Positions 1-64,000 of a DNA stretch of 64,000 nt are shown one piece after another. Location: the NCBI GenBank assembly GCA_963555835.3, contig CAUVWZ020000001.1:825540-889539 (forward strand), read 5' to 3'. The notes under the pieces are model-generated. The model made no database searches and was not told the origin of the DNA. It saw nothing but the letters and a program-made list of their open reading frames with translations. The DNA is from Terriglobia bacterium (GTDB taxonomy: Bacteria > Acidobacteriota > Terriglobia > UBA7540 > JAPUME01). The position numbers and the translations under genes were made by a program. Position 1 is the stretch's first letter; each line of letters begins with the position of its first letter.

Positions 1-542
1 AGGGAGAGAATCTCAACGGGACAGGGGCGCGCCGGACCGGCATCCAGTACGGTGAACTTACCCGCCTGCCGCGCGATGCGTAGCGAGGCTTCCACCACTT
101 CGAGGGGAATTTCCAGCACCGTCATCAGCACATCGGCTGCCTCGATCACCGGCCTCGCCGCTTCGATGTCCGCCGCACGGATGCCATAGTTGGCCCCGCC
201 GTCAACCACGATCGCGTTGTTTCCTGAGGGGAGCAACGAGATGAAGCCGCAGCCGGTATTATGATCCGGGTCGGTCTTGACGCTGCGGAGGTCGAGTCCC
301 CCTTTTTCGAGTTCCTTACGCAGAAACGCCCCAAAAGCATCATCTCCGACGGCGCCGATCAGATTCGTCTCGGCCCCCAGCCGGCGGGTAGCAATGGCCT
401 GATTCGCCCCCTTGCCTCCCGCGAAGGTTTTTAGTCCCGAGGCAGGGAGACTCTCACCCTCCCGGATGAGCCGCGGGACCTTTACCACGATGTCAAAGTT
501 GATGCTCCCGACAACCGCAACTCGAAGGGGACGGTTTCCCAT
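1..542 (-). CDS. rbsK: Ribokinase / PfkB-family sugar kinase, N-terminal part (C-terminus lies off the left edge)
   Basis: Own translation from ATG at 542..540: MGNRPLRVAVVGSINFDIVVKVPRLIREGESLPASGLKTFAGGKGANQAIATRRLGAE... The GGKGANQA motif and overall pattern are typical of ribokinase. It is not in the ORF track because it runs off the window. Confidence 0.8.
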   Translation of the reverse strand, partial: MGNRPLRVAVVGSINFDIVVKVPRLIREGESLPASGLKTFAGGKGANQAIATRRLGAETNLIGAVGDDAFGAFLRKELEKGGLDLRSVKTDPDHNTGCGFISLLPSGNNAIVVDGGANYGIRAADIEAARPVIEAADVLMTVLEIPLEVVEASLRIARQAGKFTVLDAGPARPCPVEILS

Positions 543-686
543 GAAAGCCCCATTTCCTTCCTCAGAAGACTAAGCCCATATCCGCCGTTGATGTCATGCG
601 GAGGAAAAAATTGTCAAGATGAAATGGAGAGAAGAACCTGCACGTCAGGCGGTCTCAAAGAATGCTGCCTACTTCGTCAACTTTCC

Positions 687-1823
687 TCATCGGCTTCCTC
701 GCCCATAACGCTTCAGGACTTGTTTCACTTCTTCAATCGGCAAAGCTCGACCGACGTTTCCATCGCGGCCCTTGAGTGTTGTCGCGCGAACCAGCGAGTT
801 GTAGATGGCTTCCTCGGTTGCCTCGGCGGCGGCCTGAAAAAGAGGGGATATCCGATCGTCGGGAAATCGAGGAACCTGCCTCAGCCCCTCCGGGCCGGAG
901 TGTAAGATGCGTGTTTCCCGAGCGGTCGAAAAGGCGATTACATAGTCGCCGCTGCCGTGCGAGAACGAGGCGCCCGTCCGCGCCATTCCCGCAAGCGCGC
1001 GGCGAGCCAGGCGCTTTAATTGCCGGGGATCGAGGGGCGCGTCGGTCGAAACCACCATTACGCAAGACCCATCACGGTTCTCGTCATTACGCCGGGGGGC
1101 ATACCGGGCGAGATGCTTTCCGAGAGGGACACCGTCCATGGTGAGCATGCCTCCAAAGTTGGTCTGTGCCAGCACGCCGACGGTGTAGCTTCCCAGCTCC
1201 TTCGGCAGACGGCGGGATGAAGTGCCGATACCTCCCTTGAAGCCGAAGGCCAGGGTGCCGGTTCCGGCTCCCACAGACCCTTCTTCGAGGGGTCCACCAC
1301 GGGCCGACTCCAGGGCTTTGCGAAAATGAGGGAGCTTCAGGTGGCGGCCTCGGATGTCGTTGAGTGTGCCGTCATTGGTCTCAGCAACCACAGGATTGAC
1401 CGAACGGACATCCTCATTGCCGGGAATCGCCAGGGTGTATTCGACCAGCGCCGCTGCCGCCTCCCAGACGTTCAAGGTGTTGGTCAGGAGGATGGGTGTT
1501 TCCAGTTGCCCGAGTTCTTCCACTTGAGTCGAGCCGATGAGTTTTCCGAATCCGTTCCCCACCACAACCGCAGCGGGCACTTTGTGCCGGAAGAGATTTC
1601 CCGGTGCGGGAACAATGGCCGTGGCCCCGGTCCGGACGCGGTCGCCTTCGATCAATGTGAAGTGTCCAACCCTTACGCCTCTTACATCGGTGATGGCATT
1701 CAGGGGGCCGGGGGCAAACACTCCGGGGGCAATGCCGATTTCGCGGGCCCGCGGGCGGGTGGGCTCCTGGGCAAGCGCGGAAACCGTCAGGGCAAGAAAA
1801 ATCAAACAAGCGGTTCTGTGCAC
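687..1823 (-). CDS. DmpA/S58 (P1) family aminopeptidase, secreted
   Basis: ORF 687..1976 carries AITDVRGVRVGHFTL, RTGATAIV and GGIGTSS motifs typical of L-aminopeptidase/D-esterase DmpA-like proteins. The likely start is the GTG at 1823 (VHRTACLIFLALTVSALAQE signal peptide). The ATG at 1976 would overlap the upstream gene. Confidence 0.75.
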   Translation of the reverse strand: MHRTACLIFLALTVSALAQEPTRPRAREIGIAPGVFAPGPLNAITDVRGVRVGHFTLIEGDRVRTGATAIVPAPGNLFRHKVPAAVVVGNGFGKLIGSTQVEELGQLETPILLTNTLNVWEAAAALVEYTLAIPGNEDVRSVNPVVAETNDGTLNDIRGRHLKLPHFRKALESARGGPLEEGSVGAGTGTLAFGFKGGIGTSSRRLPKELGSYTVGVLAQTNFGGMLTMDGVPLGKHLARYAPRRNDENRDGSCVMVVSTDAPLDPRQLKRLARRALAGMARTGASFSHGSGDYVIAFSTARETRILHSGPEGLRQVPRFPDDRISPLFQAAAEATEEAIYNSLVRATTLKGRDGNVGRALPIEEVKQVLKRYGRGSR

Positions 1824-1944
1824 AAGGCCTTTCCCACGAGAGATCAGTGTCGAGTACAAGAATTCACCCGGGGGAGTGGTTCCGGAAAATGTCGAGCTTC
1901 GAGCCGGGAGGGAGGAACCTCTCCCAAACGAATCAGGCACAAGC

Positions 1945-3801
1945 TTAGAACGGGTAGCGTTCCAGTCGAACGGCACGCTCCGCTACTCGCCGCTTCAATT
2001 CGATTACGTCCACGGGGGACCGCTTCAGAAAGCGCCGAAGGACGGACAATTGAACCCGCAGCGTGTCACCCTCCTCGATGCGGGCCAGCGCACGGCGGGC
2101 CTCGATTTCCAGCCGATCGATCCCCTCGTGGACAGCAATCTGCGCCACGTCACAGGCGACACCACACTCACCGTTTCGACCACTATTCCGGCCACGGTTC
2201 GGGCCACTGTTCAATGACCCATCCCCACGCCCGAGATCCTTGAGAGCGCGGAGCAGGCCGCTCTCCATGGCATAAACTTCAATCACCATGTTGCTCACCG
2301 CACCGATAACCTCCTGCTCCTCGGAAAGCCCCTTGCCATATTTCCGGACCGCGCTCCCGGCCACAAGAAGAACCGCCTTCCGGGCGCCCTCGATCAGGCC
2401 GGTCTCGGTCCCCAGGGCGCTGTCTTCCGCCTTCGCTTCTGAAACAGAGGCCTGGGGCGACAGAATGTCGTCCATCAACTTCTGTGCCTCGGAGATCAAG
2501 GGCAGCTCACCCTTGAGCGAACGCTTGAGCAGCATGTCGACAATCAGCAGGCGGTTGATCTCATCCGTGCCCTCGAAAATCCGATTGATACGCGAATCGC
2601 GATAAGCGCGCTCTACGTAGTATTCCGCCGAATACCCGTAACCGCCGTGAATCTGAACCGCCTGGTCGGTCACGTAATCCATGGCCTCCACCCCGAAGAC
2701 CTTTGCGATGGAGCACTCGACGGCATACTCCTGAATCGCCCGAAGAATTCGGGCCGAAGCGTCAACGGAATTCGCCTTACCCCCCTCGAGCAGAGACTCG
2801 ATCAGCCCCGCCGTCCGATAGGTGACGCTCTCCCCGACGTAGGTACGGACGGTCATCTCACCCAGCTTTTCTTTGATCAGGCCGAAATCAGCAATCGGCT
2901 TCCCAAAAGCGACGCGCTCTTTAGCCCACCTCACCGATTCTCTGACCAAAGCTTTGCACGCCCCGATGGCGGAGGCTCCCAGCTTCAGGCGGCCGATGTT
3001 CAAGATGTTAAAGGCGATCAGGTGGCCCTTGCCGACCTCACCCAGCACATTTTCCACCGGCACCCGCGCGTCCTCCAGAATCACGGGCGTAGTCGAAGAC
3101 CCCCGGATGCCCATTTTCTTTTCCTCTGCGCCGACGGACAAACCGCGCGTCGAGCGCTCGACCAGGAAAGCGGTGAACTTTTCCCCGTCAACTTTCGCGA
3201 AGAGTGTAAAGAGATCGGCAAATCCACCGTTCGTGGTCCACATCTTCGTGCCGTTCACGACGTAGTGGGTTCCCTCAGGACTCAGGGTGGCCCTGGTGTG
3301 GCAGTTCAGGGCGTCGGAGGCGGACGTGGCTTCGCTCAGCGAATAAGCGGCGATCATCTCCGCCGTCGCCAGGCGGGGCAGATAGCGAGCCTTCTGCTCC
3401 TCGGTCCCAAAGTAGACCAGAGGCAGGGTGCCGATGGTCACATGCCCACCCATGGTGGCCGTAAAGGACGCATCAGCGCCCGTAGCCTCGGCAACCACCA
3501 GAGAAGTAATTTTGTCGAGTTCCAGACCCCCGTAAGCGGCGGGAACATCCACCGCCGTAAGGCCCAGCTCCCCTGCGCGGCGAAGCAGCTCACGGCAAAG
3601 CCGGTGCTGTTGGGAGTGGTCCTCGAGGTCGGCGACGCGGGGGAGGACCTCCTTTTGAATGAACTCTATCGTCGTACGCGCGATCATCCGTTGTTGATCG
3701 TTCAAGTCCTCGGGGGTAAAGACCTCTTCCGGGCGGCGGGAGGCGATCAGAAAGCTGCCGCCTTTGAACCCTGCCGCGATCGGGGTGGACGCACTACCCA
3801 T
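1945..3801 (-). CDS. Acyl-CoA dehydrogenase (long form with C-terminal extension)
   Basis: 618-aa ORF with ACAD N/M/C domain hallmarks (YSLSEATSASD, GTKMWTTNG, IHGGYGYSAEYYVERAYRDSRINRIFEGTDEI). Confidence 0.85.
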   Translation of the reverse strand: MGSASTPIAAGFKGGSFLIASRRPEEVFTPEDLNDQQRMIARTTIEFIQKEVLPRVADLEDHSQQHRLCRELLRRAGELGLTAVDVPAAYGGLELDKITSLVVAEATGADASFTATMGGHVTIGTLPLVYFGTEEQKARYLPRLATAEMIAAYSLSEATSASDALNCHTRATLSPEGTHYVVNGTKMWTTNGGFADLFTLFAKVDGEKFTAFLVERSTRGLSVGAEEKKMGIRGSSTTPVILEDARVPVENVLGEVGKGHLIAFNILNIGRLKLGASAIGACKALVRESVRWAKERVAFGKPIADFGLIKEKLGEMTVRTYVGESVTYRTAGLIESLLEGGKANSVDASARILRAIQEYAVECSIAKVFGVEAMDYVTDQAVQIHGGYGYSAEYYVERAYRDSRINRIFEGTDEINRLLIVDMLLKRSLKGELPLISEAQKLMDDILSPQASVSEAKAEDSALGTETGLIEGARKAVLLVAGSAVRKYGKGLSEEQEVIGAVSNMVIEVYAMESGLLRALKDLGRGDGSLNSGPNRGRNSGRNGECGVACDVAQIAVHEGIDRLEIEARRALARIEEGDTLRVQLSVLRRFLKRSPVDVIELKRRVAERAVRLERYPF

Positions 3802-3803
3802 GT

Positions 3804-4796
3804 CTACCGCCTCTGATTTCCCCGCCGACGATCAATCTGCGCTCCCGGGTCGAGGAGAGCCCGAATTCTGGGTTCCTCAAGATTTTCCCGCGTAGCCAGG
3901 GTGGGAGTCATGTCGATTCTTCGCGGGGGCCGCCCTCCCTCCAGGCTATCGACCAGCGTCATGAAGGCATGGTAGCCCATGTTGAAAGGGTCCTGCAGAA
4001 CCAGCGAGTCAATCACACCCGTCCTGAGATCCTCTTCGAGACTGGGAGAAGTATCAAACCCGATAACCTTCAGCTTGCCGGCAACGCCCCGCGATTTTAC
4101 GGCCTGCGCCGCCCCTATGGTGCCTGACTCATTCGAAGCAAAGATGCCGTCCAGGTCAGGGTGAGCAGTCAGTATATCGGCCGCCACCGCCAGGGAACGT
4201 GCACGGTCCGACATCCCGTACTGAAATGCCACCAGTTCCAGGTCAGGGAATTCCCTGGCAAGCGTTTCCCGGAACCCGTTCTCGCGCTCCAGGGTGGAGG
4301 CGCTGCCCGCCGTCACTCCGATCATCGCCACCCGGCCCTTGCCCTCGAGAATTTCGGCCATCCTTCTCGCCCCCAGGACTCCTCCCCTATAGTTATCCGT
4401 GGCCACGAAGGAGACATAATCCTCCGTGTTCGCGCCCGAGTCGAAGATGGTCAAAGGAATACCGGCCGCACTCACGCGCTCGATGGCCGGGACCAGAGCC
4501 TCGCGGTCGGTCGGCGCCAGCAGAACGGCTTCCACCTGCCGGTTGATCATGTCGTCCAAAATCTCCACCTGGCGAGCATAGTCGGTTTCGGTCGCGGGCG
4601 CGTTCCAGAAAATCTCAAATCCCGACTCGTTCGCGGCGGCAAGGGTTCCGGCATGAACAGCCATCCAGAAGACGTGGGCCTGAGATTTAGGGACGACGCC
4701 GATGACTCGGCGAGTCTCCCGCCCGCAGAAAGAAAATGAGATCAGGATTCCCAATCCGATCAACATTCGGGCGCAAACGGAGAATGCCGGCTTCAT
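3804..4796 (-). CDS. Sugar-type periplasmic binding protein (RbsB/PBP1-like) lipoprotein; orphan, with no adjacent permease or ATPase
   Basis: ORF 3804..4829. Likely start is MKPAFSVCARMLIGLGILISFSFCG (lipobox-like). The body matches the ribose/galactose-binding fold pattern (VIGVVPKS..., ATDNYRGG, FDTSP...QDPFNMGY). Confidence 0.75.
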   Translation of the reverse strand: MKPAFSVCARMLIGLGILISFSFCGRETRRVIGVVPKSQAHVFWMAVHAGTLAAANESGFEIFWNAPATETDYARQVEILDDMINRQVEAVLLAPTDREALVPAIERVSAAGIPLTIFDSGANTEDYVSFVATDNYRGGVLGARRMAEILEGKGRVAMIGVTAGSASTLERENGFRETLAREFPDLELVAFQYGMSDRARSLAVAADILTAHPDLDGIFASNESGTIGAAQAVKSRGVAGKLKVIGFDTSPSLEEDLRTGVIDSLVLQDPFNMGYHAFMTLVDSLEGGRPPRRIDMTPTLATRENLEEPRIRALLDPGAQIDRRRGNQRR

Positions 4797-5027
4797 CGTT
4801 CGATTAAAGCCCCCCTGGAGAAGTGCCACCAGACTAGCCCTACGAATCGCACGGTGTCAAATACCGACTCCATTTGCTCCCGCCCCACGGATCGACTCGC
4901 CGCCCGGGAAATCAAGAACTCTGGTGACTTCGCCGGTAGGATTCGCTAAGATTAGATAGTAGTGACCGCGGCGGTAGCCCCGGTTGCATTAACGGCTGGC
5001 GTGCAAGGTCGCCAGGGTAAGGTACCC

Positions 5028-5936
5028 ATGCCCGAGAAAGACTCCTCCCGTGAACCTCTTGCCAATCTGGACGAGTGGGAAGACTTTCTGAAAGACCGCT
5101 ATCCGCCCGAATCACAGCCCCGTACCCACGATTCGAAACCCTTCGTCGCTATCGACCCCAATAAGAAGGCGGGGGAGTTTCGCGACTACCGTGCCGAAGC
5201 GCGCAGCTCCGTAAAGGAGTTTTACCTGCTGAATCATACCCGCCAAACTCTGGATTTCGTTCGCGGCAAGAGGCAGGAATACTTGTCCGCCTCAAGGCGT
5301 TCGATGAGCGTTTGGGAGGCGATGGAGGCGCTCGATGCGCTGGTCGATGACAGCGACCCGGATACCGATCTGCCTCAGATCGAGCATTATTTCCAGACCG
5401 CCGAGGCCATCCGCAAGGCCGGCCATCCCGGCTGGTTCATTCTGACCGGCTTCATCCACGATCTCGGAAAGGTCCTCTGCCTGTTCGGTGAACCGCAATG
5501 GGCGGTGGTCGGTGATACCTTTCCGGTGGGTTGCGCCTTTTCCGACAAGATCGTATTTCCGGAGTTCTTCGCCGAGAACCCAGACTCGAAGGTCGCCGAA
5601 TATCGGACGCGGCTGGGAGTCTATGAGGAAAACTGCGGGCTGGACCGCGTGAATATGTCCTGGGGGCACGACGAGTATCTCTATCACGTCGTCAAGGATT
5701 ACCTGCCCGATGAATCACTCTATATGATCCGCTATCACTCCTTCTACCCGGCCCACCGGGAAGGAGAATATACCTGCCTGATGAACCAACGCGACCGGGA
5801 GATGTTCGCCTGGGTGCGGAAGTTCAATCCCTTCGACCTCTATTCGAAAAGCAAAGAGAGACCCAACCAGAAAGAGATCCGACCTTTCTACGAAGAGCTG
5901 GTCTCCGAGTTCCTGCCCGCCAAACTCCGCTGGTGA
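5028..5936 (+). CDS. myo-Inositol oxygenase (MIOX, HD-domain di-iron oxygenase)
   Basis: ORF 4962..5936 has the MIOX signature blocks [21 protein letters not shown] and the C-terminal ...LPAKLRW. The ATG at 5028 has AAGG about 7 nt upstream. Confidence 0.8.
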
Positions 5937-5974
5937 ACAACGGCCGCGCCTGGCGATTCCTACTCAGAAATGAG

Positions 5975-6003
5975 TTGAAATATACTTATTTGTGACTTAT
6001 AAG
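5975..6003 (+). promoter_or_regulatory. Putative sigma70-type promoter for the 6030..6642 gene pair
   Basis: TTGAAA (5975-5980), 17-nt spacer, TATAAG (5998-6003), in an AT-rich stretch. GAGGG lies ~10 nt before the ATG at 6030. Confidence 0.35.
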
Positions 6004-6029
6004 AGAGTATATTGTGAGGGCACTCTGCC

Positions 6030-6371
6030 ATGTCAAGAATCCAGCCGGTGCTTAACAAAACCGAATCCGATTTGGTTGATCAGGTCGCAGAGTTGACGCA
6101 CACGAAGCGGACTGACGTTATCAAGAACGCCATTGCCGTCTATCACTGGTTCGTGCGCCAGGCCATTACCGGCGCCCGCGTTGTGGCGCACAGGGCCACC
6201 GGTGAGGAAGTGGCGCTTGAGACGCCCGAACTTGTGGCGTTGCAAGGCAAGGGCAATCGACTGAGCCCGGAAGAGCTGGGGTTGTTGGCAAAGAAGCTGG
6301 CAACGGTCTCAGACCCCGTGGAAGCGGCACAACTGCGCGACCGGCTCACTCGCGGCTTTTACGGAATTTAG
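6030..6371 (+). CDS. Small protein with an N-terminal ribbon-helix-helix-like (CopG/antitoxin-like) segment
   Basis: 113-aa ORF. The N-terminus IQPVLNKTESDLVDQVAELTHTKRTDVIKNAIAVYHWF fits a beta-strand/helix/helix RHH pattern. The assignment is by pattern only. Confidence 0.5.
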   Translation: MSRIQPVLNKTESDLVDQVAELTHTKRTDVIKNAIAVYHWFVRQAITGARVVAHRATGEEVALETPELVALQGKGNRLSPEELGLLAKKLATVSDPVEAAQLRDRLTRGFYGI

Positions 6372-6400
6372 CCCATGCTTTTACGGAATTTAGCCCATGC
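6355..6400 (+). repeat. Perfect 22-bp tandem duplication of the stop/start junction between the two small ORFs
   Basis: CTTTTACGGAATTTAGCCCATG occurs at 6356-6377 and again at 6378-6399. Each copy contains the TAG stop context of the upstream ORF and an ATG. Confidence 0.95.
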
Positions 6401-6642
6401 CGAAGGTTCGCCGCCGCAATCTCCCCCCGGCCCTGTTTCAACACCTGCTTGACCGCGTCCAAAGCCGAAAAATCCCCTCGGATCAATTAGTGCTGCTGGC
6501 CCATTGGTTGGACAGCGAACCTGAAGTCCCTGAGAGCGCCTGGTACAAACGTTTTCCCAAGATGACCGTTTGCGGGGAAGGAGAGCTGATCAGGACTTTC
6601 CTTCTTCCCGGCCAACATCCCAAAGGCAAGCGTATTCGGTAG
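6397..6642 (+). CDS. Hypothetical small protein (81 aa), partner of the RHH-like ORF
   Basis: ORF starts at the ATG in the second repeat copy: MPKVRRRNLPPALFQHLLDRVQSRKIPSDQLVLLAHWLDSEPEVPESAWYKRFPKMTVCGEGELIRTF... No family recognised. Confidence 0.45.
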   Translation: MPKVRRRNLPPALFQHLLDRVQSRKIPSDQLVLLAHWLDSEPEVPESAWYKRFPKMTVCGEGELIRTFLLPGQHPKGKRIR

Positions 6643-6798
6643 AACGGTGGAGAAGGCGACGCGGCTTCCGGCTTTATACTCTTAGGCACGAGGCTCCCCT
6701 GCATCCCAATCTCTTTAAGGCTGCATTGGGTGGGTTGGTATCTGCCCATAGACGCGCCCGCTCCCGTCAAGCGGTTTCGCGTTCCGAAGCTTCGGGGT

Positions 6799-8790
6799 TT
6801 ACAATTGTTTTTCCGCCTTCAGTACCTCGCGGAGCTTGTGCCCCAGGGCGGAGAGCGAGAAAGGTTTCTGCAGGAAACTGGCCTTGCCCTCCGAGATTCC
6901 GTGGTGCAGGAGGGCGCCGTTCGTGAAGCCGGAGACGAAAAGTATCCTCATCTCCGGGCGCAGGATGCGGGCACGCTGGGCCACCTCCGGACCCGTTAAT
7001 CCGGGCATGGCGACATCGGTGACCATAATGTGAATAGGGCTCTGGTGGCGCTCGCAGATCAGCAGGGCTTCGCTTCCTTCGCCGGCCTCAAGCACCGTAT
7101 AGCCGTTGGCCTCGAGGAATTCCCGGGTCACATTGCGCACTCCTGGTTCGTCTTCCACTAGAAGCACGGTTTCGGTTCCGGGAACGGATACGACGAGGGG
7201 CGGATCCGCCGGAGAACCATCCACAGCAGCCTCGACCCGCGGAAGGTAAACCTTGAAGGTGGTGCCCTTGCCCTGCTCGCTATACACCCAGATGTGGCCG
7301 CCGCTCTGCTTGACGATTCCGTACACGGCGGAGAGTCCCAGTCCGGTTCCTCTTCCCCGTTTTTTGGTGGTATAAAACGGCTCGAAGATGTGAGGCCGCT
7401 CTTCGGGCTTAATTCCCACCCCGGTATCGCTCACGGCCAGCATCACACAGGGACCGGAGGGCATACCCTCCGGTTGACCCTCATTAGGTTTATCGAGATC
7501 GGCGTTCGAAGTTTCGATCAGGAGCTTGCCCTTACCGGGCATCGCATCCCGGGCGTTCAAAGCCAAATTCATGATGACCTGCTCGAACTGGTCCAGGTCG
7601 GCCTTGACACGGCTCAGCGAGGGATCCAATACGGTCACTACCTCGATATCCTGCCTAACCAAAGGCCGCAGAAGCTTTTCCGCCCGACGGACCACCTCGT
7701 TGGGATCGAAGATGCGGGGAACCAGCATCTGCTTGCGATCGAAGGCCAGCAACTGCTTGGTCAAGGCCGCAGCCCTCTCGGTGGCTTGTTGAATCTCTTC
7801 GGCGTGCCTGTGGAGTGGATTTTCCGGCCCCAGACGAGCAGCCAGCAACTCGCTGTAGCCCCGCACGACCATCAGGAGGTTGTTGAAGTCGTGGGCCATT
7901 CCCCCCGCCAGCCGCCCCACCGCTTCCATCTTCTCCGCTTCGTGGACCTGTTCCAGGTTGTGGCGGCGGGCCATTTCCTGGGATCTTCGCTCCGTCGTGT
8001 CCCGCAAAACCAGTTGCACGGTCCCCAATTTCTGATAGTTAAGAGTACGCCCGGTTATCTCAACCTCCCTCACTTGCCCGTCCGGCCGAACCAGCCGCGT
8101 CTCGAAGGTCCCGATCTCCTTCATCTCCCCGCCCAGGAGGCGGAGCTGCCTCAAAGTCGCTTCCTTTTGATCAGGATGCAAGAATTCCTCGAGCCCTTTT
8201 CCTATAATCTGCCCGGCTTCTGCGGCGCCGATCAGGCGGAGCCCCTCTTGATTAGCGAAAGCAATCTTGCCTTCGACTAGAACCAACAGGCCGCCGGGGG
8301 CTTGCTCCACCATCTGGTGAAAATAAGCCACGATTTCTGCAGTCGCCTCTTCCGCCTTCCCACTTTCATCTCGTTCTTGTTGCCCTGCCGTCCGTTGACC
8401 AACAGACGGTTCCATTCCGGCGGGTCGCCGAACGGGCTCAAGCACCCCCAGGATGCCGATCACTTCACCGGCTTCATCGCGAAGTGGAGAAGCGGAAAGG
8501 GACACATCGACCCTAGAGCCGTCCTTTTTCTGGCGGATGAGATCCAACCCGGTATAAGCATTCCCCCGGGCGACGATTCGGTGCAAAAGGAGGGATTCCT
8601 CTCGCTTGTTCCTGGGAACGATCGGCAGAGAACTACCCTGCACTTCCCACTCGCTCCACCCGAACAGGCGCTCGGCTGCCGTATTCCAAAGCTGAACGCG
8701 TCCGTCCAAATCCAGGACAACCGCCGGCAACGCCAAGTCCCGGATCAGCGAGAGAATTGCGCGATTGACTGGTTGGTCTGAACTCGGCAA
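6799..8790 (-). CDS. Hybrid sensor histidine kinase (PAS-PAS-HisKA-HATPase-REC)
   Basis: 663-aa ORF with two PAS-like blocks, an H-box GGMAHDFNNLL, N/G boxes (NLALNARDAM, DTGVGI, GTGLGLS) and a C-terminal receiver (LLVEDEPGVR...TDVAMPGLTG). Confidence 0.85.
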   Translation of the reverse strand: MPSSDQPVNRAILSLIRDLALPAVVLDLDGRVQLWNTAAERLFGWSEWEVQGSSLPIVPRNKREESLLLHRIVARGNAYTGLDLIRQKKDGSRVDVSLSASPLRDEAGEVIGILGVLEPVRRPAGMEPSVGQRTAGQQERDESGKAEEATAEIVAYFHQMVEQAPGGLLVLVEGKIAFANQEGLRLIGAAEAGQIIGKGLEEFLHPDQKEATLRQLRLLGGEMKEIGTFETRLVRPDGQVREVEITGRTLNYQKLGTVQLVLRDTTERRSQEMARRHNLEQVHEAEKMEAVGRLAGGMAHDFNNLLMVVRGYSELLAARLGPENPLHRHAEEIQQATERAAALTKQLLAFDRKQMLVPRIFDPNEVVRRAEKLLRPLVRQDIEVVTVLDPSLSRVKADLDQFEQVIMNLALNARDAMPGKGKLLIETSNADLDKPNEGQPEGMPSGPCVMLAVSDTGVGIKPEERPHIFEPFYTTKKRGRGTGLGLSAVYGIVKQSGGHIWVYSEQGKGTTFKVYLPRVEAAVDGSPADPPLVVSVPGTETVLLVEDEPGVRNVTREFLEANGYTVLEAGEGSEALLICERHQSPIHIMVTDVAMPGLTGPEVAQRARILRPEMRILFVSGFTNGALLHHGISEGKASFLQKPFSLSALGHKLREVLKAEKQL

Positions 8791-9005
8791 GGTACAGCTC
8801 CGTTACTCAGCCTTCTTGAACTTTCGTTTCCAGCCGTATTCCGTTTTGAAATAAATCCGGCAGTCTCCACCTGGGAGGCGGGATACCATTACTCTGAATA
8901 TCGGCCCTCCTGGTTCGCACCAGGAGCGGAAAAAGACTCTTGAATTCGGTTACGGATTCTGAGGGAGTTCCTCAGGAAGGGTCGCATTGTACCTCAAAAC
9001 CGAGT

Positions 9006-11417
9006 TTAATTTCTAAGTGATTTTCCGGTCTTCAGCATGTGTTGAATTCGCGCCTCTGTCCGGGGTTCCCCGCACAGGCTGAGGAAGGCTTCCCGCTCCA
9101 AATCCAGCAAATACTGCTCGTTTACCGCCTGTTTTCCGCTCAGCGGGCCGCCGGAGAGAATCCCGGCAAGCTTTGTTCCCACTACGACGTCGTATTCGGT
9201 AATGAACTCGGCCCGTCGCATCAGGTAAAGGCCCAGCTTGAGGGCCGAAAAGACGGGCTCGCCGAATACGGGAATATCCTCGGGCGGCCGAGGGGGCTGA
9301 TAGCCTCCCCGAACCAGAGCGAGCGCCTCTTGTTTCGCATCGGCGATCAGTCGGTCAGGATTCGGGCTGATGGAGTCATGGTCACGCAGGAACCCGAGTC
9401 GGCGGGCATCTTCCGCGCTGGTTGAAATCTTTCCCATTCCGATGGTCTCAAATACTTTCGTGATGTTCACCAGCGGATCTGAATCTATGGTGGCAGGCAG
9501 AGTCTCGATAGCCCGCAGAAGCATCTCCTTGGCGCCGCCCCCAGCGGGAATGAGCCCCACGCCGGTCTCGACCAACCCCATATAGCTCTCAGCCGCCGCG
9601 CGCACCCGGGCGGAATGGAGCGCGATTTCCACACCCCCTCCCAGGGTCAGCCCGAATGGGGCGCTGACCACCGGCTTCGCCGCGTACTTCAGCGACATCG
9701 CCGCCCCCTGGAACGCTCGCACCATCTCGTCAATCTCTTCCCACTCCTCCTCCTGGATGGCCAGCAGCACCAGCATGAGATTGGCGCCGGCAGAAAAGTT
9801 CGCCGCCTCGTTGCCGATGACCAGCGCGTCGAAATCCTCGGAGAGCCGCTTCATGCCGGCCTGGATCATCTCCATCGTATCGGCCCCGAGGGTGTTCATC
9901 TTGGAGTGAAATTCGAGGCATAATACGCCGTCCCCCAAATCCACCAGGCTGGCCCCGGCGTTCTTCTGAATACGCTTTCCGGCGGCGTGGAGCGAAGCAA
10001 GGAATACGACACCGGGTCTTTCCTCAAGGGCCTGGTATTGACCTCCTCCGAGGTCGAAGTAAGAGGTCTGGCCGCCACTTCGCCGGTAGAACGCCTTTTT
10101 TCCGCTCTTGAGGAGTCTTTCAACAAGGTGTGGAACAGGCTGGGACTGCTTCTCCCACTGGTCGGCCACTTTCTCCACGCCCACCGCGTCGAATAATTCA
10201 AACACCCCGCACTCCCAACCGTATCCCCAGCGCATGGCGCGGTCTACCGAGACCACGTCGTCGGAGATTTCCGGTATACGACTTGCCGCGTAGTGAAAGA
10301 CGTCGCCCAGCATCCTGCGATAAAACTCCCCGGTGCGGTCGCGTGAATGGAACAGTGTGCTGACTCTTTGGGGAGTGTTCTCGACATTTCGGGCCATTTC
10401 GAGCGACGGCAACTTGGGCTTCCGGCGCGGGCGGTATTCAAATGATTCGAGATCAAGAGTGAGAATCTCGCTCCCCTGAGCGCTCTTGACCTTCTTGTAG
10501 AATCCCGAACCGGTCTTATCTCCCAGCAGTTTCCGCTGGAGCATATCTTCCACAAACGAGGGAAACCGGAACGCCTCGCGCCGCTCGTCACTCGGGACCG
10601 CTTCGTAGAGATTCCTCCCCACCTGTAAAGCGAGGTCGAGTCCCACCAGGTCCAGCGTTCTGAAAGTGGCGGATTTCGGAAGTCCCATGGCCGGACCCGT
10701 AAGTGCGTCGATCTCCTCGATGGAATAACCCTCCCCTGCCATAACCCTGAGGATATTCCCGGTGACGAACGCCCCGATTCGGTTGGCGATAAAATTAGGA
10801 GTATCTTTGGCGACGACCACACCCTTCCCCAGGACCCGGTCACCGAAATCCGAGAGGGCTTCCACCACGTCGGGAAGCGTGTCCGGCGTGGGAATCAGCT
10901 CGAGGAGCCGCATGAATCGGGGAGGGTTGAAGAAGTGGGTTCCCAGCCAATGGCGCCGAAAATCGTCGTCCATGCCTTCGGCAAGGCTGGTGAGCGACAA
11001 CCCGGAGGTGTTGGAGCTGATGATGGTGCCCGGGGTCCTCAAGGGCGCTACTCGGCTGAGCAGGCTGCGCTTGATTTCCCTGTTCTCAGCCACGGCCTCA
11101 ATGACCCAGTCGCAGTCTTTGACCCAGTGCAGATGATCTTCAAAGTTTCCGACACGGATCCGTCGCGCCACATCGGGCACAAAGAATGCCCCGGGACGCG
11201 ACTTCAAGCCTGCCTCCACACCCTGGCGCGCGGGCCGGCTGCGAACCTGGGGGGATTCGAGCGCCAAACCTTTCCTGGCTTCGCGGGGAGAAAGCTCGGT
11301 GGGAACGACGTCCAACAAACAACAGGAAACGCCCGCGTTGGCCAGGTGCGCGGCGATGCGCGAGCCCATCGTTCCGGCGCCCAGCACCGCCGCATTTCGT
11401 ATCGAGCGTTTCATCAC
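9006..11417 (-). CDS. Bifunctional 3-hydroxyacyl-CoA dehydrogenase / enoyl-CoA hydratase (FadN-type order, HAD N-terminal and ECH C-terminal)
   Basis: 803-aa ORF. It has the N-terminal Rossmann motif AVLGAGTMGSRIA, a 3HCDH body and a C-terminal crotonase-like region (ANFSAGANL...GGGVEI). Confidence 0.85.
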   Translation of the reverse strand: MMKRSIRNAAVLGAGTMGSRIAAHLANAGVSCCLLDVVPTELSPREARKGLALESPQVRSRPARQGVEAGLKSRPGAFFVPDVARRIRVGNFEDHLHWVKDCDWVIEAVAENREIKRSLLSRVAPLRTPGTIISSNTSGLSLTSLAEGMDDDFRRHWLGTHFFNPPRFMRLLELIPTPDTLPDVVEALSDFGDRVLGKGVVVAKDTPNFIANRIGAFVTGNILRVMAGEGYSIEEIDALTGPAMGLPKSATFRTLDLVGLDLALQVGRNLYEAVPSDERREAFRFPSFVEDMLQRKLLGDKTGSGFYKKVKSAQGSEILTLDLESFEYRPRRKPKLPSLEMARNVENTPQRVSTLFHSRDRTGEFYRRMLGDVFHYAASRIPEISDDVVSVDRAMRWGYGWECGVFELFDAVGVEKVADQWEKQSQPVPHLVERLLKSGKKAFYRRSGGQTSYFDLGGGQYQALEERPGVVFLASLHAAGKRIQKNAGASLVDLGDGVLCLEFHSKMNTLGADTMEMIQAGMKRLSEDFDALVIGNEAANFSAGANLMLVLLAIQEEEWEEIDEMVRAFQGAAMSLKYAAKPVVSAPFGLTLGGGVEIALHSARVRAAAESYMGLVETGVGLIPAGGGAKEMLLRAIETLPATIDSDPLVNITKVFETIGMGKISTSAEDARRLGFLRDHDSISPNPDRLIADAKQEALALVRGGYQPPRPPEDIPVFGEPVFSALKLGLYLMRRAEFITEYDVVVGTKLAGILSGGPLSGKQAVNEQYLLDLEREAFLSLCGEPRTEARIQHMLKTGKSLRN

Positions 11418-11468
11418 ACCTCGAACGAACCTTTCAAGAGATACTTCCGGGAGGATTCTTCCGGCGGG

Positions 11469-13538
11469 TCAATTCCCCAGTTCCTCTGCCAGTGTCCCAG
11501 CGTCATAGATTTTCTGCAATGCCTCCACCACGGCCGGGGCGCTCACCGAGACGGCTCGAGCCTGGACGTCGGAAAAGGAAAACTCGTTCCCCAGCCCCTG
11601 GATATTCGAATCGAAAATAATCCCGACGACTTCCCCCTGGCGGCTGATGACGGGACTGCCGGAATTTCCGCCCGTAATATCGTTCGTGCTGACGAAATTG
11701 AAGGGTGTATTCAGGTTCAACTGCTCTTTCCGCTCGAGCCATCTCGCGGGAAGCTTCCAGGGGCGGAGGTTTCCATGCTCCGCGGCGCGGCGGTAGAGCC
11801 CCTCGAAGTTGGTGGCAATAGGAATCCTGCGGCCGACCTCCCGATAGCCCTTGACCGTGCCGTAGGTCACCCGCAAGGTGAACGTGGCGTCCGGGTACCC
11901 GGTTGTCCCATCCAGTTCCCGGATGGCCTGAAAAAGCTTGGTGGAGCCCTGACGTTTGAGTTCATCCGCTTCTTCGACGATCTTTCCGAGGTTGCGGGCG
12001 ATGGGGTCGACGGCCAAGGCCAGCTCAATCATCGGGTCCCGGCTGGCGCGGACCGCGCCGATTCCGCCCTGAGCCAGTTCTTTGCGATAGGCGACATCCT
12101 TCAGCCGGGTTCCCCGCACCAGCTCGTAGGCCTGTTCTCTGGGACTCTTACCGGCAAGCAACTGCTGGACCAGGTCGTCATCCGCCCCCAGAGTCTCCAC
12201 CAGGAGTGCCAGCGAATCCGAAAGCGTCGCCACCTCGAGGCTTTCGTAAATGGGTGCGGTTGAGAAAAGCACCTGCTCGAGCCTGGGAATACTCCGGTCG
12301 GTATACCCCTGGAGCCGTTCTGCATTCGGCTTTTCCCTCTCCGTTGTGAGCCGCACCAGCGTCCGCGCCATGTTAAACAGCTTGGAGTAGAATCCGTTGC
12401 CTCGTTCGAGCATCCTCCACTCGGTGTAGTTGAGGCTGCGGTCCAGCTCGGCGCTCGCAATGTCATCCCAGGCGCTGCCGTAGCGGGTATAGAGTTCCCG
12501 GCGGGCTTCCAGACGTTCTTGCAGATTCTCTTCCGCTTCTTCCTTGGCGCGCATAAATAGGGGGTCCTGTAACTTCTGAAGGAATCCCGTGTAGGCTTTC
12601 CGTGAGTTCTGGATGCTGAAAAGCTCCTTGTCGGCGATGCGTGCCTCTTCCGGGCCCTCGGTGCTGAACTGCTGCAGCGCAATCTCAAAGCGCCTCAGGA
12701 TGTTCAACAACTGCGGATAGGCCGTATCCCGCAGGAACTGCACCGTCGCCACCGTCTCCAACCGCTCCGTGCGACCCGGATGTCCGGTCACGAAAACCAG
12801 CTCATCTTCCCGAACCGCCGACCTCCGCCAGCGAAAAAACGCGCCCGGCTCGACCGGCTCTTCGTCCTCGTAGGCGCGGAAAAAAGCCACATCCAGAACA
12901 TAGCGGGGAAACTCGAAGTTATCCGGATCACCGCCGAAGCGCGCAATCCCCAGCTCGGGCATGAATACCAACCGGACATCCGTGTATCTTTCATAACAGT
13001 ACAGGTTGTATTGAGCGCCGTGCCACAACGTGACCATTTCACATTTGAGCCCCGTGCGGCTCGATTCCTCATTCTCGAGGGTGTTAATCGTGGCGCGGCG
13101 GGCGAGATTCGCCTCCTCCGTGCTCATCTGGGAGGTTACCGAGGCCATGACCTTTTCGGTTACCTCCTCGATGGTCTCCAAAATATTCAACTCCAGGTCA
13201 GGACACTTCTTTTCCTCGGCCCGGGTTGCGGCATAGAAACCGTCTTCCACGATGTTCGCTTCTTCGCTGCTCAACTTCTCCGCGCAATCCAACCCGATGT
13301 GATGATTGGTGAAAACCAGACCTTTCGACGAGACGAACGAACCCGACCCGTTCGGAAACCGTACGGATGCCTGCTGGATGAGCCGGCGCCAGTAAGGAGT
13401 GATGTTGAAGGAATAACGGCCTCGCAGAATCTCAACCGGCAGGCGATTGGGCAGGAACATGCCCTCCTCCGCCCACAACGTGACACCTCCGAGGAGGAGG
13501 AGCACGGACACAAGACTGAATTTCTTGATTCTCCCCAT
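11469..13538 (-). CDS. Peptidase S46 family (dipeptidyl-peptidase 7/11-like), secreted
   Basis: 689-aa ORF with a signal peptide then EGMFLPN..., FTNHHI (His) and GGNSGSPV (Ser), characteristic of S46. Confidence 0.85.
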   Translation of the reverse strand: MGRIKKFSLVSVLLLLGGVTLWAEEGMFLPNRLPVEILRGRYSFNITPYWRRLIQQASVRFPNGSGSFVSSKGLVFTNHHIGLDCAEKLSSEEANIVEDGFYAATRAEEKKCPDLELNILETIEEVTEKVMASVTSQMSTEEANLARRATINTLENEESSRTGLKCEMVTLWHGAQYNLYCYERYTDVRLVFMPELGIARFGGDPDNFEFPRYVLDVAFFRAYEDEEPVEPGAFFRWRRSAVREDELVFVTGHPGRTERLETVATVQFLRDTAYPQLLNILRRFEIALQQFSTEGPEEARIADKELFSIQNSRKAYTGFLQKLQDPLFMRAKEEAEENLQERLEARRELYTRYGSAWDDIASAELDRSLNYTEWRMLERGNGFYSKLFNMARTLVRLTTEREKPNAERLQGYTDRSIPRLEQVLFSTAPIYESLEVATLSDSLALLVETLGADDDLVQQLLAGKSPREQAYELVRGTRLKDVAYRKELAQGGIGAVRASRDPMIELALAVDPIARNLGKIVEEADELKRQGSTKLFQAIRELDGTTGYPDATFTLRVTYGTVKGYREVGRRIPIATNFEGLYRRAAEHGNLRPWKLPARWLERKEQLNLNTPFNFVSTNDITGGNSGSPVISRQGEVVGIIFDSNIQGLGNEFSFSDVQARAVSVSAPAVVEALQKIYDAGTLAEELGN

Positions 13539-13781
13539 TTGACAATCGCCTCCCTGTTATTGAGACATCCCTCGACGAAATGCCCTGCGAGGGGCACCCT
13601 CGACCGCCAATCCGGACCTGGGGGCCGATGCCGAGCTACTGGCTTGAATTTTGCTTGCTCTCGGAATGCTTTTGAAATTGTGGGCCGGACCTCTGGTCCG
13701 AGGGGCCGAGGGACCGTTCCGGCGTCGGTCAGTGGTCAGCGCCGAATGATTGATTCATTGAATGTTTGACACTCGACCCGG

Positions 13782-15710
13782 CTATTGTAGGTAGGAGGAA
13801 AGGAAGGTTGCCATCGCCTGGGGATAGCGAATCAACTCGCCGGTGATCTCAAGCTGTCGAAAGAGACTCTGCCGGTGCAACTCGTAGGCCAGGGACCGCT
13901 TGCGGGCCGACAGATCCTCTCTCAGTATCTCCCTCTGCTCATCCAGACCCGCTTCGTCCGCCGCCTGGCGCTTCACGACCTCAAACACCACCGTGTTGCC
14001 ACCCGCTTCAACCACCTTGCTGAACTCGCCTTCCTCAAGCGAAAAGGCCGATCCCAACGAGGCCGCCGAACCAAGGTCGTCCAGGTACTGGGTCCGTGCA
14101 AACAGGCTGCTCCGCGTCCACCTCAGCCGCAGGCTGCGGGCCGCTTTCTTGAAGTCGCCCACCTCGGCGGCCTGAGTGGCCAATTCCCCTGCTCTTTCCC
14201 TCGCTACCACTCCCGACTGCCCGGCACGATAGTCCTGCTCCACTCGCGCTCGGACCTGATCGAGCGTCGGCAAGTGTTCCTCCAACCGTTCGATCAACTG
14301 GACGATGACCCTGCCTTTCGGGACTGAAACGGCAGTCCCCACCTCGCCTTCCCGAAGACGGAACGCGAGGTCATGCACATTGTTTTCCGTGCCCAGGTCC
14401 GTCACGGCCTGCCCGTGCCGGAAAAGAGGAGTCTCGCGCACCCTCAGGTCCAATTCCGCCGCCACCTCCGAGAAGGCGGTCGGTCTGGCCCGCAGCGCCC
14501 TTTCCACCCGATTTGCCAGGGCTCCCAGGGCGGCATCCCGCTTCTGGCCCTCCAGGATGGGTCGCAGACGATCCTGCACCTGGTCAAAGGTTTCCAGGTG
14601 GGCCGTTTGCCTATCGGCTACTTTCAGGATGTGGAATCCGTAGGTAGTTTTGATCAGGTCACTGATCGTGTTCGGCTCCAGAGTAAAGGCCGCCCGCTCG
14701 AATTCCGAGACCGTCTGGCCGCGATAGACCCAGCCCAGGTCGCCGCCGACGGCCGCCGTAGCGTCCTCGGAATGCTCCTCGGCAAGCTTGGCAAACTCAG
14801 TGCCGGCGCGTGCTTGCTTGAGGACGTCGTTGGCTTTTTGCTCCGCCAGAGCCGCTTCCTCTTCCGATTGGCCCAGCGTGCGGAACAAAATATGGCTGAC
14901 CTGAGCCCGCGCCTGCACCCGAAACTCATCCAGGCGGCTCCGGTAATAGGCCCGAATATCTTCCTCGCTCACCTCGGCGTCGGCGCGAACACGGTCCGGA
15001 TCGATCAGGACGTAGCGCAGCCGCCGCTGTTCACGAACGCTATACTTCCCCTGGTTTGCCGCAAAGTAGGCTTCCAATTGCGCTGCTTCAATCTTGACCG
15101 CCTGCAGGTACCGGCTCGGATCAAACAGAACGTAATCGATCTGCACCTGGTCGCTGCGGCGATGGAACTCCTCCCGCACTTCGGCGTCGCTCACTTCCAG
15201 CCCGTCGCTCGCAACCCAGCGCAGCTTGTCAAGCAGGAGAGATTCACGCATTTGGGCTTCAAACTCGGCTACGGTCATCCGTGACGGCGATTGGATGATC
15301 AACTCGTAGCGATCCATGCCGACGAAGTTTCCTTCCGGATAGAGCCAGGGAAGGGTCCGCAAGTAGGCGGTTAATTCCTCGTTCGAAACGGTCAATCCAA
15401 GGCGGCGAGCTTCATCAATTCCCACGTAGCGGAAGAGCAATTCATCGAGAACCCTCGGTGCGAACTGCGCCCGTATGGCCGGTTCACGCCCGAGCGGGCT
15501 GCCGCGAAACTGCGCATCGAGTGCTCGCTGTAGGTGGAGCACCGTCACCTCTTCGCCCTTATATTCGGCCAGCGTCCCCAGTTGCGTCGGGCCCGTGGTG
15601 GCCGATGGCAGCGGTGCCAGGGAGATGACGAGAGCCGCGCTGATAAACACCAGTATGAAACCCAGGAAAAACTTCTTCAGGCTCTCTTTCCTTCGGAAAA
15701 GCTTAAGCAT
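13782..15710 (-). CDS. ppiD: Membrane-anchored periplasmic chaperone / parvulin-type peptidyl-prolyl isomerase (PpiD/SurA-like)
   Basis: ORF 13782..15761. Likely start is MLKLFRRKESLKKFFLGFILVFISAALVISLA (TM anchor). The parvulin domain reads VSHILF...GGDLGWV...YGFHILKV. Confidence 0.7.
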   Translation of the reverse strand: MLKLFRRKESLKKFFLGFILVFISAALVISLAPLPSATTGPTQLGTLAEYKGEEVTVLHLQRALDAQFRGSPLGREPAIRAQFAPRVLDELLFRYVGIDEARRLGLTVSNEELTAYLRTLPWLYPEGNFVGMDRYELIIQSPSRMTVAEFEAQMRESLLLDKLRWVASDGLEVSDAEVREEFHRRSDQVQIDYVLFDPSRYLQAVKIEAAQLEAYFAANQGKYSVREQRRLRYVLIDPDRVRADAEVSEEDIRAYYRSRLDEFRVQARAQVSHILFRTLGQSEEEAALAEQKANDVLKQARAGTEFAKLAEEHSEDATAAVGGDLGWVYRGQTVSEFERAAFTLEPNTISDLIKTTYGFHILKVADRQTAHLETFDQVQDRLRPILEGQKRDAALGALANRVERALRARPTAFSEVAAELDLRVRETPLFRHGQAVTDLGTENNVHDLAFRLREGEVGTAVSVPKGRVIVQLIERLEEHLPTLDQVRARVEQDYRAGQSGVVARERAGELATQAAEVGDFKKAARSLRLRWTRSSLFARTQYLDDLGSAASLGSAFSLEEGEFSKVVEAGGNTVVFEVVKRQAADEAGLDEQREILREDLSARKRSLAYELHRQSLFRQLEITGELIRYPQAMATFLSSYLQ

Positions 15711-15942
15711 AGATGTCCGCCATGTGGTTTCCATTATACGAAGCCCGGGGCCGGGCCGCAATAGGCCCCCGGGGAGAACATGGCATAACCCCGCTCTTCA
15801 ATGACATACACTCAGGCGCGCCTATCGGGCCTCCTGCCTTGTATTTTCACCGGGCGCCATTTATAATGCTTGGTTAAATCGTGAGTTAAGCGGTATTAAC
15901 TGGCCTGTTCCGGGCGACTGCAGAAAGGCAACCTCCACCATC

Positions 15943-16893
15943 GTGAACCAAGCACACGGAAAGGCTGTATTCGGAAACCAGCATTTTTCTCTTCCACTGA
16001 GAACCGCCCGTACATCCTGGCTGCTCTTCCTCATACCCTGTCTGCTCTTTCTCTCTCCCCCTGCCCGCGCGCAGGACGAGCCCGAGGAGCCCGATTACGC
16101 CTTCGTTGCCGGCGGACCCTACACGCAGCAGAAGAACTCTCTCCAGCTTATCGCGCCTGCGATGGTCGGTTGGCGTACCAGTGGGGCAGGCCTCAATCGC
16201 CGATTTTCCGACGCCATGTTGCGCATCGAATGGGGATTCACCCCGAACATAGAGTTGGACCTGGAAATCTCCGCCACGGGCCTGCGGGAGCGAACAGCGG
16301 GAACCACGCTGAGTTCCGATTTCGGCCTTTCGGATACGGTGCTGGGGGTCCGTTATCGTCTCCTGAACGAAGAAGACTCTCCGATTACCCTGGCCCTGGG
16401 CCCGCAGATCATCTTTCCGTCGGGAAACATTCTTCGGGGGACCGGATTTGACTCGTTTGGCTTCGCCTGGGACATCTCTGCCGCCAAGGATTGGGGAGGG
16501 CCGTTCTTCGTCTATACCTCCCTCAATTATGCGGTCATCCCTTCCGTATCCCTTCCAGGGCTCGCAGGCGATTTCACCCTGAACCAGCTCACACACGGCT
16601 CTGCGCTCGGCATCCGTGCCCTTGAGAAACCGAGCGGAGGGGCACATCACGACCTTCATGCCTTCCTCGAAGTGGGCATCGAACGAGGCGAGGAGGTCAC
16701 AGCCGCAGGGTTGGGAGCGATCAAGACCAGCTCCCTCGCGGCCATCTTCTCTCCCGGAATCCGCTATGGATTCCTTTCGGCGTCGAAGCAGCTCATTGAA
16801 ATCGGCGTTGCCTTTCCTATTGGCTTGAACGACAATGCTCCCCGGGCCTCAATCATCTTTCAGATTCAGTTCGAACAATTCCTGAATTTCTAG
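15943..16893 (+). CDS. Outer-membrane beta-barrel protein (MetA-pathway/transporter-like), function unknown
   Basis: 316-aa ORF with a signal peptide (LLFLIPCLLFLSPPARAQ), alternating beta-strand-like pattern and a C-terminal aromatic ending ...FEQFLNF typical of OMPs. Confidence 0.5.
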   Translation: MNQAHGKAVFGNQHFSLPLRTARTSWLLFLIPCLLFLSPPARAQDEPEEPDYAFVAGGPYTQQKNSLQLIAPAMVGWRTSGAGLNRRFSDAMLRIEWGFTPNIELDLEISATGLRERTAGTTLSSDFGLSDTVLGVRYRLLNEEDSPITLALGPQIIFPSGNILRGTGFDSFGFAWDISAAKDWGGPFFVYTSLNYAVIPSVSLPGLAGDFTLNQLTHGSALGIRALEKPSGGAHHDLHAFLEVGIERGEEVTAAGLGAIKTSSLAAIFSPGIRYGFLSASKQLIEIGVAFPIGLNDNAPRASIIFQIQFEQFLNF

Positions 16894-17013
16894 TGCCCGG
16901 CAGGCGCCCGAAATGCATCTAACCCACTTGAAAGCCGCTGCGAAGGTTGGGCGGTGGCGCTGTTGGGGAGCCATCGGAGTTGTGCTATAATTTCGGCGAG
17001 AGGCGTCATTTTC

Positions 17014-18603
17014 ATGGCAAACCAAAAGCGTGGATTGTGGATTTCATTCCTGACCGTGGCCCTGTGTGCGCTGCTCGGCGGTGTGTTCGGGAACCAGGTA
17101 GAAGCCCTGAGCCCCGATCGAGGGGATGATGATCTCCAGGAAACGCTGAATACGTTCACCAAAGTTTACAACGCCGTCGAAAAGAACTATTCCGACCCCG
17201 TCGACCCCGACCGTACCATCCTGCAAGGGGCGATCCCCAATATGCTGCGGACGCTCGACCCGCACTCCCAGTTTTTTGATGCCCGCACCTTTGCCAAGCT
17301 TCGGGAAGATCAGCGCGGGAAGTATCAAGGCCTGGGCATGACCATCGGCTCCCGGGACGGCAGGACGATGGTCATTGCGCCTTTTCCCGGTTCCCCGGCC
17401 AGCCGCGCCAGCCTGCGACCCGGCGACCTGATTATGGAAATCGATGGCAAGTCCACCGACGGGCTGACCGATATCGAGGTGGCGGACCGCTTGAAGGGAC
17501 CCAAGGGAAGCGTAGTCCGCGTGGGCGTGGCCCGCAAGGGGACTCCCGAGCAGCTGGAATTTACGATCACCCGCGCAGAGATTCCCCATTATAGCGTGAA
17601 GCTGGCCCGCGAAATTCAGCCCCACATCGGGTTTATTGAACTGGGGAGCTTCACCGAAACCACCGCCAGGGAAATCCGGCGTGCCCTCAAGCAATTCAAT
17701 GAGGACAGCCTCGAAGGGCTGATCTTCGACCTCCGCCGCAACAACGGCGGCCTGCTGAACCAAGCCGTGGCAGTCTCGGATCTTTTCCTTCGGAAAAACC
17801 AGCTTATCGTCTATCACCAGGGGCGCAATTCCAGCGCGATACGCTACCATGCCACCAAAGGCAACGGGGGACGCGAATATCCCATGGTCGTCCTGGTCAG
17901 CTGCATGACCGCCAGCGCGGCGGAGATCGTCGCCGGTGCGCTCCAGGACCACGACCGTGCCTTAATCGTCGGCGAGTCGAGTTTCGGAAAGGGCCTGGTG
18001 CAAACCGTTTATCCCCTCAGTGATGTCACGGGACTGGCTCTCACCACGGCCCGCTACTACACCCCCAGCGGCCGCCTGATCCAAAGGGATTATTCCAATG
18101 TCTCGCTTTACGACTATTTCGGGCACTGCCGAAACTTTACGCCTCCTCGCGATGAGGTGAAGTTCACCGACGGCGGCCGTCGGGTGTTCGGAGGCGGTGG
18201 CGTCAATCCGGACTTGAAGTTCGACGAGCCGGAACTCAATCAGTTTCAGACGCGACTGCTCCGCCTTTACCTCTTCCTCGACTTCGGGGAGCGGCTTCGG
18301 GCCACTCATGAGAATCTGGGACGGGATTTCGAGGTGACCGATTCAATCCTGGAAGAGTTCCGCGAGTTCCTGGTTTCGGAGGAATTCCCCTTTACTTCTG
18401 AAGATTGGGAGAAAGAGCAGGACTTTTTGAAAGTCCGCATCAAGCGGCAGTTGTTCAGTTCCCTTTACGGACCCGCGGAAGACGAATTTGTCAAAATTCA
18501 GAACGATCCCATGGTTCAGCGAGCACTGGAACTTCTTCCGGAAGCGAAGCAGTTGACCGCCGACCCGCAGAAGTTTGCGGCGCGCTGGAGCGAGTCGCCC
18601 TAG
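17014..18603 (+). CDS. Carboxy-terminal processing peptidase, S41 family with PDZ domain
   Basis: ORF 16954..18603. The start at ATG 17014 gives MANQKRGLWISFLTVALCAL. It has a PDZ block (GLGMTIG...PGSPASRASLRPGDLIMEIDG) and the catalytic region TASAAEIVAGALQDH...SFGKGLVQ. Confidence 0.85.
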   Translation: MANQKRGLWISFLTVALCALLGGVFGNQVEALSPDRGDDDLQETLNTFTKVYNAVEKNYSDPVDPDRTILQGAIPNMLRTLDPHSQFFDARTFAKLREDQRGKYQGLGMTIGSRDGRTMVIAPFPGSPASRASLRPGDLIMEIDGKSTDGLTDIEVADRLKGPKGSVVRVGVARKGTPEQLEFTITRAEIPHYSVKLAREIQPHIGFIELGSFTETTAREIRRALKQFNEDSLEGLIFDLRRNNGGLLNQAVAVSDLFLRKNQLIVYHQGRNSSAIRYHATKGNGGREYPMVVLVSCMTASAAEIVAGALQDHDRALIVGESSFGKGLVQTVYPLSDVTGLALTTARYYTPSGRLIQRDYSNVSLYDYFGHCRNFTPPRDEVKFTDGGRRVFGGGGVNPDLKFDEPELNQFQTRLLRLYLFLDFGERLRATHENLGRDFEVTDSILEEFREFLVSEEFPFTSEDWEKEQDFLKVRIKRQLFSSLYGPAEDEFVKIQNDPMVQRALELLPEAKQLTADPQKFAARWSESP

Positions 18604-18707
18604 TTTCTCCCCTGATTTCCTTACCACGGCAATCCAACCAAAGGATAAGTGTGTTCTTCGGGGAACCCCTTGCGGACTCGTTCGGGGGAATCCTGCCCAG
18701 GAAAAGG

Positions 18708-19427
18708 CTAGAGAGACCCCCGGGCGGGACGGAGCACAATCTCTTCCAAGCTGGCCCGTTGCGGTTGGGTGAGGGCCTCAACCACGGCGCGGGCGACGTC
18801 TTCCGGTTCAAGAATCCGGCCCTTGGGGACGCGGAGCCCGAGTTTTTGGATCATCTTCGTTCTCACGGGACCCGGGAGAATCGCCGTTACCCGAATGCCG
18901 AAGGGCCGCAGTTCCTCCGCCAGGACCCGGCTCAATCCCAGCGCCCCGAACTTCGAGGCGCAATAGGCCGAGCAATTCTCATAGGCCTCCCTGCCGGCGA
19001 CGGAAATGATGTTCAGGATGTGCCCGCCGCGCTTCCGCTTCAGCAGGGGCAGCGCCGCACGGGTACACAGGAAGGTTCCCGTAAGATTGGTATCGATATT
19101 GCTCCGCCAGTCCTCTAGCGTCGTTTTTTCGAAGGGTTTGTAGGTAAAAACACCGGCGTTGTTGATGAGAATATCGAGCCGACCGGAGCGCTTCTTGACG
19201 CGCGCGATGAGCCCGTAGACCTCGCGCTCTCGGGTAACGTCGGCTGAAAGGGCCTCGGCCCTGCCGCCTGCGGCGTTCCACGCTGCCGCAAGCTTCCGAA
19301 CAGCTTCCCGCCGCCTGGAAACCAGGAAGGTATGGGCGCCTTCGTCGAGGAGAGCGCGGGCGATCGCGCAGCCGATGCCCCGACTCGCACCCGTCACCAG
19401 GGCGACTTTGCCTTCCAACCTTCGCAT
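18708..19427 (-). CDS. Short-chain dehydrogenase/reductase (classical SDR); candidate pterin (sepiapterin-type) reductase by context
   Basis: Real start is MRRLEGKVALVTGASRGIGCAIA at 19427. It has the NNAG and YCASK catalytic motifs. The longer track ORF (to 19784) overlaps folE and is rejected. Confidence 0.8.
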   Translation of the reverse strand: MRRLEGKVALVTGASRGIGCAIARALLDEGAHTFLVSRRREAVRKLAAAWNAAGGRAEALSADVTREREVYGLIARVKKRSGRLDILINNAGVFTYKPFEKTTLEDWRSNIDTNLTGTFLCTRAALPLLKRKRGGHILNIISVAGREAYENCSAYCASKFGALGLSRVLAEELRPFGIRVTAILPGPVRTKMIQKLGLRVPKGRILEPEDVARAVVEALTQPQRASLEEIVLRPARGSL

Positions 19428-19477
19428 AAGCTGGCTCTCGGAATTTCTGAAAGGGTCTTTCTCTTTCCCGTTCCCGG

Positions 19478-20083
19478 TTAGCCGGCCCTGCCGACCAGGG
19501 AGAGGAACTCGTCGCGGGTCTGCTTCTTGTCTCGGAACACCCCGAGCATGGCGGAGGTGACGGTAACGGAGTTCTGTTTCTGGACGCCGCGCATGATCAT
19601 GCAAAGATGCTGCGCCTCCATCACCACGCCCACACCCAGGGGATTGATCTTTTCCATCAGCACCTGGGCCACCTGGGTCGTAAGGCGTTCCTGCACTTGC
19701 AGCCGCCGGGCGAAAACGTCCACAAGGCGCGCTATCTTGCTGAGCCCTATCACCTTGCGGCTCGGGATATAGGCCACGTGGCACTTGCCGATAAACGGAA
19801 GCAGGTGATGCTCACAGAGGCTGAAGACCTCGATATCCCGGACGATGATCATTTCGTCATGGGTTACCTCGTAGAGGGCGCCGTTCAAGACCTGGTCCAC
19901 GTCCTCCTGGTAGCCCTTGGTGAGGAAGCGAAGTGATTCGGCGACACGGCGAGGTGTGCGCTCCAGTCCGTCTCGATCCGGGTCCTCACCGAGTTCCACC
20001 AGCAGATTCCGAGCGAGGCTTTCCAGCCGATCGTCCTCTTTCCCGGTCGATAAGAGAGTTTCCGAAAGATTCTCTGTATTCAT
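19478..20083 (-). CDS. folE: GTP cyclohydrolase I
   Basis: 201-aa ORF with [20 protein letters not shown] and QERLT motifs of FolE type 1. Confidence 0.9.
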
Positions 20084-20135
20084 GATAGCGACTCCAATCC
20101 CACCCAGCGCCAGGGTTCCCGGCGTCCGTCAACGT

Positions 20136-20561
20136 TCATTCGGTATATTCAAAAGAATTGGCATAGGTTTCCTCCATTCGAATCCGTGCCAATGTAACTT
20201 CTCTGCGGGGACACTCCTTTTCCATGCGAACCTTTAACAGGCGGTAGATCTCCCTGCAAAGATTTTCTGTGGTGGGAATCTGGGTGCGGAAATTTTCCAC
20301 GTCCTGATTCAGGTGGGTATGATCGAACCGATCCACGACTTCCTCCCCCACCCAGCGGTCCAGCTTGCCAAGGTCAAGAACCATGCCGGTTTGCGGGTCC
20401 ACCGGCCCGGCAACGGTCACCTCCACCGCGTAGTTGTGCCCATGCCCATAGGGGTTATTACACTTCCCGTAGAGGGCCGCATTCTCCTCACTGCTCAACG
20501 CCCCATTATGCAGGCGATGCGACGCCGAGAAGCGGTACCGACGTGTCAGGTAGACTTTCAT
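20136..20561 (-). CDS. 6-pyruvoyl-tetrahydropterin / 6-carboxytetrahydropterin synthase family (PTPS/QueD), paralog B
   Basis: 141-aa ORF with FSASHRL and GKCNNPYGHGHNY (Cx3HGH zinc/catalytic motif). It overlaps paralog A by 4 nt. Confidence 0.85.
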   Translation of the reverse strand: MKVYLTRRYRFSASHRLHNGALSSEENAALYGKCNNPYGHGHNYAVEVTVAGPVDPQTGMVLDLGKLDRWVGEEVVDRFDHTHLNQDVENFRTQIPTTENLCREIYRLLKVRMEKECPRREVTLARIRMEETYANSFEYTE

Positions 20562-20965
20562 TCCCCTAAGTAATCCACGAAAAGGTCCGTCGTCTCATAG
20601 AGGCGAACCCGGTGAAGCTTCCCGACCGAAAGTTTCCCTTTCAAACGGTTCCAGATCTCCAGCGCAATGTTCTCCGTTGTAGGGATCTTCTCGTCGAAAA
20701 CGCGGACCTCCTTGTTCAGAAACTTGTGATCGAAGGGCTGCAGGACTTCCTGCTCCAGCAACGCCTTCAGGTCTTTCAAATCTATTACCATGCCGCTTCT
20801 CTCGTCCACCTCGCCCGAAACCGTCACCTCGACGACGTAATTATGACCGTGTCCGTGGGGATTGTTGCACTTGCCGAAAAGTCGCCGATTCTCCTCCGCG
20901 CTCATCTCCGGGTTGTGGTAGAAGTGTGAAGCGGAAAACTCAGCCTTGCGGGTCAAGTAGACCAT
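20558..20965 (-). CDS. 6-pyruvoyl-tetrahydropterin / 6-carboxytetrahydropterin synthase family (PTPS/QueD), paralog A
   Basis: 135-aa ORF with FSASHFY and GKCNNPHGHGHNY. It is the first gene of the minus-strand cluster. Confidence 0.85.
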   Translation of the reverse strand: MVYLTRKAEFSASHFYHNPEMSAEENRRLFGKCNNPHGHGHNYVVEVTVSGEVDERSGMVIDLKDLKALLEQEVLQPFDHKFLNKEVRVFDEKIPTTENIALEIWNRLKGKLSVGKLHRVRLYETTDLFVDYLGE

Positions 20966-21054
20966 TAAAACCTCGAAGCCGGATAGCTCCGGCCCTTCCA
21001 GTGTATTTGAGTTCCCCTGAGATAGGTCCAGGCGGAACTCCCGAGAAACAGAAC

Positions 21055-21105
21055 AAAAAGCACGGTGCCCCGCACCACAGACAAAAAAGGTCCGCCTGCG
21101 GCGGA
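21055..21105 (-). promoter_or_regulatory. Two tandem terminator-like hairpins (each followed by a T-run on the minus strand) in the region upstream of the PTPS-PTPS-folE-SDR cluster
   Basis: Read on the minus strand: TCCGCC-gca-GGCGGA then CCTTTTTTG (21091-21105 plus A-run 21083-21088). The second is GGTGC-ggg-GCACC then GTGCTTTTTG (21064-21076 plus A-run 21055-21059). Confidence 0.4.
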
Positions 21106-21147
21106 ATCTTCCTACTCAAGACGAAATCTCATTATAATGGAACCACC

Positions 21148-21687
21148 GTGAGTAAAGCGAGTCTGCTCAAAACAGCGGCCTTTCTGATCCCCCTGGCGGG
21201 GCTACTCTATTTCGGGATCACCGAGGATCCCTACCGCCCCGTCGAGAGCGGTGAACCGGCTCCCGACTTCTCGCTGCCCACGCTGGCGGGAGGGTCCCTT
21301 GAACTTGCTCAATTCCAGGGGAAGCTGGTGGTGCTGAATTTCTGGGCCACGTGGTGTCCACCCTGCGTGGAGGAAATGCCCAGTCTCGAGCGCCTCTCCC
21401 GGCAGGGAGCAGAAAGAAATTTAGAGGTGGTAACCGTAAGCGTTGACCAGGACCTCTCCGTCCTTCAGGATTTCATCGCCCAGCATGAATTAACCCTGCC
21501 GGTGGCCAGCGACCCTCAGAGGCAGGTAGCCGTCCTTTATGGCACCTATAAGTACCCGGAATCCTATATCATCAGCCCCCAGGGAATCGTCCACGACAAA
21601 ATGATCGGCGCCATCGACTGGGACGAGGCTCGCATCCGGGAGCACCTGTTTTCCCTGGCCAATGGGACACAGGCAGCGCAGTTTTAA
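21148..21687 (+). CDS. TlpA/ResA-like thiol:disulfide oxidoreductase (thioredoxin fold, membrane-anchored)
   Basis: ORF 20926..21687. Likely GTG start at 21148 (VSKASLLKTAAFLIPLAGLLYF anchor). Motif VLNFWATWCPPCVEEMP. Confidence 0.8.
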   Translation: MSKASLLKTAAFLIPLAGLLYFGITEDPYRPVESGEPAPDFSLPTLAGGSLELAQFQGKLVVLNFWATWCPPCVEEMPSLERLSRQGAERNLEVVTVSVDQDLSVLQDFIAQHELTLPVASDPQRQVAVLYGTYKYPESYIISPQGIVHDKMIGAIDWDEARIREHLFSLANGTQAAQF

Positions 21688-21772
21688 GAGTAAAGGCAAA
21701 CCTGAGGAGAGACGGGCGTCCTCATTACCGGCAATCTCCGAATGGAATCGAAGTTAGAATTAACGAACCCGT

Positions 21773-21985
21773 ATGACTGCCGTCGAAATAAAAATCAAAC
21801 TTCAGCGCACGCTTGAACTTGCCGAAGTCGAAGGCCTCAGCCGCCTATCCACGGTTTACGGCATCCGCAGGATGCGCGCGGATGGGCAGGAGCTTTTGAT
21901 CGAGTTCGATGCAACCCGGATGAATGAAGCGGAGGTTCTTGCGCTGGTGCGCGGAGCCGGGCTTCCGGCAGAATCGGCAGGATAG
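21773..21985 (+). CDS. Hypothetical 70-aa protein (beta-alpha-beta-like, HMA-fold-like but without CxxC)
   Basis: Track ORF only: MTAVEIKIKLQRTLELAEVEGLSRLSTVYGIRRMRADGQELLIEFDATRMNEAEVLALVRGAGL. No motif recognised. Confidence 0.35.
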   Translation: MTAVEIKIKLQRTLELAEVEGLSRLSTVYGIRRMRADGQELLIEFDATRMNEAEVLALVRGAGLPAESAG

Positions 21986-22035
21986 ATTCCCTGCATGCTG
22001 TAGAGGCTTCCCAGGGATCGGGGCGGACGCGGCTG

Positions 22036-22425
22036 CTACTTGATCACCTTGTCCGCGGCGGCAACATCCGATACGGCCAGCGCGATGACGGCTTCCTTGG
22101 TTCCTTTCGAAACACTCCCGTAGGCGTAGTGGATGTCGATGCCCTTTTCGGCAAGCTTGCGGGTCATTCTCCCCAGGGACCCCGGCCGGTCCGACATTCG
22201 TGCGGCGATCACCTCTTCCGTGGTGTATTGGAACCCGAGTTCCTCCAGGACTTTTTGTGCCGTCGCGAGGTTGTTTACCAGCATCCGAACCGGCGCAGTG
22301 GCCGCCTGGTCCGGTACCATCAGAGCCTTGATGTTGACCGCTACTCTGGCAAGCTCAGAGCAGAGTTCCGCCAAAACACCCCTCTCGTTTTTCATTCTCA
22401 CCGAGATCTGCTTGACAATCGCCAC
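22036..22425 (-). CDS. ACT-domain (amino-acid-binding) protein, tandem ACT
   Basis: 129-aa ORF with two ACT-like repeats (ISVRMKNERGVLAELCSELA... and RMSDRPGSLGRMTRKLAEKGIDI). Confidence 0.7.
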   Translation of the reverse strand: MAIVKQISVRMKNERGVLAELCSELARVAVNIKALMVPDQAATAPVRMLVNNLATAQKVLEELGFQYTTEEVIAARMSDRPGSLGRMTRKLAEKGIDIHYAYGSVSKGTKEAVIALAVSDVAAADKVIK

Positions 22426-22686
22426 CCGACACCCCCTTCCGGATTGTGGAAACCTTCCTCCGCAAGATTGAAGAAGGTTCCGATTCTCTTATGCGCGCAT
22501 GAGCAGGGTTCAGTGTGCTTCAGACTCTACACGGAATCACTTCCCCTCGCAATCCTCAAAAAAGGCCGATGGCGGCCCGCGGATTCTCTCTCCCATTCTT
22601 GAACCGTATCTCGACTCCCTCAATTCGGAAACGAGCTTGACGGGAACTCTTCCATGCGCGAAGCTGGAAGTTCCAGGGCTATAACG

Positions 22687-23967
22687 ATGAATCCATCTAA
22701 TCCTCTGCCCGCATTCCACCGCCTGAAGAGGACGGGGCCGGCAATGGCCGCATTGCCTCAGCTCGCCCAAACGGTCCGGGAAGCTCTGGCAGCGTTGAAA
22801 ATGGAGCGTGAAAAGCTTCAGGGAAAGAACATCGCCCTAACCGTCGGCAGCCGCGGGATTGCAAACCTCTCTCTGCTGGTTCGGACCGTGGGGGAGTGGT
22901 TGAAAGCTTCCGGGGCGCGACCCTTCATCGTTCCCTCCATGGGGAGCCATGGGGGCGCAACACCTGAGGGCCAGCGGAAAGTGCTGGCCGATTACGGCAT
23001 CACCGAAGAAGAGTTGGGCATCCCCGTGCGCTCTCAGATGGAGGCCGTTCACCTGGGAAACACGCCCGAGGGGTTCGATGTCTTTATGGACCAGCTGGCT
23101 TATGAGTCGGACGGCGTGGTGGTATTCAACCGCATCAAAACCCACACGGACTTCAGCGGCCGGATTGAAAGCGGCTGGCTCAAGATGCTGGCGATCGGGC
23201 TCGGCAAGGTGCAGGGCGCAAGGACGTGCCACCGCTACTGCCGCCAGTACGGCTACGAGAAATCCATCCGGGCCATGGGAAGCTGGTCGCTCGCGAGCGG
23301 AAAGATTCTTTGCGGAGTCGGTGTGATTGAAAATGAGGAGCACGAAATTTGCGCTGTTCGGACCGCCCGGCCGGACCAGTTGATCCAAACAGAAGAGGAA
23401 GCTCTGATACTGGCTCGGAAACTCCTTCCGCGGCTTCCGTTTCGGAATATCGACCTGTTGATCGTCGATCAGCTCGGCAAGAACATCAGCGGCACCGGAT
23501 TCGACACCAAGGTGATCGGGCGCGGCGTGCCACTGGAACCGAATGAGGCACCCGAGATCAAATTGATCTACCTGCGGGATATTACTCCGGAGAGCGAAGG
23601 CAACGCCCTCGGCATCGGTATGGCCGACTTTATGCACGAGCGCTGCTTCCGCAAGGTCGACCTCAAGAAGACCTACATCAACACGCAGGCGGCGCTCAAT
23701 CCGCCCATGGGCTTTCTGCCCATGCACTTTCCCTCGGATGCGGAAGCGGTGCGGTTCGCCCTGAACGTGCTGGGGGACAGGGACAAGAGCCACAGCCGCG
23801 TCGCCTGGATCAAGAACACACTGCTGCTGAGCGAAATTCTTGCCTCCGATGCGCTCCTGACTAACGGTCCCTCCTCAGGGGTTTACCTCAGCGCACAATC
23901 TACAATCACTCCATCCTTCGACGCGGAAGACAATCTCGTATCCGGTTGGGAGGGTTCGAATGAATAG
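22687..23967 (+). CDS. Conserved protein of uncertain function (LarA-N/DUF2088-like by recollection); its 3' end carries the left copy of the cassette direct repeat
   Basis: ORF 22654..23967, likely start MNPSNPL at 22687. Conserved-looking blocks are PSMGSHGGATPEGQ, NRIKTHTDFSG.IESGWLKML and GLGKVQGA. The family assignment is from memory and not certain. Confidence 0.5.
   Translation: MNPSNPLPAFHRLKRTGPAMAALPQLAQTVREALAALKMEREKLQGKNIALTVGSRGIANLSLLVRTVGEWLKASGARPFIVPSMGSHGGATPEGQRKVLADYGITEEELGIPVRSQMEAVHLGNTPEGFDVFMDQLAYESDGVVVFNRIKTHTDFSGRIESGWLKMLAIGLGKVQGARTCHRYCRQYGYEKSIRAMGSWSLASGKILCGVGVIENEEHEICAVRTARPDQLIQTEEEALILARKLLPRLPFRNIDLLIVDQLGKNISGTGFDTKVIGRGVPLEPNEAPEIKLIYLRDITPESEGNALGIGMADFMHERCFRKVDLKKTYINTQAALNPPMGFLPMHFPSDAEAVRFALNVLGDRDKSHSRVAWIKNTLLLSEILASDALLTNGPSSGVYLSAQSTITPSFDAEDNLVSGWEGSNE
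23934..23953. repeat. Left copy of a perfect 20-bp direct repeat TCTCGTATCCGGTTGGGAGG (attL-like)
   Basis: Exact match to 24922-24941. It lies in the last codons (NLVSGWE) of the 22687..23967 CDS. Confidence 0.95.
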
Positions 23968-24005
23968 TGCACTGGAATCAACCTAATAAGAGATAGTAAA
24001 CGTGC

Positions 24006-24422
24006 ATGAATCGTTCAGATTTACAAAAGCTAGCCTCCTTGCGCATTAAAGACGCAAAGACTTTACTCGACAATGATCGCTACGAGGGATCTTACTATTT
24101 AGCGGGATACGCGGTGGAATGCGCACTTAAGGCCTGTATTGCTAAGAAGACCAAACGCTTTGATTTTCCAGATAAAGAGCTTGCCAATAAGAGTTACACT
24201 CATAAGTTAGGGGACTTGGTCAGGCTGGCTGGAATGGAAGGTGAGCTCCGGAAAGCAGAGAAATCCAGTAGAGAATTTGAAGAGAACTGGGCTGTCGTCA
24301 AAGACTGGACTGAAGAGCATAGGTACCATACCGATATTTCAAAGAAATTGGCAGGGGACCTTTACTCTGCCATTGTCAGTAAGAAATATGGGGTATTAAC
24401 ATGGCTGAGGAATTCCTGGTAA
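24006..24422 (+). CDS. HEPN-domain protein (classical PF05168-like four-helix type), candidate toxin/effector
   Basis: 138-aa ORF with GSYYLAGYAVECALKACIAKK, YTHKLGDLVRLAG and DWTEEHRYHTD, matching the HEPN pattern (A.E..LKA ... H.L..L ... E.RY). Confidence 0.75.
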   Translation: MNRSDLQKLASLRIKDAKTLLDNDRYEGSYYLAGYAVECALKACIAKKTKRFDFPDKELANKSYTHKLGDLVRLAGMEGELRKAEKSSREFEENWAVVKDWTEEHRYHTDISKKLAGDLYSAIVSKKYGVLTWLRNSW

Positions 24423-24808
24423 AAAATTCTCTAACATCCAGCATGTTAGAAGCAGGCAAGGAACTCACGAGACGCCTTGACCGTGTGGGTTTCAAAGCGG
24501 TGGCTTCATTTTGGCTCTATAACTTGGAAACTAATGAGTGGCGCCTGGTGCTCGCATCCCATCAAGTTGATCGCAAGGGTCCCAAGAAGGCTTACAGCAC
24601 AATCCTGAATGCCCTCTCTAAGAAACCGTCGGAAGAGGTCATCGGACTCAGCCTGCAAAACATCACTCTTACCAGCCCTCTCGATCCACTCATCAAGTCA
24701 CTCAGAACTGCTCTTCGAACGGGAAAGGCATTGTCGGACATCAGGTTCTCTCGCAACAGGATCAACGATCTTTTCATAGAGGACGCATACATCTACCGGG
24801 TCCTATGA
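24401..24808 (+). CDS. Uncharacterised 135-aa protein, overlapping partner of the HEPN gene (not a recognisable MNT nucleotidyltransferase)
   Basis: The ATG at 24401 lies inside the HEPN ORF (22-nt overlap, different frame). Sequence MAEEFLVKNSLTSS...WLYNLETNEWRLVLASHQVDRKGPKKAYSTILNAL...IEDAYIYRVL. No GS..DxD, HTH or RHH motif seen. Confidence 0.6.
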   Translation: MAEEFLVKNSLTSSMLEAGKELTRRLDRVGFKAVASFWLYNLETNEWRLVLASHQVDRKGPKKAYSTILNALSKKPSEEVIGLSLQNITLTSPLDPLIKSLRTALRTGKALSDIRFSRNRINDLFIEDAYIYRVL

Positions 24809-24921
24809 TTTCAGGTGCCAACCCCTTAAAGTGAGGTCGCACTAGCGGCAAATTGTCTCTGACACCGAACGGCGCGTGATACCAAGCGGGACAGGATTGG
24901 TTTCAGGAACCCGGGGAGGAG

Positions 24922-24941
24922 TCTCGTATCCGGTTGGGAGG
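24922..24941. repeat. Right copy of the perfect 20-bp direct repeat (attR-like)
   Basis: Exact match to 23934-23953. Reading on from it gives GAG GCA GAA CAA GCT CCC TGA, an alternative short C-terminus (EAEQAP-stop) for the upstream gene. Confidence 0.95.
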
Positions 24942-25028
24942 CAGAACAAGCTCCCTGAGGCCGGTTTTAGGCGCCGCCCGTAACGGTCGGGATATTCCAT
25001 CAAGTGATCAGGAGGGTCCACGATTCGA

Positions 25029-26003
25029 ATGCAATCTGTTTCCATCCAACCGGCAAGATACGGGATCAGCCTGGCGGGGCTTGTCTTCCTGCTGCTGGTC
25101 TCGCCGCAAGTTGCAGCCGGGGCCGTCGAATGCTTTTCGGTTCCGAGCGAAATCCTGGGCCGCGACGTATCCTACTGTGTGTCTCTGCCGGGCGGCTACC
25201 AGGACTCGACGCGCCGCTATCCGGTGCTCTATTTCCTGCACGGTCTTTTTGAGGAACCCACCAGCTGGGAGGAGCGCGGCGGCGAAGCGATCCTCGAGAA
25301 ACAGAGGCAAGAGGGAAAACTGAGAGATTTTGTGCTGATCCTCCCCGACGGCGGTAGGAGCTTCTACATCAACTCTCACGACGGCAGCGTCGGCTACGAA
25401 GACTTTTTCATTCAGGAGTTTATTCCCTGGATTGACCGAAACTACCGGACCCTGGCGAATGCGGACCACCGCGCGGTGAGCGGCACTTCGATGGGAGGCT
25501 ACGGGGCCCTGCACCTGGGCATGAAGTATCCGCATCTTTTTGGAGCCGCAAGCGCCCACAGCCCCGTACTGGTAACCCAACCCGCGCAACGGGCAAGCTC
25601 TCTTACCGCGCCGCGCCCCAGGAGCAGAAGAATTCAGGAAGAGAACGGCAATCGCAGCGGTCGTGGCAACCGGGGAGGTCGAGGAGGCCGCGGCGGCAAC
25701 TGGAGAATGAGAGCGCTTGAGGGCGCCTTCGGGTCGCCGCCCGACTGGGCCTATTGGCGGGAGAATGATCCGTTGGTTCTTGCCGAACGGCCGCAGGGGT
25801 TCTCACAGCTCAAGCTGTACTTCGACTGCGGGGACGAGGACCGCTACGGATTTGACGAAGGTGCGCGCGAATTGCACCGCGTCTTAGAAGCCAACGGCTT
25901 TGAGCATGAATATGCCATTCGGCCCGGAGATCATGGGTGGAGCTTTCTCGAGCGATATCTGGAAATTTCGCTCCAATTCCATTCAACGCATTTCGCAGAT
26001 TAG
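25029..26003 (+). CDS. Secreted alpha/beta-hydrolase, esterase-D/putative-esterase family, with an Arg/Gly-rich insertion
   Basis: 324-aa ORF with a signal peptide, YPVLYFLHG and the nucleophile elbow GTSMGGYGAL. The insert ...RSRRIQEENGNRSGRGNRGGRGGRGGNWRM... lies between core blocks. Confidence 0.8.
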   Translation: MQSVSIQPARYGISLAGLVFLLLVSPQVAAGAVECFSVPSEILGRDVSYCVSLPGGYQDSTRRYPVLYFLHGLFEEPTSWEERGGEAILEKQRQEGKLRDFVLILPDGGRSFYINSHDGSVGYEDFFIQEFIPWIDRNYRTLANADHRAVSGTSMGGYGALHLGMKYPHLFGAASAHSPVLVTQPAQRASSLTAPRPRSRRIQEENGNRSGRGNRGGRGGRGGNWRMRALEGAFGSPPDWAYWRENDPLVLAERPQGFSQLKLYFDCGDEDRYGFDEGARELHRVLEANGFEHEYAIRPGDHGWSFLERYLEISLQFHSTHFAD

Positions 26004-26167
26004 AACCCCGCGATTTTCGGGCCAACGTGCGGAAAGTAATTTGCGTCTAATAGTAGATTGCGGGTACAGGATACGGGAAATACCGGGATGACCCTGAATC
26101 CTTAGGCCCGGTGAGGGCGAGTGGAAATTCAATTCTCATCGGCACAAACTTTATTCAGGAGCCCCTA

Positions 26168-27103
26168 ATGCCAAGATTGACCAGGAAATTTCGAGTCTCC
26201 TGCCCCTTATTGCCCCTATTGCCATTATTGCTGATAGCGCTGGTTGCGGGGGCATGGTTTCCGCTCCCGGCGCAAGAAACCGTTGAGGGCAGAATTCTGG
26301 GACACATCCGCGAGACCCTGACCTCAGGCCAACGCCTGCTCGTGACCGATCTCTATGAAAAGGTATTCACCAAGCCCGAGGAGCGACAGGTGCTCGACAA
26401 GCTCTATCGCGCTTTCTTCCGTATTCCCCTGTTCCTGTTGGATTACAAGGATAAGCTGGACCGCTACCCCACGCTGGAAGAGATCGCTTCTCAGTTCGCC
26501 CTGGAGGGCCCACGCTCGGCGGAGGTCCTGCTGGGTGTGATGGAAGCCGACCCTCGAGTCCCGGATTTCATCGAACGGGACGCGGACTCGGGAGAGATCA
26601 TCAACATTGACGCCGAAAAGGTGAGGGCCGATCGGCGATTCTCCTCGCCTCTGGTACGCCGACTGGCGGGATGGGAAGGGCAAGCCGCCACCCTCGATCT
26701 CGAAAAGCTCGGCGGGGGCAGGGTGCAGCTGGCCGAATTCGAAGGCCGCCCCTTCCTGCTTTATGTCTGGTTTACCGGCTGTCCCCCCTGCATGGCCACG
26801 ACCCCGGACCTCGTAAAGCTCCACGCCAAATTTGGCGAAAAGGGCTTCACGGTTGTCGCGGCGAATGCCGACCGCTACCTTCAACTCGGCTACGAAGACG
26901 AAGTGATTCATCGTTACAGCCGGGAGCAGGAAATCAACTTTCCCGTGGTCCATTGGAATGCCGAGATGGACCGCAACTACGGGAGCATTGCCATCTTCCC
27001 GACCATGTTCCTGGTGGACGGAGATGGCACCATCGTCCGGCACTACGTCGGCTACCAGGAGCCGGAACGGTTGGAGGCGGATGTGGAAGCCCTGACGGGC
27101 TAG
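26168..27103 (+). CDS. Thioredoxin-fold (TlpA/redoxin-like) protein with an uncharacterised ~190-aa N-terminal domain
   Basis: ORF 26111..27103, start MPRLTRKF at 26168. It has a signal/anchor and the C-terminal redoxin domain FLLYVWFTGCPPCMATTPDL. Confidence 0.7.
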   Translation: MPRLTRKFRVSCPLLPLLPLLLIALVAGAWFPLPAQETVEGRILGHIRETLTSGQRLLVTDLYEKVFTKPEERQVLDKLYRAFFRIPLFLLDYKDKLDRYPTLEEIASQFALEGPRSAEVLLGVMEADPRVPDFIERDADSGEIINIDAEKVRADRRFSSPLVRRLAGWEGQAATLDLEKLGGGRVQLAEFEGRPFLLYVWFTGCPPCMATTPDLVKLHAKFGEKGFTVVAANADRYLQLGYEDEVIHRYSREQEINFPVVHWNAEMDRNYGSIAIFPTMFLVDGDGTIVRHYVGYQEPERLEADVEALTG

Positions 27104-27160
27104 CCCATTACCCTTTTAGCAGAATTTTTCCAGCATGGAGAACACAGGAGGAAACACAAG

Positions 27161-27676
27161 ATGTCTCTAAAGACCTCAAGTCTATTATTCATCGCGGCGC
27201 TGGTGGTAGCGGCTTCGGCCCTCCCGGCCCGCGCGCAGGTGAACCCTCGCGGCGAGGCGAGTCTCAAACTGGGCGGCGGCAATATCAAGGTAAGCTATGG
27301 CCGTCCGCCCCTGGATGGCCGGAATCTCCTGGATATGATCCAACCCGGCGTCAATTGGCGTATGGGAGCCGACAATCCTACAACTCTGACCACCGATATA
27401 CCGCTTAAGGTGGGAGGCACGACAGTTCCCAAGGGCAAGCACATCCTTCTCGCACAATTTACGGGAAAGAGGAGTTGGACCCTGGTTTTTTCCAAGAAGT
27501 CTGTTTTCGAATTTCAGGAGTCGGACAAGATCGCAGAGGTGATCGGGACCCTCGTCGATGCCGACCAGGCGACGGATAGAGTTACGATCTCACTCGAGGG
27601 CAGCGGAAAGCAGGGAAAGCTCATCCTGGCCTGGGGTAAATTTCGGCTTGAAGCGCCCTTTAGCGCGGCAAACTGA
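27161..27676 (+). CDS. DUF2911-family secreted protein
   Basis: 171-aa ORF with a signal peptide. The pattern IKVSYGRPPLDGRNL...VNWRMGADNPTTLTTD...VGGTTVPKGKHILL matches my recollection of DUF2911. Confidence 0.65.
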   Translation: MSLKTSSLLFIAALVVAASALPARAQVNPRGEASLKLGGGNIKVSYGRPPLDGRNLLDMIQPGVNWRMGADNPTTLTTDIPLKVGGTTVPKGKHILLAQFTGKRSWTLVFSKKSVFEFQESDKIAEVIGTLVDADQATDRVTISLEGSGKQGKLILAWGKFRLEAPFSAAN

Positions 27677-27772
27677 AACCTTCACAAGGGTACGGCCTGG
27701 AAATGCGGGGCACTTCCGAATGGGGGAAGTGCCCTTCACTCGTCAAAACCAGAAACCGTGAGCCCCCCCTCC

Positions 27773-28273
27773 TTAATCCACATAGGCGAAGCATTCGATC
27801 TCCACGTGGCCACCGGGAACCACCAGCTCCCCCGCGGCAATCGTCGAGCGCGCCGGAGGCTCAGATGGAAAAAACGTCCGGTACACTTCATTCATCCCCT
27901 GAAAATCCGCCGCACTCGACAAGAACACGGTGCATTTGAGCACCCGGTCGAGAGAGGAACCGGCCGATTCGAGCAGTCGCTTGAAGTTCTCCAAAATATA
28001 ACGGGTCTCAGCCCCGATTCCCCCTTCGACCACTTTTCGCGTCTCCGGGTCGATCGCCATCTGTCCCGAAACGAAAAGCAGATTGCCAAAACGGATGGCA
28101 GGAGAGAACGGGAGACCGGGAATCTCTCCCGGGCCGCTGATCGCCTGCTTCGTGGGCTTGGCTCCTTCGGGAGGTGGAGCAGCGCAGGCCACCCCCGCTC
28201 CCATCCCCAGGAGTCCGGCTGCCAGCGCCGACTTGCCGCCCTGGGTAAGAAAATTTCTTCGATTGTCGCTCAT
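27773..28273 (-). CDS. RidA/YjgF/L-PSP family protein with a twin-arginine (Tat) signal peptide
   Basis: 166-aa ORF. The N-terminus MSDNRRNFLTQGGKSALAAGLLGMGAGVACA contains the RRxFL Tat motif. The body has RidA blocks (LLFVSGQ, KCTVFL, PARSTI). Confidence 0.8.
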   Translation of the reverse strand: MSDNRRNFLTQGGKSALAAGLLGMGAGVACAAPPPEGAKPTKQAISGPGEIPGLPFSPAIRFGNLLFVSGQMAIDPETRKVVEGGIGAETRYILENFKRLLESAGSSLDRVLKCTVFLSSAADFQGMNEVYRTFFPSEPPARSTIAAGELVVPGGHVEIECFAYVD

Positions 28274-28340
28274 CGTTTAACTCCTTAGCAAAAATTGAAA
28301 TGAAGGAAAGAAATAAAGTCATCCCGATCTTGTTACTCGA

Positions 28341-29240
28341 TCAATTAGAACCAGCCCCGGCCGCCTCGGCTGTTTCCAGCCCATCCAGAAACTCTTTTGC
28401 AACCTGCGCGGCGTCCTGGTGTTCCACATCCACCTGGTAGTTCATACGGCGCATCTCGTCGGTCGTAATCGTGCCCGCCAGCTCCGCCAGCGCCGGCGCA
28501 ATCTCGGGATAGCGGGCCAGCGTCTCCTTCCGCACCATCGGCACCGCCTCGTAGGGAGGAAAGTACCCACGGTCGTCGGTCAACTGAACCAAATCCAGCG
28601 ACACGATCCGCGCGTCCGTCGAGTTCCCCACAATCAGGTCCACTTTCCCCTCTGCAATCGCCCGGTAGACAAGGTTCAAGTCCATGGCAAGCGGGGGAGT
28701 GTCGAATCGAAGACCGTAGGTCTCGACCAACCCCGAGTAGCCGTCGGCACGCTCGATGAACTCATGCCCGACGCCGGCCTGCCACGAGGCGCTGTGCGGA
28801 ACGATATCGGAGAGTGTCGTGGCTCCGAGCCGCTTCGCGTCTTCACCCCGAATCAGAAGCGCGTAGGTGTTCTCAAACCCGAAAGGCTGCCCCACCGCGA
28901 CCTGGAACCGCTCATCGTATTCCGCCTTCACGCGCTCATAAACCACGCGAGGCTCGGAGATCACTTTCTCCCGCAATATGACGACGAAAGAGGTTCCCGT
29001 GTATTCGGGATAAAGATCGATCTGTCCGGCTACAAGCGCTCTGTGGCAGACGATCGTTCCGCCCAAATTCAGTCGCCTCTCGACCGTAATATCTGTGCGG
29101 CGTTCGATTTGCTGGGCCATGATCTCTGCCAGGACGATCTGTTCGCTGAAATTTTTCGAGCCGATGACCAGGCCTTCCCGCTCGCCGGAGCAGGCAAAGG
29201 TTGACGCGAGGACCGCAACAATCCAAAGGCATCGCTTCAT
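28341..29240 (-). CDS. Glycine betaine/choline-type ABC transporter substrate-binding protein (OpuBC/OpuCC-like)
   Basis: ORF 28341..29306. The start MKRCLWIVAVLAS at 29240 makes an ATGA overlap with the permease stop. It has the GSKNFSEQIVLAEIMAQ... block typical of the OpuAC-domain family. Confidence 0.8.
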   Translation of the reverse strand: MKRCLWIVAVLASTFACSGEREGLVIGSKNFSEQIVLAEIMAQQIERRTDITVERRLNLGGTIVCHRALVAGQIDLYPEYTGTSFVVILREKVISEPRVVYERVKAEYDERFQVAVGQPFGFENTYALLIRGEDAKRLGATTLSDIVPHSASWQAGVGHEFIERADGYSGLVETYGLRFDTPPLAMDLNLVYRAIAEGKVDLIVGNSTDARIVSLDLVQLTDDRGYFPPYEAVPMVRKETLARYPEIAPALAELAGTITTDEMRRMNYQVDVEHQDAAQVAKEFLDGLETAEAAGAGSN

Positions 29241-29896
29241 GAAGATCCTCTCTCGGTTCGCGATCCCGCAGGCGTCAGGCGGCGCTCCACCCGGCCCAGA
29301 CCCCAATCCGCGCCCAGGGCCATCAGCGCCGCCGGTATGGCTCCGGCCAGGATCAGCCGATTATCCAGCATATTGATGCCACGGAAAATCAGGCTGCCCA
29401 AACCACCGGCTCCAATATAGGCGGCAATCGTGGCCACCCCCACCGACACGACCGTCGCCACGCGCAGTCCGGCAAAGATGACGGGCAGGGCCAGCGGCAG
29501 CTCGACGCGCATGAGAAGCTGGCGGTCGGTAAGTCCCATCCCCAGCGCGGCCTGCCGGATGGCCGGGTCAACGCCGGTAATACCCGTATAGGTATTACGC
29601 ACGATCGGAAGCAGCGCGTAAAACACAAGCACCACCATCGCCGTGCGAGCGCCGATGCCGCCTAGAATTGGAAGCGGGATCAGGAAGCCGATCAGCGCAA
29701 GGCTGGGGATCGTCTGCACCACGTTCGCCAGGCCCAGGATCCATCGCCCCAGGCGCGCCCGGCGCGTCGCCACGATGCCGAGAGGAACGGCAATCAGGGC
29801 AGCCATCAGCGTGGAAGCCACGACCAGAACCAGATGCTGGCCCGAGAGCGAAAGCACCTCGACCCGCCTCTCCAGAAAGAATCGAACCAGCTCCAT
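29237..29896 (-). CDS. Osmoprotectant ABC transporter permease (OpuBB/ProW-like)
   Basis: 219-aa hydrophobic ORF with a BPD-transporter EAA-like loop (AALGMGLTDRQLLMRVELPLALP). Confidence 0.85.
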   Translation of the reverse strand: MELVRFFLERRVEVLSLSGQHLVLVVASTLMAALIAVPLGIVATRRARLGRWILGLANVVQTIPSLALIGFLIPLPILGGIGARTAMVVLVFYALLPIVRNTYTGITGVDPAIRQAALGMGLTDRQLLMRVELPLALPVIFAGLRVATVVSVGVATIAAYIGAGGLGSLIFRGINMLDNRLILAGAIPAALMALGADWGLGRVERRLTPAGSRTERGSS

Positions 29897-29928
29897 ACGG
29901 GACTAATTTACCTCCTCAGGTCGCTCCT

Positions 29929-30681
29929 TCAGGCATTCAGCGAACTCAGGAAAATCTGCGCTTCCGGATGCTCGGAGCCTCTCAGCTCCTCAGGAGTGCC
30001 GTTTGCGACCAGACGCCCCGCCTCGAGCAGCGCTATGCGGGATCCAAGCAGGAAGGCTTCTCGAATGTCGTGGGTCACGAAGACCACCGTCTTTCGCAGG
30101 CGTTGCTGCAATTGCCGGAATTGCTGTTGCATTTCAATTCTGGTAATCGGGTCGAGCGCGCCAAAGGGTTCGTCCAGCAGGAGAATCGGCGGGTCGGCGG
30201 CCAGCGCCCGCGCCACGCCCACCCGCTGCCGCTGTCCTCCGGAAAGCTCATGCGGAAATCGGCATGCAAACTCGTCAGGAGCAAGCCCAACCAGTTCAAG
30301 CAGTTCCCTTACGCGCCCGCTCACCCGCTCCCGCTCCCATTTCTCCAGTGTGGGAATCATGCCGATGTTTCGCTCCACATCGAGGTGCGGGAACAGTCCC
30401 ACCTCCTGAATCACATAGCCGATGCTACGCCGGAGACGAATCACATCCCAGGCGGTCGTCGCAACCCCTTTGACGCGCACTTCTCCTTCACTCGGGTCGA
30501 GCAGACGGTTGATGAGCCTGAGCGTAGTCGTCTTCCCCGACCCGCTGCGGCCAAGCAGCATCAGGCTCTCGCATTCGGAAACCGACAACGTCAACTCAGA
30601 GACGAGCGCAGGGCCATCGGGGACTCGAAAGCTTACCCGGTCGAATTCAAGCACGGTACTGGAGCCTGTCTCGGAGGGCAT
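29929..30681 (-). CDS. Osmoprotectant ABC transporter ATP-binding protein
   Basis: 250-aa ORF with Walker A GRSGSGKTT, signature LSGGQRQRV and Walker B ILLLDEPF. Confidence 0.9.
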   Translation of the reverse strand: MPSETGSSTVLEFDRVSFRVPDGPALVSELTLSVSECESLMLLGRSGSGKTTTLRLINRLLDPSEGEVRVKGVATTAWDVIRLRRSIGYVIQEVGLFPHLDVERNIGMIPTLEKWERERVSGRVRELLELVGLAPDEFACRFPHELSGGQRQRVGVARALAADPPILLLDEPFGALDPITRIEMQQQFRQLQQRLRKTVVFVTHDIREAFLLGSRIALLEAGRLVANGTPEELRGSEHPEAQIFLSSLNA

Positions 30682-30724
30682 CAGAAAGCCTTATCCTGTG
30701 GGAACAAGAGGAGCATGGCGAAAG

Positions 30725-30753
30725 TTTATATGTGAAAAGGGCTTTTACTGCAA
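30725..30753 (-). promoter_or_regulatory. Putative sigma70-type promoter of the opuB-like operon
   Basis: Minus strand: TTGCAG (30753-30748), 17-nt spacer, TATAAA (30730-30725), ~40 nt upstream of the ATG at 30681. Confidence 0.4.
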
Positions 30754-30806
30754 CCCTAACCCGCGATGGGCAGGAAAAAATCTATTCTTTGAGGATAGAG
30801 GTTCTT

Positions 30807-31796
30807 TCATCCGGAGTTGAATTTGGGAGAAATCAAGGTTTCCTGGCGGGGGAGCATACGCGTGTGAAACAGTGTCGAGTCAGGGTTAAATCTCATCCAT
30901 CCCTCTTGGTAGGAGAGAACGCCGGGCAGGAGATTCCCTTCCTCATCTTCGGCCCACGCCGCCATATCGGATTTACGGAAATGCAGAGTAATCAACTTGC
31001 CGCCAAGGGAAAATTCAAAGGGAGGCTTCGCTTTCTTCAGTTGCCCGAAGGGGAAAAACATGGCTTGCCCGCCCACGGCCAGACCCAACCCCAGGGGCGC
31101 CGTATCGTGGACCGGAACAGGCGCAAAGGGAGCGTTCGGGCGACGGTAGTAGTAGGGGCTTCCCTCCTCACCTGTGATCACCATGACACGGGTGTCGGGA
31201 TGGAGCTCGCGCCAGAGGCGCCAGGTGGTTTGCAGGGAAGGCACCACTTTCAAGGAAAACCCTCGCAGCGGACCGGCGATTGCCCTGCCCTCCAACTGCG
31301 ACCAGACGCTGTTTGTTTCCCGATCGACGAAGAGCAGATTGTCCAGGTATAAAGTTTCGCTGAAATCGAAAGTGAGCTTCCGATCTCCATACTGGCGGGC
31401 GTACACGACGCCCGATCCCGTGATCGGTCACCAGGTAAGCGCCAGCGGGGAGCCGCCGACCTGGCTGTCCACAACCTCGTGCATTGCCAGATAGCGAATC
31501 GGGTAGGCCATGGCCTTCCCGTCCACTACCACGCCGAGCACAAGGTCCTTTCCTTTCAATCTTGCCTGATTCGCCTCGACCGACGGGGGATCGACCGGCA
31601 CCTCATGGACCCGCATTGAAACTTCCTGGGTGGAGTTTCCGGGGCCGGCTATTTTGACCTTGATCTACCGTGACTCGGGTGCGGCCCTGATGTTCGCCGG
31701 GACCAGCGCCAGAGCAAGGCAAGCCCCAACGAAGAGGGCAAACTTACCTCCCCGTTTCCCTCACCCGTGGGTGGGCCTTTGTAGAGTTCCGAGCAT
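30807..31796 (-). pseudogene. DUF3179-family gene kept in a single reading frame but interrupted by three in-frame stop codons
   Basis: Own translation: MLGTLQRPTHG-TGA(31763..31761)-GKRGGKFALFVGACLALALVPANIRAAPESR-TAG(31667..31665)-IKVKIAGPGNSTQEVSMRVHEV...GGSPLALTW-TGA(31430..31428)-PITGSGVVYARQYGDRKLTFDFSE...WSQLEGRAIAGPL...WRLWRELHPDTRV. There are no frameshifts. Confidence 0.6.
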
Positions 31797-31903
31797 TCAG
31801 GTAACTCCGCCCCGTTGCGGCCATTTCTCAGTTGCGACTCTATTCTTAGATGGCTATCGGCGAGTTTCGATTCACCGCCATCATTGATGAAGACGGAGAA
31901 CCG

Positions 31904-33367
31904 CTATTGCGAATCTCCGGAGACAACGCCTACCTGTATCTTACGGAAGCGCGCGGGTGAGGCGCCGTGTCCGGTTCCCATGGTCTGCATGGGCTGTCCT
32001 TTGCCGCAGTTGGGAGTCCCCCACAGAACCCACGAGGATTGGTCACAGACGGCGTCGCAGGCGTTCCAGAAATCGGTGGAGATGCCACCGTAGCTCGGGT
32101 TCTTGAGCATTCGCCCCTTCTTGCCGCCCTTGATCTCCCAGGCGATCTCCGTGCCGAACTGAAAGTTGTAACGCTTGTCGTCAATCGACCAACTTCGATT
32201 GGTTTCCATGTAGATGCCGTCGTCGGTCGAGGCGATCAAGTCATCAAACTTCCACGTGCCGGGAAGCAGACTGATGTTGGTCATGCGAATCAGGGGGATG
32301 CGGTTCCAGCCTTCGGCCCGCATGGCGCCGTTCGAGCGCGATTCGCCCACCGCAGGGGCCGTCTCGCGGGAGGTGATATAACCCCGGAACATGCCGCGCT
32401 CGATGATCGGCGTGCGCTGGGCAGCAACCCCCTCATCATCGTAGGCAAAGGTCCCCAGCCCCGGCCCGTGGGCGGCAGTAGCATCGGCCACGACGTTCAC
32501 CACCTCCGAGCCGTAGCGGAGCTTGCCGAGTTGATCCAGGGTGAGGAAACTTCTCCCCGCAAAGTTCGCTTCCATCCCGAGAACCCGGTCCAACTCGATG
32601 GGATGGCCAACCGACTCGTGGACCTGCAGGCCCAACTGCGGTCCGTCGAGGATAATGTCCTTCGTCCCCACCGGACACGGCTCGGCTCGGTGCAAGGCTA
32701 CCGCCTCCTCGCCGAGGGGCCCGGCATGGCCCACAAGGTCGAGTTCCTGCACCAGTTCATAGCCTCGAATCTGATGCTGCCCGCCGAAAGAGTGCGGGTA
32801 GGACCTCTTCTGAATCTCATCGCCGGAAAAGGAGACGGCAACGATTCCCGCGCCGCATTGCGTTTTTTTCTGCCGTATCTCCGAACCCAGGCTCGACAGG
32901 AACAGTTGATCCGTACGGCGGAACTCCATCGAAGCCTCCCTCAGCGTCACACCCTTTACGCGGCGCATCTCGGCATCGGCCTTGAGAAGCAGGTCCAGCG
33001 ATTGGCTGATGGGAATTTGGAAGGGGTCGATCTCCGCAGGCCCTTCCCAGGAGTCGATGATCTTCTGCTCGGCCGCGAGGACCACGTCCGCCTTTTTCGC
33101 CAGAGCGCTCGAGCGCGCGATGGCAACCGCCCTGGCTGCGACCGCTTCCACGCCCTCAAGGGTCATAAGATCGGTGGCCGCAAAACCCCACGCCCCGTCG
33201 GCGATTACGCGCACCCCCAACCCCAGGGACTCCGATTCCCGAACCTGTGCCGGGACTCCGTTCCTGGTTGAAAGATAGCGCTCGCGGGACTCGATGGCAC
33301 GCACGTCGGCGTAAGAGGCCCCTTTCACCAGTGCCGCATTGAGAGCCCTTTCGGCAAGGTCCTTCAT
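31904..33367 (-). CDS. tldD: TldD/PmbA-family metallopeptidase (TldD-like)
   Basis: 487-aa ORF with HESVGHPIELD (HExxxH) and the conserved C-terminal GGxTDxW / CGKGQP blocks. Confidence 0.85.
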   Translation of the reverse strand: MKDLAERALNAALVKGASYADVRAIESRERYLSTRNGVPAQVRESESLGLGVRVIADGAWGFAATDLMTLEGVEAVAARAVAIARSSALAKKADVVLAAEQKIIDSWEGPAEIDPFQIPISQSLDLLLKADAEMRRVKGVTLREASMEFRRTDQLFLSSLGSEIRQKKTQCGAGIVAVSFSGDEIQKRSYPHSFGGQHQIRGYELVQELDLVGHAGPLGEEAVALHRAEPCPVGTKDIILDGPQLGLQVHESVGHPIELDRVLGMEANFAGRSFLTLDQLGKLRYGSEVVNVVADATAAHGPGLGTFAYDDEGVAAQRTPIIERGMFRGYITSRETAPAVGESRSNGAMRAEGWNRIPLIRMTNISLLPGTWKFDDLIASTDDGIYMETNRSWSIDDKRYNFQFGTEIAWEIKGGKKGRMLKNPSYGGISTDFWNACDAVCDQSSWVLWGTPNCGKGQPMQTMGTGHGASPARFRKIQVGVVSGDSQ

Positions 33368-33510
33368 CCCGGCTCCTTTGCCCTGAAACGCTCAGCGGGA
33401 AACGTCCTCATGTGGAAAACCTCTGGGAGCAGAAGGAAGGAGATTGTTGGACGATTGAACGATTGAACGAATGAACAATACGACGGCACGGCCCGGAGTG
33501 CAAGAAGCCT

Positions 33511-34788
<1,278 letters not shown>

Positions 34789-35940
34789 CTATCCCGCCGC
34801 TTTCTTGAGTTGCGCCGCCTTGTCGGTGCGCTCCCAGGTAAATTCCGGCTCGGTCCTCCCAAAATGACCGTAGGCTGCCGTCTTTCTGAAAATCGGCCGC
34901 CGCAGATCAAGTGCGTCGATAATCCCCTTGGGAGTCAGTTGGAAGTGACTCTGGATCAGGTCGGCCATTCGTTCTTCATCCACACATCCGGTTCCGAAGG
35001 TGTTCACATTCAGTGATACCGGGTCGGCAACGCCGATCGCATAGGCGAACTGGACTTCCACGCGCTGCGCCAGCCCTGCTGCCACCAGATTCTTGGCCGC
35101 GTATCGGGCCATATAGGTGGCGGACCGGTCAACCTTTGTGGGGTCTTTTCCCGAAAACGACCCGCCTCCATGGTGGGCCGAACCCCCGTAGGTATCGACG
35201 ATGATCTTCCGGCCCGTCAGGCCGGAATCGCCCGCCGGTCCACCCACGACGAAACGTCCCGTCGGGTTGATGTGAAACTTCGTCCGATCATCCATCAGAT
35301 CGGCTGGAATGATCTGTTTGATGACTTCTTCCCGGATCGCTTCATGCAGGACGTCGTTCGTGACGTCAGGGTCGTGCTGCGTGGATATCACAACGGTATC
35401 CACCCGCACCGGCTTGCCGTTCTGGTACTCCGCCGTCACCTGAGATTTTCCGTCCGGGCGCAGAAAATTGACCGACCCATTCTTGCGGATCTGCGCCAAT
35501 CGGAGACAGAGCCGGTGAGCCATGGTGATGCAAAAAGGCATCAACTCTTCCGTCTCATCGCAGGCATAACCGAACATCATCCCCTGGTCACCTGCGCCCC
35601 CGGTATCGACACCCTGGGCGATGTCACCCGACTGCCGGCTGAGCCCGGGAATGATCTTGCAGGTTGAGGCGCTGAAGCCGTATTCGCTTCGTGTGTAGCC
35701 GATATCGGAAACCACCTGGCGGACAATCTTTTCCACGTCGATATCAGCCTTGGTGGTAATCTCGCCCACCACCGTAACCGTGTCATCCTTCACCACGGTC
35801 TCGCAGGCCACACGGCTCATAGGGTCCTGGCCCAGTGCGGCATCCAGGATACCGTCGGAGATTTGATCACAAACCTTATCGGGATGGCCCTCGGTCACAG
35901 ATTCTGAGGTAAAAAGGTATCGCGGCGCGCCAGCACCCAT
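34789..35940 (-). CDS. metK: S-adenosylmethionine synthetase
   Basis: 383-aa ORF with [25 protein letters not shown] and [16 protein letters not shown]-type blocks. AAGGAG lies 8 nt before the ATG. Confidence 0.95.
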
Positions 35941-35993
35941 ACTCGGACTCCTTGAATGTCAAGATAACTCTTGGTAAAGGGGCGAACTAACTC

Positions 35994-36022
35994 ACCGTAA
36001 CATAAACCATGCAACCTGTCAA
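35994..36022 (-). promoter_or_regulatory. Possible promoter for metK-ahcY
   Basis: Minus strand: TTGACA (36022-36017), 17-nt spacer, TACGGT (35999-35994), in an AT-rich intergenic region. The -10 is weak. Confidence 0.25.
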
Positions 36023-36141
36023 ACCCCACAAGTCATTACAATACAACCGGTTACACGGAAGCAATCACAACTCTCATTGGCGCCGAAGAAACCTAACTTA
36101 AGGGCTTGTCCGAACTGCCTTTCCCCGCAGTCTGCAAGCTT

Positions 36142-37234
36142 TTATCGTGCCCTTGTGAGCAGGAATGCCTTCGTGAAAATCTCAAAGTCCCCGTCCAGCA
36201 CCCGGTCCACGTCACCTGTCTCCATCTTGGTGCGATGGTCCTTCACCATCCGGTAGGGGTGGAGGATATAGGAGCGAATCTGGCTGCCGAAGTCGATATC
36301 GGACTTCGAGGCCTCCAGTATTGCCGACTCCGCCCGTTTCTTTTGAAGCTCCATCTCATAGAGTTTAGACCGCAGGATTTTCATCGCCATCTCCCGGTTC
36401 CTATGCTGCGACCTTTCGTTCTGGCACTGGGCGACAAGACGGGAGGGCAAATGCGTGATGCGGACGGCCGAGTCGGTTACGTTCACATGCTGTCCGCCGC
36501 GCCCCGAGGACCGATAGGTATCGATGCGAAGATCCTCGCTGCGGATATCGATCTCGATCTTGTCGTCAATCTCCGGGCTTACGAAAACCGATGCGAAGGA
36601 TGTGTGGCGACGAGACGCGGCATCATAAGGTGAGATGCGAACCAGGCGATGGACTCCGATCTCGGGCGTCAGCAACCCGTAAGCGCCCTCGCCCACAACG
36701 GAAAAGGTGGCCGACTTCAGGCCCGCCTCCTCGCCCGCCTGGTATTCGTTCAGTACCGTCTTGTAGCCTTGCCCCTCCGACCAGCGCAGATACATCCGGA
36801 GCAGCATCTCGGCCCAGTCCTGAGATTCCGTGCCGCCTGCGCCCGGGTGAATGGTAACGATGGCGTTCAACCGGTCATTCTCTCCACTGAGCAGGACCAT
36901 ACTTTCGACACGGTCCACCTCGGAACTCGCCGCCTTCAGCTCACGCTCAAGCTCGGCTCCGACGTCCTCACCCTCCCGGGCCAGCTCGAAGTATGCATCC
37001 AGATCGCTCAGCTTCCCCTCCAGCCGCGTCTGGGTCTCGATTTCCTGCTCCAGCGAGTGGCGTGTCCGCAACAACTTCTGAGAACGTTCCCGGTCGTTCC
37101 AGATACCCGGTTCGGCCAGTTCCTTTTCCAGCTTCGAGAGCTCCTGCATTTTCCGATCTCGGTCAAAGATAGCTCCGAAGGTCATCGATGCGGGATTTGA
37201 GTTCGTTGAACGTTCTCTGGTGTTCCTCGATCAC
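36142..37234 (-). CDS. prfB: Peptide chain release factor 2, requires a programmed +1 ribosomal frameshift
   Basis: Frame 0 from GTG 37234 gives VIEEHQRTFNELKSRIDDLRSYL then TGA. The +1 frame continues DRDRKMQELSKLEKELAEPGIWND... (track ORF 36142..37185). SPF and GGQHVN motifs are present. Confidence 0.9.
37162..37168 (-). promoter_or_regulatory. prfB: prfB +1 frameshift site CTT TGA C
   Basis: The minus strand reads CGG AGC TAT CTT TGA C. The TAT CTT TGA C core is identical to the E. coli prfB shift site, with a GGAG SD-like element just upstream. Confidence 0.85.
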
Positions 37235-37236
37235 TG

Positions 37237-38793
37237 TTACTCCTTTCGCGCTTGCGTCGCTGATCGTCGGGCCCGAGTGAATCTGAATCCGAGCGCCAGT
37301 AGGGAACCCAGGCAGCAGACCCAGGCGAAAATGTCTCCCTGTTCAGTGTAGAAGGTCGTGTCTTTTCGATACTCGAAAGTTCCCGACAAGATGGACCTCT
37401 CAAAACGAGGTCCTCGCCTCAGGATTCGCCCGTAGGGATCGATCACGGCCGAGATGCCGTTGTTGGTAGCCCGCAGCAGATAGCGCCGGTTCTCAATCGC
37501 CCTGATCCGCGCCATGGCCAGATGCTGCTCCGCTGCCGACGATTCCCCGAACCAGGCGTCGTTCGATATGTTCACCAATACTTCGGCCCCGGCCCGCGCG
37601 AAGCGGCGTACCAGGTCGGGGAAAATCGCCTCGTAGCAGATGAAGATCCCGACCTTCCCTCGGTCGGTCTGCCCCACCTCGAACCCGTTGCCGGGCTGGA
37701 AATCTCCCACTTCTGATGTGATTTTCCCGATTTGATTCGGAAAACCCCAGGAGGGAACATACTCGCCAAAAGGCACTAAATGAATCTTATCATACTCAAG
37801 GAGGAGCCGCCCGTCGGGCCCGATCATCACCGCACTGTTGAGTGGTTTCGGCTCGTTTCCCTCGGTGAAATTTACGACTCCAAGGACCAGAAAAGCGCCG
37901 GCGCTTCGGGCCGAATTTTCGGCGAAATTCCGGAAGGCGGAATCCCGATTGAAATAAAGAGGAGCTGAACTTTCCGGCCAGATGAGAAGCGGGGGACGTG
38001 GGTGCCCGGCTTCGCCGACCCGCCGAAGCCCGGCTTGAAACATCTCTCTCCAGGCAGCGGTTTCAGTTGACCCCCTCGGAGAGGAACTCCCCGAAAGCGG
38101 CACATCCGGCTGAATCAGATAGACAGTCTCCGATCTCGGGTCCTGTTCAAAAGGAGGCGGAAGCAGGAGACGGTTGGCGGCGTAGAGAACACAAAGCCAT
38201 CCAATCGCCATCCATTTCACGCTGCGAGAAGGCTTCAGCAGCCCGGAAGCGGCCACCCAGGCTCCCGTGGCGACGGCCAGAAAAGACAGCCCGTAGACGC
38301 CCGTCAGGGTCGCCAACTGGCGAAGCCCCAAGGGCGTCACCGCATACCCGGCCAGATTCCATGGGAAACCGGAAATGATGTAGGTACGAGCGTATTCCAG
38401 GGCTACCCAGATAACGGGTGCGGAGGCGAGGGCCAAAACCTGCGAATGTTTCCCGAGCCACGCCAGTACAAATCCGAAGATTCCAAAATAGATCCCGAAG
38501 ACCAGCGCGAAAAGCAGCAGCGCCGCCAGGGCACTCAGGCGGGAAAGTCCTCCATAGTTTTCCACGACAGAGGCAAACCAGTAACAACTGCCGGCAAAAA
38601 AAACCACCCCGCCAAGGTAACCCCACAGAAAGGCCCGTCGTGGATTGGGCTCGGTGACCACCACGACCAACAGCGGCACCACGGCCACCCACACCAGTAC
38701 GGAAAGCCCCGGTTTCGGAAGGGACAGGAAAAGCGCTGCACCCGAGACGGCGCTCAATCCAACTCTGGTGAGGGCGCTATGGGGGAACCGCAT
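37237..38793 (-). CDS. lnt: Apolipoprotein N-acyltransferase
   Basis: 518-aa ORF with N-terminal polytopic membrane region and a C-terminal CN-hydrolase domain with the catalytic Cys context GIFICYEAIFPDL. Confidence 0.85.
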   Translation of the reverse strand: MRFPHSALTRVGLSAVSGAALFLSLPKPGLSVLVWVAVVPLLVVVVTEPNPRRAFLWGYLGGVVFFAGSCYWFASVVENYGGLSRLSALAALLLFALVFGIYFGIFGFVLAWLGKHSQVLALASAPVIWVALEYARTYIISGFPWNLAGYAVTPLGLRQLATLTGVYGLSFLAVATGAWVAASGLLKPSRSVKWMAIGWLCVLYAANRLLLPPPFEQDPRSETVYLIQPDVPLSGSSSPRGSTETAAWREMFQAGLRRVGEAGHPRPPLLIWPESSAPLYFNRDSAFRNFAENSARSAGAFLVLGVVNFTEGNEPKPLNSAVMIGPDGRLLLEYDKIHLVPFGEYVPSWGFPNQIGKITSEVGDFQPGNGFEVGQTDRGKVGIFICYEAIFPDLVRRFARAGAEVLVNISNDAWFGESSAAEQHLAMARIRAIENRRYLLRATNNGISAVIDPYGRILRRGPRFERSILSGTFEYRKDTTFYTEQGDIFAWVCCLGSLLALGFRFTRARRSATQARKE

Positions 38794-38887
38794 ACAGGAG
38801 GTGAGACCTCGGGTATCGAACGCCGGGGGCCGTCCCCGGCCACACGGTCAGGGAATGAATCGATTTCCGGCCCCGAGGGCAGATTCA

Positions 38888-39529
38888 CTACCTGCGAATG
38901 AAGGGATTGAAGCCTTCCTGGGAAAGCTTATCGCGCGATTCTTCGGCTTCCTCACGGGTCAGGAAGGGTCCCACCTGAACTCGGAACAGATTGTCGTTCG
39001 CCTCAGAGTATTGCGGCTGAACGATAAAGACGCGATAGTTCTTGCCCTTTAAGGCCCGATGGACCGATTCCGCATCTTTCTGCGCAAGCAGCGCGGCCAC
39101 CTGTACGGCGTACCCGTTGGGAACCGGTTGCGGCCCGCTTGACCTCTTATTCAAAACCGCTCGAGAGGACGGAGTCCGAGAAGAGGCGACCCTTGAGGCG
39201 GCCTTCGCGGTGAACGGTTTTTCGAGGCGCGCCGAAGCCTTCTTTTCCTGCTCGGAGCCGTTAAAGCTCAACGGGACTGTGCGGGTCTCGGAAGCCGCAC
39301 TCTTTGAACCTGCCTTTTGATCTCCGGCCGCAGTCGGGCTTTCGGCCGAAGAAGAAGCCGACTCGGAAGGCTTCAGAATATCCCAGCCAGGCAGGATGTT
39401 TTTCTCCTTGAATCCCACCAGAAAGCCCAGCGAGAAGAAGACTCCACACAGGGCCACGGCCCCCAAAAACATCAGCACCAGTTCCCGGGCGGAATAAGGC
39501 CGAGCGCCCGCTGCCATATCATTGTTCAT
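38888..39529 (-). CDS. SPOR-domain (septal peptidoglycan-binding) membrane protein
   Basis: 213-aa ORF with an N-terminal TM helix, a low-complexity linker and a C-terminal SPOR pattern YAVQVAALLAQKDAESVHRALKGKNY...FRVQVGPFLTREEAEESRDKL. Confidence 0.75.
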   Translation of the reverse strand: MNNDMAAGARPYSARELVLMFLGAVALCGVFFSLGFLVGFKEKNILPGWDILKPSESASSSAESPTAAGDQKAGSKSAASETRTVPLSFNGSEQEKKASARLEKPFTAKAASRVASSRTPSSRAVLNKRSSGPQPVPNGYAVQVAALLAQKDAESVHRALKGKNYRVFIVQPQYSEANDNLFRVQVGPFLTREEAEESRDKLSQEGFNPFIRR

Positions 39530-39662
39530 GATCTATTCCCCTTGCAATGGATTGGGCGGCCCCTCCCATCCGCTTGCGTTCACAAAAACTTGTAATTCAA
39601 CCCGCTTCTAATGCCAACCGTTGGTGAATCAAACCGGCCCGGCAGTCGCAGTTAAACATCGG

Positions 39663-40430
39663 CTACTTTTTCTCCGGCGCTTTCTTGTCTTGCCCGAACA
39701 GGTGTCCGAACATCTCAACGGGGAGCGGGAAGACAATGGTCGTGTTCTGCTCGGTCCCGATTTCGGTCAAAGTCTGCAGATACCGGAGCTGAATGGCCAC
39801 GGGCTCCCGTGCGATGGTCTCGGCGGCCTGAGCCAGCCGTCCGGAGGCCTGGTATTCTCCCTCGGCGTGAATCACCTTGGCGCGCCGCTCGCGTTCGGCC
39901 TCGGCCTGTTTCGAGATGGCGCGAACCATCTCCTGCGGCAGGTCAACGGTCTTCACCTCGACGCTGGTCACCTTGATGCCCCAGGCGTCGGTCCGCTGGT
40001 CCACAATCGACTGCAGACGGGCGTTGAGTTTTTCCCGTTGCGAGAGCAGCTCATCCAGTTCCGACTCGCCCAGAACGGACCGCAGCGTGGTCTGGGCGGC
40101 CTGGGATGTGGCATAGACGTAACGCTCCACCTGGATGATCGCGCTCTGGGCGTCCATCACGCGGTAGAACACCACGGCATTGACCTTCACCGTGACGTTG
40201 TCGCGGGTGATGATGTCCTGCGGCGGGACATCCAGGGTTACGATCCGCATATCCACCTTGACCATTTTATCGATCGGCCACAGGAGCAGGATCAGTCCCG
40301 GACCTTTGGGCTTGGGCAGCACCTTGCCCAATCGGAAGATGACACCGCGCTCGTATTCTCGAAGAATCTTTACGGAATTGTAGAACCAGATGGCGAAAAT
40401 CAGGATTCCGACTAAGGTCGGTGCACTCAT
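39663..40430 (-). CDS. SPFH/Band 7 (stomatin-like) protein
   Basis: 255-aa ORF with a TM anchor and the SPFH core ([12 protein letters not shown]..., TRDNVTV, RAEGE...). It overlaps the upstream NfeD gene by 4 nt. Confidence 0.85.
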
Positions 40431-41827
40431 TTTGTCTCTCCTTGTGGCGACAGTTGGGCTCCCTCGCTCGGATCCTCCAGCGACTCCACGACCAGGGTCA
40501 ATCCATCCATGGATTTCACTCGAATCGAGGCACCCTTGGGAATCTTCCCGCGGGATCGAGCATTCCAGATTTCACCTCGCACAAAAACGGTTCCCTGGAG
40601 ACTCAACTCGGTTTGGGTCACACCACGGGCGTCGATCATGCCGGCATCTCCCGTCAGGGTCTTCCGGCGGTGTGCGGCCAGCACGGCGCGCAATAGAATG
40701 ACCGTGATGATGCCCATCGGTATCGCCACGCCCAGGGCCGTCGCCAGATGAATTTGTGCCCCGGGCAACGGGGAATCGATCAGAATGAGGGCGCCGATGA
40801 TCATCGAGATGACTCCGCCTGTGGCAAGAATTCCGTGAGAGGCGATCTGGGCTTCCAAAACAAACAGGACCACAGCCAGCACCAGAAGCAGAACTCCGGT
40901 TCCGTTGATCGGCAGAAGGTTGAAAGCGAACAGGGCCAGGACCAGAGAAATCGCGCCCGCCACACCGGGAAGAATCAGTCCCGGGTGAGTGAATTCGATG
41001 TAGAGTCCGATCACACCCAGAGCCGCCAGCAGGAAGGCGATGTTCGGCTCCACGATTCGGGAGAGAACACGCTCTCGGCGGGTCATCGAATAGAGCTCGA
41101 CACGCGCCCCGGCCACTTGCATCACTGTAGTGCCATTGTCAAACCGCTGGATCGTTTTTCCGTCTAATTCCTCGAAAATCTCTTCAGCACTCGAGGCGAC
41201 AGCGTCGATCAGGTTTCCTTCAAGAGCCTCCTTCTCCGTGAAGGAACGGCTTTCGCGAACCCCCTCTTCCGCCAACTCGACATTTCGCCCCCGCTTGGAG
41301 GCGATGCTGCGAATGTAGGCCGAAATGTCGTTGACAATCTTTTTTTCCATCACCTCGGGGATTTTCTGTCCCCCCAGGAGCACCGGATGCGCGGCGCCGG
41401 TATTCGTACCCGGAGCCATCACGGCCACATCGGCAGCCAGGAGGAGGAAAAATCCTGCCGAGGCGGCCCGGCTCCCGCTGGGTGAGACGTAGACGATGAC
41501 CGGGGCCTCAGACTCAATCATTCCCTTGATCATCTCTCGCAGGGATTTTTCGAGGCCGCCCGGGGTGCTGAGCACGATCAGGACCGCCGCAGCGTTGATC
41601 TCATTCGCGTGGCGAATTCCCCGCAGCATATATTCCGCGCTCACCGGCTGGATCATATGATTCATGTTGATCTCAACCACGGTCGGCCGAACCACCTTGG
41701 GCGAATCCTCCGCCTGCGTGGACACCCCCGCGACGATGCCGACGACGGCAGTCGCCAGCACGACCTGGATTGCGAATCTCTTCCTGGCACAAGGCGTGTT
41801 CATAAAAAAGTTCGGCAGCCCATTCAA
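40427..41827 (-). CDS. NfeD-family membrane-bound ClpP-class serine protease (stomatin operon partner)
   Basis: 466-aa ORF with an N-terminal ClpP-like domain ([14 protein letters not shown]), a multi-TM middle and a C-terminal OB-fold NfeD domain. The start is TTG 41827 or ATG 41803. Confidence 0.8.
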
Positions 41828-43095
41828 TAACGGGCCGCTGCTTCCGAGGCGGATCCCTCTGCGGATACGGCTCGAGAGGGGAACAGCTCCTCCTGGGGAC
41901 GACGAAAAGGACGAGGGTTATACTCGACCGCGATTCTTGCTTCAAGCTCCGTTTCAGGCCGCAGCGTATTCCCCGCGGGGTTCTGCGCCGCATCTTCTGC
42001 TTCCCCGGGGTCGGCTTGCGATTCAGCCCTTGCCATCTGCCGAGCCACAATCCGGCTTTGCAGCCGCTGCGCCTCGGAATCATCCCCTCGAAGACGAAGG
42101 CACTCGCGGACGTAACGGGCGGCCTGATCAAATTGACTGGTCTTCCATAGAAGCAGGGCCAGATTAAAGTTCAAGTCGGCATCGTCAGGGTTCAGCCGGT
42201 AGGCGGCCACCAGATGCTCGATCGCTTCCGTGTGATTCCCCTTCCCGGCTTCCAGAACACCCAGGTTATTGTGTACCTCCGGGGAGTCCAACCTTTCGAC
42301 GAGCCGGCGAAACATGGATTCCGCCTTTTCAAATTCATCCATCCAGTAATGATTAATACCCTTGAGAAAGGTGGCTTCCAGGTACCGCTGGTTTCCCGGC
42401 TCCAATTTTTTCAACCATTCCAGGGAAGGAGCGTATTTCTTGTCCTCAAGGTAGAGCCGTCCCAACTCAAAAGCCGAGCGGCGCTCATGCGGGTCCAGTT
42501 GAAAAGCCTTCGTAAAGAAGCGGACCTGCACGTCCCAATCGTTCGCCAGCAACCCGTAGATGAGACTTTCAAAAGCGTCCAGCCGAACCGGAGGGAAACT
42601 CCGAACGAAATCACCCCTTTCCATTCCGAAAGTGGGGTCAAGGTTCCGCAACAGGCTCCATGCGAGCCGGGACTGAAGGCCCAACAGGTCATCGAGCTTG
42701 CCCTCTTCCCGAAGGATGGTTGTAATACGGGGCATGTTTATGTTTACCAGTTGAAGGCGAGCGGAAATCGTATCCCCATTCCATTCGAAAGCTCCCGTCA
42801 CGGCCCAATCCGCCTCGACCACCTGGGCCCCCTTGAAAAGGCTCGCCAGGGTCAGTCCGGAACCGGGGGGCAACCCCAGAAGTCCGAAACCCGAGCGGCG
42901 CTCCTCCCGACTCAACGCATAGGGAGTTGCCGACGACAGCCTCGACTGCAAGACCTCAGCGAAGCTCTCTGAAATCCAGTTGAGTTCCGGACGGCCGCTT
43001 AGATTTTCAAACGGGAATACGACCACGGTTTCCGCAGGTGGTGCACCGTACAAAGATGGGGTCAAGAGGAGAAGAAAAAAGACGCGGGTCCTCAT
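41824..43095 (-). CDS. Secreted TPR-repeat protein with an N-terminal LpoB/TolB-N-like module
   Basis: 423-aa ORF with a signal peptide, an N-terminal VVVFPFENLSGRPELNWISESFAEVL pattern, then several TPR-like repeats. Confidence 0.65.
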   Translation of the reverse strand: MRTRVFFLLLLTPSLYGAPPAETVVVFPFENLSGRPELNWISESFAEVLQSRLSSATPYALSREERRSGFGLLGLPPGSGLTLASLFKGAQVVEADWAVTGAFEWNGDTISARLQLVNINMPRITTILREEGKLDDLLGLQSRLAWSLLRNLDPTFGMERGDFVRSFPPVRLDAFESLIYGLLANDWDVQVRFFTKAFQLDPHERRSAFELGRLYLEDKKYAPSLEWLKKLEPGNQRYLEATFLKGINHYWMDEFEKAESMFRRLVERLDSPEVHNNLGVLEAGKGNHTEAIEHLVAAYRLNPDDADLNFNLALLLWKTSQFDQAARYVRECLRLRGDDSEAQRLQSRIVARQMARAESQADPGEAEDAAQNPAGNTLRPETELEARIAVEYNPRPFRRPQEELFPSRAVSAEGSASEAAARY

Positions 43096-43271
43096 AGTAT
43101 TTTCAAACCGCCTTCCCCCTCCGGTGAATTCATTATATCAGAACCCTCATTCGAGAACGGACGATTCCGACGACTCCCTACCCCCAGCCTGCCACAGGGA
43201 ACGGCGACGCTCTCTCAGGCAAAGATTCCATCTCAGGGCGATCGAGGCGACTTCACGGAATCAGGGGGCAC

Positions 43272-44090
43272 TCAGCGAACTGCGGTCGGGGGATTGGCAA
43301 GCAATTCGAGGTAGGGGGGGTACTCAGCCATCAAGAGAAGGTCGGAGTCCTCCTTGATCTTTCCAAAATCGTCGAAGCCGTCCTCCAGCGCCCGCCGCAG
43401 GTACCGCACCGCCTCGGGGAACCGGTTCATGGAAGCATAGATTCTAGCGACCTCGAAATACATTCGTTCGTCCCAGCTTCGAGTCTGCATCTCAGTTCCC
43501 ACGGTCCCGCTCCGCCCCAGGATACCCGAGTCCAGATTTAGGGCGATCCGGTATTCCTGGGCCGCTTCGGTGTACTTGTTTCTGTGGAAGTAGGCCGTGC
43601 CCAGGTTCAAATGGAAAGAGGAGTTATCAGGATCAAGCTGCAACGCTCGGCGGTAGTATTTCAGCGACTTCTTGTGTCTGCCGACCATGTAAAAAGTGGT
43701 GCCGAGGTTGTTCAGGGCCCGAGCGGATTTTCGGTCCAGTTGGTAGGCCCGCTTGTAGGCTCGTTGCGCCTGCCGCATATTCCCTTGAAATTGCCATGCG
43801 ACGCCCAACCGGTTCCACAACAGAGGGTCACGGCTCCCCGTCTTCAAGGCCTGCTGGTAGAAATCAATCGCCTCGTCGTACATCTTTCGGGCCATGTAAA
43901 GGTTGGCCTGCTGCTCAGGCCCCATGGCTCGTTTTTGAGGAGGGAAGAGTTCCTGATTGGGAGGGTTCTGTGTGGCTTCCTCACGAGCGGATAGGGCAGA
44001 ATTCCCGGGCTCTTCGGCCGTCGCCCACACTCCCGCCGCACCAACCAGACAAGATAGGAGAAACACTCGAGGGGAAACCATAATCTTCAC
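43272..44090 (-). CDS. Secreted TPR-repeat protein
   Basis: 272-aa ORF with a signal peptide and repeated TPR consensus (A..Y..AL.LDP.n..a..nLG). Confidence 0.7.
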   Translation of the reverse strand: MKIMVSPRVFLLSCLVGAAGVWATAEEPGNSALSAREEATQNPPNQELFPPQKRAMGPEQQANLYMARKMYDEAIDFYQQALKTGSRDPLLWNRLGVAWQFQGNMRQAQRAYKRAYQLDRKSARALNNLGTTFYMVGRHKKSLKYYRRALQLDPDNSSFHLNLGTAYFHRNKYTEAAQEYRIALNLDSGILGRSGTVGTEMQTRSWDERMYFEVARIYASMNRFPEAVRYLRRALEDGFDDFGKIKEDSDLLLMAEYPPYLELLANPPTAVR

Positions 44091-44129
44091 CCCGGGAATC
44101 CGGAGATGACCCTGATGAAAGTTAGTCGC

Positions 44130-46745
44130 CTATGGAAGGCCATCCCCAGGGTCGTTGGAGGTGGATTCGGCGGGGAGTTCTTCTCCTCTCGCCTCATCTT
44201 CAGGTACGCTTTCCTGCTTTTTGCGCCCGCCTCCAAATATGCCGAGAAATCTGCGAAATATGCCGCGCCGAGGCCTCCGTTGAGGACCGGTACGATCCCC
44301 CAGCCGAGAAGCGTCCTCCCCGTTGGAGGAGGGGACCATACCGGACGGAGTATAGGCTCCCCCGCCGGGAGACTCGGAATCCTCGGCTGTCAAAATCCGA
44401 TTGAGCACACCCGGAAGATTATAATCCGGCAGGGCAGGGGCAGGCTCGGTACCCTCGATAAATACCTCCACCGTAATGTTCGGCTCGTTCTCGTTGAGGA
44501 AGACCTCCTCAGGCACCTCGAACTCGGCAAAGACAACGCCGAGAGGTGGCTCGAAATCCTGTACATCCTTGTAGGCCGGAACCTCCGTAGCCCGCTTCAT
44601 GAATTCGGTCCATATCGGCAAGGCAGAACTGGCTCCGCTGAGCCCCAGTTCCCGGTCGTCATCATAGCCGACCCATACCGCGCAGATCAGGTTGCTCGTA
44701 TAACCCACGAACCAACCGTCACGCGAAGTGCCGGTCTTGCCCGCTGCCGGCGCGTTGAACCCTCTTCTCCGGACGCCTCCTCCCGTGCCCCGGTTGATTA
44801 CGCTTGCGAGCAGGTTGGTCATAATGTAGCTGATGCGAGGGTCGAGGACCTGTCGAATCTCGCGGGGGCTCTGCCAGAGGAATTCACCATCCTGATTCCG
44901 AACCTCTTCAATCGGGTACGGGCTGTGGTACTCGCCGTGGTTGGCAAAGACCGTATAGGACCCGACTATCTCGATGGGGGTGGCAACATAAGCTCCCAGC
45001 GCCACCGCAGGAGTCGCCTCAACTTCCCGATTGAACCCGGCCAGTGTGGCCAGTTCTTCCACCTTCCAGTAGCCGATGGTTTCGGCCAGCTTCACAGTAG
45101 CCACATTCAGCGAAAGCCTCAGGGCTTTCCGCAATGTGACGACGCCGTGATACTCCTGCATGTAATTTTCCGGCTCGTAGATCTCTTTGCCGAACTCGAA
45201 GCGCGTCGGCTCGTCCACGATCGTGCTGGCGGTCGTGATCAACGGGGTCGATCCGTCAATGGCTGAATTCAAAGCGGCGGCATAGACAAACGGCTTGAAC
45301 GAAGAGCCGGGCTGCCGTTTTGCCAGGGCATGGTTCAACTGGCTTGCGCCGTAGTTTCGTCCTCCGACCAGGGCCCTCAGGGCGCCCGTGTGCGGGTCGA
45401 TGGCTACCAGGCAGACTTGAGGCTGGAGGGGGTCGTCAGGCCGTTCGACCCGTCCCGCCTCCTCCAGGGCCTTCAGGCGTTCGTCCAAGGTCGCCATACC
45501 TATGCGGACCGCGTCCGAAGCCGCTTTCTGCAGATCCAGATCCAGTGTCGTATAGACGCGAAAACCCTGTGAGAGCACCTCCTCCTCGGGGAAGCGTCCC
45601 AACAACTGTTCGCGCACCAAATCGACGAGATAGGGGGCCTGGCTGGCCTCAAAGTTCTGGGGAGCCACCTCCAGGGGAGTGTTCCGTGCCTGCTCGGCTT
45701 CGATCGGATTCAGCGCCCCGATTTCCTCCATCTGGCCGATCACCATGTCCCGTCGAGCCTTGGCACGTTCCGGATGCTTGTAGGGGGCATAGATGTTCGG
45801 GGCTCGGATAATTCCGGCCAGAAACGCCGACTCCCCCAAGCTGAGGTTGCTGACTTCTTTGTCGAAATAGGCGCGCGCGGCCTCGCCAAAACCATGAATG
45901 CCGAAACTTCCCCGGTGCCCCAGATAAATCTGGTTCGAGTAATGTTCGAAAATCTCCTCTTTGGACAGGCGGGCTTCCAGAAGCAGGGATATGTAGATCT
46001 CCGCCAGCTTACGCTTGAGGGTCCTCTCACGAGTCAGGAAGAAATTTCGCGCCAACTGCATGGTAACGGTGCTGGTGCCTCGAAAGTCATTCATGGGGGC
46101 CACCAGGATGCGATAAAAATTAATCCCGAAGTGGTTAAGAAATTGACGATCTTCGGTGGCAATGACGGCATCCCGCAGCACTTTCGGGATGTCGGCATAG
46201 CGCACCAGCCGCCGCTTTGTCCGGCTGCGGCCGAACAGCGTCGTAATGAGCTCCGGCTCGAGCAGATACAGTGACCGCGGACGCCGGTCACCTCGGCCGA
46301 CAATGGAATCAATCTTCCCATCCCGGAAGTAGATTGTGGCCGCATTCCCTCCTTTATGGAAAGAACTCGGCCCGGGATCGATCTGAACAAAATCCTTCCC
46401 CACCTGATAGAAGCCCAGGGGGGAGCGCTCCACCCCTTCCGAATATCCTGCGCGCCGCAACCGCCTTGCGACCTCCTCCAGGGAGAACTCATAGCCGGGA
46501 GCCACCGCTGTGGGCGCCGCAAAGACCAGTGCCGTGCGATTGAAGACATCTCCGCTCAACCGCGCGTCAATCAGCCGGGAAAAACGAACGTAATAGTGGA
46601 GCAGCACAGCGCCGCTTAGCAGAAAAGTGAAAATGACCACCGCCACCAGGGCGCGCCAAAGCGGACTGCGATTTCGCCACGGCATTCGCCAGGTGGGTCG
46701 GGGTCCGCCGCCTCGTTTTCTTCTGGAATGTGTTCCGGCTGCCAC
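44130..46745 (-). CDS. Class A penicillin-binding protein (PBP1A; glycosyltransferase GT51 + transpeptidase)
   Basis: 871-aa ORF with GT51 motifs ATEDRQFLNHFGI and RKLAEI, and transpeptidase motifs SSFKPFVY (SxxK), SLN and KTGT. Confidence 0.9.
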   Translation of the reverse strand: MAAGTHSRRKRGGGPRPTWRMPWRNRSPLWRALVAVVIFTFLLSGAVLLHYYVRFSRLIDARLSGDVFNRTALVFAAPTAVAPGYEFSLEEVARRLRRAGYSEGVERSPLGFYQVGKDFVQIDPGPSSFHKGGNAATIYFRDGKIDSIVGRGDRRPRSLYLLEPELITTLFGRSRTKRRLVRYADIPKVLRDAVIATEDRQFLNHFGINFYRILVAPMNDFRGTSTVTMQLARNFFLTRERTLKRKLAEIYISLLLEARLSKEEIFEHYSNQIYLGHRGSFGIHGFGEAARAYFDKEVSNLSLGESAFLAGIIRAPNIYAPYKHPERAKARRDMVIGQMEEIGALNPIEAEQARNTPLEVAPQNFEASQAPYLVDLVREQLLGRFPEEEVLSQGFRVYTTLDLDLQKAASDAVRIGMATLDERLKALEEAGRVERPDDPLQPQVCLVAIDPHTGALRALVGGRNYGASQLNHALAKRQPGSSFKPFVYAAALNSAIDGSTPLITTASTIVDEPTRFEFGKEIYEPENYMQEYHGVVTLRKALRLSLNVATVKLAETIGYWKVEELATLAGFNREVEATPAVALGAYVATPIEIVGSYTVFANHGEYHSPYPIEEVRNQDGEFLWQSPREIRQVLDPRISYIMTNLLASVINRGTGGGVRRRGFNAPAAGKTGTSRDGWFVGYTSNLICAVWVGYDDDRELGLSGASSALPIWTEFMKRATEVPAYKDVQDFEPPLGVVFAEFEVPEEVFLNENEPNITVEVFIEGTEPAPALPDYNLPGVLNRILTAEDSESPGGGAYTPSGMVPSSNGEDASRLGDRTGPQRRPRRGIFRRFLGIFGGGRKKQESVPEDEARGEELPAESTSNDPGDGLP

Positions 46746-46748
46746 GGG

Positions 46749-47111
46749 TTATAATCCCCGGTTTACGCTGGATGGACTGAAGTGGAGTTGAAACGTATGA
46801 ACTTTTAGATCGACCGGTACGGTGTAGTGGACGGCGATAGAAACCCTCTTAAAGCTTACTTCGACCTGGACTTGATCGCGTGTAACGGGCAGATCGAGGG
46901 CGATTGCTTCTTCCAAGATGTGATTCACGACCATTTCAGCCGGCCAACGGTGAACCGTGGCCTGGAGCGCCTCCTGGCGAAGCGTGTCCCTGAGCTGGAA
47001 ATTGCCGATGTAGGCAGGGAGCAACTTCATAAACAGAAAAGCGGCCAAACCCCACAACAAGAGGGCAGAAAGACCTTTTAGCCTGACCCCGCCTTTTTCC
47101 GAGATTCGCAT
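46749..47111 (-). CDS. Small membrane-anchored hypothetical protein (DUF4845-like?)
   Basis: ORF 46749..47123. It has an N-terminal TM helix LSALLLWGLAAFLFMKLLPAY and lies tightly upstream of the PBP1A gene. The family guess is weak. Confidence 0.45.
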   Translation of the reverse strand: MRISEKGGVRLKGLSALLLWGLAAFLFMKLLPAYIGNFQLRDTLRQEALQATVHRWPAEMVVNHILEEAIALDLPVTRDQVQVEVSFKRVSIAVHYTVPVDLKVHTFQLHFSPSSVNRGL

Positions 47112-47138
47112 TTCACCCCACACAAACCGATTGCAGTT

Positions 47139-48842
47139 CTATCCGGGGCGCAACCGCCGCGTCTCGAGCTCACCTGCCGCCCGCTCGATTCTAACATCCG
47201 TCATTTCCCTTGTCGAGCGGTCCAGGATTTCCGTCAAACCCTTCTCGAATTTCTTCCGCCCCAGGGTCAATCGATAAGGAACACCCGTGAGGTCGGCATC
47301 CTTGAACTTCACACCCGGCCGCTCATCCCGGTCGTCGTATAACACATCGATCCCGCGCGAGCGCATCTCCTCATAGAGCTTGTCCCCGGCTTCCCGCAGC
47401 GCTGCAATTTCCATATTCGTCACCGTCAGGATTACCTCAAAGGGCGCCACGCTTGCCGGCAGGGCCGTGCCGTCGGCATCTATATTCTGTTCGATGGCAG
47501 CGGTGAGAATCCTCTCCAGGCCGATCCCGTAAGAACCCATGTAGAGGCTTACCTGCTTGCCTGCGCGGTCGAGAACCCGGGCGCCCATGGTGTCCGAGTA
47601 GCGAGTGCCGAGCTGGAAAACATGTCCGATTTCAATGGACTTGGAGACCTTCAACCGAAGACCGCAAAGGATGCAAAGATCACCATCCACCACCTCGTGC
47701 AGGTCGTGATATTCGGCCTTGAAATCCTTTCCGGGAGTGACGTAGCGCAGGTGCGTGTCTTTCTGATTCGCCCCCGAAATCATGTTCCGGCGGCCCTCGA
47801 GGCCCGCCTCGGCAATGATTCGGACACCCTTTAGTTTGACGGGGCCCACAAATCCAAGCGGACCGCCCAAATAACGCTCCGCCTCTTCCGGCGTCGCAGG
47901 CCGGAATACGTCGGTCCCCAGAACCTCCGCCAGCTTCGATTCGCTCAATTGGCGATCGCCCCGTAGGAGCAGCAGTACCGGCTTGTCCTCCGCAACGTAC
48001 AACAGCGATTTGATGAACCGGGCGGCCACCTCCCCGGTGAATTTCACCATATCTTCAATCGTACGCTGCCCCGGGGTAGGAAACGGTTCCGGCGAATGCT
48101 GGGAGGAATCGTCTTCGACCGGAGAGGGGCGTGAGGTTGCCTTCTCCCGATTGGCCGCATACCCGCAGGAGCACAGCACGACCCAATCTTCTCCCGCGTC
48201 GCTCAGGACCATGAATTCATGAGAAAGCTTTCCGCCCATCGCCCCCGATGATGCCTCCACGATCTTGTACTTCAACCCGCAACGCTCAAAGATGCGGCAG
48301 TAAGCATCGTAGTGTTTCTTGTAGCTGACCTCCATGGCCGCCGGGTCGAGATCAAAGGAATAGGAATCCTTCATGATGAACTGCCTCATGCGCAGCAGGC
48401 CGGACTTGGGGCGCGGCTCGTCGCGGAACTTTTCCTGGATTTGGTACCAGATTTGAGGCAGTTGGCGGTAGGAACGCAGCTCCCTGCGGGCGATGTCGGT
48501 CATGCCCTCTTCATGCGTGATGCCCAGGCAAAGATCGCGCTGGTTGCGGTCCTTCAGCCGGAACATGATTTGACCCACCTGGTCCCAGCGCCCGCTCTCC
48601 TGCCAGAGTTCCGCCGGATTCAGAGCCGGCAAGTAAAACTCCTGCGCGCCGATCGCGTCCATCTCTTCCCGGACGATCCGCGTAATCTTCAGGAAAGATC
48701 GCTGCGCCAAATAAAGATAAACGTAGATGCCGGAAGCGATCTGCCGCACGTACCCGGCTCTCAAGAGCAGCTTATGGCTGGGTGCTTCCGCCTCCGCCGG
48801 CACTTCGCGCAAGGTGGGAATAAAAAGTTTGCTCCAACGCAT
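47139..48842 (-). CDS. proS: Proline--tRNA ligase (bacterial type with editing insertion)
   Basis: 567-aa ORF starting MRWSKLFIPTLREVPAEAE..., with class II motifs (FRDE.RPR, GxGxGxxR-type GSYGIGLERI). Confidence 0.92.
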   Translation of the reverse strand: MRWSKLFIPTLREVPAEAEAPSHKLLLRAGYVRQIASGIYVYLYLAQRSFLKITRIVREEMDAIGAQEFYLPALNPAELWQESGRWDQVGQIMFRLKDRNQRDLCLGITHEEGMTDIARRELRSYRQLPQIWYQIQEKFRDEPRPKSGLLRMRQFIMKDSYSFDLDPAAMEVSYKKHYDAYCRIFERCGLKYKIVEASSGAMGGKLSHEFMVLSDAGEDWVVLCSCGYAANREKATSRPSPVEDDSSQHSPEPFPTPGQRTIEDMVKFTGEVAARFIKSLLYVAEDKPVLLLLRGDRQLSESKLAEVLGTDVFRPATPEEAERYLGGPLGFVGPVKLKGVRIIAEAGLEGRRNMISGANQKDTHLRYVTPGKDFKAEYHDLHEVVDGDLCILCGLRLKVSKSIEIGHVFQLGTRYSDTMGARVLDRAGKQVSLYMGSYGIGLERILTAAIEQNIDADGTALPASVAPFEVILTVTNMEIAALREAGDKLYEEMRSRGIDVLYDDRDERPGVKFKDADLTGVPYRLTLGRKKFEKGLTEILDRSTREMTDVRIERAAGELETRRLRPG

Positions 48843-49107
48843 TCAGGATTTATTCAGTCACTTTCATTTATTTTCAATTTACCCCGTTTCCCACCGGCCA
48901 ATGTGGGATGTGGGAACATCTTGCGCTGAAAATGTCCACGGCGGTACCGCATCCGCCGAGATTCGCATTGTTCAGGAGAAGCGCATCTGTTGTCAAGCCA
49001 GGCGATATTTCCGTTGGATCGTCGAGCGCCTCCTGGTGAATGGGTTCAGCCGGTTCGGGAAATCCAGTTGCCAGGTCTCGGAGGCTCACGTAAAATCGAA
49101 TAGGATC

Positions 49108-49563
49108 ATGGCATCTGAGAAAATTCCGATCGCTCTGGGCGCCGACCACGCCGGATACCGGCTGAAGGAGCGACTGCGCGCCTATTTGAGCGACAAAGGC
49201 TATCAGGTCGAAGACCTCGGCACTCATTCCGAGCAGTCCGCCGATTACCCTGACTTTGCCGCCAGGGTCGCCGAACAGGTTCAGGCGCAAAAAGCGAAAT
49301 TCGGCGTGCTGGTCTGCGGAACGGGAATCGGCATGGCCATGGCAGCCAACAAGATGCCGGGGATTCGGGCCTCGGCCTGCAATGATACGCTCGCAGCCTT
49401 GTTGAGCCGTTCCCACAATGATGCGAACATACTCACTCTGGGAAGCCGCACCGTCGATGAGCCTACGGCCAGAAAAATCCTCGACGTTTGGCTCTCAACA
49501 CCCTTTGCCGGAGGACGTCACCAGAGCCGCGTCCGAAAGATCCAGAAACTTGAAAATCATTAA
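49108..49563 (+). CDS. rpiB: Ribose-5-phosphate isomerase B
   Basis: Start at ATG 49108 ([21 protein letters not shown]...), with [13 protein letters not shown] and the RpiB/LacAB pattern. The upstream part of track ORF 48727.. is rejected. Confidence 0.9.
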
Positions 49564-49577
49564 ATTACGGAGAAGGC

Positions 49578-50873
49578 ATGATGAGTTCTGATCTTCCCCC
49601 TCGCCTGCGTTCGTTGCAGGCCGTCGACCCCGATATCGCACAGGCCATCGAGAGCGAAGTCGAGCGCCAAGCTTCAACGCTGGAGCTGATCGCCTCGGAG
49701 AACTTCGTCAGCGAAGCCGTCCTCGAAGCTGCCGGGTCGGTGATGACCAACAAGTACGCCGAAGGATTGCCGGGTCGGCGTTACTACGGGGGCTGTGAAT
49801 TCGTGGATCAGGCCGAGACGCTCGCCATCGAGCGCGCAAAGAAGCTCTTCGGGGCCGAACACGCGAACGTCCAGGCGCATTCCGGCAGCCAGGCCAATAT
49901 GGCCGTCTATATTACCGTCATGAAACCGGGCGAGACGATGCTGGGCATGGACCTGGCACACGGCGGCCACCTCACCCACGGCCACCGCTTGAATTTTTCC
50001 GGCAAGACCTTCCACATCGTAAGCTACGGCGTGCGACGCGACATCGAAACCATCGACTACGACGAGTTGGAACGCATCGCCATCGAGCAGAAGCCCCGTC
50101 TGATTGTAGCCGGTGCCAGCGCCTACCCGCGCAGGCTCGACTTCGAGCGTTTCGCCGCCATCGCCGGGAAAGCCGGCGCGTTATTGATGGTCGATATGGC
50201 GCACATCGCCGGACTGGTCGCGGCCGGGGTTCACCCGAGTCCGTTCCCGCATGCGGACTTCGTCACCACCACGACACACAAGACCCTGCGCGGACCGCGC
50301 GGTGGAGCGGTTTTCTGCCGGGCGGAAAATGCCAAGAAGATCGACAAGGTGGTCTTCCCCGGCATTCAGGGTGGCCCGCTGATGCATGTGATCGCCGCCA
50401 AGGCCGTCTGCTTCCGGGAAGCCTTGCTGCCTGAGTTCGGCGACTACCAGCGACAAATCGTCGCCAATGCCAAAGTGCTGGCCGACACGCTGCAAGCCGC
50501 AGGCTTCCGGCTGGTTTCCGGTGGAACCGACACCCACCTGCTGCTGGTCGATGTCGCCTCACGCGGCCTCACCGGCAAACAGGCCGAGAAATCCCTCGAG
50601 CAGGCCGGCATCACCGTCAACAAGAACGCCATCCCCTTCGACACCCATCCCCCCATGGTGGCCAGCGGCATCCGCATCGGCACGCCTGCTGTGACCACTC
50701 GCGGCCTGAAGGAGCCGGAAATTCGTCAGGTTGGTCAATGGATTTCGACCGTGCTGGGGGACCCCGAAAACGAGTCAATCATTCGACGCGTCCGGGGCGA
50801 GGTGGAAGAGCTTACCGAGAAATTCCCACTGTATGAAAACCGCCGCACTGCGGTGGCGCAGCGGTCCGTCTAA
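49578..50873 (+). CDS. glyA: Serine hydroxymethyltransferase
   Basis: 431-aa ORF with LIASENF, GGHLTHG and the PLP-lysine context [14 protein letters not shown]. Confidence 0.95.
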
Positions 50874-50898
50874 ATCCACTCGTGGATAGGTTTCCCTA

Positions 50899-52657
50899 TC
50901 AATTCGGAATCGGCAGGTCCAGCAGCAGGGCGCGCGTAAAGCGGACAGGCGGGGAGCCGAACGACAGCAGCTTATCGTGGTAGCTCTTGAGAGAAAAATC
51001 GTCACCCCAGGCTTTTTCGACTTCATTCCTCAAATCAACGTGCTCCAGGTAGCCGACAAAGTAGGTTGAAAGTTGCGCCGAGGTCAACTGTGCACGAACC
51101 CACTTCGTGGCGGCTTCACGCTCTTCCTGAAAGGTGTCTTCGATCATCAACTCCAGAGCCTCTTCCCGCGTCATGTCGCCGGCATGAATCGCCTGGTCCA
51201 TTAGGGCGTTTGCAATCCCGCGCAGGTACCACTTATGAACGATTAGCTCCATCAGGCGGTTGCCATCCAGATAGCCCTGTTCCACCATCACGTGTTCGGC
51301 GTAAACGGCCCAGCCTTCAACAAAGACGCCCGAGGAAAGCACTGCCCTGAGAGCGGTTCGAGTGCGCCAGCTGCAGGTAGTGACCCGGCATCGCTTCGTG
51401 GACCGTCAGGTTGCGGAGGGAATAGAGGTTGTACTCACGAAGGTAGGATTGCACCTGCTCGGAGGTCCAATCGGCGGGCAGCGGGGCGACGGCGTAAAAG
51501 GTCTTCTGGCCAACGTCCAAGGGCCCCGGCGAGTCGCAGTAAGCCAGGGCGATGCCCCGCTGAAACCCGGGCATTACGATGATTTCAATCGGGTCATCAG
51601 GCACGGTTACGAGCTTCGCCTTGCGGACAAACTCCGTTGCCTCGCGGAGCTGATCGGTTGCAATCTCGACGATCCTTTCGGAATCGGGGAGCTCGCGGTA
51701 GGCGACTTCCAGCGCGGCTCGGATGATTGCCTGCTTGTAGGCTTCGTCCGGAGTATCAGGAAACTTCGTGTACTCATATTCCTTCTTGTAAACCCCCTTC
51801 GCAATCTCATACATCTCATCACGTATACGCTTCAGCTCGCTTTCGGCGCGAGTGCGAATCTGGGGCCGCGTGAGTGGAGAGTTCAGGGTAAAGGCAAGCT
51901 TTTTGTCATAAATCTCAGCGCCGAGGCGAAAATTGCCCGCGGCCCTCGGTAAGAGTTCCTCTTCAAGCCACCTCTGATGGGTATCTACCGCGCCGCGAGC
52001 CATCTCCATCGCCTCTTCCAGACGTCGTCGGTCTTCCTGAGACAGTTGGTCCAGGTGCGGCTTGACCATGTTGTCGAGTATCGATAGGACGCCACGATTC
52101 TGCCTGACGGCGGTCTCGGCATGAATTCTTGGCACACGGGAGGGAACGAGAGTCGCCCGAATCTGTTCGAGTAGCCGAGGAAACTGTTCGAGGCGGTCTG
52201 CAACGTGGCCCAACCGCTCGGGCAGCGGGGCGAAATCGCGGGCCAAGAGTCCGTAGAGAGCCCCACCCGTGAGGCGCGTATATCTCATTGGATTCCAGAC
52301 CCACTCCTTGAGCTCCTCAAGCCGCCACAGGTCGGCGCGCAGTTCCTGCTCCAGAAGTGCTGCGTCCACCTGGTTCGCGCGGGAGAGGGTGTCTCGGTCG
52401 AGGCGGCCCAACTGCTCCAGATATTTCCGAAGAAACGCAGCTCGACGCACCCGCGCCTCACTGCTCACCTGATTCAGCTCACCGTCGAAGCGATGATCGC
52501 CGAGCGATGTGGCCGATACCGGGGACAGCGCAGGAAACTCATCTACATATTGTTGGGCCAGCCGCTCGAACTCTGTATCCACAGCGGAAGGCATCATGGC
52601 AAAGGTTGTTCCTATCAATAAAATTCCACCAACGATGACACTAAGCGCCTTCATCAT
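50899..52657 (-). pseudogene. DUF885-family (metallopeptidase-like) gene split by a single frameshift
   Basis: ORF 51317..52657 ends ...NLTVHEAMPGHYLQLAHSNRSQGSAFLGRLC-stop. The +1 frame continues ALRAVLSSGVFVEGWAVYAEHVM... (ORF 50899..51342). HEAxPGH followed by EGWAxYxE is the contiguous DUF885 core. Confidence 0.7.
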
Positions 52658-52925
52658 ATCCTCCCATCATTGTTAAGCAGGGGCATCCGCGGGCTTCGCA
52701 CTCTGCCGTCACCCTGGCGCAAATTTAGATTAACCTATCTTCTTTTGGATTCACTAATCAAGAAGGACTCGGGCAGGAGTTGCCGGGGGATCCATCGTAG
52801 GTAGCGCAGGACCCGTAGTTTTGTACTGCGGTTTGAGGCGGCCGCGATGGAACGAGGTACCCCCACTACGGTTCCGCGCTACCTGGCTGGTTGGGAGTCG
52901 GGAAGTCGTTTCCCGTTCGATCTTT

Positions 52926-54101
52926 TCAATCTTTCTCGGCCACCCGGCGCCGAATGTAGGCGGGAACCTCCAGGTCGTCGGCGGGAATCTCCGCGGTCAC
53001 CTGCGCCAGGTTCGTCTCGACGGGAAGCTTTTCCTTCCGCGCCATCACGCTTCTCACGGTCTGGCGGGCGCTGTGCAGCGCCGAAGTGTTGCTGGCCTGC
53101 GAAAAACGGATCCGGTCGGTCTTGTACCCGGTGGCGATGACGGTGATCTTGATATGGTCTTTCATCGACTCATCGTGAACGGCGCCGAAAATGACGTTGG
53201 CATTTTCCGCCGCTGCCTGATGGATGATCGTCGAGGCCTCATTGACCTCGTGCAGGGTCAGGTTGGACGATCCTGTGATATTCAGCAGGATGCCCTGCGC
53301 TCCCTGGATGGAAGCGTCTTCGAGCAACGGAGAGGAGATGGCCCGGGCAGCGGCCTCTGCGGCGCGCTTCGGGCCCTTGGCTTTGGCGGTCCCCATCACC
53401 GCGTGGCCCATGCCTTCCATGATCGTCTTGATGTCGGCGAAGTCGCGGTTGATGATGCCGGTAATGGTGATGATGTCGGAGATTCCCTGAACGGCCTGTC
53501 GCAGGATGTCGTCGGCAATCCGGAAAGCTTCAAAGAAGCTCGTGCCGCGGTCGACGAACTCGAGCAGGCGCTCATTCGGGATGGAGATCACCGTGTCCAC
53601 CGCCTCGGCCAGTTCCGCCAAACCCTGTTCGGCTTGCAGAGCTCGCCGGCGCCCCTCAAAAGTAAAGGGACGAGTGACGACGGCTACGGTCAGGGCTCCG
53701 AGTTCCCGCGCCAGGCTTGCAACGATGGGAGCGGCTCCCGTACCTGTGCCGCCGCCCAGACCCGCCGTGACGAAGACCATGTCCGCGCCTTCGAGGACTT
53801 CGATGATTTTTTCTGTGTCCTCGAGCGCCGCCCGCCGGCCGATTTCCGGATTGGACCCCGCGCCCAATCCTTTCGTCAGCTTGGCGCCGAGCTGAATCTT
53901 TACCGGCGCGTCGGAATTTCCCAGGGCCTGGAGATCGGTATTGGCAACCAGGAACTCAACCCCTTCGACACGGGCGGCAATCATGCGGTCGATCGCATTG
54001 CCTCCGCCTCCGCCCACGCCGACGACACGAATCTTGGCGTTATGGCGGGGTTGCTCGGAGAAGTCCACCCGCAAAGGGCTATCCTGCGTTTGTCTTTTCA
54101 T
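52926..54101 (-). CDS. ftsZ: Cell division protein FtsZ
   Basis: 391-aa ORF with the tubulin signature [13 protein letters not shown], plus NTDLQAL and a C-terminal [11 protein letters not shown] peptide. Confidence 0.95.
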
Positions 54102-54191
54102 TCATTTTTCTCCCGCCCCTCCCGCATTAGGTTGGAATTCAGTGGTCCCGGGTTGCCCTTCCGCATCCTTCACCCATAGTCACGGGCACCC

Positions 54192-55406
54192 TCAGGCACG
54201 AGCGCGGAACAGGCCGAGAAACTTTTCCCCCAGAGTTTCCTGGCGCACCACCTGCTTTCGCCGCATTCGGTGGGCATAACCGACCAACCCCACCACGGCT
54301 GAGAAAATCGGATCCAAAAGCGCTTCGCCCATCTTGCCGATCCCGCCGGGAATGCCGCGTCGCACGGGCAACGACAAAATCTTTTCCGCCATTTCGATCA
54401 ATCCCTTCAGTTTGGCTCCCCCGCCGGTCAGCACCACCCCGGCGCCCAACTGCCCCTCGATCCCCTGCCGCGCGATTTCCGCTTGAATCATCTCCAGAAG
54501 CTCCGTGGCACGCGGCTCAAGGATTTCCGCAAGTGTAACATAGGGCACCATGCGGCTCGGACGCCCACCGACGCCGCTGACCTCGAGAGCCTCGAAGGAA
54601 GGACGCCCGGATACCGGAAGTCCCCAAGTGCACTTTAACCTTTCTGCTTCCGGAATGGGAGTCCTCAGTCCCACGGCAATGTCATTGGTAAAGTGATCGC
54701 CTCCGACGGGTATGGCCGCCGTGTGGCGGAGCAAGCCCTCCTCGTAGAGAATAATCTCTGCCGTGCTTGCGCCGATGTCCACCAACGCCACGCCCAACTC
54801 TCTGTCGTCGTCCTGCAGGTTCGATTCCGAGGAGGCCATCTGTTCGAGCACGGTACCGAGAATATAGATACCGGCACGGTTGGCGGCTGTGACCACATTC
54901 TGAAGCGCGGCCGCCGACGCCGTCACCAGATGGACATTGACCTCCAGGTTTCGCCCTACCATGCCCACCGGATCGTGAATTCCGTTCTGCGCATCCAGCA
55001 AATACTCCTGGGGGAAAACGTGCACGATCTGTTGGTCGGGAGGAAGCGAAACTCCCTGCGCCCTCTGAACGACACGGTCGACATCCTCGCGAGTAATCTC
55101 CCGGCGATGAGGTCCCAGGGTCAGTCCACCCTGCGCATTCACGCCCCGGATGTGCGTTCCCGCAATACCGACGTAGGCCGATTCAACCGTCGCCCTCGCC
55201 TTCGTTTCAGCTTCCTCCACCGCCTGCCGAATCGAGGCCACGGCGGCGTCCAGATTGACGATGTTCCCCCGCCGCCAACCCTTCGACTCGGACACCCCAA
55301 CGCCGGCCACCTCCAGGCGGCTCCCACCGGCCATCCGGCAAATCAGCGCACAGGTCTTGCTGCTGCCGATATCGAGTCCGACGACGATGTCTTCTTTTTT
55401 CGCCAA
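54192..55406 (-). CDS. ftsA: Cell division protein FtsA
   Basis: The likely TTG start at 55406 (LAKKEDIVVGLDIGSSKTCALI) is preceded by GGGGGA. It has the actin-like ATPase fold pattern. The longer track ORF would overlap ftsQ. Confidence 0.9.
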   Translation of the reverse strand: MAKKEDIVVGLDIGSSKTCALICRMAGGSRLEVAGVGVSESKGWRRGNIVNLDAAVASIRQAVEEAETKARATVESAYVGIAGTHIRGVNAQGGLTLGPHRREITREDVDRVVQRAQGVSLPPDQQIVHVFPQEYLLDAQNGIHDPVGMVGRNLEVNVHLVTASAAALQNVVTAANRAGIYILGTVLEQMASSESNLQDDDRELGVALVDIGASTAEIILYEEGLLRHTAAIPVGGDHFTNDIAVGLRTPIPEAERLKCTWGLPVSGRPSFEALEVSGVGGRPSRMVPYVTLAEILEPRATELLEMIQAEIARQGIEGQLGAGVVLTGGGAKLKGLIEMAEKILSLPVRRGIPGGIGKMGEALLDPIFSAVVGLVGYAHRMRRKQVVRQETLGEKFLGLFRARA

Positions 55407-55444
55407 CGATTCCCCCAACGAAGTGGAGCGGCGCGATGGCCCGC

Positions 55445-56290
55445 TCAGAATTTCGGATTTACGACGATCTGATTCTTGAACCTCAAATCCACGGATCGGA
55501 TCGCCACCTGCGTGGGCCCAACTCGGGAGATAAAATTCAGGAAATTGCGAAAGCGGCGGGCGAAATCCTCCCGCCCGAAATGAACCAGAATACTTTCGGA
55601 TCCCGCGACCAGCAAGGCCTTCAAATCTTCGAGGTCGGATACATTCACCTCGGAGACCGACCATTCACTCTGGGGGACGCTTTCCCAGCCTCCAATAAAT
55701 TCCTCGTAAAGACGGAGGCGACCTCGGCGCTCCCCTTCGGCCCCCGAGCCATTCCAGCCCGTCAGGACGGGAAAGTCAAAAGACGACCCCCGGGGCGTTT
55801 CCAGCACGACTCCCGCGTCGTCCATCAGCTTGATGCGGTCAGCCACCCGCACGAATGCCACCGGCTCCCTTTCCTGAATCCACACTCCCAACCCGTTCGG
55901 AAGGAGGCGCGCCAGGGAGGCTCCCCGAACCCAGTCAATCTCCTCCAGTTGTCGGCGACGAGATTCGAGGGAAAAGTCGAAAAGACTTCCCATGCCCCGC
56001 AAATCCAAATTCTCCAATATCTCTCCCCGTGTGACATAACGATTCCCCTGCACCCGCACCCCGGAGGAGGAAAACTGGAAAGGGCCAAAGGGATCAGGGT
56101 GTGTCATCTGAAACCAGTAGGCCCCCCCCGCGCTGCTTACCAGGACGAGCAGGAGAAGTAAAATCCACTTCCCCAATCTCCTTGCGCGGCGGGGCTTTCG
56201 GCGCCTGCGAATCACCCCGGCCCGTTGGCGGCGTAGATAGGGCGAATCGGAAGGGTCGGCTTGTCGAAAGTCCAGGGTCTTTGTCGCCAT
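55445..56290 (-). CDS. ftsQ: Cell division protein FtsQ (POTRA domain)
   Basis: 281-aa ORF with an N-terminal basic tail, a single TM helix (WILLLLLVLVSSAGGAYWF) and POTRA-like/FtsQ pattern. It sits between murB and ftsA. Confidence 0.8.
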   Translation of the reverse strand: MATKTLDFRQADPSDSPYLRRQRAGVIRRRRKPRRARRLGKWILLLLLVLVSSAGGAYWFQMTHPDPFGPFQFSSSGVRVQGNRYVTRGEILENLDLRGMGSLFDFSLESRRRQLEEIDWVRGASLARLLPNGLGVWIQEREPVAFVRVADRIKLMDDAGVVLETPRGSSFDFPVLTGWNGSGAEGERRGRLRLYEEFIGGWESVPQSEWSVSEVNVSDLEDLKALLVAGSESILVHFGREDFARRFRNFLNFISRVGPTQVAIRSVDLRFKNQIVVNPKF

Positions 56291-56329
56291 TGCTCTCGCT
56301 TGCGTTTCCCGGCGAAGAACACCCGATCT

Positions 56330-57253
56330 TCAAGGGCTCTCGCGCCAGACGATAACCTCCTCTTCGAGTTCTACCCCGAACGAATTCCCTACCCTCTCCC
56401 GCATGACGTCCATCAGACGGAAGATATCACTCGCTGTGGCCCCTTGACGATTGACAATGAAATTCGCATGCCGATCCGAGATCATCGCACCGCCCATGCG
56501 CATTCCCTTCATCCCCAGATCGTCGATCATTTTACCGGTCGAATAGCCGGGGGGATTCTTGAAGATACAGCCGGCGCTTTTTTCACTGATCGGTTGTGAA
56601 GCGCGGCGTTTCTGGTTGCACTGTTTGATTCTCTCAACGATTCGCTCATAAGGACGCTCGATCAATTCGAGCGTCACCGATAGCATAATGTCATCGGCCG
56701 CAAAGGAAGTCTGCCGGTACTCGAAACGGATTCCCTCCGGCTTCAACACTTCGATTTCGCCCGTCGAGCCTCGAAACACCTTGACCGCCTTGACGAATTC
56801 CCCGATCTGGGTTCCGTAAGCGCCGGCATTCATATGGAGCGCTCCGCCGACCGTACCCGGCACGCCGACCAATCCCGCAATGCCTCCCAGGTTGTTTTTC
56901 GCGCACCGTGTCACCGCGGTGCCCAGACTGGCCGCTGCCGAAATTTCCACCCGAGGGCCATCGAAGAGAACCCCGTTTCTTTCCGGCGCAAGCTGCAGTG
57001 CAATCGAACGCAACCCCTCGTCTCTCACCAGAAGATTGGAACCGCCTCCGAGCAAGCGCCAGGGGATTCCCTTGCTCCGGAAAAAATGGACCACGTCCGG
57101 AAGACACTGCGGGTCCTCGATCACAACCACGTCCACCGGCCCCCCGACCGCCAGGGAAGTCAGCTCACTCATACGCTGCCCCGGCTTCCACCGGACGGGA
57201 AACGCTTCCAAATCTTTCGCAAGTTGTGCTCGGTTGTTCATGGCGCCGGTCAT
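56330..57253 (-). CDS. murB: UDP-N-acetylenolpyruvoylglucosamine reductase
   Basis: 307-aa ORF with the FAD-binding block LGGGSNLLV and C-terminal MurB blocks (SAGCIFKNP, GGAMISDRHANFIVN). ATGA overlap with the murC stop. Confidence 0.9.
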   Translation of the reverse strand: MTGAMNNRAQLAKDLEAFPVRWKPGQRMSELTSLAVGGPVDVVVIEDPQCLPDVVHFFRSKGIPWRLLGGGSNLLVRDEGLRSIALQLAPERNGVLFDGPRVEISAAASLGTAVTRCAKNNLGGIAGLVGVPGTVGGALHMNAGAYGTQIGEFVKAVKVFRGSTGEIEVLKPEGIRFEYRQTSFAADDIMLSVTLELIERPYERIVERIKQCNQKRRASQPISEKSAGCIFKNPPGYSTGKMIDDLGMKGMRMGGAMISDRHANFIVNRQGATASDIFRLMDVMRERVGNSFGVELEEEVIVWRESP

Positions 57254-58725
57254 TTCCTCGACACCTTTTCAGCGGAATGCGCAAACTCAAAGGCTTTCAC
57301 AAGCTGAGAGGCGATTTTCGAAATGCTGCCTGCACCCATGGTCACAATCAGGTCGCCCGGCTGCGCCTCCCGCACGATGCGGTCGATCAATTCTGCGCTT
57401 TCGGGCGCATACGTCACCGAACCCGCGCCGTTCGAGCGCATTTGATCGACCAGCCGTTCCGCGTTGACCCCCGGAAGCGGCGTTTCACTGGCCGGGTAGA
57501 TGTCGAGCACGTCGACGCGTGCGCAGCCTTTGAACGCGCGCGAAAACTCGTCCATCAGTTGCGCTGTCCGCGTGTAGCGGTGCGGTTCAAAGACGGCCCA
57601 CAAGCGTCGCGGATTCCGCAGCAGGACGGCCTCAATCGTAGCCCGGATTTCCGAGGGGTGATGGCAGTAGTCATCCACCAGCGTGACCCCGTCGAAGACT
57701 CCGGTAATCTGCAGACGCCGGTCCACACCCGTAAAAGCCTCCAGTCCCCGACGAATTTTATCGAAGGGGATTCTCAACTCCAGGCCCACCGCCACCGCTG
57801 CAAGGGAATTCAATACGTTGTGCCTGCCGGGGACACGAAGGCTTAGCGAGCCGCGCATTCCCTCTTCCATCAAGACATCGAAGGTGGAACCTTCTCCCTT
57901 CAATTCCAGCTTAACGGCCCTCACCGTGGCATCTTCCTTGAACCCATAGGAAATTATCCTGCGGCTCAAAGGTTTGAGGCGTCCAGCCACGCGGCGAAGC
58001 CTTTCGTCATCGGCGCACAAAATGACAGCGCCTTCCGCCGGAATTTTCCCGGCGAAGGATAGGAAGGCGTCTTCAATCTCATCCATGTCTCGGTAGTGGT
58101 CCAGATGCTCCCGGTCGAGATTGGTAATCACGGCCAGGGTCGGCTCCAGGTGAAGGAAGGAACCGTCGCTTTCGTCGGCCTCCACAACCATCAAGCGGCC
58201 CTTGCCCAGCCGGGCGTTGCTGCCGAAAGCGTCCAGCCGCCCGCCGATCACCGCCGTCGGGTCGAGACCGGCCGAAGCCAACAATACCGCCACCATCGAG
58301 CTCACGGTCGTTTTGCCGTGAGCGCCGGCAACGGCGATGCTCTCCTTGAGTTTCATCAACTCGGCCAGCATCTCGGCGCGGGGAATCACCTGCAACCCAA
58401 GGCGACGAGCTTCGACAACTTCAGGATTGTCGGGACGAATGGCCGAAGAGGTGACCACCAGAGGGGTGCCGTGGACATGTTCCGGCAGGTGCCCTGCGTG
58501 GAGGGAAGCTCCCAGATTTGCGAGACGGTCCGTCAACGGGGTCAACTTCAGGTCCGACCCGCTTACCGAATACCCAAGCGTCAGCAGGACCTCGGCGATG
58601 CCGCTCATACCGATACCGCCGATTCCCACGAAGTGGATTCGCTGACGTTTCTCTCTTAGCCTTTCCAGGCTCCGAACTGATTCTCCCAAATCGACCCTTC
58701 CCTTCCGGCTGCCGCGCGACGGCAA
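57250..58725 (-). CDS. murC: UDP-N-acetylmuramate--L-alanine ligase
   Basis: 491-aa ORF with HFVGIGGIGMSGIAEVL and GAHGKTT (P-loop), the Mur ligase pattern. Confidence 0.92.
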   Translation of the reverse strand: MPSRGSRKGRVDLGESVRSLERLREKRQRIHFVGIGGIGMSGIAEVLLTLGYSVSGSDLKLTPLTDRLANLGASLHAGHLPEHVHGTPLVVTSSAIRPDNPEVVEARRLGLQVIPRAEMLAELMKLKESIAVAGAHGKTTVSSMVAVLLASAGLDPTAVIGGRLDAFGSNARLGKGRLMVVEADESDGSFLHLEPTLAVITNLDREHLDHYRDMDEIEDAFLSFAGKIPAEGAVILCADDERLRRVAGRLKPLSRRIISYGFKEDATVRAVKLELKGEGSTFDVLMEEGMRGSLSLRVPGRHNVLNSLAAVAVGLELRIPFDKIRRGLEAFTGVDRRLQITGVFDGVTLVDDYCHHPSEIRATIEAVLLRNPRRLWAVFEPHRYTRTAQLMDEFSRAFKGCARVDVLDIYPASETPLPGVNAERLVDQMRSNGAGSVTYAPESAELIDRIVREAQPGDLIVTMGAGSISKIASQLVKAFEFAHSAEKVSRK

Positions 58726-58739
58726 ACGGGGAGAATTCC

Positions 58740-59822
58740 TCAGGGGTGGGATGAGGGTGCTGCGAGTTTCTCGATCAAATCTGCAATGTCTCGTGTGGCC
58801 TCAGGCCGGGCGCGCGACCGCGCTCGGGCTTCCATCTTCGCCAATCGATCCGGCTGGGTCAGAAGGCTCGAGATTTCAGCGGCCAGGCGTTCCCCGCTCA
58901 ACTCGGATTGTGGAATCAGACGCGCGGCGCCGGCTCGCTCCATGTCTCGCGCATTTTCCGTTTGGTGATGATCCGTAGCGGCAGGAAAAGGGACCAACAG
59001 GGAGGCCTTGCCTGAGGCGGCAAGCTCGGCAACCGTAACTGCACCCGATCGCGCAATCACAAGATCGATTTTAGCAAAGATATCCGGCATGTCGTCAAAG
59101 AATGAGAGAACCCTGGCCGTCAACCCATGCCGGCGGTACGCTTCGCGCACATCATTATAGTCTCTTTCACCCGTTTGGTGGTAGAACTCCGTGGAAGGAA
59201 TTCTGTCGCGAAGCAGCGGCAGCGCCTCCATGACAGCCCGGTTGATCGCCACCGACCCCTGACTCCCCCCAAATACCAGGACTGCCGGCGCACAGGGACG
59301 CGCCCGAGGGGAAACTCTGAAAAACTCCTCCCGCACCGGACTTCCCGTCCGCACGGCCTTGTTCCCAAAGTAGCGCCTTGTCCTCTCAAAGCTGATGGCC
59401 GCTCTTGTTATCCACATCGCCAGCAGCCGGTTGGTCAGGCCGGGAACTGAATTCGGTTCAATCAATAGGGTTGGAATCCCATGCAGCGCAGCCACCAGCA
59501 CCAGGGGACCGGCGGAATACCCTCCCGTTCCCACGACAACCTGGGGCCGGATTTTCTTCAGGAGGATGAAGGCTTCGACAAGACTCCGGGGAAGCACCAG
59601 CAGATGAGCCAGCATCCGAACCGGACTGATGCCTTTGAGCGACGCCGCCCGAATCGTCCGCAGTTCAAATCCCGCCGCAGGTACACTCCGCGCTTCCAAG
59701 CCTCGTTCGGTGCCCACGAAGAGAATTTCATGAGACGCGTCCCGTCGACGGAGCTCCTTCGCCACCGCCAGGGCGGGAAACAGGTGGCCGCCGGTTCCGC
59801 CTCCGGCAAAAATCACTCTCAT
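58740..59822 (-). CDS. murG: Undecaprenyldiphospho-muramoylpentapeptide beta-N-acetylglucosaminyltransferase
   Basis: 360-aa ORF starting MRVIFAGGGTGGHLFPALAVA, with the GT28 pattern and a C-terminal HQTENA block. Confidence 0.92.
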   Translation of the reverse strand: MRVIFAGGGTGGHLFPALAVAKELRRRDASHEILFVGTERGLEARSVPAAGFELRTIRAASLKGISPVRMLAHLLVLPRSLVEAFILLKKIRPQVVVGTGGYSAGPLVLVAALHGIPTLLIEPNSVPGLTNRLLAMWITRAAISFERTRRYFGNKAVRTGSPVREEFFRVSPRARPCAPAVLVFGGSQGSVAINRAVMEALPLLRDRIPSTEFYHQTGERDYNDVREAYRRHGLTARVLSFFDDMPDIFAKIDLVIARSGAVTVAELAASGKASLLVPFPAATDHHQTENARDMERAGAARLIPQSELSGERLAAEISSLLTQPDRLAKMEARARSRARPEATRDIADLIEKLAAPSSHP

Positions 59823-60029
59823 CGAATCGTCTCGTTCCCGGATTGCAACTTCTACCTTCTCGCCGCCCGGTAAGCATCCAGAATGAATTTCGGGGGATCG
59901 GGTTCCCTAACCTGTTTTCCGGCCAGAGAGAGAAACATCGTAGGGGACGACAAAAGCACGAGGACCGTTTTCTTCACTGCACCTCCGATGGGCCGAAACG
60001 TTCCTGGTAAGAGAATATGCGGGCAGGCA

Positions 60030-60638
60030 TTAAGAGGTAGATTGCGTGATGGGAGCCGGGTTGCGCAGGCCGCCGAGAAAAATTTGGGTGAAGGTACGGG
60101 CCAGTTCGTCCTCTTTGACCGGCCCGCTGGGATCGTACCACTGGTAAAGCCAGTTGATCATTCCCAGCAGCGCGTAAGCCGCCAGCCGGGGAGAAATCTT
60201 CGGGCCGCCTTCCTCTTTCTGGACGGCGGACACCAGGCCCTCCAAATGTTCAATGTAGGCCCTCTTGCGCGCGTTGATCTTCTTCCTCAAGGGTCCGCGC
60301 ACGGTGCGATTCTCATGCAGGATGACGGTCGTTTCCAGGTCCCGGGTATGGACGATTAAGTGGATGTGCCCGGCGATGGTCTGCTTCAATTTCTCCATCG
60401 GGTCCTCGATTTGGGCCACGCGGCTCAGGACGGCTTCGTCAAGAATATCCATGCCATAGTTCATGATCTCGAAAAGCAACTGTTCCTTGCTGCCCACGTA
60501 ATGATAGAGCCCCGCCTTGGTCAGCCCTACCGCCTTGGCGACTTCCTGCATGGAGGCGCCCTCAAAACTCTTCTCGTAGAAGATTCGCGCCGCCCGCCGG
60601 CAGATTTCGCGCCGCCTCCGTTCTGCATCTCCGGTCAC
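60030..60638 (-). CDS. TetR/AcrR-family transcriptional regulator
   Basis: ORF 60030..60773. Likely GTG start at 60638 (GGAG 9 nt upstream). The HTH reads FEGASMQEVAKAVGLTKAGLYHYVGSKEQLL. Confidence 0.8.
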   Translation of the reverse strand: MTGDAERRRREICRRAARIFYEKSFEGASMQEVAKAVGLTKAGLYHYVGSKEQLLFEIMNYGMDILDEAVLSRVAQIEDPMEKLKQTIAGHIHLIVHTRDLETTVILHENRTVRGPLRKKINARKRAYIEHLEGLVSAVQKEEGGPKISPRLAAYALLGMINWLYQWYDPSGPVKEDELARTFTQIFLGGLRNPAPITQSTS

Positions 60639-60658
60639 TTTATGCTTCTCCGATACCC

Positions 60659-60686
60659 ACCTTAGTCTCTGACCTTCTTGTGTCAA
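60659..60686 (-). promoter_or_regulatory. Putative promoter of the TetR gene
   Basis: Minus strand: TTGACA (60686-60681), 16-nt spacer, TAAGGT (60664-60659). The inverted repeat TCCCGC-GA-GCGGGA nearby (about 60700-60713) is a possible operator. Confidence 0.3.
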
Positions 60687-60864
60687 GAAAAAAATCGAGT
60701 TCCCGCGAGCGGGACGACGCACCGCTCTTCCCACCCCGGAGGGGCCACTGACCAGAAGAACCGTGATGACCACAAACGGGGTTGGAATGGCTGCCCCGGC
60801 CGGCTGGCGAAGGTTCTATAATGGACAGACGAAGGGACTTCAGGCCACATTCAGGAGATTCAAT

Positions 60865-61971
60865 ATGCCCGTGAAGAAGAAAATCAAAAGGACGCGCGAG
60901 GTCCATGTACTAGTAGGGACCCACAAAGGCGGGTTTCGTTTTCGCAGCGACCTGCGGCGCAGAAGCTGGAAGGTGGACGGCCCCTTCTTCGCCGGCGCGG
61001 AGGTCAATCACCTCACCCGCGACCCGCGCAAGGGTCATCTGTGGGCCGCTACACACACTGCCTGGTGGGGCTCGGACCTTCAGGTGAGTCGAAACGGCGG
61101 AAAGACCTGGCGGAAATCCTGCGAAGGGCTCAGTTTTGCATCCGACCGCGGCCTGACGCTTAACCGCATCTGGCAAGTGGTGCCGGACCGCCCCTCACGG
61201 CCCGAGACCATGTGGTGCGGCGTTGACCCGGGAGCGCTGTTCCGTTCCGATGACGGCGGCAGGAACTGGTACGAAGTTGAAGGCTTGAACCGCCACCGCA
61301 CGCGCGACCGCTGGCAGCCGGGAGGCGGTGGCCTGATGGTGCACGGCATCCTTCCCGACCCCGCACGTGAGAATCGGATTTATGTGGCCATCTCCGCCGC
61401 AGGCTGCTTCCGCTCGGACGATGACGGCCGCACCTGGCTGCCCCGCAACAAAGACGTGCTCGCGGACTTCCTGCCCAAGCCCTTCCCCGAGGTCGGCCAG
61501 TGCGTCCACCACATGGTGATGAACCCGCGAAATCCCGACCAGCTCTTTCAGCAGAACCATTGCGGCGTCTATCGCAGCCGCAACGGCGGCGCGGATTGGG
61601 AAGACATCAGCGAAGGGCTGCCCTCGCGCTTCGGCTTTCCCATGGCCGCGCATCCGCACGAGCCGGAGACCCTTGTCGTGGTGCCCGAGGTCGGCCCCTT
61701 TGCGCGCTATGTCTGCGACGGCCGGCTTACGGTGTATCGCACCAAGAACGGCGGCAAGGCGTGGCGAAAACTCACCCGCGGCCTGCCACAGAAGAATGCC
61801 TACATTCAGGTCCTGCGCCACGCCATGCAGACCGACACGTGTGACAGACCTGCGGTCTATTTCGGAACCACCAGCGGAGAGCTTTACTACTCGCTGGATA
61901 ACGGGGATACCTGGCAGCTTCTTCAGGCCCATTTGCCGAGAATCTATTCGGTGGAAGCGGTGGTGGTGTAA
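60865..61971 (+). CDS. BNR/Asp-box repeat beta-propeller protein (sialidase-like / Ycf48-like fold), divergent from the TetR gene
   Basis: Start at ATG 60865 (CAGGAG 8 nt upstream). It has repeated SxDxGxTW-type boxes: SRNGGKTW, SDDGGRNW, SDDDGRTW, SRNGGADW, TKNGGKAW, SLDNGDTW. Confidence 0.7.
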   Translation: MPVKKKIKRTREVHVLVGTHKGGFRFRSDLRRRSWKVDGPFFAGAEVNHLTRDPRKGHLWAATHTAWWGSDLQVSRNGGKTWRKSCEGLSFASDRGLTLNRIWQVVPDRPSRPETMWCGVDPGALFRSDDGGRNWYEVEGLNRHRTRDRWQPGGGGLMVHGILPDPARENRIYVAISAAGCFRSDDDGRTWLPRNKDVLADFLPKPFPEVGQCVHHMVMNPRNPDQLFQQNHCGVYRSRNGGADWEDISEGLPSRFGFPMAAHPHEPETLVVVPEVGPFARYVCDGRLTVYRTKNGGKAWRKLTRGLPQKNAYIQVLRHAMQTDTCDRPAVYFGTTSGELYYSLDNGDTWQLLQAHLPRIYSVEAVVV

Positions 61972-62036
61972 AAGGAAGGAAACAGCCGGTAGCGTGGAAC
62001 CCCTCAGTCAGGTTCCGCGTCTCTCTGGTTCTTTAC

Positions 62037-62070
62037 AAAAAAACCGCAGAACCAAACCGCGGGTTCTGCG
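62037..62070 (-). terminator. Rho-independent terminator (minus strand)
   Basis: Minus strand: CGCAGAACC-cgcggttt-GGTTCTGCG followed by GTTTTTTT (9-bp stem at 62045-62053 / 62062-62070; A-run at 62037-62043 on the plus strand). Confidence 0.6.
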
Positions 62071-62122
62071 CTACCCGCTACTCCAAACCCACTTGCCGAG
62101 GAATTATTCGGGGTGGGCATAA

Positions 62123-62329
62123 ATGGCGGCACTCGCCATGTATGCGATGGGGCTTACCGATGCACGCACACATTCCGGCGCACCGAGATATGTGCGCCAC
62201 CCGCGAAGATGGCGGGATAAACCCGCCCCTACGGCCCGAAAAGTAGCGGCGACTTTACGTCGCCAGGCCCTTCACATCGCCAGGGCCGGAGATGGCGGGA
62301 CAAACGCGCCCCTACGACCCAAAATGTAG
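62123..62329. repeat. Cluster of short GC-rich hairpins including two ~40-nt imperfect direct repeats (REP-like elements)
   Basis: Hairpins: ATGGCG/CGCCAT (62123-62139), GGCGCAC/GTGCGCC (62177-62198), GGCGGG/CCCGCC (62211-62227), GGCGAC/GTCGCC (62248-62264). The repeat AGATGGCGGGA.AAAC.CGCCCCTACG.CCC.AAA..GTAG at 62207-62246 and 62290-62329 matches at 35/40 positions by my alignment. Confidence 0.6.
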
Positions 62330-62376
62330 ACCCAAGCAGGATTTTGCACACCCCGCCGTGCAAGGGCCCAACGGAA

Positions 62377-62922
62377 TTACTCCGTATGCGCAAATCCCAG
62401 TTTCCGCAACTGGCTACTCATCGTCCGGGCTTGGTCGCTGGACCGCCACAGATTCACCGACTGCTCGCACGAGCCTAAGGATTTCACTATGCGGTCGTAT
62501 TGGAATGTCGCCTCGCCCCTGCCATTGCTTCGCCGCTTCCCATGCAACCGTACCCTTTTGCCCACCGGCACCGTGGCGTTCCCGGTGAGAAGCCACTGTT
62601 GTTTGCCCTTCTTGCTGTGGAGAACGAATGAGCCGGGAGTGGTGCCCGGCTGGACACATCCGGTGACGAAAGATCTGAAGCGACTGCCCCGCCGGCTGGC
62701 CAGGTACCAGATCAAGGCCACGCCTCCGACTGCGCCCGCCACGAGACCGACAATCAGGCCCGTGTTGCCGTAACCATCATCCGTTATGCTAGTCGTGCCT
62801 GTCGTCGTGTCACCGTTGGTCCCTCCTCCCAGGTGGTCGACTGCAACGGCGTGCGCGCCAAAGAGTCCTACGATCAAACCCGCCGCAATCACCTGACCAA
62901 ACAACGATCTTCGAATGTCCAT
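62377..62922 (-). CDS. Hypothetical membrane protein
   Basis: 181-aa ORF with a signal/TM segment (SLFGQVIAAGLIVGLFGAHA), a Gly/Thr-rich linker, a second TM helix (GLIVGLVAGAVGGVALIWYLA) and a basic C-terminal domain. No family recognised. Confidence 0.4.
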   Translation of the reverse strand: MDIRRSLFGQVIAAGLIVGLFGAHAVAVDHLGGGTNGDTTTGTTSITDDGYGNTGLIVGLVAGAVGGVALIWYLASRRGSRFRSFVTGCVQPGTTPGSFVLHSKKGKQQWLLTGNATVPVGKRVRLHGKRRSNGRGEATFQYDRIVKSLGSCEQSVNLWRSSDQARTMSSQLRKLGFAHTE

Positions 62923-63822
62923 AACCCCTCCTTCAACTGAAATTGATCTTAGCTACCCGATTTCGCCGCGACCTTGCGGAATTCCACTCTTCTATCCGGA
63001 ATTTCCATTTTCAACTTTGCCTTTTGGGATAATCATACGCCAGCCGTCCTGTCAAATCCATTCCCGATCTCCATGGCCTCTTCTGGGTGGCATCGCGGCT
63101 CAATTTGGGCATTCCGTTTAAGAGGCAGGTTCGGAAGGAAGAGCCAGGAGTGTTTTGTCATCACTGCGGGGACACCTTCAGTGAAAAGGATTGGGATAAG
63201 CACCGATGGCGCATATTTTACCGTGTCCGGAACCTGCCAATCGAGCACCGGCAGCGTCGGTAGGTTATCCACGATTAGATCCCAAGAATCCTCCAATCAA
63301 AACAGCTGCCATCAGGCGAGCGGCTATAAAACTGAGCGTATTCATAAGCCCCACTTCTTGATTGAAATAGAATTTCGCGGGCGCGATGCCGATTCATTGA
63401 ATCCTTCGCTCCCTGGTTCCATGCTTTTCGCAGGGATTCCCATGGACGGAAGGGTCCTTAAGTTACCAGGAAATGGGCGAATCGCCCCGCTCGTAGACAC
63501 AGAGTTGCATTCCACGTGCCAAACTGAGATTGACTAAAAGTCCGTTCGAGGCCGTTATTCTATTGAAAACAAAGCATCGCTTTTATTCTTCGTCATTCAT
63601 TCCCCGCCAAGTAACGGGCATTCCATTTCATGTTTCCATTTGTAGAATTTAATTCCCGCATTCGGTATAGAATTGGCATCGACCTGACGCTCATGAATCG
63701 GTCCAGCTTCCCGCTTCCAAGACCTCCTGTGGCGGAGGAAGTTTCCGGAGTGAGCTGGCCTTGGCACCCTGAATCTACCTTCCCGATAGTCCAAGAATCA
63801 AACCTCAAATAGCGCCAATGCC
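62923..63822. other. AT-richer, ORF-poor region with only short, poorly protein-like ORFs
   Basis: No ORF here has recognisable motifs. Composition is visibly less GC-rich than the rest of the window. It may be degraded foreign DNA or non-coding. Confidence 0.4.
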
Positions 63823-63942
63823 CTAGTCTTCTTCTACGAACTCGAACTCTTCCTTGGGTGCCTGGCAATTGGGGCACTTCTCGGGAGGGTCTTTCGCTTG
63901 GTGCAAAAACCCGCACTTCAGACATTTCCAAACTAAGTTCAT
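63823..63942 (-). CDS. 39-aa rubredoxin-like zinc-ribbon protein (two CxxC knuckles)
   Basis: Own translation (below the ORF-track size cut-off): MNLVWKCLKCGFLHQAKDPPEKCPNCQAPKEEFEFVEED-stop. The CxxC...CxxC arrangement with WKC and the PxxCPxC pattern is typical of rubredoxin/rubrerythrin C-terminal knuckles. Confidence 0.55.
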   Translation of the reverse strand: MNLVWKCLKCGFLHQAKDPPEKCPNCQAPKEEFEFVEED

Positions 63943-64000
63943 TAACGCGCACCCTACCTTTCCGCCCTGATCGGAGGAACTACATCAGTAGCAGAGCTCT

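Follow-up and report, generated by a model that had tools for sequence, protein, structure and literature searches.

The window, the whole 64,000-nt stretch of Terriglobia DNA that was analysed, carries two overlapping open reading frames (ORFs) that constitute one conserved, translationally coupled and horizontally spread bicistronic module, composed of a small non-canonical HEPN protein and, directly downstream, a 135-aa partner belonging to a large family devoid of annotation. At roughly even odds (probability about 0.5), the module is a toxin-antitoxin (TA) or abortive-infection-like pair, in which the HEPN protein would be an RNase acting as effector and the partner a protein that inhibits it. 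The features of the pair are as follows.

24006-24422, forward strand: HEPN gene, 138 aa, HEPN-T class, AF0298/ST0689-like, without the Rx4-6H motif
24401-24808, forward strand: partner gene, 135 aa, unannotated alpha/beta family
24401-24422, forward strand: dual-coding overlap of 22 nt; the partner ATG lies on the HEPN W133 codon (xATGG) and the HEPN stop follows W138
24390-24394, forward strand: putative Shine-Dalgarno-like GGGGT, 7-11 nt 5' of the partner ATG

The HEPN protein and its putative active site

The HEPN assignment and the coordinates proposed in the first-pass annotation are borne out, as YYLAGYAVECALKA, THKLGDL and WTEEHRY all fall within the first ORF, whose product passes the gathering threshold of the Pfam HEPN family PF05168 (30.4 bits for a cut-off of 22, E 4.8e-7). 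The phage family phrog_5737 aligns along the whole protein (2.8e-41), the PADLOC profile PDC-M28A matches it at 7.5e-11, and its homologues fall into 3,890 clusters. The AlphaFold model (pLDDT 91.2) is an all-alpha, up-down helical bundle resembling solved HEPN domains; the best Foldseek matches, 1wol, 2hsb (AF0298), 1ufb, 1o3u and 2q00, have probabilities of 0.93-1.0 and TM-scores of 0.50-0.69 with E-values of 0.1-1, and sequence kinship to these solved structures is undetectable by HMMER. A match of the HEPN profile to bacterioferritin (E about 1) was set aside as due to chance.

The conserved polar residues are R13, Y31, Y35, E38, K42, H66, R106 and Y107. E38, H66 and R106 are each kept in at least 95% of 73 HEPN sequences, E38-x3-K42 is invariant in the family and R106-Y107 is also kept. 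The earlier reading of RYHTD in place of a clean Rx4-6H motif, which had left the catalytic status open, applies to the family at large: the window protein reads R106-Y-H108-T-D and thus has no Rx4-6H, and across 73 non-redundant homologues R106 is invariant while positions R+4 to R+6 vary, with a His in 10 of the 73 and at +4 only, so that no conserved His is found there and the canonical RNase motif is absent family-wide. The AF0298/ST0689/TT1696-type HEPN-T proteins (PF05168; PDB 2hsb, 1wol, 1ufb) have the same fold and size and likewise keep the motif Arg while lacking its His; for this type and for AbiV, a conserved His located N-terminal to the Arg has been proposed to form, together with that Arg, an alternative RNase site (Anantharaman et al. 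2013, PMC3710099). In AF0298-type proteins and in the HEPN described here alike, a His is conserved on the N-terminal side of the Arg and helix 2 carries an acidic residue (PMC3710099); the window protein is accordingly of the AF0298/AbiV alternative-site type, its catalysis being predicted.

The partner protein

Pfam, NCBIfam and PADLOC gave no match for the window partner in scans that also took in 68 family members. The first-pass annotation had found in it neither the hallmarks of a minimal nucleotidyltransferase (MNT) nor an HTH or RHH motif, and the wider family agrees: no Pfam or NCBIfam match to NTP_transf, HTH, RHH or AbrB was obtained at E≤0.1 for the window partner or the 68 members, and the modelled fold is not that of a nucleotidyltransferase. 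At E≤1e-3 the family comprises 3,445 representative clusters, every one of them annotated as "hypothetical"; phrog_5760 matches the window protein at 2.5e-5. Residues L11, G19, W38, W47, G60 (in a 'GPKK' loop), Y65, D128 and Y132 are kept in at least 95% of 73 homologues, and R115 and Y130 in 80-95%. A basic C-terminal tail is not a general feature of the family, for a tail of any kind occurs in 11 of the 73 and is mostly non-basic. The two window proteins are themselves both basic, with isoelectric points of 9.1 and 9.7.

The structural check that the first-pass annotation had called for gives a confident AlphaFold model (pLDDT 89.5, pTM 0.85) of alpha-beta-beta-alpha-alpha-beta-alpha-beta-beta topology; Foldseek searches of the PDB and BFVD returned no match with E<0.01. 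The best matches, all non-significant (best E 0.015, TM 0.35-0.52), are type II KH-like RNA-binding folds, namely RbfA, BolA, S3 and Jag. Weak as these matches are, they share with the partner the order alpha-beta-beta-alpha-alpha-beta, and the conserved G60 of the 'GPKK' loop lies between both helices. Matches to Kelch repeats (Pfam E 0.02-0.08; designed SAKe proteins in the PDB) are spurious, since they set a single beta-hairpin 'W-x-x-Y...W' word against a repeat protein and contain zero significant stretches.

Coupling, co-occurrence and evolution of the pair

That the partner ATG lies 22 nt inside the HEPN gene, as first noticed in the window, is confirmed, and this geometry is retained in 70 of about 82 loci, with 5 further loci displaying a 7-nt ATGGTAR overlap. 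The GGGGT element coincides with the codons of the conserved HEPN residues G129-V130, and GGAGT, GGGGT or GGGAT occupies the Shine-Dalgarno-like position in most loci. Programmed -1 frameshifting leading to a fusion product was considered and rejected, the overlap containing no slippery heptamer.

Co-occurrence was counted at loci fetched with the HEPN protein alone as query, in 80 GTDB genomes (from roughly 570 or more GTDB matches overall) and 40 IMG/VR viral contigs. The partner lies directly downstream of the HEPN gene in 79/80 GTDB loci, the sole exception being a locus cut by the contig end, and in 39/40 IMG/VR loci; conversely, when the partner is the query, a HEPN gene lies upstream in all loci. 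This neighbourhood survey, which the first-pass annotation had proposed, thus finds that the partner and this HEPN clade co-occur almost always, and the pairing is far beyond chance. No conserved third gene accompanies the two: the 141 upstream and 150 downstream neighbouring ORFs match 165 and 173 Pfam families, respectively, none more than three times, and no MNT is found among them. The gene order had been described at first as a reversed HEPN-MNT arrangement; as this HEPN clade never accompanies an MNT, the order is not reversed and the architecture is a separate one.

The pair is distributed over at least 12 phyla and one archaeon, and in 83/84 loci it is poorer in GC than the sequence on either side (median difference -8.4 points). 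In pairwise comparisons the HEPN proteins are on average 49.8% identical and the partners 34.2%; the HEPN is better conserved in 98% of these comparisons, and the identities of the two proteins correlate (r=0.60). A natural single-chain fusion of HEPN and partner (P0244) matches PF05168 at 30.9 bits. Decay is seen on either side: at three loci the HEPN gene carries substitution stop codons next to an intact partner (L057, which also bears R106G, L079 and L026), and at two others (L058 and L040) the partner is frameshifted next to an intact HEPN gene. The latter frameshifts may be errors, since the source MAGs, judged by their names only, are apparently long-read assemblies. A Deinococcus plasmid encodes a protein that joins the partner domain to DUF3800, an RNase H-like domain, which suggests that the partner side can carry an effector.

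Genomic settings and the islet in the window

In E. coli, the pair resides in lambdoid prophages of 190/5,426 complete genomes (3.5%; HEPN family member WP_001038620, partner WP_000520499), in an accessory hotspot between P/ren and ybcN-ninE-rusA-quuD; carriers include the Shiga-toxin-producing E. coli (STEC) O157:H7, O26 and O111. Klebsiella phage Kp4864-1 carries the pair as well, on the small Acinetobacter plasmid pAJ4131 it adjoins BrnT/BrnA, and at one locus (L002) it sits inside a SNF2/AIPR/methylase island. The location typical of TA and defence modules that the first-pass annotation had assumed is therefore seen in part: the prophage hotspot, the BrnTA plasmid and an occasional defence island speak for it, whereas most loci lie amid housekeeping genes, and in about 80 genomes there is no obligate defence-island setting, adjacent PADLOC matches being sporadic. 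Prophages and plasmids carry the module, which has been mobile on a long timescale. In the window, it forms a low-GC islet (0.43-0.47 at the pair, 0.57-0.62 in the flanks) with the following elements.

23987-24819, forward strand: minimal cassette in common with the relative L089, a low-GC block delimited by BLAST boundaries and junction sequences
23934-23953, no strand assigned: left-hand member of a pair of perfect 20-nt direct repeats, TCTCGTATCCGGTTGGGAGG; it falls within the 3' end of the Lar_N-like gene located upstream
24922-24941, no strand assigned: right copy of the 20-nt direct repeat, spaced 988 nt from the left copy

The cassette begins with TAAGAGATAGTAA, whose last base lies 6 nt before the HEPN ATG, and ends with TTTCAGGTGCC, the 11 nt directly after the partner stop. 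Positions 24942-24982 show homology to the 3' tail that the Lar_N-like gene originally had, and which in L089 is found upstream of the pair (window 24922-24982 and L089 4922-4981 share 78.7% identity); the expected empty-site junction, in which the Lar_N gene runs straight into its original tail, would read GACAATCTCGTATCCGGTTGGGAGGCAGAACAAGC. With the Lar_N-like protein as query, JGI metagenomes yielded no relative in which to look for an empty site, and the DNA pattern of the Lar_N tail gave 3 chance matches and zero homology. The islet had been called mobile-looking: the GC dip bounded by 20-nt direct repeats is real, but the islet is not recently mobile: in a relative 88% identical at the nucleotide level, the pair occupies the same position. 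It carries no recombinase, and no promoter, operator or attC motif shared across loci is visible around the cassette; Rfam gave no match. For an attC-type hairpin, window positions 24809-24945 fold no better than shuffled sequences (z +0.4 and +0.7), so that the window copy lacks the recombination site of an integron gene cassette. The L040 copy of the pair, by contrast, has at its flank a repeat of 85 nt that folds as a hairpin (z -7.6).

Comparison with known HEPN systems

HEPN proteins of PF05168 are often paired with MNTs (PMC3710099), and those of AF0298 type are typically paired or fused with one, whereas in the clade described here the unannotated partner always comes next and an MNT never does. 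The type VII system HepT/MntA, too, is a mobile module of two genes, one of them for a small HEPN, and is common among environmental bacteria; HepT is a DUF86-class protein with an Rx4HxY motif, neutralised through AMPylation by the upstream MNT (PMC7641770). By comparison, the module in the window encodes the HEPN first, without an MNT and without Rx4-6H. Its gene order is that of RnlA-RnlB and LsoA-LsoB, phage-defence systems with a HEPN toxin gene upstream and a small protein antitoxin downstream (PMC8266594). RnlA is, however, a multidomain protein with the canonical motif, unlike the HEPN here, and PDB searches with the partner surfaced no sequence or fold similarity to RnlB. AbiV of Lactococcus, grouped with the AF0298-type HEPN-T proteins for its alternative His (Anantharaman et al., PMC3710099), is also two-component with the second element downstream, and the window HEPN gives weak, sub-threshold matches to HEPN_AbiV (13.4 bits, cut-off 27.1) and TIGR04498 (16.5 bits, cut-off 27); yet AbiV is a type III system with an RNA as antitoxin, whereas the downstream gene here encodes a conserved, foldable protein.

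The A component of the PADLOC candidate PDC-M28 is a 138-position HEPN profile that scores 28.6-40.7 bits against the window HEPN and the related proteins of E. coli, Klebsiella and Acinetobacter, far under within-family scores; five partners, drawn from four genera, and the Deinococcus fusion protein have no match to PDC-M28B or to another PADLOC model. PDC-M28 is probably a sister family of this module. HepS, the abortive-infection protein of Gifsy-1, is a solo HEPN defence protein encoded in a prophage hotspot and non-toxic until triggered (PMC13043305). It is, as here, a small prophage-borne HEPN in a lambdoid accessory region, but it has a canonical R100-H105 and no co-occurring partner, and it is not among the fold matches of the window HEPN. 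HepS, RemAIN, DS-28, DS-11, Butters gp57r, NetFlax and AbiV were each considered as the same system and are all different ones. The literature searched mentions neither PDC-M28 nor the E. coli accessions of the pair, and these accessions are absent from the DefensePredictor supplements.

Proposed mechanism and alternatives

As a toxin-antitoxin or abortive-infection-like pair, the module could operate as follows. The HEPN protein would be an RNA-targeting effector working through an alternative site made of the helix-2 residue E38, the inserted H66 and R106-Y107, and its cognate inhibitor would be the 135-aa protein encoded downstream. As the putative ribosome-binding site and the start codon of the partner lie within the final 33 nt of the HEPN gene, any synthesis of the HEPN would also yield the partner. 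Should the partner be lost or titrated, through loss of the element, stress or phage infection, the HEPN protein would be freed, and RNA cleavage and a growth stop may follow. From sequences and models we infer the RNase activity, the toxicity, the binding, the direction of neutralisation and any defence role of the pair. Two small, adjacent, co-oriented genes paired across unrelated genomic contexts are what is generically expected of a type II TA system, and the single-chain fusion, the correlated divergence of the two proteins (r=0.60) and the decay of the HEPN first in three loci are indirect support for one product being toxic and the other neutralising it. Several observations point the other way: Rx4-6H is missing family-wide and the alternative site is a proposal for this class; the frameshifted partners of L058 and L040, if real, speak against a constitutively toxic HEPN; the neighbourhoods are of housekeeping type, a DUF3800 fusion exists and both window proteins are basic; and the partner lacks the DNA-binding domain usual in type II antitoxins. 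Such a domain is not obligatory for every type II antitoxin.

In E. coli and Klebsiella the pair occupies a prophage accessory hotspot, the same kind of site as that of HepS, which is non-toxic until triggered (PMC13043305). This raises the question as to whether the pair is instead a two-protein anti-phage system, forming a resting complex in which the partner, as sensor or adaptor, would switch on the HEPN (or another nuclease) or direct it to its target once infection occurs, with neither protein toxic alone. The fusion in Deinococcus to DUF3800, which acts as effector in type VII retrons and Cas12a2-linked systems, fits this, as do the SNF2/AIPR/methylase island and the PADLOC candidate PDC-M28A as nearest HEPN profile. 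This alternative is nonetheless the less likely one, at about one chance in four, given that about 80 genomes show no consistent defence-island setting, that the partner is small and without a recognisable sensor domain, and that strict coupling and a faster-evolving downstream gene are more typical of TA pairs.

It is more doubtful still that the two proteins form a two-subunit enzyme or RNA-binding complex, where the HEPN would bind nucleotide or RNA without being catalytic, like the C-terminal domain of kanamycin nucleotidyltransferase (KNTase) or the HEPN of sacsin, and the partner would carry activity or specificity. The absence of Rx4-6H, the resemblance of the HEPN C-terminal helices to the C-terminal domain of ANT(4')-Ia (E 1.7e-3) and the invariant E38-x3-K42, which we take to be like the E145/K149 pair of KNTase, agree with such a role, together with the near-invariant D128, Y132 and Y65 of the partner, its well-kept Y130 and R115, and its KH-like best matches. 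Those matches are non-significant, however (best E 0.015, at TM 0.38), the partner evolves faster than the HEPN and has no nucleotidyltransferase motif or fold, and the mobile, patchy, low-GC distribution better fits a selfish or conflict module than a housekeeping enzyme. Largely refuted, and very improbable, is a highly divergent MNT in an ordinary HepT/MntA-like system of inverted gene order: for all the frequent pairing of PF05168 proteins with MNTs and the presence of the HepT/MntA complex chains 7ae2_B and 7ae9_E far down the Foldseek list of the partner, these chains, which may be MNT or HEPN, reach only TM 0.27-0.33 and probability 0.16-0.23, the family scan gave no nucleotidyltransferase match, no G-S...DxD motif is present, and a beta1-beta2 hairpin stands in place of the nucleotidyltransferase beta-alpha-beta.

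Significance

HEPN nucleases are central effectors in TA, abortive-infection and CRISPR systems, and how each of them is restrained is a key mechanistic question. Here, a HEPN clade of thousands of members, spread over at least 12 phyla, is either controlled by or acts together with a protein family lacking annotation, a Pfam model and a recognisable fold. A tentative proposal, somewhat short of an even bet, is that the partner represents a new, large unannotated family of unassigned fold and the obligate companion of a non-canonical HEPN clade, and the pair a new class of HEPN conflict module whose neutralisation or activation would differ from AMPylation by an MNT, from an RNA antitoxin and from RnlB. 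The partner might, for instance, be a KH-like RNA-binding or adaptor protein that gates the alternative HEPN site and could be swapped or fused to nucleases such as DUF3800. Characterising the pair would assign a function to a large 'dark' protein family, test whether the alternative HEPN site (E/H/R, without Rx4-6H) is truly catalytic and possibly reveal a new prophage-borne defence or addiction module; thanks to the E. coli prophage copy, these questions are directly testable in a model host.

The HEPN protein and its overlapping partner

The two genes of the pair stand where the first-pass annotation had placed them, the ATG of the second lying 22 nt inside the first:

24006-24422, + strand: HEPN ORF, 138 aa
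24401-24808, + strand: partner ORF, 135 aa

The identity of the first ORF also holds, as it scores 30.4 bits against Pfam PF05168 (cut-off 22); it further matches phrog_5737 end to end (2.8e-41) and the PADLOC candidate profile PDC-M28A (7.5e-11), and its homologues form 3,890 clusters at 90% identity. Within the PDB, sequence similarity is confined to the last helices of kanamycin nucleotidyltransferase (E ~2e-3). The AlphaFold model, computed with 32 homologues as input, is all-helical (pLDDT 91.2, pTM 0.87), and Foldseek places it closest to small HEPN structures from archaea and bacteria (1wol, 2hsb (AF0298), 1ufb, 1o3u and 2q00; probability 0.93-1.0, TM 0.50-0.69), with sacsin, Csm6 and AbiV ranking lower. 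Residues conserved at ≥95% in 73 non-redundant sequences include R13, Y30, Y31, G34, Y35, E38, C39, K42, C44, F54, P55, H66, W95, W101, R106 and Y107. Because positions R106+4 to +6 vary, and a His occurs in just 10 of the 73 sequences and at +4 only, the canonical RNase motif Rx4-6H is missing from the whole family, and the doubt raised over this motif in the window protein thus extends to all its relatives. The AF0298-type HEPN-T family and AbiV also retain the Arg and have lost the His of the motif; another conserved His, located N-terminally of the motif, and an acidic residue in helix 2 have been described as a possible alternative RNase site (PMC3710099). E38, H66 and R106 fit this description as a predicted site. 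With a Pfam score above threshold, the fold and the alternative-site residues present and Rx4-6H absent, the protein belongs to the HEPN-T class.

The partner has no match in Pfam, NCBIfam or PADLOC and a weak full-length match (2.5e-5) to phrog_5760, itself of unknown function; matches to Kelch and "SAKe" proteins proved to be spurious, one-hairpin word matches. Its family comprises 47 clusters in a word-indexed search, and a profile run against 1.84 billion representatives retrieves 3,445 proteins at E≤1e-3 (1,958 at E≤1e-10), nearly all of 120-140 aa; every named member is a "hypothetical protein" and none carries a precomputed Pfam domain. When 68 diverse members were scanned singly against Pfam, no family recurred and matches to nucleotidyltransferase, HTH or RHH families were absent, in agreement with the initial reading that the partner lacks the hallmarks of a minimal nucleotidyltransferase (MNT) and any such DNA-binding motif. 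Residues conserved at ≥95% are L11, G19, W38, W47, G60, Y65, D128 and Y132. The AlphaFold model (pLDDT 89.5, pTM 0.85) has the order a1(13-28)-b1-b2-a(54-59)-a(61-72)-b3-a3-b4-b5, for which Foldseek finds nothing with E<0.01 in the PDB or BFVD. The weak top fold matches, RbfA, BolA, ribosomal protein S3 and Jag, all show a type II KH-like alpha-beta-beta-alpha-alpha-beta order, and the conserved G60 ("GPKK") sits between the partner's two helices; this resemblance is only a lead.

A conserved, overlapping pair

With HEPN as sole bait, 80 GTDB loci were gathered (one genome per species; at least 572 relatives confirmed), and all ORFs of the HEPN-fetched loci were scored with HMMs of both families. 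This neighbourhood survey bears out the co-occurrence of the two genes: the partner lies directly downstream of HEPN in 79 of the 80 GTDB loci, the one miss being a contig end, and is present on 39 of 40 HEPN-bearing IMG/VR viral contigs, while every locus fetched with the partner as bait has HEPN upstream. The fortieth viral contig (L139, IMGVR_UViG_2643221870_000001, 4827-5791) encodes a very distant HEPN, at 32% identity and without conservation at the R106 position, and downstream of it, with a 25-nt overlap, a 169-aa ORF showing a W...W...GP..Y pattern as in the partner; this suggests that the association reaches beyond HMM detection.

Of ~82 loci, 70 have an overlap of 22 nt and another five one of 7 nt (ATGGTAR). 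The partner ATG begins with the A that stands before TGG, the codon of W133 or, where the overlap is 7 nt, of W138, and the G129-V130 codons provide a GGAG-like element 7-12 nt upstream of it. The translational coupling suggested from the window alone is thus predicted, from this geometry, to be deeply conserved. Single substitutions in the shared ATGG of two loci (ATG to ACG at ~6396 in L038, TGG to TAG at ~2580 in L059) remove the partner start codon and HEPN W133 together, and exemplify the dual constraint that the overlap is under. Between loci, the identities of HEPN and partner correlate (r=0.60), with means of 49.8% and 34.2%, respectively, and in 98% of comparisons HEPN is the better conserved. 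One representative-library protein, P0244 (261 aa), has both on a single chain; it may be a genuine fusion or may result from a 1-nt assembly error at a 7-nt overlap.

A larger variant is found on the Deinococcus sp. AB2017081 plasmid NZ_CP140099 (L087, 6381-7763), where a HEPN of 40% identity precedes a 460-aa protein, the overlap once more being 22 nt. The partner domain, shorn of its conserved C-terminal IEDAY motif, makes up residues 1-126 of this protein (hhalign probability 99.3), and DUF3800 occupies residues 156-376; this predicted RNase H-like nuclease is found as an effector of type VII retrons and alongside Cas12a2 (PMC7736814, PMC10910872). The partner domain thus appears modular and able to bring a nuclease to HEPN.

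Genomic setting

In the window, GC falls to 0.43-0.47 over the pair, from 0.57-0.62 on either side, and a perfect direct repeat brackets it:

23934-23953: direct repeat, left copy, perfect 20 nt, TCTCGTATCCGGTTGGGAGG, in the last codons of the Lar_N-like gene
24922-24941: direct repeat, right copy, perfect 20 nt, TCTCGTATCCGGTTGGGAGG
23987-24819: cassette block common to the window and its close relative L089, from TAAGAGATAGTAA (23987) to TTTCAGGTGCC (24819)

After the left copy, the Lar_N-like gene acquires a new 4-residue C-terminal end (GSNE, then stop); the sequence after the right copy would restore an alternative in-frame C-terminus and looks like the gene's original codons and tail. 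L089 (88% nucleotide identity) has the pair at the same locus with different junctions: the Lar_N-like gene passes through its own repeat copy and a 41-nt tail straight into the cassette, which itself adjoins the Redoxin gene directly. Window positions 24820-26017 comprise ~100 nt, then the second repeat with its tail and the esterase gene (25029-26003); all of this is missing from L089, a difference that is a second insertion or a deletion beside the pair. Since cassette and flanks are equally diverged between the two (87.9% and 88.1% identity), the pair is an old resident of the site, later rearranged, rather than a recent arrival. The mobile-looking islet of the first-pass annotation is low in GC and bracketed by a repeat; there is no integrase or transposase near the window pair, and the pair is old at its site. 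Neither attC-like folding downstream of the pair, nor a terminator or above-background promoter at it, nor an empty site for the cassette was found. Further upstream, a GTP cyclohydrolase I gene and two tandem 6-pyruvoyl-tetrahydropterin synthase (QueD-like) paralogues (19478-20965, - strand) form an ordinary housekeeping context kept in relatives.

Repeats also bracket the cassette elsewhere: an 85-nt direct repeat with a strong hairpin (z -7.6) in the Deltaproteobacteria MAG locus L040 (5797-5881 and 6828-6912, 99% identity), a 176-nt repeat in another, L046 (5630-5805 and 6951-7126, 93% identity), and a 19-nt repeat in L006. Those of L040 and L046 may be attC-like or REP/MITE-like. In L029, tandem remnants of more cassette copies lie right after an intact pair, at 6262-6700; they consist of 3' ends of HEPN and a 77-aa partner with an internal deletion, and a similar ~45-nt spacer follows each.

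Among the two nearest ORFs per side at ~75 loci, 165 upstream and 173 downstream Pfam families occur, mostly housekeeping and none more than three times, and PADLOC matches among downstream neighbours are sporadic. The pair thus has no third component and is not tied to defence islands. Pair GC is below flank GC in 83 of 84 loci (median -8.4 points). Hosts span Acidobacteriota, Chloroflexota, Planctomycetota, Gamma- and Deltaproteobacteria, Cyanobacteria, Bacteroidales, Latescibacterota, Nitrospirota, Armatimonadota and others, plus one Bathyarchaeota MAG. The pair lies within an SNF2/AIPR/methylase island in L002, adjoins BrnT/BrnA on Acinetobacter plasmid pAJ4131 and is present in Klebsiella phage Kp4864-1. 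It occurs in 190 of 5,426 complete E. coli genomes, many of them O157:H7, O26 or O111 strains, as one copy per chromosome; the copies share ≥99% identity, and their annotation stops at "HEPN domain-containing protein" and "hypothetical protein". The sole copy examined (L099, E. coli EC21Z-014, NZ_CP101274, 7001-7797) sits in a lambdoid prophage between replication protein P/ren and ybcN-ninE-rusA-quuD. The pair is rare among cultured phages, with 1 of 50,697 records, and among plasmids, with 2 of 72,556.

Which protein does what

A toxin-antitoxin or abortive-infection reading of the pair is given about even odds (roughly 0.5). HEPN would be the effector and the partner its inhibitor. This assignment is favoured because a HEPN fold in modules of this kind nearly always acts as the nuclease, because the upstream gene evolves slowly and the downstream one fast, and because coupling would guarantee partner whenever HEPN is made. 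It also draws on the family-wide median pI (8.9 for HEPN, 6.1 for the partner, with a wide spread and both window proteins basic) and on three decayed loci, L057 (R106 also lost), L079 and L026, in which HEPN carries substitution stop codons beside an intact partner. It is weakened by two loci, L058 and L040, that keep HEPN intact with a frameshifted partner, although these frameshifts may be errors, both apparently coming from long-read MAGs; the absence of the canonical motif, of a DNA-binding domain in the partner, and the existence of the DUF3800 fusion weigh on the same side.

That fusion keeps alive an adaptor-or-sensor role for the partner, and with it a non-toxic sensor-effector defence pair, to which perhaps one chance in four is left in our estimate. 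A two-subunit enzyme or RNA-binding complex built on a non-catalytic HEPN is less probable again. A cryptic MNT in the partner position is very improbable, and chains of the HepT/MntA complex reach TM values of just 0.27-0.33 against the partner model.

Relation to known systems

The pair is not HepT/MntA, as there is no MNT here; nor AbiV, whose matches fall below threshold and whose second element is an RNA rather than a protein; nor RnlAB, to which similarity was not found. HepS differs in being a solo protein with the canonical motif, and PDC-M28 as defined in PADLOC differs too: its A component matches weakly, and its B component matched neither five partners from four genera nor the Deinococcus fusion protein. 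Full-text searches of the literature turned up no account of the pair, and none of PDC-M28 or the E. coli accessions. On this comparison and this silence, the pair is rated a HEPN conflict module whose partner belongs to a new, unannotated family, and its interest lies chiefly in its breadth of spread, its tight coupling and its direct testability in E. coli.
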